Shown here one piece after another: positions 1-60,612 of a DNA stretch of 60,612 nucleotides; position 1 is the first letter of the stretch, and every line of letters begins with the position of its first letter. Origin of the DNA: Parasitella parasitica NRRL 2501 (Eukaryota; Fungi; Mucoromycota). The stretch covers positions 1-60,612 of the forward strand of contig MU619269.1 of NCBI GenBank assembly GCA_025201805.1, read 5' to 3'. The position numbers and the translations under genes are program-made. The notes beneath the pieces are model-generated. The model was given only the letters and a program-made list of their open reading frames with translations, did not search any database and had not been told where the DNA came from.

Positions 1-10
1 TCATATCCTT

Positions 11-283
11 AACAGGGTACGATGTATTATTATACTACAAGGTTATTGATCTTTGATCTGACAGTACCTTATTGTTTGTCAATCATACAGATCTGTGTTA
101 CAGATAACCTTCAATTCCTGATTTGAAACAAAGACTTTATTCTCCTGTTTCGACAAGTATAACAACACATCATTGGACAACAATTTCCAATCTTTAAAAT
201 TGAAGTACACTATTATCATGATCTCCTAACCTACATTATGGCAGATCAATGGTGGCACCATGTATGGTGAGGAAGTGGATCAG
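11..283 (+). repeat. Diverged direct copy of 3321-3600 (transposon-internal sequence)
   Basis: Collinear shared blocks: acagggtacgat, tttgatctgacagt, cagatctgtgtta, tgatttgaaa.a.agactttattctcc, cacatcattgga, ttgaagtaca, catgatctcct, attatggcagatca. Confidence 0.8.
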
Positions 284-451
284 TCTCCCGACGCTTTAAA
301 GATTTACTCAATTTTGAAAGCTCCTTCCTTGTTTTGAAATTTTTAATAAAAATTATTAAAATGGGGTATTCACTTGTATATCGAATCCATTGGCTGAAAT
401 ATTTTAATTTTTTTTTTAATTAATTTTTTTTTTTTGCTATTTGAATACCCC

Positions 452-676
452 TTATATCGACATCCGGTTTTAGAATTGATAAATACATCAATTAGGATGG
501 ATGACGCTAAAGACTTTTAGTAATATCTCGACTCACGGCCCTTAAACATTTACTAGTAGTTTTAGTATATGCTACTACGAGCTTATGCCATATAAGATCT
601 ATACTTTATGATGTATATTTCAGATATTTCAATACAATAAAAAGAGACTTGTAATAATTCACAGCTTTCAACTGTA
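452..676 (-). repeat. Diverged inverted copy of ~2170-2372; probable right end of a related Tc1/mariner-like element
   Basis: tatatcgacatccggttttagaattgat matches the reverse complement of 2345-2372. Weaker similarity continues to ...aattcacagc...ACTG|TA at 671-676. Confidence 0.55.
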
Positions 677-1137
677 TGCGAACAATAAAAGAAGTATCTC
701 GTTTGTTATGATATAAATACAGGGTATTTACATCTTCAATTATTTACTACAACTGAGATGGTAGCTGTAATAACCAATAGATTAATGTGATAGTATGTTG
801 TCACTGTTGATGAACGAATAGAAAATACACCGTGTTATCATTGATTGGTTTGATATGTTTCATTGTTGAGATGATTGATCCAAGAATATGAGCTGATGTA
901 ACATATCAAATAGTTTGTTCGCACCTTGACATTTGAGCAAGTCCGCATATCTTGTTGATGTCATGGCAGCCGAGACATTGCGATATCCAGTGACCGTTGA
1001 GATATTATACTGATTCGTATCTGATACAATCATATAATATATTTGCAGTAAATCAGCAAGCGTATTACTTGTAGGAATTGATATAGTGCAGATGTAGCAG
1101 TGCGTATATACATCACTTCAGATGTGTATTTTCAGTT

Positions 1138-1611
1138 TTGTTGTGCCAGTGTCAAAGGACGCAGCGTGTAATGTTATGTAAATATGATTTGTATAAAGTA
1201 ATAGAGACTTTTCTGAAAAAAACCAGATACAAAACTGAAGCAAGACTTTTATTGACAGAAGATATGATCTCTAGTTATACTAAAATATATCTCAACCAAT
1301 GTTTATCCACATAGCATTTGATGTTTGGCAAGAAGTGTCAAACCTTATTAAATCACAGCATTATATTTTCAGGACAGACTTATCTTTGTATTATACATTA
1401 AAAAGAAGCTTGGGTAAGCTGTTTTCCCGACATCCCGCGATCTGACCTAGATGTATTCTTTGAATAAGCCTGGAATCTTCCAAGAGGTCCAATTACAACT
1501 TGCAGCTAATTCCTTATTTGTAAAAGAATTACAACCAATTATTATCATCCTGATCCGTACATTATGACTAAGATAGACATGCGATATGTAGCCTTTATAT
1601 AGATACAACAT
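1138..1611 (-). repeat. ~470 bp inverted repeat of 3633-4087
   Basis: Reverse complement aligns along its whole length, e.g. tcccgacatcccgcgatctga / tcagatcgcgggatgtcggga and tgtgccagtgtcaaagg / cctttgacactggcaca. Confidence 0.95.
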
Positions 1612-1612
1612 T

Positions 1613-2110
1613 CGCTATTTGAGCATAACTTGGGTTTCACTGGGCGATGTCTCTATCAAAAGTTATCTGCAAAAACAGTTTTATTTTTCAATATTTATCA
1701 TAAATATCACATATTTGCTCATAACTTCTGTTAAAATGACCCTATAACCAAGATCTAACTTGGAAAACTTAGTGTTGACTTGGCGCTATCTGGCAACAAC
1801 ATTGGCTTCCATGTTTTTGTTGATATCTATAAAATTACCAGATGATATCACAAATTAACATATCAAAATTGCATATAATCGATGATAGGCTGCGATAAAG
1901 AGCAAAATAAACACTGTCTTATGCGCCATAAGATTAGGCATGATCATCGCTATNNNNNNNNNNGTCTTATGCGCCATAAGATTAGGCATGATCATCGCTA
2001 TTTGAGCATAACTTGGGTTTCACTGGGCGATGTCTCTATCAAAAGTTATTTGCAAAAAACATTTTCGCGTTTTTGGTGGCAGAGTTTGAAATTTTGATCA
2101 CGTGATCAAC
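1613..2110. repeat. Repeat insertion with a duplicated 65 bp head (1613-1677 = 1997-2060), spanning a 10-N gap
   Basis: cgctatttgagcataacttgggtttcactgggcgatgtctctatcaaaagttat occurs twice. Palindromes tcttatg-cgc-cataaga and ttgatcacgtgatcaa (2094-2109). Confidence 0.7.
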
Positions 2111-2139
2111 GGGGTTTGAATATATCGAAAAATAAAATC

Positions 2140-5100
2140 AAGATACCTGATTTTACTCTAAAAGCAGAGGATGTGAATTTTTTTTTGAACCTTTTTTTGA
2201 TGAGATGAAATTAGAAATGAGACAGTTGTTTTTAGAGGAACAAGGGGAGGCGTTTCTGTAATATTTGTTCAGTACCAGTGAAGGTCTATTTGGGCCAAAT
2301 TTTACATGAAGATAGTCTCCCAGACATTTACCTATAATTGATGTATCAATTCTAAAACCGGATGTCAATATAATACAAACTCATACTGAAGAGTGAAACA
2401 TCAGATCATAAAATAATATGACATGACATTTGGGATAGATACAATCTACCCTATCTCCCGGATCTCATCACTAAAACCTTTATCCTCACATCGCTTCTCT
2501 CAGTTCATGGAAAGTATATAAACCCTCTATTTTTGAATGTAATAAACGGATCTTTACCTGATTAATTTCTACTTGAACTTTTCTGATAAATCAATAATGA
2601 CCCTGAATGTGTATATTATATATAAATGTCTGCGTGACAGAATATTGTGAGCACGAAAAGTGTGATTAAGAATTAGAGCATGAGCAGCGGCATTTTTTTT
2701 AGTCAAAGTTAAGCATGTTTAGCGGCCAAAAAATCAATACTGCAAAGATACTCTTTAAAAAGATATTAAGGCACAAAAAAACAATATAAAGAGAATGATA
2801 TAAATACGACTCATCTACAAATATGTTTTTGTCGTATTGCTTAAAAGTGTTAATTGCTTTTCGTCCTTTTTTCCTTATAATTGCTTCTCTCATTCACACT
2901 AATAAATCAGTACTGATGAATTTTGTTTACAAGCCACTGTTACCCCTCATATGATATCAAAATCTTTTTACAACATTTTTCTTTTCTTCTCTTTATCTGT
3001 TTCTCTATCTTAATGTGTAATAAAAAGTTTAAAACAATTATTGATGACAAGAAACGTGAGAATTTGAAAAGCATAAAGCAGATCCTTATGAAGGTAAATA
3101 TAAGGTTATTATCGTTTGCACTTTCATTCACACTGTTGGCTTTTTTTTGGATCAAAAAAGATAAAATAAAACCAAATGTTAACGAAATACGACAACTTAA
3201 AGATACTTTGTTTAAGATCGTAATTGCATCTGCTATTTATACTTTTTACAACTACATAAATTTATGGTGACTTATTTAGATTACTAATTGACAAGACTAA
3301 TTCACAGTGGCAATCTACTTGACAGGGTACGATATGAGGTTATATAACAAGGGCTAAACGTTTTTGATCTGACAGTGCCTTAACCTTTATCTTGGTGCTC
3401 AGATCTGTGTTACTTACAGAAATAACCTTCTTGATTTGAAATAGAGACTTTATTCTCCAATTTACAGAAGCGTATCACATCACATCATTGGAAAATCTTC
3501 AATCTTCAATTGAAGTACATTGCCATGATCTCCTGTCTATAATTATGGCAGATCACTTTTAGGTGGAACCTGTGTCAACTGCGGAAAAAGTGGTCATCTT
3601 ACAAAGAATTATTTTAAACGTGAGCTATATTGTTGTATCCATATAAAGGCTACATATGTCATATCTAACTTAGTCATAATGCACGGATCATGATATTAAT
3701 TGTTGGTAATTCCTTTACAAATAAGGAATAAGCTACAAGTTGTAATTGGACCTCTTGCAAGGTTTCAGGCTTATTCAAAGAATACATCTAGATCAGATCG
3801 CGGGATGTCGGGAAGACATCCTACCCAATCTTCTCTTTAATGTAAAATAGAAAGATAGGTCTGTCCTGGAAATGCTGTGATTTAATAAGGTTTGACACTT
3901 CTTGTCAAACATCAGATGTTATGTGGATAAACATTGATTAGAATATATTTTAGTATAAATAGAGATCATATCTTATGTCAATAAAAGTCTTCAGTTTTGT
4001 ATCTGGTTTTATTCAGAAAGTCTTTATTACTTTATACAAATCTTATTTACATAACATTACGCTGCGCCCTTTGACACTGGCACAACATATATGTAGCTAG
4101 GACAGCTAGTGATGGTAAACAACTAAAACGCAAAGTGCCAAAAAGATATCTTTATAAATATAGTTTTCTTTTCTTATGTTTGTAGTTGGTTCCAGTACAA
4201 GTAGAAAACGAAAACAAACTCAAGAAACCAAAAATGATAAAAAGAAAGCAAAACTGGGAGAACGTAGTAGCTCAAACCAAAGTGATGATGTAATTTGCGT
4301 GAAGTGTAAACAGCCAGGCCACGTTAATGGACGCTCTGCTCTGTGTACTGAACGTGCTGAACGAAAGTCTGATGTTTTGAAGGATATTTGGGTACTAATT
4401 ATCGAGTGTTTTCAAGGAGAATATCGTTCAATAAAGCTATAAATGATGAATACAAAAGCAACTTGAACGAAAAAGTTGTTAATGCCTGCTCCACCGTCCG
4501 CAACCTGGTCTTTAAGGCGAAGCTGTTTGTCAATTATTATATTTTAAAAAGACATAATGATGCTGCTCCCGAGTGTATTGCTGCTCCCAAGTGTATTTTT
4601 ACTTAAAATTTCTGGCACACTGCAATTCAAATGGTCAACGGGTAAGCACTTACGAGCAAGAAAGAACTTTCTGATGAATTTATGGAATTATTAAATAGCT
4701 TCAAAACGGGCAATCCAACTTTCGCACATACAGTAACACGTATTCCTGGGGCTTCCCAATGTATTAGTGAGGCTTGCATAGAAATTGCCACTAGTTATAA
4801 CAACGCTATTGTGGAAAACTTTGAAAAAAGACTTATGTATTTTTTAACATTTAAGTTACAGACAATGTTTGTGGTGAGTTCGGATTAATGCAATAGATGA
4901 TTTCCAAAGAAAAAAAAAACTTCAACATCTATATATGTAGTCATTACACCCCACGCTCATCCGCGATGTTGCTAGTAAATTTTGCTATCAATAAGTATGT
5001 GAAGGAAAACCTATATGGCCAAATGATGACAGTTTGACTGAGGAGATTAAGTCTATTATTCTGGATTTTTGACAACATTGGAGGAATATTTTGAAGAAGC

Positions 5101-6728
5101 AAGTAACTTTGAAGCAGCTTAGTGCAGATCCTGGATATTTTGTTCCTTTTTTGTTCCTTATGAACAATGAATTGTAAAGAGAATGGGCTGAGCACGCAGC
5201 TTTTGATGTCAGAAGATTACCGCTGCCAAGGTTGTTTTCAATTCTTCCAGCTGCTAATACAAAATGGAGATTTATAACTTTAAATGTTAACGCCCTATCG
5301 TCCTTCGTCAACATTGCGCGACCAAAAGGATACCAAGACCAGTTCGATATGTATTCCCGAGTTTTCAATTTTAAAAACATTCGTTTTAATAAAGAGTAAG
5401 TATAAAACTTATAAACTGTAAGTCAAACGGCTAACGCTCTATATCAATAAAAAATTAAAACTCGATAGTTCTCGTTCTATTGATCAAGAAACAAAAAAGA
5501 TACTGTTTGGAAATACGATCAAAACTGATGGGGTTTCTGTAGATTTCTTGTTCTACAAAAGTGCACCTAAGAAAAAGGGTAGCTCTGCAAACATGTTAGA
5601 TCTTTCTCTGGAAGACTTTGATTTAAATGAAGTATCCGAGAAGTACAATCCTATATTCATTGATCCTGGAAGAAAAAGTGTCTTTACTGCAACTGTTGGT
5701 TTAGAGAAGCAGCAGGTTAGAAAATGTCCCACCAAGGAGTATTATCATATGACAGGCTCTACTGCATTCTGTAAAATGCAAAACGCGCAAAAAGAATCTA
5801 ATGGCCCACAGTTGATTGAAAGCAAAATACCCACAGCCAAAACTTCAAAAATCAGCAAGTATGAAGAGTATGTTTATTACATCTTGGAGCATCTTGACAC
5901 TTTTTTTGGTTTTTATAACTTTAATACTGCGAAAGAACATTTCAATCTTTATATAGGAAGACAAAGAGCACCTCAGCTTATGGTCAACATGTTGACAAAC
6001 GGAACAAAGAATTATAACAGATCGTTAAGAACGAAGAAAAAGAAAAGAAAAGAAGAAGAAGGATAGAAAAGAAGAAGACAAAGCAGAACCTCATCCAAAG
6101 TAAACTACTATTTTTGTATTTGAACATGAATCAACTGTAAAGAGTTAACCTTTTTTTTAGAGTCTCTAAATGGAAAGAACCCAAGTTCGACTAATGCAAA
6201 GACAAAATTCCCTTGGTAATCTTTGGCGATGGCGTTTTCAACAAAAACCATGTTACATTCAAAGGGTTGCGGCACGGTGTTGTTGATTTATTTTTTAAAG
6301 CCTTAAAAAGACGTGAAGCAGAAGTTGAAGTGATTGTTTGTACAATCAATGAATTTAACACCTCCAAGAAATGCTGCCTCTGCCTTTCCGAGACAAAAAT
6401 AATTAAGACCAAAGGGTTTAAAGGGTTTTCCGTTTTGTCCTGTCCTAATTGCAAAACTGTATGGCAGAGAGACATTAATGCAAGTCTAAATATGATGGGC
6501 ATCTCTTTGTCCATCTAGGCAGGGAGAGGAAGACCTTCAGATTTTAATCGCCGTAATAAACACGGTCTTCCCGAAAGGGATTAAGATTTTTACAGGCAAA
6601 TGTCGAAAAACTAATTCTTTCTGTCTCATTTCCATTTTTATTTCGTCCAAAAAAGGTCTAAATAATTAATTTTAATTCGTCCAAAAAAATTAACATCGTC
6701 TACTTTTAGAGTAAAACCCTGTACTGTA
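2140..6728 (+). mobile_element. Non-autonomous Tc1/mariner-like TIR DNA transposon carrying a Fanzor gene
   Basis: Left 2151-2225 (ttttactctaaaagcagaggatgtgaattttt...gaaatgagacag) is the inverted match of right 6621-6716. The right terminus reads CAGTACAGGG on the minus strand and is flanked by TA (6727-6728). The left terminus is degenerate. No DDE transposase ORF was seen. Confidence 0.7.
4097..6584 (+). pseudogene. Fanzor1 (TnpB-like RNA-guided RuvC endonuclease), intron-containing, disrupted
   Basis: Motifs RLFSILP..WRFITLN, FGNTIKTDGVSV, RuvC-I IFIDPGRK (D 5662), VIFGDG, RuvC-II INEFNTSK (E 6351), Zn finger CCLC..CPNC, RuvC-III WQRDINASLN (D 6471), C-terminal GRP.DF. Introns ~4115-4185, 4874-4940, 5396-5468, 6100-6160. 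In-frame stops at 4604, 4644, ~5175, 6192, 6516 plus frameshifts. No ATG found. Confidence 0.92.
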
Positions 6729-6745
6729 TAATCTTTTGTCCTCAA
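6494..6745 (+). ncRNA. Candidate Fanzor omegaRNA (scaffold overlapping the ORF 3' end/right TIR; guide position uncertain)
   Basis: Stems gatgggca/tgtccatc (6494-6515), ggaagacc/ggtcttcc (6528-6571), ccgt/acgg (6551-6565) and tccc-GAAA-ggga (6569-6580). The position matches TnpB/Fanzor omegaRNA loci. Confidence 0.45.
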
Positions 6746-8167
6746 TGCATTGTAATTACCAGAGTCCTTTGAAGAGTATACCCTGGATGAGAACTTTATT
6801 TGTATGAGGCATACAATAGTAACACGTTGATTGGTAGTGCCTATTTCACAGCTACGAAGAAGAATATTTAGTATTGATATTCTCTCACATAGCGGATAGC
6901 AGCTGACATTTGGAAACAACGATCGAGTTTGCGATGCATTGTTGATTCTTTCTTGTTGTTTATCTAGTATTAACCCAACTGCGACGAGTTTTAAGAACAG
7001 ATGCTCTATCGAACTATGAAATCTAGCATAACCAAGTATTGCTTGATTTAAAGAAGGTCTGAATAGTGATGGAATGGAATTTGATATCATTATGATTCTT
7101 TGAGCCATTCTTGATAAGTTGAAAATGAGCAGAACCAAAATCGATGGCTTTTTTATATTACAGTACAAGACATTTCATAATTAGGTTATTCGTGATCATT
7201 TATTTGAAATTATCAACATTTAACATTAGGTCTGACTCAGGAACGGTTGCCATGGTAATGTATGAATTATCAGAATGAGAAATTATTCAAATAAAACGAT
7301 TGTGAATTAATCAGGTCCAGATCTCGTTTAATACATGGAAAAATGGTGGTTTATATAGTGAATCTAAATGGACTGATGGGAGGATAAGGTATTAGTGTGA
7401 GACACGGTGTGATTTAGAGAGTGGAACGTTGGATTGTATCTATTGTCCATGAACATGTCATGTTGAGTGGTAAATAAGGAACATGATCCATTGGGATATG
7501 TTCCTGAATTGCGTTCAGGATTGAGTTTACTTGAGTTTGACTTCCGGTTGGGAAATTGACACATCAATGTATTCGCTATATGATATTCTACGAATACAAC
7601 AAAAATTACTGAAGATCAGCTAGCTGCTAACAAACTTGTCGCGTTGTTATTTCTGAGGAATGTGATCATTTGAAAAGAATTTATACCGTAACAGGAATTG
7701 CGTTATGAATCTATCAAATGTTGCCGATCGATTTGAGCCATCTAATCCGTAACACAGCCCACTGCAGGCACGAGCAGTGCAACCCCCCCCATTAGAACGA
7801 ATGTCGAAAAAAAAATCATCTTAGCGAAGCGAAGATCAAGTTTTTTCTCCGTAGTGGTGACAGCCCATTAATTGTATAAATGTGTCTGAAGTCATTTTCT
7901 ATCGTAAGTCAGTACAGAAAGACGTGAGAGTAAAAGACTCATGGCGTCTTTCATTTACATCACTCTTGATCGTTTTTAGTTTATATTTTGCTATTTTTTA
8001 GTCATACCGCAAAACCTGGTAAAGCTTATACATTAAATAATCCATTCCTTTTGTAATGAGAGATGTTTAATATTGCATTTTCCTTTATGCAATACCTTTT
8101 GTATTTGTGAAATCACACATGCATTAGCAAAAGGAGAGAGCAGAATATATACCACACTAATAAATGT

Positions 8168-8750
8168 TTATTGCTTAATGCTCTTTGATAAAAGATATGC
8201 ATCTCTATTTTCAATATTTTTGTAATAATCCTTTTCGGTACTGACAACCTCAAATTGATTCTTTTTATAAAAGTCCACAGCTGCTGTGTTGATTGTTTGA
8301 ACGTGTAAATAAACATTGGTGATATTTTGAGCTATTTTAGCTTGTTCAAGGATATGTTGGACTAATTGAGAGCCTGTACCAACTGTCAGAATACGGACTC
8401 ATTTGATATATCGTATTTCTTTTACCTAAACCAAGATGGCGATAGGGCTCCAATACTCCCAAAGTCATAATGTAGACTTTGAACGTCCCAGGATTGCTCT
8501 CGTCAACCTCTTTGCGGCAACAGACAGTGCCAACACAAACATCGTTATAAAAAGCTATATTGTTGTTCAACATTTACCCGCTATCATTTATTTTAGTGAT
8601 GACCGTACCTAACTTTGCAAATTCCCCTGCTTCCAACAAGTCGTTGTAGAATTTATCGCCATAGTGAACTGGAAACAAAACTTTATGAAGAATCCTGACT
8701 TGACCCAAATTATTAGGAGTAACATCTCCAAGGTCAGAACGAGATGTCAT
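8168..8750 (-). CDS. NAA50: N-alpha-acetyltransferase 50 (NatE catalytic subunit), 3 exons
   Basis: Spliced product MTSRSDLGDVTPNNLGQVRILHKVLFPVHYGDKFY...YIMTLGVLEPYRHLGLG...VYLHVQ...FY...DYYKNIENRDAYLL. Confidence 0.92.
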
Positions 8751-9050
8751 GTTCGAAAGTTTAGGGAGAGGTACAAAAGAAAAGAGGCAAGACGCATCTT
8801 GAAAATTTTTATAACGTCGTTTGGAGGAAACTCAAATTTACTCTATTATGTTACTTGGACTAAATGCACCCAACTTGTATCAGATACAATCACATTTTAT
8901 TTTCAAAGGTTGTATTACTGAGATTTTACTTGACATCTTAAAGAGCCAATTATCTTTGGTAAGAATAATCTATTTAATTTAAATTATTATTAACTAAATT
9001 CGGTTCAAATTATAGTCAACGATGGCTACTATCATTGAAAGGCACTTCAT

Positions 9051-10913
9051 TTATAAAACAATACGTTTCTTATTGATATTGACTTGATCAACGGATTCAC
9101 ATACTAAATCAACGTAGCCAGCATCGTAGATGTCTTTGGGTTGCCAGTCTTCAACAATAGGCGAACTGTTCCTTTTAAGATATTCTTGTTTGAGTGTTTC
9201 TAATAAAAACCAAGGCATTGGCTTCTCTAAAAAGGACCTTAATAAATATACCTCCGCATCTTTTAATTTTGACATCTCTTGAGCCATTTCCATGCCACGG
9301 AAATTGTAACCTCTGCCAATTATTTCTTGATCCTTCAATTCAAATCTGCTCATATAAAACCATGTAGCTTTTTGTTGCTGTCTGATGGAGAAAAATCGAA
9401 TACGGCGATCCAAATCAAATGTTTCCGTACGCAGGCCATGCAAATTGACCTTGCGGAATCTCTGATACGGCATGTGTATTTGAACTTTATAGCGACGATC
9501 ACGTTGTGTAAAAGCAAATAAAGTCAATTCAACAAGTCGGGGACACCTTGTTGAAATATGATCAAATACGCCATCAAATGAGCTGCAATATCGCATCACC
9601 AAGCTTTGTAGAGGATGATCATCCCAAATAGGTTCTTGTCGACGACGATCAAACGAAACCCGAAGAGCAATATTGTGTAATTCAAGTGACTCTAGTTTCC
9701 GACAATGATCTAAAATGGAATCAATTTTATATGGGGAGTTCAGGTTACAATGAGGTTCTCGTAAGCATAAATGAACCAAGCGAGGGCAGGCTGTGGCAAT
9801 GCATTGTACCAATGTGTTTGGCAGGGTACAACGAGGAGTAGGACCAAAAGTAAGGTAGGTCAAATTGCTCAGGATTTGGTGAGAGTTTTCAAACAAGGCA
9901 GATATCAATAAAGAAGGTACTGCTACATTATCATAGACTTCTAATGTCTTCAATTTGTTGTATCGAGCTCTGTCCAGTTCCTGGAAAAACCTAAAATCAG
10001 GGGCAGTGTTTTTCCACCTGATAAACGTCAAATATGGGCAATTCTTGATAAACTGGCGATATAATTCTACAGGGCAGGGATCAATAATGTCTTTACCAGT
10101 TCCCAAATGATGAAAATCTAATGAGACAAGATTTGGGTACTTCTTTTCAAGGTAAGGTAGCCAATCTTGATAGCGGTCAGCACCATATTGGCATTTTAGC
10201 TGGAAAGACTTCATTCTGGGCAATGAATTGATATGCTTGGGTTGAATCATACTTACAAAATCTTCGACTTCTGCTCTATAACCTTCCAAAGTCAAACTTT
10301 CTAAATACGGACAGTGTTCATGTATCGACTCAACATATTGAAACGTTATATTGTGTTGTTGATTGATTCCCATGAGCGTGAGACTTCTTAAGTTTGGTGT
10401 GTAACAAAGTAGCGATTTGGCATCAATTTGATATATTGAGTACAAGTCTAACGTGATTGACGATAATTTGCAAGCACCATAATTGGATAGAAATCGAGTT
10501 GCAATTGTAGGGAATAAACGGCGAGGATGATAATTCCGCGGCAATCTAGTATTTGGTGATTCTTCAATTAATGAAAGATAATTCCATATACGCCAGTCTA
10601 CATGAATTGATTGGACAAATGGACAGGCAGCTTGGATTGACACCAGCTCGTATTCTGATAATTGATCGAGAAGAATGTTTAATTGACGAACACATTTGCC
10701 AAGTGATAATTCTTTATTTTCTGTTTCACTAAAAATGTTTAAGAGCTGCTTGAGTTGATTTGGTGATTGTATTGAGATTGTGCGGTAAAATAAGATGATA
10801 AATACATTGTAGAATGACTTGTTGAGACGCAGTAATTTGTAGCGATCTTGATGTGATAAATAAGAATCAACATGCTCGATAATTTCGAATGGTAAATAAG
10901 GTATTGAACTCAT
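9051..10913 (-). CDS. F-box / LRR (RNI-like) protein, intronless, 620 aa
   Basis: N-terminal LPFEIIEHVDSYL F-box followed by CPxLxxLxL leucine-rich repeats. Confidence 0.85.
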   Translation of the reverse strand: MSSIPYLPFEIIEHVDSYLSHQDRYKLLRLNKSFYNVFIILFYRTISIQSPNQLKQLLNIFSETENKELSLGKCVRQLNILLDQLSEYELVSIQAACPFVQSIHVDWRIWNYLSLIEESPNTRLPRNYHPRRLFPTIATRFLSNYGACKLSSITLDLYSIYQIDAKSLLCYTPNLRSLTLMGINQQHNITFQYVESIHEHCPYLESLTLEGYRAEVEDFVSMIQPKHINSLPRMKSFQLKCQYGADRYQDWLPYLEKKYPNLVSLDFHHLGTGKDIIDPCPVELYRQFIKNCPYLTFIRWKNTAPDFRFFQELDRARYNKLKTLEVYDNVAVPSLLISALFENSHQILSNLTYLTFGPTPRCTLPNTLVQCIATACPRLVHLCLREPHCNLNSPYKIDSILDHCRKLESLELHNIALRVSFDRRRQEPIWDDHPLQSLVMRYCSSFDGVFDHISTRCPRLVELTLFAFTQRDRRYKVQIHMPYQRFRKVNLHGLRTETFDLDRRIRFFSIRQQQKATWFYMSRFELKDQEIIGRGYNFRGMEMAQEMSKLKDAEVYLLRSFLEKPMPWFLLETLKQEYLKRNSSPIVEDWQPKDIYDAGYVDLVCESVDQVNINKKRIVL

Positions 10914-11310
10914 TTATAATAGATAATAGGGGTAAGGAGGTATAATATTGGAGAGAAAAAGAAAACAATTTATTAGGCCTTTATTACTTTTTCTCGAAAT
11001 ATTAAGGTTTTCGACCATTTCATATAAGACGGTACCTGAATTATTGATGTATATGATTGTTTGCTATATGTCAACAGAAAAATCTATCAAAATCAATAAT
11101 TCTATAATTACCAAAAGTGCACTGCTTATATCATCATAATAATATATGCAACTATATTGTTTGATTATTATCACCATGGTTGTTTACTGATTTCTTCCAT
11201 TCAACATATTGTCATGGCAACAGTGTATATATTCAAACAGCGGATATAGTGCTCGAATCAAATCAAATTCATGGAGACCAATCAACAAAAGAAAACTAAT
11301 TGTCATCATT

Positions 11311-13212
11311 TTATTCTAGTAATAGCTTGTTGTTAATCAATAAACGTTGAGCTGACTTAAATTCTATTTTAACAAAACCACTATAATATAGGTTCTCTGG
11401 ATCCCAAAAGGAAGCATCTAAGCAAGTGTTTGGTGTTTGCAAGTTTCGTTTTACAGCTTCAATATCCCAAGCTTTTAAGGTTTCCGTGGTCACAAGCGAT
11501 TTCAATTCCTGGATGTCCCGGTTATTCAATCTGTCAAGTGTATGAGCAAACTCCATATTTCGGTACTTTTGAAATGCCAGCTTTTGGCCAACCGGATGTG
11601 TACGAATGTCATACTGACTCATATAATACCATGACTGATTAACCTGAAAGAATCTTATACGGCAGCCAGCATAATAGCGACGAGTACGAAGCCCTTGGAT
11701 CTTTAGTGTCGTAAGTTGTTGACGGGGTAACAAGATTCGCACTTGATCTCTTCTATCCCTTTGGAAACAGCCTAATAGTTCTACATGATCTAGTTGAGGA
11801 CATGCTCTTGAGATAGTATCAAAGACGCCTTCGTTAAATGATGCTCGCTTCAGTATCAATTTCTTCAACGGATGACTTGATGGAATCGCATTGCGTGATG
11901 AAGATGTTGCCAAGTGAACATCTTTTATATATAACGTATGCAAGTGTCTGCAGTGATTTAATATATTATCCATGTCATATGCTAATTCGGGATCAACAAA
12001 GCATTCTTGGATCTTTAATGAAACTAAATTTTTGCAATGACGAATAGCTTCCAATACTTGGACGGTTGTAACATCAGCCGGAGGTTGACCAATTGTAAGA
12101 GAGGTAAGTAAACTAGACATGAGTGAATCTCCTTGAACAAGTGGGGAAGATCGAATTGAACCAGGAATCTGAAAATTTTCATATGCTTCAATATGTTCCA
12201 AGTGCAAGAAAGGCTGTATTTGTTGTTTCTGATGGTGTTGATCACACAAACTAAATAACCCCTTTTGTTGATCGTGTCGCACAATGATCTTGTTCCAGCG
12301 AACGGATTTAAGCTTACGACATCCATGTGTAAACGACGTAAAGACTTGGTCTGGAATAACCTGATAGCCTCCTCCATCCTTACCTAAACCACAGTGCTTG
12401 AATTGGACGTGTTGCAGATGAGGGTATTTTGCCGAGAAATATGGCAACAAATAAGGCCATTTTGCAGACCCGGATTTTGATGCCAATGAAAAAGATTTCA
12501 AAACAGTGGGAGTCAATACAATGCGATCCTGATTTTCAGTGAATTGAGACAGCAAGGCAGGATTTGGATCTGATCTAGTACATTTTATGGTGAGATCCAC
12601 TAGATGAGGACATAACTGATGGATTGTCTCTAAATATCTCAATGTGATAATGTGCTCATGATTCAAGTTGAGTAATTTTAATGTCTTGAGGCGAGGACAA
12701 GAGGCAAGAATGGACCAGATATCTGTACTTTCTTGATTTAAGGCATTTATAGAAAGGTTTCGCAAGCTGTGAGAGCCATAATAAGAGAATAGCTGATCAA
12801 TAAAAGGCGGTAGACCTTGAGGGGGATGAATAAAAGAGATGGCAGCATCGGAATCGAAATGAGCATGGGATTGCAACGAAGAGGACCATATGTTCCAATC
12901 CAAAATCAGCGTATCAACTTCAGGGAACAGTTTGGTTAATTGAGATGTGTGGTATTCGGTCAAATCAATGCCCTGAAGATTTAACGCTTTGACAAAATGG
13001 CCAGGAAGTTTACCAGTGCAAAATGCAGATAGTATTCTTTCTTGTTTTTTGCTGGTGTCAATAGCCAGAGACCGATAAATAAAGTTGTAAAAGAAGTGGT
13101 ACCATGATTTGGATACAAGTATTACTTGCAGTAAATCTTGTGTGGATGTGTCTAACGAGATCAACTCAATGATTTCCCTAGGAAGTGAATTAAGAATGGA
13201 AGCTGTTGCCAT
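11311..13212 (-). CDS. F-box / LRR protein, intronless, 633 aa; tandem paralogue of 9051-10913
   Basis: LPREIIELI F-box, CPxLxxL repeats, and shared QRDRR, GLRT..RIRFF and WxYMS motifs. Confidence 0.85.
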   Translation of the reverse strand: MATASILNSLPREIIELISLDTSTQDLLQVILVSKSWYHFFYNFIYRSLAIDTSKKQERILSAFCTGKLPGHFVKALNLQGIDLTEYHTSQLTKLFPEVDTLILDWNIWSSSLQSHAHFDSDAAISFIHPPQGLPPFIDQLFSYYGSHSLRNLSINALNQESTDIWSILASCPRLKTLKLLNLNHEHIITLRYLETIHQLCPHLVDLTIKCTRSDPNPALLSQFTENQDRIVLTPTVLKSFSLASKSGSAKWPYLLPYFSAKYPHLQHVQFKHCGLGKDGGGYQVIPDQVFTSFTHGCRKLKSVRWNKIIVRHDQQKGLFSLCDQHHQKQQIQPFLHLEHIEAYENFQIPGSIRSSPLVQGDSLMSSLLTSLTIGQPPADVTTVQVLEAIRHCKNLVSLKIQECFVDPELAYDMDNILNHCRHLHTLYIKDVHLATSSSRNAIPSSHPLKKLILKRASFNEGVFDTISRACPQLDHVELLGCFQRDRRDQVRILLPRQQLTTLKIQGLRTRRYYAGCRIRFFQVNQSWYYMSQYDIRTHPVGQKLAFQKYRNMEFAHTLDRLNNRDIQELKSLVTTETLKAWDIEAVKRNLQTPNTCLDASFWDPENLYYSGFVKIEFKSAQRLLINNKLLLE

Positions 13213-13699
13213 GGAAAATGTGTTTGTGTGTGTTTAGATAATAAATAAAAGAATCTACTAAAGAGCAGAAAATGAAGCAAAGATATAGAATCGTTCTATG
13301 ATTTAATAAACTTCTAGGTCCATAAAAGTGATTGGCCAAAAGCTTAAATGATATCACAGTGGCTAGCAATCGACAAATTAGATGAGACCAGTCGTAGACG
13401 ATTATTTTTGTTTTCAGATTCACACAACACAATGGAATAAATTCCCCTGATTCGGTTGCATATGTTTTAGAAAAATAAAAGAACCCGGCATTTGATAATC
13501 CTTTGGAGAAATTGCTCCATAAAACTTGTTGCAGTCTTTCCAAAAAGCCTTCTTTTTTTCTTTTTCTTTTGTAATTAACCGTTAGGTGTAATCTGTAGTC
13601 AATGCCTGCATTTGTATAGCTTCAAAATATTTATTTTACAAAGAGTTCATGCAGTTTGTCTTGTTTTGTTCCAACTCAGAAATTTCTGTGGTTAAGCAA

Positions 13700-15235
13700 T
13701 CCTCAATGGCACTCCTCAGTCGCCAATGCAGTCAGCGGATGACACTGCCGAGTCCAAGCCTTTGGCGATGGGACAGGCTCATCAGGTTGTATCCCTCTTA
13801 CAATATCTCGGTTGAATAATTAACTAGAAGAAGTGAGTTCTCACCCCAATTCAACAATTCGAACACCTCGGCTTTGTATTGTTTACCCGGTCAACGATAG
13901 CTCTACTAATACCAGCCTAGCTTCGAGACATTTGTCGATTGATCAAACAAGTACTGGTCAAACCACGTCGTCTATTCCCCAGGGCCATTTACAGCTTAAC
14001 AATGCGTATTCAGTTAGCCACTTTTGCAATCTTTTTGGTCGTCTCTACACTCGACATTTACTACACTACAAGAACCAAACAGTGAAGTCAGATGCGGATT
14101 AGGATCATCCTCGCCCCCTCGATCAAGCGAGCCTAGAGGAACTTCAAGGGTGTTACACAAACATCAGCAAGTGGAAATGAACGTTCACTCCTCCCTTCAA
14201 CACCCTCTCCGTATGGCTATTGTCCGGAACAAGTTTGTACGGCAGAATCTCATTGAATAAGCGGCTGAGAATCTCCTGGCCCAACAGTTGGCTGACAATG
14301 GGACAAATAAGGTCTACCGTAAAAACCAACTACGCTTTCTAGCTTGGGCTACTCGAAACAAGGTGCCTTAACGGCATTTGCCCCTTCTGAATAGGTGAAT
14401 TTTTTGCAAATGTATGTCAAGAGCATAACTTACAGGAATCTACTTTCAAGATTTTACGTGCAGCCGTGGCCCACCTACATTATCACTCCACAGGTGTTAG
14501 CCTAGACAATCTTATTAACTCTTATATCGAAACTATCGCTAAACAAGATCACCCCGTCTCTATCGATCGCCCAACCATTGATGTCTCCCCAGCTTAGGCA
14601 TATGCTTGCTCTATTGCCTCCTGACCATTTAGTTCGATCAAACTAATACAACAAAAATTGTATTTTTTCTTGGCCATGGCGGCCTTTATTCGTCCCTCAG
14701 ACTTGGTTCGTATCCCCTTTGCATCCTGCTCCATATTTGATAATGGTCGTCTCACTTACAGGTGGCCGCACAAAAGAAAACTCGTAGTAAAAGGTGTAGA
14801 ATCAAGCCTTTCACGGTTCAGCCGCATATGGGGGATGTCGAATTGTGTCCCATCCAATGATTCAAAGCACAACGGGATCATTCAGACCTCCAGGCTCACC
14901 CAGTCAACTCCAATCTCTTTGTCAAGTCTCATAACGTGTACCAGCCATTATCTGCGTCGACAGTGTCTACCTGGCTATATCGAGTTTTCATCTCGTTATG
15001 TACCAATGAACCCGGGGTCTCTATTCAGTCGTTGTCCTCTTCTCGCGCTTTGGATTTGGGCGTTTCACAGGATAACATTATCGTTCTCGGTAACCAGGCT
15101 TCGTCTGATACCTTTGTCTGTCACTACCAGAGAAACCAAATGGTACAGATTGATTTTACATTCACGGTTCTATCAAGTCAAGACAAATATTTCGATGCTT
15201 CTGATTACTTAAAAGCTACCTAAAAGCTACCTAAA
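13700..15235 (+). mobile_element. Degenerate tyrosine-recombinase element (DIRS-like retrotransposon or Crypton remnant)
   Basis: Frameshifted YR motifs: LAMAAFIRPSDL (R 14691), ELCP, PLSASTVSTWL, SI(Q)SL, VLGN(Q)ASSDTF..HY (Y 15125). An integrase N-terminal-like segment lies upstream (TNKVYRKNQLRFLAWA). Local GC is higher than the flanks. Confidence 0.75.
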
Positions 15236-15638
15236 GTCGCTATTTAAGGTATAATATGTGCAAAATATGGGGTTTTCTTCGAAAAACGCATTTTTCATTA
15301 TCACAAATAACTCAACATAGAACATTTATTTTTTATTTATACTATTAGATGCATAATTAGAAACTGTACAAATTTGGTTCAAGTTATAATGGAAAGTTTA
15401 CGTGGTAAATGCTATTGATATTTTTGAAAATGTCTCGATTTTTCATTCTTGGGCCCAAAATTTTGACATCATTTATCTCGGTCGTTTATTGTTTTGAAAC
15501 ACAAAAGTAATTTTAATGATAGATACACACACTCTAAATTTTTGTACAATGTTAAAAAGAGCCTTTTGCAATAATCCTTTTTTCTCTTTTTCCTCTAAAT
15601 CTGTACTTGTTTATATAAATATTAATAAATAAATAAAA

Positions 15639-16163
15639 ATGTAAGTATTAGAATACCTCTGGGAGATGCAAGAGCACTTAATAAGAGACTAATCGTCTAA
15701 ATTATAGGTCTGAGCCTTATGATCCTTATATTCCCAACAAGCAACGCGGCGCAGATGGTGCCGGCAAAAATAAAACTGCCCAAGTTCAACAGCAAGTAGA
15801 TGAGGTTGTTGGTATTATGCAAGAGAATATCGACAAAGCGATGCAACGAGGCGAAAGATTAGACGACCTTCGAGGAAAGACTGGTAAGATGGCTTCTTTT
15901 TTTTGCTTATTTATTTGTAAATATTCACATCAAGAATAGAGGATTTGCAGGCAACTGCAGGTCATTTCCGCCGTGGAGCTAATCAAGTGAGAAAAAGAAT
16001 GTGGTGGAAAGATTTGAAGTGGAAGATTATTATTGCTGTTACCATCTTGGTTATTCTTGGCATCATTATTGGTATTGTTGAGTCTATATGTTCTTCTTTT
16101 TTAGCGTACTAACTTTTGTGATTACTATCTGTAGGCTCTATTGTTGGTACACAGGTAAAATAG
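15639..16163 (+). CDS. SNC1: Synaptobrevin/VAMP R-SNARE
   Basis: MSEPYDPYIP...VQQQVDEVVGIMQENIDKAMQRGERLDDL...MWWKDLK plus a C-terminal TM segment; 3 introns. Confidence 0.93.
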
Positions 16164-16359
16164 ATCATATAATATACAAATCAAACAAAGCGGGGCTCAG
16201 ACTCACTAATCCGGATTTTAATCATTTTAGACAAAAAACAACTCTTCATCAAATTCATCCGCTCCTGCACAAACTCCCAACTCTACACCATCTGCTGCTT
16301 AAAATCTACATAACGTTTCTTTTTTTTTTTCTTCTTTTATTGTTATTATTAAATCTCTT

Positions 16360-17531
16360 TTATAATTCTCCATTTTCATTCATTTGTCTTTCGATTGTTT
16401 CATGCCTGAAGTTGTATGCGTCTGCGATAACCTAAATAAGAAGAAAATATCAGGCAACAGCTAAAGTAACAATTAGTGACCACCAGCTTTACCATTTCCA
16501 TGTTTAATAACGGTAATCTAAGCAACATGGTTCTAATTTCTGACTGTTCTAAATCTTCAAGTGCTTCTTTGGCGCTTAGTAGAATGGCTATTTTACACAT
16601 TAGTAAGGTTGTGTCGGTTAGACATGGCCCAGAGACACTTACAAAGACATACAAATGGGTGGAATGCAAAAAAATCTGTCATGGCGAAATAGGTGTCTAG
16701 ATGCACTAGTAAATAAGCTTGTCAAACCAGCCAAAAAAAAATTAGTAACTTACCCCACAATCGAATCAAGTTTTCAAAGCGCATCTCCCTAGATAGTAGG
16801 TTATGTAGCCAAGATGTGGACCATTCGTTCAAGTCAACCTCTTCCTCATCAAAATAGCTACACAATTCAGGCAATCCGCATCGGAACCATGTCATGAACT
16901 GAGCCACTTGTTCTTTCAGGCTGGTGTTTGCGTTGTATTCTTCTATTGCTTGCATCAGTCTCTGAAAGCAAAAAAATGCATCACATTCAGTTTCCATGGC
17001 ATAGATGAACGGCGCACATAATGACACTAGGCTGGAACTGTATTCGACATCATGGTTGTTGTTTAAATAGGCCAGGATGATATTGACAAATGTCTGAACA
17101 TGCTCATTTCCGTCTAATTCAGGCACTCTTTTTTGAAATCGACTCACTTCGCCTCGAATCCTTTTTGCGGTTTCGCTGTCTGTTTTATCTAGCTGCTCGT
17201 ATTCTTCTGTTCTCGCCTTGCTTGAGCTTAATTCTTTGGCTGTAGTCAAGTATTAATATGGAAATAATTCTTAACAATAATAAACAAGCTTACAGCGATC
17301 TGCTTGTTGTACATCTAGCAAGTATTTCCATACTTCCTGTATACAATTCAACATTGTTAGTGCTGTATCGACTCATTCAGACATATAGTACATATACATT
17401 ACCCCTCGTAGTTGGTCGGGTACTCCGTGTCTAGCTAATATACGTAGTCTTTCCAAGTCGACGTAGACTTCAGACTGCAGTATTTCTTGAAAGTCGCTCA
17501 AATAAGATAAGCCTTCTTCATCTCCACTCAT
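16360..17531 (-). CDS. TBC (RabGAP/Bub2-like) domain protein
   Basis: DLERLRILARHGVPDQLRGEVWKYLL...IRGEVSR...ECDAFFCF...WLHNLLSREM..LIRLW; the spliced C-terminus ends ENGEL*. Confidence 0.85.
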
Positions 17532-18178
17532 GTTGTCGATATTTTGTATTATTTGTAAAGGAGAAAAAAGAACATTTGGTTATTTTATAACAAAGGAAAT
17601 ATAAATTAAGGGAAGCAAATATGATGAAATTGCAAATAAACCCATCTCCTACTCAAAAAATGGTATGGCTGCAAAAATAATACAAAGCTTCCCCTGTTGT
17701 TCTTTTTCATCCTTGCGCATAATGTATATTTTTGGTCTGATACACCTGGTTTAAGCAATTTGATTACTTGGCTTCATGTCACAGGACTCGGCAAACCGAT
17801 AACGGGAACCCTACCACGCCATCTAATGGCACCCGTATTAAAGTTGAGCCGAACATAGGGTTGGCCCAAAGATCATGTAAAACTCATGACTTTCTGGCAT
17901 CAGAACTTGGTCCAGTTGAGTTGCTTTGCAATGTATTGAAAGATATCCTATTCTGGGGTAATTGTGGTCGGATTGAGCATGTGGTAAGTATTGTTCAACC
18001 GATCATTCTGAGTGGATTCATCTGATTAAACTTCTGGCTGCGCGTTTAGCAATACTCGTTTTGATTGTTTGACTACTCACACAACAATAAATAGCATTTG
18101 CCACTTTGTTGATTGTCAATAGGCATACTAAATAAGTAAATGCAGATGGTCTAGTTTGGTTTATTGACATTAATTTTT

Positions 18179-19677
18179 TCAAAACTCCAATGGATCTACT
18201 TTGCCTGGTGTAGAGCCACATCCAACGCTTCCACCGATATTTTTCGGTTTACGGTTAGCAAGCGAGGATAATCCCTTGTTTTCCTTCTGTTTATCATCCA
18301 GACTTGACACTGCCGTTGCCGTAGCTGTAGCGGAAGACGGAGGCTCTGTACGACGCGTAACAACTCCTCCTTCTGGGGGCAAATGAAAGGTTTCGATAGC
18401 AAATCGCTTACGTCTAAGCTTGAAGCCCAAATCATTGCTTCCACCCGCTGACAACACAGATAATTTAGTGCTTGGTGGCAAGAGTGAGTTTAATACGGGT
18501 AATTTGTGTACATGGAAGAACCCATGGTAGTTTTGTGTATAAGCTGCCTCATTGTGAACAGGGTCACCTATTTGACAGTTCAAGTAACAGCCAATCTACA
18601 TATTGTTTCCACGCATTTACCTGCAAAAGACTCAATTTCAATGACTGTATCTACAATATGCTCGATACGCTTCATAAAATTAGGTACTTCATCATAAAGA
18701 TAAGCTGGAACAGTAACAACAGCTGTACCAAATGAGAACCGAAGCAATCCACGGAGAGCATGAAAAAATCTGTATAAATCCTATGACACAAACTTAAGTT
18801 GAATTCCTTCCGTTGGATTGCAGAAAAACTTACGTGAGGAGACTTTGATTGCCAACTCGGAGATGCCAGCGAATGAATAGCTACTCGCAATGCATGGCGG
18901 GGAGTTCCTGGAGCAACAGGAATAGCAGAACTGAAGTTTCCATCCAGCACTACTTTTCTAACTTTGTTTATCAAGCTCTCATAATCATCTTGATTTTCGT
19001 CATCATCAACATCATCATCCACAATGTCCCACGGCATTACTGCAATGTTTGCTTCTTCCAAAACTGCTGGTGGGATTCTTTTTGTTAAATCAAATTGACT
19101 GCAATAAGGTTTGGGCTCGTCTGCTGTCTTTTGTAATTCATCTGACTTGTCACTACCTGTTTGCTGCTGTTGGGGCACAGTCGACGCTGTAGTGGCATTG
19201 CACAATCAGTACTAGATCTAAATTACTCAAGTTGCTATGGTTACCTGGTTTGGCTTTCACGCCTGTTTCAAAACGTTTCAAATGGGAATATCTCCATGCA
19301 ATCTTCATGCGATCACTCTCAGCATCAGCGCGAGCATTCTTTGTCTTTTCAAGATCATCATCATCATCCTTGTCTGATGTCGACAACCACATGAGTGTCT
19401 TTAGCATTTCTTCCGGATATTCATCACGAGAGGTGATGGCGCAGTGATGGCCAGAACTGATGCCTTGAGCAATGAAATATTTGAGCAATAGTTGTGCATA
19501 CGTTGTAGCTCGATCCTCTTTGATAAGTATGATAGTTCCAACAGGCTGTCCGCCACCCAGGATATCATCCAATGATGGAACACCAGTAGATATCAAAAGC
19601 TGGCCATTATAGGCACTCAATCTTGATCCAGAAGGTAATTTGGGCTGCTGATCAACATTCCGTTTCTTAAAACTCAT
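18179..19677 (-). CDS. ELP4: Elongator complex protein 4
   Basis: STGVPSLDDILGGG, LLKYFIAQGI, MKIAWRY, FDLTK, YHGFFHVHKLP, LGFKLRRKRFAIETFHLPP. Confidence 0.95.
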
Positions 19678-20074
19678 GGCAGAATGTATTTGTCAGAAAC
19701 AGACAGAGGCTGTTGTCTTTTGAGTCTTTTCAAAGACGCAAAAAAAAGGACTGCCATCACTATTGTAGTTGATTTAAAAAAGGGCTATAAACACTACTAA
19801 CAGTTATTGCAAATTGACATAACAAAATTGGTATGAAATCACACAACAAAAATTACGAGCCAACTGACCTTACAACTATGCTCGTTCTCAAAACTTTAAT
19901 TGCTGCTTTTTGCATATGAAAACAATACTTAAGAATCTTAAACATACATGAATGGGTCTGTGTTACTATACTGGGTTGCAGATGAGTCTTGTGGCAGGTT
20001 TTCTCCTGCAATACGGTTCAATAATTTAACAGCAATGCAATTCTTTATATTTTTCTTCGACTCTTTAGTCAAAA

Positions 20075-21648
20075 ATGTCGCAGGATTCTAAAGAATGGAT
20101 TAAAACACGAATGGCAATATTAAGAAGACAGGCAAACTTTTCCTTTAACCAGGATTTATTTATATCAATATTGCTCTGCTTAGTATCCGGAAGAGACAAA
20201 CACTTGATATTGACTGCTCCTCCCGAAAGACTAACAGAAGTTACCCAAATGGCCTCTCAGGTAACAGGAATAACTATGATACATTCGTGAAATGACTGAA
20301 TCCCTCTTTTGGTATAGATTTGCCGTCGTTTGTTTGGATTCACCACTGCTAAAATGGCTTGCACCGAGCAGCAAACAAGCGCAGACCTTGTTGATACACT
20401 TTTCAATACAAAAGACGAATCAGATACTTCCACAGAGAAGCTAAATCCCAATCCACAGCACCGAAGGCCCTATGAGCTATCGCATAGGCCAAGTAAATCT
20501 ATACAAACCTTGGATTCGAGGATCTCTGAACGATCACAGACGAGCCAGCATACAGGCAGCAGAAATACAAGTATCAAGGTATTCCATACAACTATAACTG
20601 ATAGAAACAACAATTAAACCTAATTTAGTTTTCATTATTGGGTGATGATGAGTTGCATTCCTCAGCACCAGTGAATCCAGTTGACTTTACGCTCTCGAAA
20701 AAGAGGATCTTGAGAATCAACAATGGCGCTTCATCATCGGCTTACGCACATTCAATATCCACGAAAGATATGCACGGTAGAGGAGACAAAACTCGATGGA
20801 TGGATCATGATGACACGAGAAAATCTTACGCGGCCTCTCATACAGCTGTGGGGTCCACAAAATTGGCTCAAACACTCATTATGCAAGGATTAGACGCTGC
20901 AAATCCATCTATTCAAGCACTCTTATTAGAATTAATCGTTACCAAGGAATTGAGGATATCGAACATTAAATACAATGTGCCGAAACCCTCCTTTTTGGTC
21001 ATTGCTGTAATGCCCCAAGGATACGATCGCTTAAAGATTTCTTCACAGCTGGTAAAGCAAAAAAAAAAAAGAAAAAATAAGAAAAGATCATTCCATCACT
21101 TACTCGTTTATATTTAGATGGATCGATTTTTTGTCAGTTACAACTTTGAGGAAGACATGTTTTCACATTCAAGCATGCCTATACCCAACCCATTAGTGCG
21201 GCAATCTAGCTCTAGAAGATTCTCTCTGATGAAGCATGACGAAATCAAAGCGTTGGCCGCAAAGGCAAGCAAAGTGCATGTGAACATTGATATTACAAGA
21301 TATGTGCGAGATATTGTGGTGGGTATACGGACGCATCCTAAAGTCAAGGGGGGTCTGACAGCCAGATGTAGCCAAGATCTTGTTGCCGTGACAAAGTTTG
21401 TAATTCACAAGTGTAATGTAATGGAATGTGTACTGATTGATTTTTTTAGATCCCTGGCCGCACTGTTTGAAAGAGACTTTTTGACACCAGACCTCGTTAT
21501 TATTGCTGCTGAAAAGGTGTTTAGTCATCGTTTACATGTTCTGATGGTGAATGCTACGGATGACCAGATGGAAAAAGAAGACATGAATCCGTATATACCC
21601 TCTGAAATTGTTGCCGAGATACTTCGTCTCATCTATGTTCCTGTATAA
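20075..21648 (+). CDS. ChlI/MoxR AAA-lid domain protein (fungal Mtc2-like), multi-exon
   Basis: IQALLLELI, LMDRFFVS, VHVNIDITRYVRDIVVGIRTHP, LTPDLVIIAAEKVFSHRL resemble the MoxR/ChlI AAA core and lid. Confidence 0.7.
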
Positions 21649-22104
21649 CACGGAATAACTCACTTTGATACCATTTGATTTTTAACACACAACTCGCATA
21701 TAATAGTAAAAATTATAAAACAATACGCTTGTTGTTTATATCAGATATTACAATTCTTGAAGGATTTTAGAGACTTTTTCTATGCAAAATGCACTGATGT
21801 GGTACAGTTGTACAAAGGAAGAATACACTATTCGATGTAGTGAGTCTGATGCGCTCAATGACGCTTTCAAAAAAAGTTATAGTAATAGTAATAGATGAGG
21901 TCAGAGAAAAGCTAGTGTGTGGGTGTTTACAAGGATGTAATAGGCAAATGATGTTGTTGAGCGCATGATTGATTTTGAAACGAAGAATGCATTAGGTCTC
22001 TCCTTATAAACCATTAGCAAGTAGTTTTTTCCCAGAGATAATTAATTCTCCTTTCTCTCTCTCTCTCTTTCTCTCTTTCTAACGAACAAACAGATACAGG
22101 CAGA

Positions 22105-22920
22105 ATGAAACTTGATGAAAAACGCAGTATTGAGGAGCAAATTTACATGGAAGAAGAAGACAATGCACATCACCAGCACCGTTGGATGTGGGTTCGCCGT
22201 TTCATTCTCTCCATCATCCTGATAACCTGCTTTATGCAATCATTTTATTATGTCAATGATGATAAACAAGACATCTTTATTTCTACCACAACAGACATAA
22301 CTCAAAACAGCAAAAACTCGCATATCGTCTTGCATACTGGATTTCCGCCTACCCAGGATGTATCCGGCCTCTCTGTTGAATACGGCAAAGCCGCAGCAAC
22401 TGCATTTTCTCCTAATCCTAGCAGCACCAAGAAACACATTGATATGAAGCACCTGCAAACAAGCGGCGAAAGCTGGTGGGATCGTCTTTTTCCCAATCGT
22501 CATGTTCATCTTGTCAGCGTTCAACTGCCTGTCGTTGGTAAAAAGACAAACTTTGCCAATGCTACTTTGTCTATCTGTGCCAGCAAACGCTCCAAATTTG
22601 GGCCTAATAGCCATGATATACCTGATTTAACAAAGTGTGTAAATTCGGTTTCTGTACAAACCCAGGATGTAGACGAAGAAGATTTGTTTGGTGTCCTGGA
22701 ATGGGTGCCTGACATGACGATCGTATTGAACAAGTCCAAAATGTACTGGCTGGTTGTTCAAGCGCCCTCTCCAGATGCAGCATTTGAGTGGGTTTATGCA
22801 GAAGGCGGATCCAACCAGTATGGTACCGCCTACGAGACCGAAATTGGATGGGAATTAAAGTTGGAGGGAGAGCCTATTCCTAGCGCTATGCTTATGGTAG
22901 AAGATCATGTAAAGAACTAG
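22105..22920 (+). CDS. Hypothetical type II membrane protein with a beta-sandwich ectodomain, intronless
   Basis: 271 aa ATG-initiated ORF with one N-terminal TM (FILSIILITCFMQSF) and a YWLVV motif. Confidence 0.75.
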   Translation: MKLDEKRSIEEQIYMEEEDNAHHQHRWMWVRRFILSIILITCFMQSFYYVNDDKQDIFISTTTDITQNSKNSHIVLHTGFPPTQDVSGLSVEYGKAAATAFSPNPSSTKKHIDMKHLQTSGESWWDRLFPNRHVHLVSVQLPVVGKKTNFANATLSICASKRSKFGPNSHDIPDLTKCVNSVSVQTQDVDEEDLFGVLEWVPDMTIVLNKSKMYWLVVQAPSPDAAFEWVYAEGGSNQYGTAYETEIGWELKLEGEPIPSAMLMVEDHVKN

Positions 22921-23629
22921 CTGCATTAGTCCAAGAAGGCGGCGTACATGGCATATTTCTTTGTTGATTACAATAAACTTTTTCTTGCATTTTTCTCTAT
23001 AAAAATTTGGTATTGCAAAGTTTCTTTATGTGATGTACGTGCATATATCTTTACTAGCTGTCATGCAGCGAAATTACGAGGCAAAAACGAATCAGTTAGA
23101 GTTGGCGTTTCAAAGCAAACGAAAGTGTGTTTTTTCAAACAACAAACAAAGCAAGTGGTGCTTTTTTTCTGTTTTGTATATAGGCATGTGCATAGGGTGA
23201 GGATAGGAATCAATGATAAGAATACTTTTCATGCAATTGCCCTTCATTCACAAAGTTGATCGGTCCTTTTGTTTGACCGTGAAAACTCAAAGTTGGACGT
23301 AAAAAGAAGGTCGTGTGGTGTGTGGACCGTAAATTTGTCATGACACGATGGCACTTGGTATCAGATCATGTACCAACTCGGCACTCCAAGCGGCCAAACC
23401 CCACTGGAGTACGGAGAGTCAAACAGCCTTGATTAATGTGCTACCATTTCGTCTGATCAAGCGGATGTTGCAATACCATTTGAACAGCATTTTACATATG
23501 ATTCAAGCGAGAAAATGACTCACGTGCTGTTTCACAAATTGTCATGTATAGAAACATGATGATGAATTGGAAATATTTTGCTTGATTTAGCTACTGTTTG
23601 CAAAAAGAGCAGAGCGTTGCAAGCCAAAA

Positions 23630-23690
23630 AGAGGGGGAGGGGGAGGGGAGGGGAGAGGGGGGAGGGGGGGGGGAGGGAAATGGAAGGGGA
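23630..23690 (+). repeat. G-rich purine tract
   Basis: gagggggagggggaggggagggagaggggg... contains many G3+ runs. Confidence 0.8.
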
Positions 23691-24353
23691 TAGTGAGTTT
23701 CAAACAGATATTCATTGTCAATGGCATCCAACAACAGTGGCATTGTATGCGTCATTCTACATCCCTTATTAATAGCCTCACTATAATAGGTCTCGCCCTA
23801 TTCTTGTACAGTGCATCGAGTCTTGTAACCGTATTATACAACACCTCTTTTTTCGTCGGATAACGGATTAAATTTATACGTTTATACGTATGCACCTTGT
23901 ACAACAGTAAAATTTTTCTTGGGATTCTGTTGGTTACATCTTGCTATACTATATAGCCGGGTGGACTCGGTTAATAATTTCTGTTTTTCCCTTGGACCTT
24001 GATTTATGGGATTTTGGTTGATAATAGGAACTGCACATTTTATCACAATGGCATAACTAGGGACTTGTCGTTTGTGATGGCACAGACTACTGATATAAAT
24101 TACTGCTAATCAAAGCTAATAAAAAATTCAAGGGTCCTGTATAAATCAAGCAAGAAGAAGAAAAAGACATGTACGGTTAAACTGAAGGGGGCAGCTGTTG
24201 CACATCTGTATTCTACTGTCACACAAAAGGAAAAGGGACAAGAAAAAAAGGGTATAAATACCTTGAAGTTCTTACTTCAGTTACTTTTCTACTCTTTTTT
24301 CTTCGCACCTGATCGTTTTATACCCTGCCTCTTTTTTTTTGTTTCCACCCAAG

Positions 24354-25648
24354 ATGATGCTGCTAGTAAAAAATCGACTCTTGAGTAAACTGCCAACATC
24401 AATTGCGTTAAAGCAATGGTCCTTTTTCGATCTCCAATATGTGCTTATTGCAACAATAATGCTCATCGACTTTATCTTGATCCAATCGCCGACACTCATT
24501 CCTCGATTACTGCTGGCACTGTTACTGATTACTTCGTTTTGGATCCCTTACATTAGACGATTCACAGTGCCCGCTCTACCCATCTTTACTTGGCTACTCA
24601 CATTTTATGCCTGCCAATTCATCCCTCTTGATTACCGACCCACCCACATCTTTGTCAACCTCCTACCTACCCTTGAAAGAATCCTCTACGGTGCTAACCT
24701 ATCTGAAATCATCTCGAAGCACACTCATCCTGTGCTCGATATTTTAGCCTGGATCCCGTACGGCGTGGTCCACTTTTCATTTCCCTTTATCTTTTCGTTT
24801 TTGCTATTTGTCTTTGGCCCTCCCGGCTCATTGAAGGTGTTTGGAAAGGCATTTGGCTACATGAATTTAGCCGGCGTCTTGACTCAATTGTTTTTCCCAA
24901 ATGCATCGCCATGTAAGCTAAAAAAGAAAACAAGGGGAGGAGCAGCAACTAATAAAATAGTATAGGGTATGAGATCATCTACGGCTCTGCGCCTGCAGAT
25001 TATTCCATTCCTGGTGACGCCGGCGGGTTGCTGCGTATTGATGATATCTTGGGGTTAGATTTGTATGGCTCTACATTTGGCACTTCGCCTTTGGTCTTTG
25101 GTGCTTTCCCCTCTCTTCATTCTGGTTGTGCTACTCTGGAGATGCTGTTTGTGGCCTACTTGTTCCCTCGTTTGAAGCCAGTCGCCGCCCTCTACGTCAT
25201 GTGGATGTGGTTTGCTACAATGTACCTCACTCATCATTACATGATTGATCTTGTCGGGGGCTCCATCTATGCCATCCTCACGTTTGCCGTGGCGCAAAAC
25301 TTTCTGCCCAAGTTGAATCCAGACTATCGCACGCGTATGGCTTACATGAATGTAACTAAATTAAGCTTCCGAGCATTCGTTCATAGTATCGAACATGACA
25401 GTGATTATGATTCAATCCGTCAGTCTGCCAATGACGACGAGGAGTCTGCCATGAAGCTAGTAGCAAAACAGCATAGACCTGAACCATTGAGGTTGAACAG
25501 CATGAATGAAAAGTATACGGCAACAATGGAGTCATCTCCGGCCTTAACACCCACCTCTGGATATTGGTCATCCACCTCTGAACCTTCCTCGCCTATTACA
25601 CCTCATTCTTCCCTGGGTAGTCCTCGTCTGCATTTCAGCAAAGCTTAG
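24354..25648 (+). CDS. AUR1: Inositol phosphorylceramide synthase
   Basis: LPTLERILYGANLS, AWIPYGVVHF, FGAFPSLHSG and MYLTHHYMIDL catalytic motifs; one intron ~24913-24965. Confidence 0.95.
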
Positions 25649-25841
25649 ATGTTTTTGTGCATCACATGAGCTATATATACATATACTACTTCTTGCCACT
25701 TTTAGCTTTCGTTCCTTTGTAAATTTACTTGGATTTCCTGCATTTCTATTTCATCTCTGTATACACACTCTCTTACTACTACACTACTATTACTTAATAA
25801 TACTACTACCTAATACTAATCGTCTTGTAATACCATGTTGT

Positions 25842-27107
25842 CTATATCAACTTGTTCACCAAAAATCTAATAAATAAACTCGTAAAACCTAATCTTAAAA
25901 GAACGGCTCCTAGGACAGCAATCCTTATAGATGAAAAATAAACCTTGTCCCACTTTGCTTTGGTTCTAAAACAGATTGATTTCAGGTTCTTGCTCTTTTT
26001 ACCGTCAATTCTATTCTTTATGCCTACCTTATCGAGCACGAATCAGGGTCAGATTCAATCTTGCCATATCGAAGCAAATACCTTAATTGCGTGATTAGAG
26101 TGGCCAATATATCAATATCTTTTCGTGAGTATACGGGCTTGCTCCTGGCCAATTTTAAGAGTGCCAAGTGATTCTTTGGGGCAAATTCAATAATATCACT
26201 TGTCATACCCAGTGTTAGGCCCCATAATTTAAATGTTGTTTGGGTGGCCGCAGCAGCAGGTAAGTGGATAGCAGGAAATGTAACTGATCCCAGTAAAAAG
26301 CGGATGAACCGATTCATAAATCTGCTTTTAAATCGCACCAATGTCAAGTATTCAGTGATGGCATGATTCTCGTGCGGTTGATCTGATGTAAAAAATGTCA
26401 GAGGGACCCCTATGTTGCAGCAGAATATCATCAGTCAATAAAAAAATAAAGGCGGTTACACTGTGGTGTTTATCAAAATACGAACATTCAACTGCTGCAA
26501 CTTCAGATGTTTGGAGATGAAATGGTGGGGATTCAGGTACCACCTGTAAATAGACTGTACATGTTTCAGCGTTATTGTCCCATAAAACCACGCTCCAACA
26601 TACCGAACGGTGCCAGAACCATCAGCAGTTTGTTATCCTTGATAGATGTTATCTCTCGTTCATCCAGCCTTCCAACCTCTATGTAGCCCTCATTCAAATC
26701 AATACCAATTTCCTCTAAAACCTCTCTTTTCACTGTGTCCTCGTCTGTTTCTCCAGGTTCGTTTTTACCTCCTACAAAAGAGACATGTCCAGACCATCTT
26801 TTGATTTTTGTTGAAGCATGATTTAGTATCGAAACGGGCAAATTCACTCACTTAAATATGTATACCTATCTCCAGCTCGAGAGGCTCTTTGCATAAACAA
26901 GATTTCCGCTTTTCCATGCTTGACCCACTCCTGCTCAAAGAACTCATCGAGGTTTGTTGCTTTATAATAGCTAATGCTGGAAGGGTTGGCGGTATGACAT
27001 CTTAAGATGGCTGCCACTGCTGCCCTGCGCTTTTGATATGGAGGCGATGCTATATGGTGATGCTCGTATGCATTGAGATTATAGCACAAGCTCTTGAAGT
27101 CTACCAT
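25842..27107 (-). CDS. Nudix hydrolase (PCD1/NUDT7-8-like fungal family) with a C-terminal hydrophobic tail
   Basis: RAAVAAIL, QRASRAGDRWSGHVSFVGG, Nudix box GGKNEPGETDEDTVKREVLEEIG, LWGLTLGM. Confidence 0.88.
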
Positions 27108-27870
27108 GAGATTACATCAATTTCATCGGTATTCCTTCTTTTTTTTTTAGCCGTTATTAAATACTTGCCTTGATATGCGCTGCTATTGTCCATTTCTTTG
27201 AACGTTAGAGAGGAAAAGAAAAAAGCTACGACGACTATTTTTGACCACATACTGTATTTCAAGTCCGTTGTCATAATCATGTTGACTAATGAACAATACC
27301 ATATCTTGGTGTAAAATATGATGCAACCAACTTCTAACTGGATTGAATTGAACTTACGTCAAATTACATTTGGAAGTGTCAAGTGCATCCGTAATTGAGC
27401 TTTAGTTAATGCAATAGTACCTGATAGTGATCAATAGTGTAGTTTAAGATCCTCATGCGGCATAGTTGCCCAAAGCACTGTGCATGTCTGCGAATTTCAA
27501 CGTGTTCCAATACATATGTGCCTCATAGTATAGATCTTGCGAGTTTCATCTGCTAATCATTGCTTGATTGAAAGTTAGATGCAAATGATTCACAATATAT
27601 GTCTCCCAAGGTATTCAAATGCCAAATTGTCTTCTCTGAGGCTAATTTATTTATATTATATCCAGTTCACATGCATAGTAGGTAGTTGATACATTGCAGA
27701 ATACATGTATTCAAGCAAGTGCCAATACATCTCGCATACCTAGACAAGACTGTAGGCATGCCATTTGTGATCTCTCGTGACTGGCCAGGATCCTGCTTTC
27801 TGCACGCCCAATACCCAGGATATCTAAAATATACAGTGATTGTTGCTTGTTTTTGAAAACTATACTTGTA

Positions 27871-28598
27871 ATGCTTGGCCAACTTGCTCGCAGCTCTATC
27901 CGACAAACTACTAGACGCATTGCAGTAGTACAACTGCCTCGCAGCTCTTTTGTGAGACCATCTCTTGTATCTTTCCGTCACATGTTGCAGCCTACTGTAG
28001 GCGATCGCAATTTTAGCTCTACCTTGTCTCGTTTCAACGAGGCTCCTTCTTATTCCATAACGTAAATATATGTGTATTGGTTAAATACAACAGAGGCATG
28101 GTCTAATGCAGTTTATTAGTGATTTGACGACTGAGAGATACCATCGCTTATCCGATGAAGTATTAGATCATATGGTTTCTAAATTAGAGGAGCTTGCTGA
28201 TGAGATTGATATGCAAGGATTTGACGTCGAGTACAATGTAGGTCTGACTGTTAGGTTATAAGTATGTCAGTACTGACAAGTATTTGTCTCTAGCAAGGTG
28301 TTATGACTATTTCTGTGGGAAAACATGGCACATATGTCATTAATAAGCAACCACCTAATCACCAAATCTGGCTCTCATCGCCTGTTAGGTAACAAAAAAA
28401 AACAAGTAGCTATATATAAATGTCAACTAAGCCGTAGGCATTAGTGGCCCACAACGATACGATTTTGATGAAACGCACCATAAATGGTTCTACCATAGAG
28501 ACAACCACACATTGGATCAAGTTTTGAATGCTGAACTTTCAAAGGCAATTGGACAGGACGTTGATTTATTAGAAGGATTTGAACCAGAGGAGAAATGA
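27871..28598 (+). CDS. YFH1: Frataxin (mitochondrial iron chaperone)
   Basis: Arg-rich presequence, then [41 protein letters not shown]. Confidence 0.95.
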
Positions 28599-28603
28599 GA
28601 CTT

Positions 28604-29423
28604 TCATGCGGTAGAAGGCGTTGAGGATTCCCCTACATCATCCATATTAACCACTTTTTTATACTTTTTCTTCCCAAAATCAAAGGGCACATATTTATAT
28701 CGAATCATATGCTGAATTTGTCTTCTCATTGTCAATGCAAATAATAAACAAAAGTACATCAATAATATCGGCCAATAGACTGGGATATCAAAAGCTGGAA
28801 TAAAGCTGCAGATGAGTGAAATGACAGTTGCTTTGGTAGACGAATACCAAAATTTGAACTCGGGTAGCCGTCGAATAAAGGGTCGAAATTCTTCATCGTT
28901 TCGTGTAGGCAGTGTCGGCCCTTCCTCGTCTTCTTCTTCCTCTTCAATGGAAGGATCAAATTTGGGTGTTAAGAACGCTAGAAACATATTGAGCAAATAG
29001 ATACCTGGGGTGTTGTGAATCAATTAAGATTAGAATAGTTCAAAGGATATATGTATGTATACTAGATTTATTCTAGCGAAGCATGTATGTATGGAAGTAC
29101 CTAAAGCATAGCTACATGTAAATTAGAAATAAAAGTATATCAAAGATATAGCAACTACAAAAAACATACCAAATGATATACCACCCTTGCGCGATAATAA
29201 TACGCAACAAAAATAAACTAAACAGGACACCAAAAGATATCCATCTGTAGGCTGTGTAAGGAGTTGCTCTATCCACGAACGCTTGCCATCTCTTGAATAA
29301 TAGATCCACACGTTCAGTTACACAGATTACAAAAAGCTCCCTACTTGTTTTGTTACTTACAGCTACAAAGTTTGATTTAGGCTCCATAAAGCCGTTTTCA
29401 GTTTGTTCCTCGATAGTATCCAT
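28604..29423 (-). CDS. RER1: ER retrieval receptor Rer1
   Basis: [56 protein letters not shown]. Confidence 0.96.
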
Positions 29424-30354
29424 AGTACGCTAAAAAATATATGTAAAAGAGAATAAAGGAACTGGTTTGACAATATGTACAACACGTCCTCTCTCTTACT
29501 TGTCTCCTGTTGTTGAAAAATGAGCCCCTAATTACCGTATATAGCTTGTTTTGAGGTATGCAAATCATTTAGGTTGAGCACTAAACAGTCATAAGTCATT
29601 GTAACTAGGAGACCCTTTTATGCTTACATTACTATCAAGTTCATTGTGCTCGATATGATAATTAATATCCTTTTCAAATGGCATCTCACGCCTCAGTATC
29701 TCCTTGAAGCTGTTGTTGTTGTTTTTGCGAATGATTCAAATATCAACTTTTGGTTCCTTACAATACCTCAGGTATTCATTGCATTCTAATAGCACCCAAT
29801 TTGCGTATTAGACTATCCCAAATTACGCTTTTTGCAATCTGAACTTGGATTAGCAATAAACATAAAAGGCTAAAAAGAAATCGATATGGCTCATCGACGA
29901 GGCTCCATTATTAGACATTCATCGAACATGGTGAACTAGTGTTTCAGAGTGTAGATGTCGTAAATCTCATTGATTGATAAATTTCGTGTTCAAATATCGA
30001 CTCGTGTGCACTTCATTGCCATCTTCTTCATCCTAACCCATAGCCTCACAGCTATCTCTTCATTGTCGCCACCAAACCCATTCTTATGAAGAATTCAAGG
30101 GTCATTACTGCTGTTTATGTTATGAAATTAGTGGAAAGAGCCTTTGAATACCTATTTTGAGATTACCAAAAGTACAATATGGGTTAGTCAGATGCGCAAA
30201 TTGGCAGGCTCAAAAGAGCAGATTTTTAGAACGGTCCCTGTTTATTATCAGGCAGGGAGGCATTTTAACAACATATAATGCCTTCATCGTGGACTAGATT
30301 TATTATCATCGTTAAATTTGAACAATCATTTTAGGCAGTAAAATCTAAAATCGC

Positions 30355-32111
30355 CTAGTTGAAAATAGGACAACGCCATAAATCGTCCAAATCTTCTTGA
30401 TCTAAAGGCTCCTGTTTTGCAGCAAAAAGAGCATCTCTTACGTAAGTAGGGTCGCGCATGCCAGTAAACACGGTTCCAACTTCTTTATGAGATAGCAATA
30501 CTCTTAAGGCTTTGATACTAAGGGGAGAGTGAGCATCCGATAATGAATTATTGAGCGAAGGACACAAGGCACTCAGAACACGGTCGAGGTCATTATTTTT
30601 ACGAAGCGTGTCAATGTAAGCATAATCCACAATATCTTTTGTCAGAATATCCACAGCCTATGTAAGTGGGGATGTATACTGTTAGTTGGTTAGGAGACAG
30701 GCAGCGAGCAGTACTTGCCTCTTTGTAATTGTGAATCCAATCTTGATAGGCTGCTAATTCTTGCTCTGATTCCAATTGTTTAGCATAATTGTGGAGTTGG
30801 ATCAAATCCCTTTCAAGTTCAGGTAAAACCTGTTGTGTCAAATAATGGCGCGTTGCAAAGTGGTTCTGAGCAAGCCGTGCAAGGTTCTCGGATAAGGCTT
30901 GTCCCCAAACAAACTTGGACGTCAATGACTCTTCTTCGACTGGCACTATCAAGTGGCGATTAAGGGGGTGTTTACAAATATGCACTAAATACATGAAACA
31001 GCGACCTACGTTCTGACATGACGTCTGATTCCAATTTAGCAACATGTTCGAATGATGATTCCATCTTCGCCATGATTTCATGCTCGGCTAAACAAGTTTC
31101 ATGTTGGTAAATTTAGATTTATTGTTCTTAATACGTGGCATCCCATCGACAATACCTGGCCCTTTTCCATTGGCTCCCAACTCATGGTTCACTAGCACTC
31201 GAATTTGTCCGTTGGCGATGGCATTGATAGGTCGATTAGTCATTAGATAGATATTGTTTTCTTTTGCAATTTCGGCCACAGTTTTTGTATGGTTGTTCTC
31301 AGACGCGACAATCGCTTCTTTTTCGTACAAGTTGAATGGCACTTGGACAGCAGCAAAGTTGGAGGGGTTTGGGCATGCTTTTAGGATTTCAGGAAAAGAT
31401 ACATGATCTACAGCTGACGGAAACGCCATTGTATTTGAGCATACACCATAGCTACCAATATTACCTAATATTCCTGGCGATTTTAGCCCAAATGTGTTAC
31501 ATAGTAAACCATTGCGCAATCATTACCGTTAGCTACTAGGCCATCAAGATAGCGAAAACTTTCAGATAGATCCTTGTACAACTGGGCAGATGTGTATCTC
31601 CTGTTCTTGGACATTAGCATTCTTTCAGGCGAGTTGATCATAAAGATATCCAATTTATCCGTCTTTAATCTCTGCATTGACGATTGGATTTGCTGCTCTA
31701 TGACTGTAGGACTGACAGAATGATACATTTTTTCGCTCAGTTGGATGTAATCACGCTTGGGATCAAAGGGTGCAATGTCAGATGCACCCAAATAGCCAGA
31801 TTTAGTGACAAGAGTGATAGCATCTCTTGATATTTTCCCCTCTTTTTCCATGGAACGCAAAGTGTTACCAATTAAAATTTCAGAGGCACCTTTTGTATAT
31901 TATTTTCACATTACTCTTTTTATTTTTGATTTGGATGGATTGCTTTTATTATATATATACCATTTTCAAAATTATTTCCAGTATCGATAATGTTCACACC
32001 GCCTTCCAAAGCAGCAATCAAAGCTGTTGCATGGCTTGGCTTGGATGCACGGTAACTTCCAAATCCGAGTTTCGAGACTCTTCTTCCTGTTTTTGTTATT
32101 AGTGAGTTCAT
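30355..32111 (-). CDS. Aldo/keto reductase-fold protein (5' end uncertain)
   Basis: VSKLGFGSYR, IIDTGNN, SEILIG, LVTKSG, SMQRLKTDKLD, QVPFNLYE, GMRDPTYV; several introns. Confidence 0.82.
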
Positions 32112-32902
32112 TCCATAAGAACTATAAAAGAAATTGGCATTGCAAACCTGGGTAAGGCCAAAACCCTATTCAAGGGGAGTGAAAAATGACTGTCTATAAT
32201 GGCAGTGTAAGATGTATAATTGTGGTGTGGATAAATGGAATCTGCGTAGTTTCACATAATGATAGTGTATATTTCATTTGTTCGGAAAAACTTATTCAAA
32301 TCCATTATCTAGTAGCAATCAATCAGATTGTATAACTTGCACACAATGTGCACACTATATTCTTATAGCTGAGAGATCTTTAGCGATAATAACCTCTTCT
32401 TTTTTTTTTGTTTTTGTTGTAAACATGCCTTTAGTTTTTTTTTAGTCGCCACACTACTCTCTGTTATACCGCAAGAGACTTATCATGGTTTATAGAATGA
32501 TTTTCGCCATGCAATAAATTTTTTTTTGAATGATTTTATATATAAGAGTTTCATTTCGGAGCTCTGATCTTGACAGATAATATCACAGGATTGGCTCAGT
32601 ATAATCTTGGGATGATCCAAAAAATGATCGTTATCGCTGGTTTTATTTACACGCGACCATTTAATCAGTTATTGATGATTTGTTTATATATACATTTATT
32701 TATGCTCATACCACATTCACACGCTTTGCATTTGGCGCAGAGTAGATGTTGATTTTAGCATACCTTTGTACATGTGTAATAGGCCAGCAAGAGCGATTGA
32801 CGAGTCATCTTTTGCGAAACCAACACTCGCGGAGTATTGTTATAGATTGATGCAAAGATGCTTTTTTCCCATTCAAGGCATGGGTCTTACCTTTCTAACT
32901 AA

Positions 32903-34491
<1,589 letters not shown>

Positions 34492-34870
34492 ATAATTTAA
34501 ACAAAGTTTAAGTCCCAAAAAAAAAATCAATTCCATCGCATTCAACTATACTAGAAAATAGCATATTTTTCAAACCGAATTTTAATAAAATTACAATATC
34601 GTGTTGTCTAAAGTCAATATAAATCGTAGGTTTACAAGTTTACATAAATTGCGCTGCCGTAGTCTGTCGTAATACTAGGCAAGAACATCATCAGCTCTGA
34701 TGAAAAGTCATCTGCTTTGAGTCAAAATATTTTAAGTCTTCTAATTAACAAAATGTAGAAACCCCGGATTCAAAAATGTGCAGCTATTACACGAGTTTCT
34801 CTATTTTACTTTTTGGCTCTTTGATTTGTATTATGTGCATGTTTGTAGGGTAGTTTCATAGAATATTGAT

Positions 34871-35955
34871 TTATTTACGAGCTTTTTGTCTAGAAAACAA
34901 AACCAAATATTAGTCTAACAATAAAGAAATTCGATGCTATCCCTACCTTGCTTCTTTATCTTCTTCCAACACCTTTTTGATCATTTCGTCGATCTCAATG
35001 ACTTTGATGATAGCAATCTGTGAGCATCTCAGTACTTGATCCATTTCTAAAGGTATACCGCCTGCTTTTGATAACGCACAAATTTCCTTGTGTATATTCA
35101 TTGTAATTGTCATATCGCCTTCTTTTGCTTGTTCCTCAAGGTAATTGGGATCCACCACCAACAACTCCCTGTTCAAATGACATTAATACAAATGCTACTT
35201 ACTGATGTTTAGAATTGTGAAATGCATACCCTTTGTCATAAAACGAAAATGTGATACAGATTGGTATATGGTGAATACTTAAGGGGACTGGGTTCCTTTG
35301 ATCAACAGGATGCTACACGAATATACGTATCTTAGAATAAATCAACTGCAATGATCGGTAAGACTTACAATGGTAACTTCCTCACCAGACACTGTGACAT
35401 CTGGACGTCTAAAATGTAATAGGGCTGTGATAGCTGCTATAGAAGCACAATCAACGAGATTGCCATCATGGTCAAGGAATAAAAGATCCACACGAATCTG
35501 CCATACTTTCTCGCCTGCTACAATACAAAGCCCTTCTGTATCGATGGCTCTGCTTCTTCGCAGCGCTTTTTCCACAATTCTGCTAATCAGGACCTCTTCT
35601 TCTGAGCGACTAACGGGAATACAACGAATAATTAGTATTATGACAGGCGTTGGATTTTGTTAATACATTACGACCCAGATTCAAAAAATGGTGCAGCCAT
35701 GGGAGATATTTCGGTGTTGATCAATAGCTGCCCTTCGGTGGGTTTATCTGGAACTGGTCTCACAACTTCTGCAGAAACGTTTGCTGCAACCCGAGTTCTA
35801 CCAAGCTGGACTTCGACATAGCCATAATCAGAGCTTAACTTGATGTCGATGGAGCGCATGTCATACACCTCACGGCCATCCACACGTCTACCTTGCTTGA
35901 GAGCCTCCAAAAGGAAATTGATTTCGTTTACGCTTGGAACCACCTCTTTTACCAT
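34871..35955 (-). CDS. RRP45: Exosome complex RNase PH-like subunit Rrp45/EXOSC9
   Basis: RVDGR, PTEG.L.INTEISPMA, AIDTEGLCIVAGEKVWQIRVD..DHDGNLVD, HFRRPDV, EICALSKAGG. Confidence 0.95.
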
Positions 35956-36143
35956 TGTAATTGGTTGTTTAGTACCAGTAAAAAAAAAAAAAAAAAAAAG
36001 AATTGGAGAAAGGCTTTTGCTTTTGGAAGAAGAGCAAGTGGAGTCACTGTTTAGAGTCACATCGATTGTCTGGATAGGTTCTCATGTACTGTTCTACGCC
36101 ATATGCCCTTCTTTGATTCTACATCTGCTTAGACATTAACACC

Positions 36144-36770
36144 ATGGCCAACACAAACCACTCTTCTGAGCTCCTGGATGTGAGCGGCAAAAATAAAACA
36201 CACAGTAAGCTTTGATCAGCATGTGTCTTCTCGCATTTAACATACTACATTAATAGAATATTTGGTTAATGCCAACAATAAAGATGCCAATGAAAGCAAA
36301 GCTGACATATCTTCTATATCGTCTATATCGTCTATATTTCCTAGTTCAGACAAGAAAACGTTTCCAGTTGAGACGAGCGATAGTATGCCACTCTTTCTTA
36401 CAAAGCCTTGGCTAAAAACACTTGTATTAACCCTCACTTAAGTTTTATCCAGAGTACAAGCTTTTTTGCCTCAATTGAAAACTGCAAACGAATGTCTTGA
36501 AAACAAAGATCTTTCTGAACTAGACATCGAAAATGTCAATGATGAAGATGGCCAATATATTGAAATGGTAATGAGAACCAGCTGTCTTGTATGATATCCA
36601 CTAACTCTGTAAATCAGAATCTTGGGTTGGGTGTTTATGGAGAAAAAAAATCTGAACAATCTGACAGTGACGACCAAGACGAGAACAGCGATAATGAAAA
36701 GTTGATTATACCTAATGGAACATCTGCTGGTAAACCAGAAAAGCCTTTAATTGAAGTTATTGAAAAATAA
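36144..36770 (+). CDS. NOPCHAP1/C12orf45-like (DUF4598) protein, 4 exons; absent from the ORF track
   Basis: Spliced product contains LSRVQAFLPQLKTANE, DIENV and YIEMNLGLGV, with an acidic tail ending LIEVIEK*. Confidence 0.8.
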
Positions 36771-36825
36771 ATTCAAGCTTGGAAAGCTCTGTCGTGCTTT
36801 ATTTCGTTGTCTACTTTGTAGTCGT

Positions 36826-39085
36826 GCAATCTCTAATATCTTTGCAAACTATTAAGCGATAAAGACACAAACTTCAGTTAAAATCTTCAAGAGTAAGATT
36901 TAGAAATCGCTATTATAAAAAGGTATTTTTAAAGCTTAGTAATTTATACGGTTTGATGCAACATTTAAGGGCTTACAAAAAATACTTCGTCTAAATATCT
37001 AACTTATTAATTTTTTGAGATATGATTAAGCAATGAAAATTTGGGATGTGGGCAAGTTGCAATGGAAACATATTTCTGAGCTTGAATTTACCACTGCAAA
37101 TACAGCCCTTTAGCAGTGAAGCACCTATTTCAATTGAGGAGCAAAGCATAAACTCCAAAAGCAATCTGGTTATGTCGTGATATGAATCAATAGCCAAGAT
37201 GCTGTAAAATATGACTTCAAAAGCTATTTTTATGAAGCTTTATGTTTTGGTCAAAATAAATGCCACCTAATCATGACCATCACCTTTTCCCCCGCTTAAA
37301 AGTATAATCTACAATCTGTAATATCTTTACAAACTATTTAGCAATAGAGACACAACCTTCAGCCAAAATCTTTTTTTTTTTGCATTATTCTATAACATAT
37401 CCGAGTTTTATGCATCTCTGACGATTTTTCAGATTTTGCTATGTTTCGACCCCAAACCTCATGTTCGATTTTTAGTTTTCGACTTTGGGTCAACCTTCAG
37501 GGTCATTTTTTGGTACGGATTTGGGGTCCAAGCCAAATATACATCCAAGGACTGGTACGCTAACTGTACCTCACTACAACTTTCGATTCTTGATATCTAT
37601 CTTTGCTGTCGAGATATTGCCCAAACCAGATTTTGCAGATTTTGCAGATTTTACAGTACATGTTCCTATAACAAGTACCATATTTTGCAACTAAACCAAG
37701 TTCAAGTTCCTAATTAAAGTAATGAAGCACATTTTGGTACACCTACTGGTATTAAGTATGTCTTGGTAAATCTTGAATTCGACAAGCTAGAGTCAATTTT
37801 GCCTTTTTACTTTAAATTTTGTCCGCCTATTTCTCAACAAACTACTAAGACACTTTGGTCTGAGCAATTACTAAAATATGTTTGAAACTTGGTTTTCTAC
37901 TAGTTGTATTAGTTTTAGATAGATATGTCGAAAAAAATATTTTTTCATATGTTTTTAGCAGAGGCTTCATTTATTTTCACAAATTTCAGAGCAATAAATA
38001 GTATTTAAAGATACATGATATACCAATACTAAAATAAAGCTACAAAATAGCTATGGAATGGTTTTTATTTGGTTAAAAAATGTCAATTTTCGAGCGAGAT
38101 AATGACGAAAAACAGTATGGTTTTTTACCCTTTTGAATGGCTTCATTTTGGCCCTCTAAGTATAGGGCCCGAAAATCGTAGATTCATTTTGGTCGAGACA
38201 AGATTTNNNNNNNNNNNNNNNNNNNNNNNNNNNNNNNNNNNNNNNNNNNNNNNNNNNNNNNNNNNNNNNNNNNNNNNNNNNNNNNNNNNNNNNNNNNNNN
38301 NNNNNNNNNNNNNNNNNNNNNNNNNNNNNNNNNNNNNNNNNNNNNNNNNNNNNNNNNNNNNNNNNNNNNNNNNNNNNNNNNNNNNNNNNNNNNNNNNNNN
38401 NNNNNNNNNNNNNNNNNNNNNNNNNNNNNNNNNNNNNNNNNNNNNNNNNNNNNNNNNNNNNNNNNNNNNNNNNNNNNNNNNNNNNNNNNNNNNNNNNNNN
38501 NNNNNNATGCTGAGATTCAATCTACAGCTTATTTTTTCGCTGTAAATGAGGGCACCAACTATTTTCAATTGAAGAGCAAAGCATGATTCTACTAGGTAAT
38601 TTGGGTATGTCTTAACATGAGTTGATAGCTGAGGTATTGTATAATACGGGCTCAAAAACCATTTTTGTATACCTTCATTTTGGATGAAGTAATTATCCCC
38701 AAATCTGAAATATTACCTCTTTTCCCGCTTAAAGGCTTAATTTGCAATCTCTAATAACTTAAGAAACTATTAAGCAATAAAGCTATAACCTTTAGCTAAA
38801 ATCTTTTTTTCCCACTATTATACAGCATATCCAAGTCTCATGAATCTCTGACCATGTTTCAAATTTTTCTATGTTTGGACCCCAAACCTCAGACTGGATC
38901 AATTTTTAGGTACGGATTTGGGGTCCAAGCAAAGAATCATCCTAATACTAGCACACCAACTGTATTTTACCGCGTTTTCCAATTCTCAATGTCTATCTTT
39001 GTTGTGGAGATATTGACAAACAAGATTCTGCCAATAATTTTACAGCACAAAATCCTATAACAAGTACCAAACTTCTCAAGTAAAC
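36826..39085. repeat. Diverged ~600 bp direct repeats (37075-37700 vs 38508-39085; partial copy at 36826-36885) around a 300-N gap
   Basis: Shared blocks tttcaattga.gagcaaagcat, cccgcttaaa, gaccccaaacctca, ggtacggatttggggtccaagc, cctataacaagtacca. Confidence 0.85.
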
Positions 39086-40112
39086 GATACATGAGCCAAC
39101 ACATCTGCTGGTAGCAAGAATGTCATAACCAAGTTTTGTATCAAAAGACAGAGCTTGTTGAACACTTTTACAATGAGCTTTTTTACTCTATTTCTTCAAC
39201 AAACCGTTAAACGATAGAAAAACATGAAGCCGCATTATATACCAATTGACATCCCAACATATACGCACGTACAAACGAAGGGTTAGATTCTCATGATGAA
39301 CTTTAGGCTAAAGTGTATGCATGTTAATTAAGCGAAGCAAGGCAGTTGTGAAGAACATCTTTACATCGGACTGATCCGCGTCTCAAGGGATGACATGAAT
39401 TTAAATATACTTGACTTGGTATAAATATCCAATTGCATTAAATCGAATATATTATTTGAAACGTACTACGACAAAAAAAAACTCGGTTTATCCAAAATAG
39501 TGTTACTTGTTTAATAATTCAAAAAATGTCAAAATAAAAAAAAAAAGTGTACCATACCTTGATTCGACAGATGAGGAAGCACAGTAAACAAGAATTTGAC
39601 ATAGATCTGCATTTACAAGATAACAAAGCTTATATCAAGGATGTGCCCACATCTCAGCAAGAAAAAGAACTTAAAATGACGGAACAGTGTAGATATCTGC
39701 CATGATTTTATATTACTGCCTATATTAACATTTGTGTTGATTTTAAATTTGTGCGACACCTGCCTTTCAAACAGGTGAAGTTGGGCGGATATAGTTGATC
39801 CGTGCTAAATTACACAGAGATTGTACCTTTAAGAATAAAATATCACTCTTCAATACCGAGCACTATCAAAACTCATACTTTTTATTTTAAGTTTGTTCAT
39901 GATTTTCTTTTTGCTCCCTTTTTCTTATTTTTTACAACGATATCCGACACCGCGTCTTCGTTCTCTCTTTCTTTGTTTCTCTCTTTCTCACTTTTGGTCT
40001 ACCCCCCCTTTTTTTAGCATTTAATTTTTTTGAAAAAGAAAAGGGCCTCTCTTTTTTTTTTAAGATTACTTTCTTTCTTCTCTTTTATCAAATCGTCTTG
40101 AGACTTTGAAAA

Positions 40113-43100
40113 ATGAAAACCAGTGCAAAGCTCATAGGTAACTTGGTTCACCGAGTTTCTGTTCGAGTAAGTGGTCTGAATCAGAGAAGATAATCATGTC
40201 TGTATCCCGTATGAAAACTTATTCTTTGTCAAGTTACCATATAAAAGTGGCAGGAAGATCGAAGTTGTTGAGCAAGATCCCATTGTCAAGCAAACAGGTA
40301 TTATATAGCTCATCATGAACCTCGGGGCATGAATTAAACTGTGTGCTTTTCGACATTTAGTTGCGGCAATTATCGAATTGTCAAAATACAAGTTATCCAT
40401 TGTTGCAAACACATTGGGTTATGTCTTGGAAAGTGTGTCAAAGGTAGTAATAGCAAAGATACGCTGTGTCATTTATGCTAATCATTAAGCAGACCCATCA
40501 AATTTACGAAAAAAATGTCCCAATCGAAATCATGCAATCGAAATTGTTTGTTCTTCGGCTTTTGTCTGCATGCATGCAGCACCATTGGCAGTATTGTCGA
40601 GATCTTGAAAAGGAGAAGAATAAAGACACACCAATAAGTGAACTAGATGTTACACTGCCACCATTAGACGCAGCATTAGTCACGTTCATGCTGGTATTGA
40701 TGAGTAGATATATCACCCAATTTCATCTGATCGAAGAATCGTCTAATCAGGAACAAAATAATACGCCAATATCCTTTGTTGACTTTAATGAAAGCGAATG
40801 CGGATACAGTTACGAGCAGATCAAGCTTAGTTTAATTACCGACATCTACAAAGCATCCTCGCGAATTCTATACTACATCAGTGCGAGCAATTGGGATGTC
40901 TGCTATGCTAAAATCAAAAATGCTGTGCTCAGTTTGGATTCGATCAACGGAACTGCAGACAAAATTCCTCCTGAAATTCGAATGCTTGAATGCAGTTGTT
41001 TGACAAGAGAAAGATTACATACTCTATTTTCAGGTACATCAATGTTGCAAGTTCGTAAAGTCATTATAACTAACTGCTTGGGGGGATAGAATTGAGCCCA
41101 TGCTTTCTCCACATGAGACAAGACGGCAAACTACTATTCTCCAAGATGATGAGAAAAGCCATTTGGAAATGGATAGAGAAGTACCCTTCGCAATTTACAG
41201 AAATGTGTACCAGCACCACACGTTTACTTTCTGGATCAGAAGTGCTTTTTGACATGTGTGCGTCTACAGCTGACAACTCGACGAAAAAAGCAGTGCTTTG
41301 GCCATTGCAAGCAATTTTGTTAGTGTTATCCCCTGGGCTTTTGCTGCAGGCGTTTCATGATTCACCCCCCATACATAACCGACGAGCCAATTTTCTAGCG
41401 CTGCTAAAGCAATCACTCCAAACAACGAGGAACGTGGATATTGCTGCTGCGTGTTATGTCGACCTGATCAAAGCTGCAACTTATTTACCTCCCAGCGACG
41501 AGTGTGTGCTGAGATCGATTGCTGCAGATATTCAAACCGATCTAAAAGCAAAGGTGTGGGATTTCACAAAGCCTTCACCAGAATCAACGTTTGCCACATT
41601 TGGTTACACCATCGATCAGCAAATACTCACCACCAACTTCTTATTATCTCGCATACGCCTTCATCCTGAAGACACGCTTTTGAACATCATCCCTTCATGC
41701 ACCGAGGAAACTGTGCCGATATTATTTAAATTGGCCCTTGTAAAAACTTGCCTTGCAATTGTGATGGACGAAAACCACCTTGCTTGGAATCCTACGATCT
41801 CATCCCTTTACGACGGATTATGTGCTCCATTAAGAAAGCTATTTTTGCAGACAATACACATGGATCTGAACAGCTCGCCCAGTAGCAAGAAAAAGGAAAC
41901 GCACAGTAACCATAACAACCGTGTTGAATTGCTGCTGGATATGCTCAGATTATATAGACTGGACACAACATTGGCTATATTCGGTAATGAATCAAATCGT
42001 GTTGACGAAATCAGTGCATGTATGGTTGGTTTGGGCAGACTATTTCAACATCCAGTACAGCGAATTAGACAGGGCGCATTAGAATTGCTAGTAAAGCTCC
42101 ATCAGGCAGACATCATCAAGGACTGGGGTCCACCAGGCCAGCTTATCGTCAGTTTCTGGAAGGTATCTTCCCCTGTCGTTCTCGTCCTAGCAAGACAGAT
42201 AATAGAAATCAAGTCCAATGACGATAACCTCAAGTCATCGCTACAATTGTTGATAAAGCTCCTTAAATCCAGAAACATATTTCTCAAAAGCAATCAAGTA
42301 AGTGGCATCAAAGCGCATCTGTAACAAGCACTTATATCGTCGCATTAGGATTTGTTAGCTCCTGAGTACGCTAATATGCGCGAAAGACTGCAGGCATCTG
42401 TCGCGCTTGAAATCGCGCTATTAGTTTCCTTGTGCTCTGCCAACAAGGAAGTTTGTGATGACGCATCTCAGTGTATTGGTCTGTTGTGCAAAGAAGTAAA
42501 AATGGTTGGCTTCGATGAAGGTGGTGAGGTGAGGGCGTTGACAATTGCATGCAATCTCAGCTTATACGAGGAACTGTCTGCAGACGACTCCAAGTTTATA
42601 GGGCGCAAAGCGCAACAGAAGCGTATCAGAAAGTATCTGCAGATGCTGCCTCAGCATACTCCTGGTAATATGGCTGCATGGGAAGAAGCCTGGAAGCGCT
42701 GGAAGCAATTGACACTTTTAATGAGTCGAGTCTCAGATGATAAAGCTGATGATAGCTCTATTGATACATCCAACAGCTCTCTGAGCAATGTCTCACTCAA
42801 CTCCCCATCAACCATGACCATACCTTCCAACAACAGTAGTCCAAATGTCAATTCCAATGGCAACTTGAAGAAACTGCCTTTACCTCGCAATGGTGGAGGC
42901 AATCCAGAAAAGACGAGAAGTATGAATACCCCATCGTCCGCTTTGATGAACAATTCTGTGAAATCGCAGCAGAGCCTGGACATGTATGAAGACAGAGCCA
43001 GCGAATGGCAGAATTTTACAGGTTTTTTGGCAGCATTAGGCGGTTGCTGCTTGGATGAAAGTGTCTCTGTATCGTCAGCCATGGAACAACAGCAATCTCG

Positions 43101-46100
43101 CAGAATATCTTCATCAAATCAACCTATCATCATGGTAGACCGGTTTATCAGCGAGATGACAGAAATGCTTGTATCAGAAAATGTGTATATCTCTGAAGGC
43201 ATTAAGGACACGCTCGGTAATGATCTTTCGCCTGCATTGTACATGATTCTTTTCCAGCATCTGGAGGCGTACATGAGCAAATGCTTTGATGCTAATGGGG
43301 ACGCTATCCGCAGCCCACGAAACAAGTTATTTGTGGAACAGGCTGTAATTGTGCTTCGACTAATCTTGGACCGACTTGTCAACTCCAGCGATTGCTTGCT
43401 GAATATCGATTTCAGTACACTGATTCACCAATTTGCCGATTACCTGAATCGACTTCCAAACACTTACGTTACGTTACGTATCAAGATTAAAATGTGTCTG
43501 TTAGTTGAAGCAATCATACAGAAGAGGGCGAGAATTGTCATCAGGGGCGAGATGCGATTAAGAAATAGACTTTTGGAGATCTGCATAGAATGGACAAGCG
43601 GTATCGCATCAGTAAGTCCTAATAATCACTCGCGAAGTTTGCAAGAGATGTAATTCGTCTATATTTTAGTTGCGAAAGCCAGTTGAAACAGGCCAGCAAA
43701 TCGATCGACTTCAAAAAGACTTGGATCAGGTGTGTTTAAAGGCAATAGTGAGCCTACTTCAGCAGCTGCCTTTACAACCGCCAGAAGCTGTCAGACCTGC
43801 CGACATTGGGCAGATCAAGAGCAAATTATTTCTAAAATACTTTAGCTTTTTCCGCAAGCTATTGGACAAGTACAAGCAAACTGAAAACGATGCTCACATT
43901 GTGAGTAAGCTTGGAATACACTCCTCTACAAATTTATCGAATGGCCACCTTACTCAGCCAATAAAAGGGTTAAATGGTGCTGCTGCAGCTAACGACAATT
44001 TTCAAGATTTTAGTCAAATGAAAGAGCTAACCATATTGGCCATGTCGCATATGTTGAGTGCAAATGTTGATGCAGGGCTCAAATACTCCTTATCGATGGG
44101 TTATGATGACGATCAGGAAACGAGAATGGCATTTATGCAGGTGCTTACAAACATCCTAAATCAAGGCACAGAATTTGAGACTCTAGCAGAGAGTGTCATG
44201 ACAGATCGATATGAAAAATTGATTGATGTAAGTCGTCTCAACCCAATTTGGAGAGTGCGCATTTACTAACAAAGCTTGCAGATGCTTGTAGATGCCGACA
44301 TGGATATTGTAATGTCATTGTGTGAAGTTTGCCCTTCCGCAGACACAACTGGCGTTGCCGAGATATTATTGATCTGCTTTGAGTCTCGCTCAAAAGTGGT
44401 GCCATTGCTGAAAGCTGTAGTTCAGAAGGAGATCTCATTGACAGGTATATATATTACGTACGCCGTATTGATTTAGCCAGATATCAACTGAAATGGACTA
44501 CATAACTTTTAGAACAAGAGGCCACCTTATTTAGAGGTACGACCATGGCTACACGTATACTTTCTATTTTTGCAAAGTCATCGTGCTTTGACTATATTCG
44601 TATTACACTACAACCTGCTTTGGAACAAATCAATGCCCTGCCTGAAGATCAGCTTACTTGGGAACTTGATCCGCAAACAGTCGGCTCTATGGATGAAGTA
44701 GCGAGAAACAAACGAAATGTGATACACGCTACTGAAGTTTTGTTGAATGCCATCTGCTCATCGGTGGATAACGCTCCACAGTAAGTTGTTGTATGTATTA
44801 GCTGATTACCTTATTTCTGATCCATCATATTTTAGTGAATTCCGTCAAGAGTTGTCGTTAATCAGTGAAGCTGTGGGTGCTCGTTTCCCTGAGGCTAAAT
44901 CGACAGCAGTAGGCGGTTTTGTGTTTCTTCGATTATTTGGCCCTGCCATTTTGACTCCTGAAAATGCTGGTTTTGCAAAACATGTCTTGCCAAAAAGCCC
45001 CAATGTTCGCAAAATTCTGCTGCAAGCAACTCGAGTGATGCAGAATTTAGCCAACAACGTTCTCTTTGGATCTAAAGAAACACATATGATTGTGCTGAAC
45101 GATTTCTTAACAAGCAACATATACAGGGTGACACATTTCTTGAGATCAATCTCTACATTACAGCTTGGTAACATAAACCACATTGGAGGTTCGGTTTATA
45201 TGGATCAATATGGATACATTCGACTTCACAAGTATCTCTCGGATAACTTGGAGCGCATGTCTAGGCAACTGACTGGCCGCAGAGTGTCAAAGGGATCTGC
45301 CTCGGATACGCAATCTTTATTAGGGTGGAAGAAGACGCTCGATAAGCTATCGAATCTGCTCGCACAGCTAGGGAGACCATCAGAGGTACCAAATACAGAG
45401 TTAATGTATGCTCGGAACTATGCTGTCACAAACAGCAATCACTACTTTAGCGAATTCATGCGTAGAAATGCGTATCGTGATCTCTCTGTCATTAGTGCAC
45501 AGAATGTGTTTTATCTCGGTGGCGCATCGAAAGGTGGACGTCCAGTCTTTTATCTCGTATCTCGTTTAGTTGATGTTGATGAAATGGATTTCGAGCTGTT
45601 GGTGTACTACATGCTACGTGTAAGTGCCCCCTTTTTCATAGGGTCAGTACAGCACAACTAAATTTTCTTTAGGTAATGGAGCCTTATTTGAACAATCCAT
45701 ACGAAATTTTATTCGACGTAACAGAGTTTAACCCTACAAGAGCTATTCCAGTCCATTGGCTATCAAAATTCTTTCAACTTATTTTCAGTGAAATTAATGA
45801 TTATCTTGTGTCAATTCACATGTATAATCCAAATACATTTTTACAGCGCCATTTCCGTGAATTACCTAGAGGCCTTGTGAACAAGCTTATAAAGAGGGTC
45901 CATTTCTATTCAAATTTAGTTGAATTGAATGAATCTATTGCAACATCTATGGTGAAACTGCCTAAAGAAACTCGTAAGTGTGCATGTGGGAGCCTTGTTT
46001 TACAACCCAGTGCCTCAATCAAGTCTTTTTTTACAGTTGATCTAGAAAAAGAGTCGAGTGTTACAATTCATCCAGTTTCCAGAATCACAAATTCGAGAGC

Positions 46101-48985
46101 ATCCATTCCTGTAACAATCAAGATTGGTCCAGAATTCATCCAAGTTATCACTGTAAAATGAAACAAAAGTGAAAAAAAAAGTGGCCTGATAAAAATGCTA
46201 ATTACTGTGTTATATTTAGATGAAGAGACAGGAAATTGTGTACAACATCAGTTGCACTTTACGGGATGTCTACCATATTGCTAATCTAGATGATATCGTT
46301 GCTCTTCCGTCTTCAAAGCCAGAAAATGGCGGTGAAATATCCATCAAATATGACCGCGGAAAGTCAACCATGGTGCTCTCTACTACCAAACGAGATGTTC
46401 TACTAGCAGTGAGTCAAACAAGCCTGTATATTGAATATAGCATGTGTTAACCACCTAATGACAGCACCTTCGCCATAGTAAAAAGCGATATGAGACATCA
46501 AGGCCCGCATCCATCAGCGAACGCGCAATCCGTCCGAATGATGTGCCTGGAAGGCTACTCAACATGGCATTGTTGAATGTTGGAAGCGAAGACCCCAATC
46601 TCCGCTTAGCAGCATACAACTTGCTTTACTCGCTTAGCCTGTCATTTAAATTTGATATCGGTAATCAGCTGCTAAATGCAAGAGGTGTGTCATTCTATCA
46701 CAAACTGGGCTACATTGTACTAATTTGTATTTGAAAAGACTTGTGTATCCCGTCCAATAGTTCAGACTTTATTGTCAGCATTAGTCAAAGTTTGGCTAAA
46801 AGCGAGCTTCATTTGACAATGGAATTCCTGAATGAGGTATTTATTGGATTTGCTAAATCAAGTGAGCCCATGAGACAATTGTCTCTGGATTACATGGTGC
46901 CGTGGCTGAGGAATTTGGCTGTATTTACTCGCCATTCCCTTGATGATCACAAGAAGAACTTGTCAAAAACCAAAGATCTCATTCGCCTGTTGATTGATAT
47001 AACTGTTAAAAGAGTTGAGGTGAGATAAGTAGATGCATTTTGCGATATAGAGTTACTAATCAAACCTGAACAATATAGCTATACAAGCATATTCAAGCTC
47101 GAGTATGGAAAACAATTGCCCAAATAGACGATATTACCAACTTGGTCATTGATTGCTTCGTGCAGTATTCAGTTGAAAATGGCATTGGATCAGCACAAAC
47201 AGAAATCATAGCTGACACTTTGGTCACGATGGCAAGTGTCTCTATTCGCGGCAAAGTCATTAGCCGCATGAGAAGAGTCATTGAGAGCACATCTATTCAA
47301 CCATGTCGTCAATTGATTGAGCATCCATCATGGACCGAAATTGCTGTGCTTTTAAGGTTTATCCTTATGCTCTCGTTCAACAATACCGGGCCTGTTATGC
47401 CCTACATTCCCGAGATATTCCATATTGTAACTATTCTAGTCGTCACTGGCCCTACTTTAATGAGAACTTCCGTGCATGAACTAGTCGTCAACACCATTCA
47501 TACCCTTTGCACGATGGGCATTCCTCTGGCAGACGAAAGCTTCAACAAATTACACTTTGTATTGAATGATTTATGTGATAGCAAAAATCGGGTGTCTTTT
47601 GGACTTACAAAGCAGCATGCCAACGCATTCACCATCACAAGAGAAACAACAACCGATTTTGTAGATGTTATTGATCTTGTTTCTCTGCAAAATATCGTCC
47701 GCCTACTATTGGATGCTTTGAATTATGGTGCTCCTACAGTTGATATTGCAAATACATGGCGCGCTCGATGGATGGGTCTGGTTACAAGCACAGCCTTTTA
47801 TTTCAACCCTGCGATTCAGCCCAGGTCTTTTGTTACTCTTGGTTGTTTGGCTCAGGATGAGGTTGACGATGATCTCATCTATCAAATATTGGTGGCATTG
47901 AAGGGTGCATTGGCTATATTCAACGAGTCTGACTCTAGTTTGATCACGAGCATAATGATGTGCCTTAGTAATATCATTGACAATCTACCTACTAATTCTC
48001 GCTATCTTTTGCAATTGTTCTGGTTGGCAATCGCGCTCGTACAAGTGGGCCATCCTGCTACATTCCCAACTGCAGTACAGTTCCTCCAATCAGTTTTGAG
48101 AGCGCTCGATTCTCGTAAGCTATTCGCAGACAGATCAATTGAGCAAGTTCTCTTAAGTGCTCGCGTTGGTTTGCATCCTATTGTTGATGAACTAGATGAT
48201 GCTTGTGGTGTTTGCTTCAACAACTACTTTTCGTTTGCTATCGCTGCCATCTTGTTGAAGGGGCTGAAACAATGTGACAACAAGGATGTTATTTTCCAGT
48301 GTTTGACAACATTCCTTGAAGTAGATAGTAAGCGACCTATGGATCAGGGATGTATTGAAGCAAGCTCTCTAGGCTATCTTGCTGGACTTTTACCGTTTGC
48401 AACAAAAGACGACACATTGAAAGAACTTCTACGTTTGGCAGGAATTATAGATGTGGAGATGGATAGCATCGATTTTGGAACCTCTCGCTCTGGACTGTTT
48501 GACTTGTTAGAAATACCAGATAACAGTACAGCATTGCTGCTCATTTCTCTTTTGGTTACACTACTGAATGCTTCGGAAAACGAATCCGAGAGGTTATTTT
48601 TGTATACTCTATTGGCTGATGCTGCTGTTTCCGTTCCAGATGTGTTTGCCCTAGTGTAAGTCTAGATCTCTGCAATGATTTGCACTATGTATTAATGAAT
48701 TTGTTTGTATTTAGTTATGAATCATTATTACCAAAAATGAATCAAATGGTACTGAATAGTCAAAATCAAGATGTCATTGAAGCAGTGAAAAGCATCCTGT
48801 TAACCGCTTGTTCGGAACCAGCATTTAGTAGCGTACCCATGAATAATAGAACACAGAAGTGGGGCTTAGAGAGTCTCAAATTCTCTTCACTCGGGGAGCC
48901 CACATTTGGTGCTATCAAAACCAATGTTGGATTCAACGCAAAATTAGCCAGTAAGCTGTTGGGCTGCATTACAGACCAACGATAA
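40113..48985 (+). CDS. NF1: Neurofibromin / Ira-like Ras GTPase-activating protein, many exons
   Basis: ISASNWD, WPLQAILL, EWQNFTGFLAALGG, LSANVDAGLKY, arginine finger TLFRG, GFVFLR..PAI, Sec14-PH region, IRPNDVPG.LLN.ALLN, NPAIQPR. Confidence 0.97.
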
Positions 48986-49989
48986 TGAATGAAAGAGACC
49001 CCTATTTAATATTACCAGTAACTACTAATTTATAATACCTGTTGGAATCGATTCCTTAATCATAATGCAATAAAAACTTTTAGAAACCAGGATCAGAGCA
49101 ACCCTGGCTTCTTTTTTTTCAATCATTAATAAAGACCCTACGTTCTCCGTGATATAATCGGTTGTAGTCTCTTTATTTAATTGTCTTTAGAATTAATCGT
49201 TTTTCGTATCAAAATAACTCTTATCATGGATATAAGTATAGTTTTGTAGTGCGTATCTGGAAACTGGGAATATGCATCTGAAGCATAGATTTTATATGGC
49301 ATAAGCTCGTAGCACCTACTAAATCCAGTAAATGTTTAAGGCTCGCATCGAGATGTAGGTAAAAGTCTATAGCGTTATCCATCCTAATGGTGCCATCTCT
49401 ATCCTATATCTTATATAGTATAAATCTGTATTGTACATCTTATTAACTGTGCACATATGTAGTCTATATCAATCTAAAGTAACTGGATAAATCAAGAAGT
49501 GGAACGCAGATCATCACAGTGAATGTATTTCACAGAAATAATGTTACCTCTTTCCAATCTTATAAGAATAAGTCATTTAAAATACTATAATCAATGTGCT
49601 CATCGATTAACTTTATGCTATTTTGCCACAGTTATGCCTACAAATAATTTTTAATTTACTTCATTTGTTTTCTGGCACTGTCCACCCTTTTTTTTTGTCT
49701 TTATTAATGTTCATGCGTGTCGATGTCGGTGCCGATGTCGTTAATCTTTATGCGTTTAATGATGAATTCGATGGTAAGTTTATAACTCGTTTTGAGATAA
49801 TCAAAGATATGATAATAATCCGAAAATAGACGAGAATATGGATACCCCTAATCTACCATTAAAATGGAAGTCAAATACAAATCTCATAGTTCAGCTTCTA
49901 CTGAATGAACAAGAAATAATAAATCTGCTCGTTCGAGCTTTGGTAGGTATGATACATAATAGTTTTTCGTAAAGCTTACTACTCGTATA

Positions 49990-50780
49990 TGGCACATAGC
50001 TTTAATTATAGGTATGTACGTTCAAAAAAAACAGCTTTGTAGTGCATCAGAAGAGATGGCCAGAGGCTGGAGGTTTCTTTAAAGTATACAAGTCTCAGGA
50101 TGAAAGTGATGACCGTTTCAAACCAATAGTTTTAACAATTCAAAGTATTAATTCTGAAAATTATGCGATACTGTTTACTTGTTTGCGAAAGATTCAATTA
50201 TTTACCAACTGTATTAATTATTGCCTACAAAGACTGCCTTGGTTCAAAAGAAATTGAACCAAATTCACATTTGGTAAAAGTCAAATCTGGATTTTGGGCA
50301 GAAAATTGTCTGATGTTTCTTCCCGATTCGTATATCATATCTCTGAATGATTAATCTGTAAATGCTTTTCATGCCTTACAGTGCTCACGGTGCCAATTGT
50401 CGCATCCAGATAAGGTATTTTCCTTTTCTTCTGTAGAAAATCAAATAATAAAAAAAGAGAATGAATAGATTTTATTCGAAAATAAAATAAATACTATTCT
50501 TGTTTTTAGGCGCGTTTAACGGATGGTGAAAGAGCTTTTTAATGAGTTTGCTGAGGTGTAAGAGTTAAATAACGCTTGATTAAAAATCTTTTCCCAGTTT
50601 TTTTTGGCGAAGCTTGTTTAGTTTCGATATGCTTTCAATAAAAGGAAAATCTTCTGCTGTGTATTTTTGCTGTTGTGCTTGCGAGGTCTCTTGATCGAGT
50701 TTATATTCATCATTTATCTTTGACTCGTTTAACTTTAACAAACAAGATTAAAATTTACAGTGCTGTCCATAATGTCTAAT
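49990..50780. pseudogene. Degenerate fragments of a probable multicopy Mucorales protein family (N-part on +, C-part on -)
   Basis: + strand: KPIVLTIQ, LPTVLII, GFWAENCL. - strand: EDFPFIE..KNWEKIF..LFNSYTSANSLKSSF. Stops and frameshifts are present; the family was recognised from memory only. Confidence 0.35.
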
Positions 50781-51499
50781 TTTAAAAAGACAGATTTGTA
50801 AAATATGTGAAAAGAACTGGAAAGGAAAAGCATTATGATGTTACATTGATAATGAATAAAAGTGATGAAGTACAACTATAGTTATCCGTACTTTATCGTT
50901 TTAAATAGACTGAAGAAACAAACATGCCCTAGAGATAAACATGTATTCATATAAACTGTAGCTCTCCTACAGTGATGATGTCTATTTTACAGGTCCCTCT
51001 AAGAATAACTGTTCGTCATTGACATTCTTTCACATAATACTGTGGTAGTTATTATAGTGGTATTCCTCCTTTGCTAAGAACGTACACAAGTGCATGTCGA
51101 AGGAGAATATTATGTCGTCAGTAGCCTTGTAAAAAGGTCTCTCCAAGCATTTATTCAAGGGCTTTTCTCGGTTTAGCCTCTTGCACTTTGAATTCGTGTT
51201 TTCTTTTTCCAAACATTGACTAGGTGGCGTAGTAGACGCAACGTAACGCATCACTCATTGTGTTGTATAACGGTGGGTTAATGAGTGGAGTCATTACTAT
51301 GACCTCGCCAGTCGTACAGGTGATCAAAGACACTTGCTTAACTTATACAGTATCCCTTTTCTCGAACGGATCTATTTGTGTTTTTAAGAGATTCTGAGTT
51401 TTGTACGTTTTTCAATGGGGCTGTGTTCTGATCAATTGGGAAAAGGAAGTGGTATAAAGTGTTTATGACGAATAACGATTCAATAATTTAAATTTATTG

Positions 51500-53190
51500 T
51501 TATAATGAAAAGCTAGCCCTTTGATTATCTAATTGTGGTTTTGAAGATTTGTAAATATTATTTAATAACTGCTGCAAATCTTCATTATCGGCAATACTAT
51601 CATTGGATGGCAATTCTGCATCTTGGTTAACAAGGCGATAGCCTTCAAGGCTTTCAACCTTATTAAAAAGTCCAGAGATGAATAGAGTGCGCTCTTTTGC
51701 CGCGGACAAGCTAAATCTTTGTCTATTGTAGGCAGGTCGATCAAGAGACTTTACCAGCAAGTCAGTTGTATGTGTAAGATCATTAATTAAAAGTTCTTCA
51801 TGCGAGATCCAATCCTATAAAATATGCAATGTTAGACGTTGACTGACTTTGATGTGCATAGTGTGCTTCAAGCGTTACCTGATCCGTGTACCTGCCTCTA
51901 TCTAAGCGTTTCAAAATGCCGTGAATGGAAGCAAAATCCATGTCTCTTTGTTGTTGAGAGCTGAGTGCTACGCGCTGATTATCCAAAGATCTTGAAGCAG
52001 ATTTCTGTATTTGCTGAACCAAGTCTTGTAATACTTGGTGCTTGGGCAAAGGGGCTCTTTGATTCTCCATTCTATCCCTTAATAATCTTTCAACCGTTTT
52101 GTATAACGTAGCAGCGGCTAGCTCCTTGACTTGTTTCTCTGTCAAATCTGCCCTCTGGTTATTCAACCTTGGTGCTACGTGAGAAAGTCGATCAATGGCA
52201 TTCAGAAGTTGATCCAAATCACCTGTTGTTGGAGTTTCAATTGCCTTTGGGCTCTTTTTGTCTTTGACTACAAAATTATTTGAAGTGACAGATTCGTATG
52301 CAGGAGGAGGGGGAGCGAAGAGAGAAGCGCTAGTGTCATCTTTTGTTGTTAGGAATAGCTCAAGGTTGATATCGTAAGCGGGGGGTTGTTGCTGCTGAGT
52401 AGCTAATTTACAAACGATGTTCATCAAATGATCCATTTCGTCCCATAACATGACAATTTCTTGGCTTGCGTCTGTCTCATCTATGGACATAATTCCAGCT
52501 GCTCTCTTACGCTGGAATATAGAGACTTGATCATGTAGTTCTTGCTGAAGTAAGCCAACATCTTCTTTTTGCTCTATCTTTAGCAAGTCTTGTTGATTGG
52601 ATGAATTCAATTCAAGTAGCCTGTATACATCATTCAACAGGGCAGCCAATGAGCAACACAAGGTGTAATCTTGAGCATTAAATTGGCGTTGAGGATGGGC
52701 ATCAAGGATTTTATATACATCAGAAATACTAGTTGCAAATGGCGTTGATTTACTGCGTGTCATTGGTGTTGATGACTCTTGTAATATATTGGTATTCTGA
52801 GTGATTGAACCGAGTAGATTTCTGGGCCCTTGCTCTGACGTTGGATCTGACAATCGTCTAACATGTTTGCTAGGTAAGTTTTGAACAATTTGTAATAATA
52901 GTAAGTCCAGTACACTAAGACAAATGTGCTTTACTGATTGCAATGATTCAACAACTTGAGCTGATAAACAGCAATTATTTTCGTATTCCATGGGCTCTTT
53001 GGAAAGGCTTTCTAATATTTGATCATCTGTAATATCGTCAGCGCGGTTTTCCGAGGCCACTAATTGAGGGCGTTCTTCCTATAAATAATCATTTGTTAAG
53101 AAAGAGTGAGGTTTTGTCTGTATAACGTGGCATCTTTACTATAGTGCCACAAGAAGAAGTCGCCTGTTTCTCTCTCTGTTGCATGGCCAT
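51500..53190 (-). CDS. Hypothetical protein with repeated (L/M)xNQR motifs and PPxY motifs, 3 exons
   Basis: 420 aa central ORF. Exon 1 MAMQQREKQATSSCGTI and the final exon splice in frame. Repeats LNNQRA, MENQRA, LDNQRV, YNRQRF, LVNQDA, LDNQRA. Confidence 0.8.
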
Positions 53191-53545
53191 GATATATATA
53201 ATTAAGTTGAAAAGAAAAAAAAATAAAATAAAAAAGCAAGAAAAAAGAACGTACGAAAGTGCAAGAAATCAAAGCGAATTTATAGAAACTGTGTGCCCAC
53301 GAATAATAAAAAGGGAGCTATTAACATCTCCTTTTGCGAATAATAGTACGATTTAATAACGAATATCTCCTTATTGTTTATAAATACAAAAAACCAGAGG
53401 CACATAACAACAAACATAAAGCAGGAAAATGACACGACATTGACTTGGCATGATCGATGGCATGATAATCTATAAAATGGTAGCCCTTATTCCCTTTTTT
53501 TTTGTTTTTTTTTTTTGTTTGGTTGTTCTCTTTAAAAGTACAAGT

Positions 53546-55739
53546 ATGAAATTGCCATACAGATTGTCTATGTTTGTTGCTATAGTTGTGCTATCTTTGG
53601 GATATTCGATTCATAGCACAATTTTACCAAATACCACCAGCAAAAAGGAGCGCAAAAAGAACAGCAAGTATCATCCGTGAGCTTCAAATGAATAAACTTC
53701 TCAACCAGCACTTTTTTCTTTCTAGTTGCATTTTTAAAGGAAAAAATTGTTATTGACCATGGTTTAGGTAAAATAAAACCTGTTTCCAATTGATCAACAC
53801 ATGCATCGTGTAACCAACGTTTAAATTCAAACTTATAAATTCAATAGAGTTGTACAGGAATTTACAAAACCATGAATCCGATTGTTTCAAAAAAGCGACG
53901 ATAAGACTCAGCGAGGGATGCAATTCATTGAATAAGCTGGATGGCATTGCCAGCATGAAATGTGCGTAAACAAGTAATGCAGCATCATGATTAACTACAA
54001 CTGCTCCAGTAGATGCCATCGCTTTGACCTTATGCGAGTTGTCTACTGCTCATATTCCGATTCCAGTTGAATGCGAAGCTCTGCACAGGAGTAGTGATAT
54101 TGAAAGTAGCAATGATGTAATAACGAATTGTGCTCAGTAAGTAATATTTCTTGTGTATTATATGAATAGTAACCACAAGCCCCATTTGAGTACACTATCC
54201 AAAATGCCCCAAACATGGACATCATACAGTGGTAACTATAACATGATGTGGATAACAAGGCATTGTGCATATATAACTGACATTTATATAAATGAACCAT
54301 GCAGGGTATCATCGGGACGTAGGCAGGTATATAAATTTTCACGCCACTCTTTTTAATTGACTTGTACAACATGAGTAGTGATGATGTGTTTTGCTATCAG
54401 GTACCCAATGGAAAAAGGTACGTTGTATGTCTAATGATGGATGCGCATTATTTATCGATATTCAATGTATAGAGATACTTGAAAAATTGCATGCAAATAT
54501 TACGCTGAATCAAGCCAAGAATTTTGAGTTACTGAAAAATCAGCATGAGTATTTAGTGAGATGGCATAAACAGGAAATGAATACATTTGACCATTTAAAG
54601 GCATCGCAATATGAGCTTTGGCAACAGATGCAATCAGTACAACAAATCCACGCTCAAACAGCAAATCAAATTCAAATGATTTTCGATACATTAGTGCTGG
54701 TACGAAACTCGACAGAACTGGTTGTCAGTAAATACAGCAATATGGTACATTATCATATGCAAGAACTGCAAAGTCAACTGAACCAACTTGCCATTAGGCA
54801 GGCCATGGAAATTGATCAACTTGTGCATAGTGTGCTGGATGATCTCACACAGGTTGAAAGTGGCCTTTCTAAAATGATAAGAGCACAGCGCAAAGTCATC
54901 GAAGACTGGGACGAAACTAAAATGATTCAAAAAGAATACCTCAATATTTGGCAAGAATCGATTGAGCAAGTTAATACTAGGCTGAATGAAGTGATGAATC
55001 ATTCATTGCAACATCTAAGGAGCATTAAGCAAGATATTTCGATCGTTCAAGATCAAATATCGTGGCTGATATTACCTTTTAAATGGCTGCGCAACACGCT
55101 GACAAATTTCTACATCAACATTCGAACTGGGATTTCAAAGCTGCTGATCCACGCTCTCTTGTTTAATTATGTGTTCAAAGAAATAACAGGAGGCTATATT
55201 AAGAAGCTTGGATCAGCATTTGCTGCGGCAACTTGTAAGTTCCTTCATAAACAGCATGCAATGTTGTTTGCTGAGCAATTCAAAACTGTAGTTCATTTCT
55301 ACTTGTATCGTTTTTTGAGAGAAAAATATACCAATGAATTGACCGAATCGTCTTTCGACTGCTTCTTGATTGTGGCAGAAGTAAGTAGCATACGTAAAAT
55401 ATAGATCAGGAATTGATTGGAAACTAGTTTGTCGGTGCAAATAGGCTTCCATTAAAGCTTGTGAGGTTCGTCTACCGTTTACTCTACGATACCGAGACTC
55501 ACATGGTGGGTACACCTGATTTGAGTATTAGCCATGACGACAATCACTCATCTATCAGTCCTGCTGAAGTGTCACAGAATGAAAATAACGATGTAGCTCA
55601 CACCAACAACTTTAATCATTACCATTTCCACAATTATTACCTTAAAGAACCAAATGCAAATCAGCAAGTAGCCACAGAGCTTAATGAAGAGGATTGTGAT
55701 GGTATTTTACCTTTGAAAGTAGGTGAATATACTCGTTGA
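53546..55739 (+). CDS. KAR5: Nuclear membrane fusion protein, Kar5/Tht1/GEX1/Brambleberry family
   Basis: Signal peptide; Cys-rich domain DCFKKA...GC...YAIALTLCEL...IPVEC...NC..TL....QTWTSYSGY..V..MC; then a long coiled coil and TM segments. Confidence 0.82.
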
Positions 55740-55833
55740 CAATGGATTAAACACCACCACTGGCTTTAAATCAGTCCTTTACAAATAAACAGCTACTGAA
55801 ATTTTTGCGCTTCGCTTTCTTGTCCCAATAAAC

Positions 55834-57282
55834 ATGTCTGGTTCTGTTACTAATTCCACAGAACCTTTAACACCCGTTGAGACTTCACCAAAATTAGCTC
55901 TTAAGTCTAATGATACTAGCAGAAATTCAGAGGATAAAAAGAAAAAAAGGGCCAAAAAAAAGCCTAAAAGACGCTCACGTAAACCCACCTTAAAAACAAA
56001 GGTTGTAGTAAGAAGACTTCCCCCGAATCTGCCAGAAAAGATTTTCAACAATTCAGTAAAGCCATGGATTTCAGAAGATACTGTGGACTATTCATTATAC
56101 GTGCCTGGGAAACTCAGTAAAAGGTAAATACATTTCGCACCAAAGCTTGCATTTGAATTAAACCTTTGATGATTGCGACATTAGTAAAGCAAAAGAAAGT
56201 GTGTTCTCGCGCGCTTACTTTCATTTCAAATCTATGGAAGCCGTTATTGCATTCCATCAAGGGTTTGATGGACATGCATTTGTGGATAGTTTTGGTAAAC
56301 GCAGTATTGGCAATTTCTAATTCTTGTCGCTAACTGTTTTCTTTCATTGATCAAGGTAACGACTTCAGAGCTGTAGTAGAGTTTGCGTTATATCAGAAAC
56401 TCCCCAAAGAGCATAAAACAGCCGATGCTCGACAAGGAACTATTGACCAAGATCAAGACTACTTGGAATTTTTAGAGTCATTAAAGGCAGAGGAGAAGGC
56501 TCAAACAGAGTTGCAGAACGAACCTGCAGATGGCCTTACTCAAATTGAGAGACTAGAAAATAGAATTGCTATGGTTACAGGTAAAATGAGTAACGAACTT
56601 CAAGGTCTGACATATTAAAACAGTTCGACCCTTAGCCAAGACATTAGCTGCTGAACAAGCCAGCAAGCCAAAGACTACGCCTCTTCTTGAGCATCTTCGT
56701 GCCCAGAAAGCGGCCCAGGCTGCCTCAAAAGCAAAGGCTACAGCAAAGAAAAATGCAAAAAAGAGAGCCGAAAAAGCGGCCCAAAAGAAAACTGAGCATG
56801 GCAGCAGTAAGATACAACAACAACAACAGCAGCAGCAGCAGCAGCAACAACCACAGCAGGAATCTCAACAGCAAAGTGCATCAGCAGAGGGAAAGAAGAG
56901 AAGAGAGAGAAATAGAAAGAAAAAGGATGCTGATGGTGTAGCCAAAAAGAGAGCCGGTGATAAGGACAACGGAGATACATCCAGTGTTAGCTCTGCAATT
57001 GGTTCTGCAGTACCGAATATATCTAAATCTCGACCACCAAGAGATAAAGAAACAAGGCCTGCTAGACCACCTAAGGAACCAAAGGCACCTAGACCGGCCA
57101 AAGAAGGAGGAGGAGGAGGAGGAAATAATGCAAACTCTAGTCCTAATCTTTCGTCTAACCCCAAACCAAAGCGATCAAACAACAAGAGGCAAAACAGCAG
57201 AAATACCGAGCCAAACCCCCAAGTTGTCAAGATCCTTGGTCGTCAATCGCCTGCACTCAAAAAGCAAGACACAACAGGGTGA
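55834..57282 (+). CDS. UPF3: Nonsense-mediated decay factor Upf3
   Basis: KVVVRRLPPNL, SRAYFHF, FDGHAFVD, AVVEFA.YQK, GTIDQDQDYLEFLE, TPLLE; low-complexity poly-Q tail. Confidence 0.93.
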
Positions 57283-57561
57283 AGAACTGCATGATGTAGC
57301 TATTTTATTTCTACATTTATTGACGCGTTAATGCAATCGAATTTAGCAGCGAGAGCAGAGTGAAAAACGATATAAAATGAACAACAAAAACAAGAAGGAA
57401 AAGGGCCTATTTTAAAGACAATGCAAGGTTCTATATTTCTTCTTGATTTTCATTTTTTGATATACGCTCATTATCAACACTTGACCATTTTGTCTGAATA
57501 AATTTGAATACAAATTTACGTGACACGCACAACTCACATCAAACTCGCTTTCTTTTTTCTC

Positions 57562-58548
57562 ATGTCGTATCATCGTAGAAGCATAACGCCCTCCACTACT
57601 CAGTTGGGTGATGTTGATAATAGCGGCAATAGCGGCAGCAGCAATGCGTTCGATTTACTTATTCCATCTCTTCAAAAGATATCAAATTCCTTCAGCGATA
57701 TGCACCATCAGTTTGAGAAAATTCAAAGAGTCAACAAATCTTTGGTAGACTTTAACAATTCTTTCAGTGCGTTTTTGTTTGGTATAGCAGTCAACGACAC
57801 AACAATACGTTGGGAACAGGTAGATAGTGTGCATATCTATTTCATTTTTACAGCTACTCAATCAAGATATATCGAATACAGACGCCAAGCAGTGCTGATA
57901 TAATCAAGCATAAAGAATACATACATCGACTGAATACTTTGGAAGCTACGAAGGCTGTTCAGATCGTAAAGCAAAGTACATCAACGCCGTCAAAAACACT
58001 TCAGAAGAAGCGATCATTGCTTATTCAACATGGCCCTTCTCACAAAAAGCCCAAAATCCTAAGCGAGAGGCAACAACTAGTGTCAAATCGTCGTTTTCAC
58101 CCCAAAGTAAGACATTCATTCTCAATCAGCATTCAAATATCTCATCTTGACGCAACTAGGTCGATATCAAACTAATCATTAATAGACTGCCTATAAAATA
58201 CCAAGATAGAGGGGTAAGTTTTGATGCTGTGTCGCAGATTTAGCTTTACTGAAAGAGCTGCTCGATTTAGCCACCAAACGAACATATAACAAGCGTACTA
58301 AAGATATTAGCTCTACACCCAAACGGACTGTAAGCAAAGGATGTGATTCTACACTTTCTTGATGAATATTAATATATGACTATAGAAATGCCAAAGCATT
58401 AGGATCAGAGACCAAAATAGCACAGCGATTTATCACTGATTGCATAAATACATTGGTGTTTCGAAAAGAGATTATCAAAGTGCAACAGCAGGGCGAATAT
58501 GCAAAATATTTACTAGATCCATCCAAATTCCCAAGTGTTCCAAAATAA
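57562..58548 (+). CDS. DAM1: DASH complex subunit Dam1-like protein with a C-terminal extension, 5 exons
   Basis: RRSITP...FSDMHHQFEKIQRVNKSLVDFNNSFSAFLFGIAVN..IRWEQTP resembles the Dam1 core (SL..FNESF..FLYGL..N). Confidence 0.7.
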
Positions 58549-58949
58549 ACACAGATACAGTCATCTCAGAAGATTTTTTGTTCAACAATTAAAGGCTAAA
58601 AGAAAGGATTATCCTTTCAAATTGTAAGAAAGCGCTTTGGGCATCTTTATTGCATCTTAGATAAAAAAAGAAACTCATAGGAATGGGGAAAATGAAAATT
58701 TCAAACTTGAAAAGACTTTGGCAATTAAATTTTTGAAGTAGCATTTCGGTGCCACAATAGCAGGTGTGATAAGTTCGCAATAACTTATGCAAATGGCTCT
58801 TCATAACAATATTGATTGACGAGTCATCACCAAGGCGATACAGCGATAACATCTTATACATTTGGCTTTGGAAGTATCACTTTTTGGCCATGTTTTAACA
58901 CAAGAATTCCAATGTAGCGTAAAAGATTAGTCACTGGATACGGCCCTTA

Positions 58950-59570
58950 TCATAATCAGCCAACGTAAAAGTAGTGAATAGCTGGCATACATGCACGTCT
59001 GTCAATAGACCAAAGGTACGGCACAGCGTATTTGCACTAGGGTGGTCAAACTTGGACCTCTGCTGTTGTACCCAACATAATGATGGTATCTGGCGTGCAG
59101 TCGCTCGCCACTGATTTTGACAATTGTTCTAAGCCTCCTTCTCGGTTGTATCGTGCCAAGATCTCTGACCTGTTCGAGTATTCCCTAACTCGTCATTACT
59201 TGCTGCCCAAAATGCCGTCAGAGCTAGGTCCTGCTTTCCAGTTCATTGCTGCTCGATTTGCCAAGAACATTGGGGCGGGGCGCGTTACATTTGGGCCTTT
59301 TTTTTTGTGCGCTGGCTGACTCCAGGTTGTCGCAGGCACGACTACTGCTCTTTCAAGTCGCTATGCTGAGGACGACCTCTCAAGAATTAGAGTCGAGTAT
59401 GAGTTTCTATCGTTGTTTGTGGTTTCGTTCTTGCATACTTGATTTGAGGATAGAAATCCCCATCCTTATTGAGAGATGCGTAAATATTAGGAGGATAGCG
59501 ACACCATTACCGTGCCACCATTGCACCGGCATCATGGAGTCCACATTAAAGACAGTCTGGTATATGTGAC
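58950..59570 (+). mobile_element. Non-LTR (LINE-like) retrotransposon 3' remnant
   Basis: Degenerate zf-RVT-like segment RCLWFRS...IP...PCHHCTGIMES..KTVW with stops and frameshifts; GC-richer than the flanks. Confidence 0.45.
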
Positions 59571-60612
59571 CATTGATGTATCATCAAAGAAAAATTTTCA
59601 ACTGAAAAAAGGATAAAAGGTCGATCAAAGTTAGCAAAAGCTGAAAGACTTCTTTAATTAAGTATCTGCCTTAGATCCTTTGTCAAGGTTTTGATGGTTT
59701 CTATCATCTCGACCTACAGAGCTTATGTTTTGCTTTTCGTTGACAAAGCTTGAGTCATTCAGATACAAGATTATTTATACCTCCATCTTGGTCCATTTTG
59801 TGGCTTCTGGTTGTCTGTACTGTTTAGGCTTTAGTATTTTTACTTGTAAAAGCACGGGTTTAAAGAGTCCTAAAGCTGTAGTCATGGATTCATTTGGGGA
59901 AACTTTACTATATTTTAGAATTGAAAAAGAAAAAGCCTTACTGACCCATGGATTTTTGGTATAATGCTCTCTTTGTAGAGAAAATAATTGAATTGGCACT
60001 GTTTACTACTCTTCCCGCTTGACCCTCATGATGGCATAAAAATACTCTACGGCAAACCAAAAAACAAATATCTCATGCCTCCAAATCGAAGCGAATATAT
60101 ATTACAACGATAAATGCCAGGATGTTGGCTTAATGGGTCAAGCACACCATTTATAACATTGATTGTTTCGCAAGAAATTCCACTACTCGGTGACAAGAAT
60201 CGATTTTTGCACATCTAATCTTGCTTTTATGCGAATCAAAAAGTATCATTATACGCAAGGTACTTTGAAGCGCTTACAGAGTGGGCACGAAGTTTTTTAA
60301 TCACCAACGTACATATACAACTATCGTTAAGGCGTAATTTATAGCGTTTACCTTGAAATGTGAATTACTTGATTTCTCCGTGGAAAGCTTTGATTGTTCC
60401 AATATATGCACAACCAAGCACTACATAGCAAACGCCTTGATAATATATGTGTATAAGGATATTATAAAAAATCTCAAATCATTGAGCAGAAATGGCTAAC
60501 CTGAAAAACAAATCTCTTTTGAAATTTGGCGTCATTTCAGGGCCATCATTACTGTTGACGAAACTAGGTTGGGCCAATGAAAATAAATTTTGGTCATTTC
60601 CAAATTGAGTTG

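Follow-up and report, generated by a model that had tools for sequence, protein, structure and literature searches.

Positions 2146-6721 of the window (the whole 60,612-nucleotide stretch of Parasitella parasitica DNA that was analysed) very probably constitute an old, dead, non-autonomous cut-and-paste DNA transposon of the ROr-3 kind, whose sole gene is that of a Fanzor1 RNA-guided RuvC nuclease. The 4.58-kb element has terminal inverted repeats of about 100 bp and a TA at both flanks, and it lacks a transposase. A sequence-only reading of the same DNA had described a decayed Fanzor as the only gene of a repeat-ended element, and this description held: the catalytic motifs are kept in a gene with seven in-frame stops and three frameshifts, and the ORF list contains no reading frame of transposase size within the element. 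It is a broken, transcribed copy of a known fungal transposon kind and ordinary for Mucorales. The window copy alone matters little: Fanzor1-only, TA-flanked elements of Mucorales have been on record since 2013, and the copy itself is dead.

Terminal repeats, relatives and the missing transposase

The inverted repeats that had been reported to bracket the region were recovered as two pairs of arms, 2144-2184/6683-6723 (41 nt, 85%) and 2181-2225/6621-6665 (45 nt, 80%). The right terminal repeat (6621-6721, minus strand) is supported by this pairing as well as by homology to the repeats of related elements, while the left one (2146-2225, plus strand) is decayed, reading CCTG against the relatives' CAGG, and is about 30 nt shorter than that of the sister copy. 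Repeated AGACGA-type sub-motifs make up these repeats of about 100 bp. The TA dinucleotides at 2144-2145 and 6722-6723, which we assign as the target-site duplication, abut the shared repeat sequence, and 12 of 12 ends of related elements are likewise followed by TA. The proposed CAGT/TA ends were right for the TA, whereas the window copy terminates in CCTG...CCCTG, i.e., CAGG, as does the sister copy, and CAGT termini are those of the relatives. The same insertion is present in sequencing run X2; in two runs with the same species label in which the element is absent (X18 and X19), the flank is covered by no contig, and no empty site was recovered.

The 5' half of the element harbours three nested LTR-like repeats, each with a 5-bp target duplication; without them, the element measures 3.44 kb. 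The first, a 255-bp TG..CA repeat (2339-2593, duplication ATAAT), is missing from the sister copy, and sister-type contigs skip it; the second (411 bp, 3145-3555, duplication CTTTT) lies inside intron 1 of the Fanzor gene and enlarges it. The third, a 457-bp solo-LTR-like insertion (3631-4087, TGTTG..CAACA, duplication TATAT), splits exon 2. It has at least 40 genome copies of 95-99% identity and adjoins gypsy-type pol ORFs at 2 loci.

Besides the window copy, the genome contains only one sister (C39), which carries a 1.26-kb internal ORF deletion, corresponding to window positions 4819-6079, and a truncated right end. In the window copy, the segment deleted from the sister holds three of the stops and one of the frameshifts. 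Because this sole sister lacks 4819-6079, an intact consensus is not rebuildable from the genome, contrary to the earlier expectation. The same outer repeat bounds at least five elements (C46, C188, C8, C25, and C2) of a Fanzor lineage that is only 28% identical, with ends reading ...CTG followed by TA, and other Fanzor copies are thus bounded by these repeats, as anticipated. Homologous repeats and TA flanks were found as complete pairs in five elements and as single ends in several more, and a match to PF07282 (the Cas12f1-like TNB / OrfB_Zn_ribbon profile) lies about 370 bp inward of the right end in every one of them. A single terminal-repeat module thus serves Fanzors down to 28% identity, which suggests that these nucleases spread either by means of a common transposase acting in trans or through the swapping of repeats. 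At other PF07282 loci, apparent open frames of 550-1,120 aa were artefacts of masked N stretches; therefore, no intact paralogue is readable from the genome. Separately, C66:1257-7521 was noted as a candidate repeat pair.

The label "Tc1/mariner-type" rests on the TA duplication, the CAGT-type ends, and published precedent, and movement would be brought about by a transposase of this type acting in trans and recognising the shared repeats. Long repeats with internal direct sub-repeats, together with the TA duplication and CAGT ends, correspond to the Tc1 IR/DR pattern, and ROr-1, ROr-2, and MCi-1 combine a Fanzor1 gene, a Mariner transposase, and TA duplications (Bao & Jurka 2013, Mobile DNA 4:12, PMC3627910). 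Furthermore, at C185 in the same genome, a Tc3-type HTH ORF lies 200 bp behind a Fanzor gene and in the same orientation. However, pattern and profile searches of the partly masked genome found no autonomous partner or transposase with matching ends: of at least 171 DDE_3 matches, 150 were listed, and neither these nor the 1 Transposase_1 match and the 23 HTH_Tnp_Tc3_2 matches are situated between paired repeats. This would suit an element from a TA-targeting group other than Tc1/mariner, or a mover that is not a DDE transposase, the TA/CAGT resemblance then being convergent; ROr-3 being left unclassified to superfamily (table of Bao & Jurka, PMC3627910) and Fanzor proteins of 28% identity having a common outer repeat are in line with it. 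Many genome stretches are masked, and the partner could be hidden there; we consider an origin outside Tc1/mariner improbable.

Structure, identity, and decay of the Fanzor gene

The Fanzor gene lies on the plus strand and comprises six exons and five introns, with an ATG at 3013 and the natural stop at 6582. This differs from the sequence-only reading, in which the gene started at about 4176 and contained four GT-AG introns: three of these are real (introns 3 to 5), the other breaks are stops or a 1-nt deletion, and two further introns lie upstream. Exon 1 (3013-3093) is supported by the alignment of its N-terminus with residues 5-26 of P0007, an intact 690-aa homologue. Intron 1 (3094-3562) follows from a junction between 3093 and 3563 in contigs of X7, a public run whose RNA label is only guessed, and intron 2 (4115-4185) from a spliced X7 contig. 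Between them, exon 2 (3563-4114) encodes a CX2CX4HX7C knuckle, and exon 3 (4186-4873) encodes a second CCHC-like knuckle and the REC region. Intron 3 (4874-4940, GTGAGT..TAG) is placed by frame continuity with P0007, and one X7 contig terminates at 4940. Exon 4 (4941-5395) is joined to exon 5 (5469-6099) in an X7 contig that links 5395 to 5469 with zero mismatches to the window copy, whereas the intervening intron 4 (5396-5468, GTAAGT..GCTAAC..TAG) is retained in DNA run X2. For intron 5 (6100-6160), X7 contig pieces terminate at 6099, and a contig of the sister copy is spliced here; exon 6 (6161-6584) completes the gene. Its value is that of a transcript-checked six-exon gene model for the Fanzor1 clade of the window element.

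The plus-strand fragments encode a TnpB/Fanzor protein, as had been proposed. Piece 6213-6515 matched PF07282 in Pfam (1.2e-10, 41.8 bits, cut-off 26.3), and piece 5548-6063, from the RuvC-I exon, matched the SpuFz1 structure 8GKH (3.6e-5), while the N-terminal exon pieces gave zero Pfam matches. All of the motifs named beforehand are present, i.e., IDPG (RuvC-I Asp codon 5662-5664, exon 5), INEFNTSK (RuvC-II Glu 6351-6353), the CxxC..CxxC of the C4 zinc finger (6372-6383 and 6441-6452), and RDINAS (RuvC-III Asp 6471-6473), the last three in exon 6. They also agree with the published Fanzor1 motif D-X(125,275)-[TS]-[TS]-X-X-[C4 finger]-X(5,50)-RD (Bao & Jurka 2013, PMC3627910): from the Asp at 5662-5664, T-S-K-K-C-C-L-C follows about 212 codons on, from 6360 and across intron 5, and RD lies 5 residues past the second CxxC, within the spacing of the motif. 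The closest database match, P0003 (82% identity), stems from a 992-bp metagenome contig and also contains a stop and a deletion.

By tblastn, residues 26-682 of P0007 (about 657 residues) aligned to the window at 43-54% identity. The sequence match of the whole P0007 protein to solved structures is weak (1.8e-4), and a fold search was therefore needed, for which P0007 served as a proxy, the window exons having been searched singly and unjoined. The P0007 model (pLDDT 82) superposes on the SpuFz, GtFz, and PpFz structures with E-values from 8e-16 to 3e-11. The proposed RuvC/TnpB fold is thus supported for the intact homologue, and the Fanzor1 arrangement WED-REC-RuvC-TNB is predicted for the window protein by this proxy. 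The sole gene of the element is of Fanzor1/TnpB type, and an RNA-guided activity is predicted for it from published Fanzor/TnpB biology.

The Fanzor gene in the window is dead, though all catalytic motifs survive, and this copy is unable to make the nuclease. The seven in-frame stops are located at 4604 and 4643 (exon 3), 4992, 5070, and 5175 (exon 4), and 6192 and 6516 (exon 6), and the three frameshifts at about 3061 in exon 1 (a 1-nt deletion relative to the sister copy), at 4385/86 in exon 3 (a 1-nt deletion), and in the purine tract 6029-6066 of exon 5. A working guide RNA is probably beyond this copy as well. The dead gene is still transcribed with correct splicing, because contigs of the single run X7, with its guessed RNA label, are spliced at the predicted introns, compared to unspliced DNA contigs of X2. 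While this transcription and the intact catalytic motifs might suggest that the transposon copy is not dead but active, or that the host has domesticated the Fanzor gene, such a reading is scarcely credible given the stops and frameshifts, the 457-bp insertion within exon 2, the internal deletion and truncated right end of the sister copy, and the inverted repeats and TA flanks that mark a transposon.

The 3' region as a candidate guide RNA

The 3' non-coding region (6549-6721, plus strand) is a candidate omegaRNA precursor, as it contains blocks conserved across lineages regardless of reading frame: the CGCCGTAAYAAACACGG hairpin, TTACAG/GY, CTAAY, AAAAAG/GT, and TTTTAG 12 nt from the end. Folded together as a consensus RNA, five 3' regions yielded a single 5-bp hairpin with one compensatory change, and a search of Rfam with this region gave no match. 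According to published Fanzor/TnpB biology, the omegaRNA of intact members would arise from the 3' part of the transcript, which begins at the stop codon and reaches the element's right end. The DNA immediately beyond this end would supply the guide, and matching DNA beside a short motif would be cut by the nuclease.

On sequence evidence, two to three head-to-tail mini-introns may occupy everything between the stop codon of the Fanzor gene and the right end, with the spliceosome assembling the guide RNA, although we consider this less likely than not. The pattern reads AG/GTAAG, about 37 nt, CTAAC, about 40 nt, AG/GTAAG, etc., with the last AG 8-12 nt from the end, and its spacing recurs across four Fanzor lineages and also in a further species. 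In the window copy these signals are decayed, the first donor reading GC and the second having lost 10 nt. If the mini-introns were spliced, the conserved post-stop RNA would adjoin flanking host sequence, and the guide RNA would be assembled by the spliceosome. The window copy is thus a further decayed example of a family with conserved splice-like right-end signals, whose possible route of guide-RNA maturation is worth testing.

Comparison with known systems

The closest described counterpart, ROr-3 of Rhizopus oryzae, is 2,862 bp long, has 133-bp repeats and TA duplications, and encodes nothing but a Fanzor (Bao & Jurka 2013, Mobile DNA 4:12, PMC3627910). Both elements have Fanzor1 as their only gene, a TA duplication, and AGACGA-type sub-repeats, and by eye approximately 28 of the first 33 nt agree between ROr-3 and the window-family repeat. 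However, the ROr-3 repeats are longer than the approximately 100 bp of the window element, its Fanzor1 differs at the N-terminus and is of a separate lineage, and its 2.86-kb element is present in 16 copies, compared to a dead 3.44-kb element (nested repeats removed) with one sister. SPu-1 of Spizellomyces punctatus likewise has a TA duplication and inverted repeats and no transposase (Bao & Jurka, PMC3627910), and its protein SpuFz1 (PDB 8GKH) is a demonstrated omegaRNA-guided DNA endonuclease (PMC11423790). The window protein is predicted to have the Fanzor1 fold in common with SpuFz1 by way of P0007, to which SpuFz1 is about 17% identical; SPu-1 is intron-less and 2.1 kb long with 33-bp repeats, whereas the window gene has five introns and one to two N-terminal CX2CX4HX7C knuckles.

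The element encoding P0007, in another Mucorales genome (GCA_040367835.1, L090:5548-8865), is bounded by 92-nt repeats with CAGT..ACTG termini, is flanked by TA on either side, and carries no gene besides that of the Fanzor. It has the exon-1 motif, the knuckle, the catalytic motifs, the layout, and the post-stop 3' blocks in common with the window element, but its ORF is intact and its outer terminal repeats are unalignable with those in the window. Around the genes of two more distant intact relatives from other genomes, P0109 and P0030, inverted repeats were not detected. Finally, bacterial TnpB of IS200/IS605 has the RuvC-I/II/III and zinc-finger core (PF07282) in common with the window Fanzor, and the 3' end of its element specifies the guide RNA. 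In contrast to the TnpA (Y1) single-strand transposons IS200/IS605, the window holds a eukaryotic, intron-containing gene in a TA-duplicating, repeat-ended element.

Protein, gene model and decay

The window's exons were searched piece by piece. The piece at 6213-6515 matched PF07282 (Cas12f1-like TNB; 1.2e-10) as well as a TnpB-like TranC structure, and the piece at 5548-6063 matched 8GKH, the solved structure of Spizellomyces Fanzor1 (3.6e-5), the IDPG motif falling on the RuvC-I Asp of that structure. A full-library HMMER search with the latter piece returned 439 relatives, including P0007, an intact homologue of 690 aa, of which residues 26-682 are covered on the window at 43-54% identity (tblastn). 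The fold was tested on this natural intact homologue only: the model of P0007 (pLDDT 82) has the Fanzor1 structures SpuFz, GtFz and PpFz as its top structural matches (E 8e-16 to 3e-11), with Cas12j, Cas12f and TnpB ranking next. All catalytic motifs named in the sequence-only reading survive in the window copy. Two CX2CX4HX7C knuckles lie in the N-terminal part, in exon 2 (3563-3630 with 4088-4114) and exon 3 (4290-4345); P0007 and P0109, a more distant intact relative, have only the second.

The gene model, built from P0007, a sister copy on contig C39 and public contigs, consists of exons 1 to 6 (3013-3093, 3563-4114, 4186-4873, 4941-5395, 5469-6099 and 6161-6584), separated by introns 1 to 5 (3094-3562, 4115-4185, 4874-4940, 5396-5468 and 6100-6160). 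In contigs of the public run X7, position 5395 is joined to 5469 with 0 mismatches to the window copy, and contigs end at 4940 and at 6099, while the junctions 3093/3563 and 4114/4186 and the intron-5 splice are found in X7 contigs matching the sister-type copy. The RNA label of X7 is a tool's guess, and its RNA-like behaviour is shown by comparison with the DNA run X2, in which the introns are retained. Therefore, both the window copy and the sister copy are transcribed and spliced, the contigs being uninformative on expression levels and RNA ends.

The copy had been read as decayed, and this is borne out by seven stops, three frameshifts and three nested repeats within 2146-6721. Stops are located at 4604, 4643, 4992, 5070, 5175, 6192 and 6516, and at the four that can be compared, the sister copy has CAA (4604, 4643 and 6192) or TGG (6516). 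The frame is shifted by 1-nt deletions at ~3061 and 4385/86, and a further frameshift lies in a purine tract at 6029-6066. The nested repeats, each with TG..CA ends and a 5-bp duplication, occupy 2339-2593, 3145-3555 (411 bp, within intron 1) and 3631-4087 (457 bp, within exon 2); without them, the element would measure ~3.44 kb. The 457-bp repeat, present in at least 40 copies of 95-99% identity in the genome, adjoins gypsy-type pol (RNase H/integrase) ORFs at two loci (L010 and L022), which makes it a probable solo LTR. These three high-copy repeats, found in the window and at loci L005-L030, insert into one another elsewhere; on C1, the 457-bp repeat is nested in the 411-bp repeat.

Element ends, related copies and transposases

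Aligning the three available termini of the window family with 11 ends of related elements gave 2146-6721 as the extent of the element, bordered by TA at 2144-45 and 6722-23. Therefore, the previously proposed limits (2140 and 6728) and CAGT ending are slightly off: the termini of the window copy have a CAGG ending, mutated to CCTG at the left end, although those of its relatives are indeed CAGT. Two inverted-repeat arm pairs (2144-2184 with 6683-6723 and 2181-2225 with 6621-6665) combine into terminal repeats of ~100 bp, the left of which has lost sequence and is ~30 nt shorter than that of the sister copy. Upstream, an exact 38-bp duplicate flanks a run of 10 N (1954-1963) at 1916-2001, probably an assembly gap artefact, and public runs show 1500-2090 at very high copy number.

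Other Fanzor copies are bounded by repeats of this type. The outer ~68 nt of the window repeat share 83-87% identity with paired repeats spaced 3.6-3.8 kb apart (C46, C188, C8, C25 and C2) and with single ends (C35, C77, C44 and C104), all of which read ...CTG followed by TA. Where PF07282 matches were listed (C46, C188, C25, C104 and C44), they fall between the paired repeats or shortly upstream of the right end, ~370 bp inside it on the first four contigs. The Fanzor of this repeat-sharing family is only 28% identical to that of the window in the C-terminal domain. The P0007 gene is the only gene of a 3.3-kb element (L090), which has repeats of 92 nt, ends reading CAGT..ACTG and TA on both flanks. 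Its genome (GCA_040367835.1) also carries CotH genes, a family typical of Mucorales.

The Parasitella parasitica NRRL 2501 genome (32.8 Mb, 450 contigs) contains at least 41 PF07282 loci. The suggestion that an intact consensus could be rebuilt does not hold for this genome, since the window element has only one sister (C39; 90-96% identical), which is devoid of window 4819-6079 and truncated at its right end. X2 carries this insertion, too, at an identical position. A decayed Fanzor copy at C13:344011-345939 is far closer to P0007 than the window copy is (87-92% versus 43-54% protein identity), which suggests that the two genomes are closely related or that this family was transferred recently.

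As the sequence-only reading stated, no ORF of transposase size is present within 2146-6721. With parts of the genome read as N, no match lay inside a repeat pair among the 150 listed of at least 171 for DDE_3, the single one for Transposase_1 and the 23 for HTH_Tnp_Tc3_2. On many contigs, DDE_3 matches often come as two inverted copies of identical score, separated by 3.8-8 kb (e.g., C46:167897/175900, C128:47419/51283, C25:91988/96190, C66:63818/69960 and C29:17151/23961). At C185:29841-31937, a different Fanzor gene (29-43% identical to P0007) is separated by 200 bp from a downstream ORF that is on the same strand and has a Tc3-type transposase HTH, the remaining locus being masked; this may be a composite Fanzor and Tc1 transposase element like ROr-1.

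The 3' end and right flank

Several blocks after the stop codon are conserved between lineages. In CGCCGTAAYAAACACGG, the reading frame in the window differs from that in the P0007 gene, so its conservation is not protein-coding. Splice-like signals occur between the stop codon and the element end in the window (6549-6721) and at the right ends of L077, L031, L088, L081, L084, L079, L083 and L090. The order AG/GTAAR, CTAAC, AG/GTAAG, (C/T)TAAC and AG, the last 8-12 nt from the end, recurs with its spacing in the C44, C77, family-B and L090 elements, and these signals resemble two or three mini-introns arranged head to tail. The window copy has decayed versions, the first donor being GC and the second carrying a 10-nt deletion.

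One X7 contig (6695-7425) begins within the right repeat, of which it covers the final 27 nt, and reads across the TA into at least 700 nt of flanking sequence, where a plus-strand GT..AG intron lies at 7254-7313; therefore, plus-strand transcription continues past the right end. Its depth is ~85, compared to 14-18 on the Fanzor exons, and it could be element read-through or a host transcript.

Relation to published Fanzor elements

Fanzor1 was defined by Bao and Jurka in 2013, with TA-duplicating elements of Mucorales and chytrids listed, of which ROr-1, ROr-2 and MCi-1 encode a Mariner transposase and ROr-3, SPu-1 and SPu-3 only Fanzor (PMC3627910). Later work established Fanzor1 proteins as omegaRNA-guided DNA endonucleases whose omegaRNA reaches beyond the ORF and has an overlap with the right repeat (PMC10530073, PMC11423790). 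Therefore, the window element is a further, dead member of an already-known kind of Fanzor element; the sequence-only reading was largely right in observation and mostly right in interpretation. In this dead element, the putative 3' splice signals are the lead of interest. Among the published elements, the start of the ROr-3 repeat agrees with the window repeat at ~28 of 33 positions, as judged by eye.
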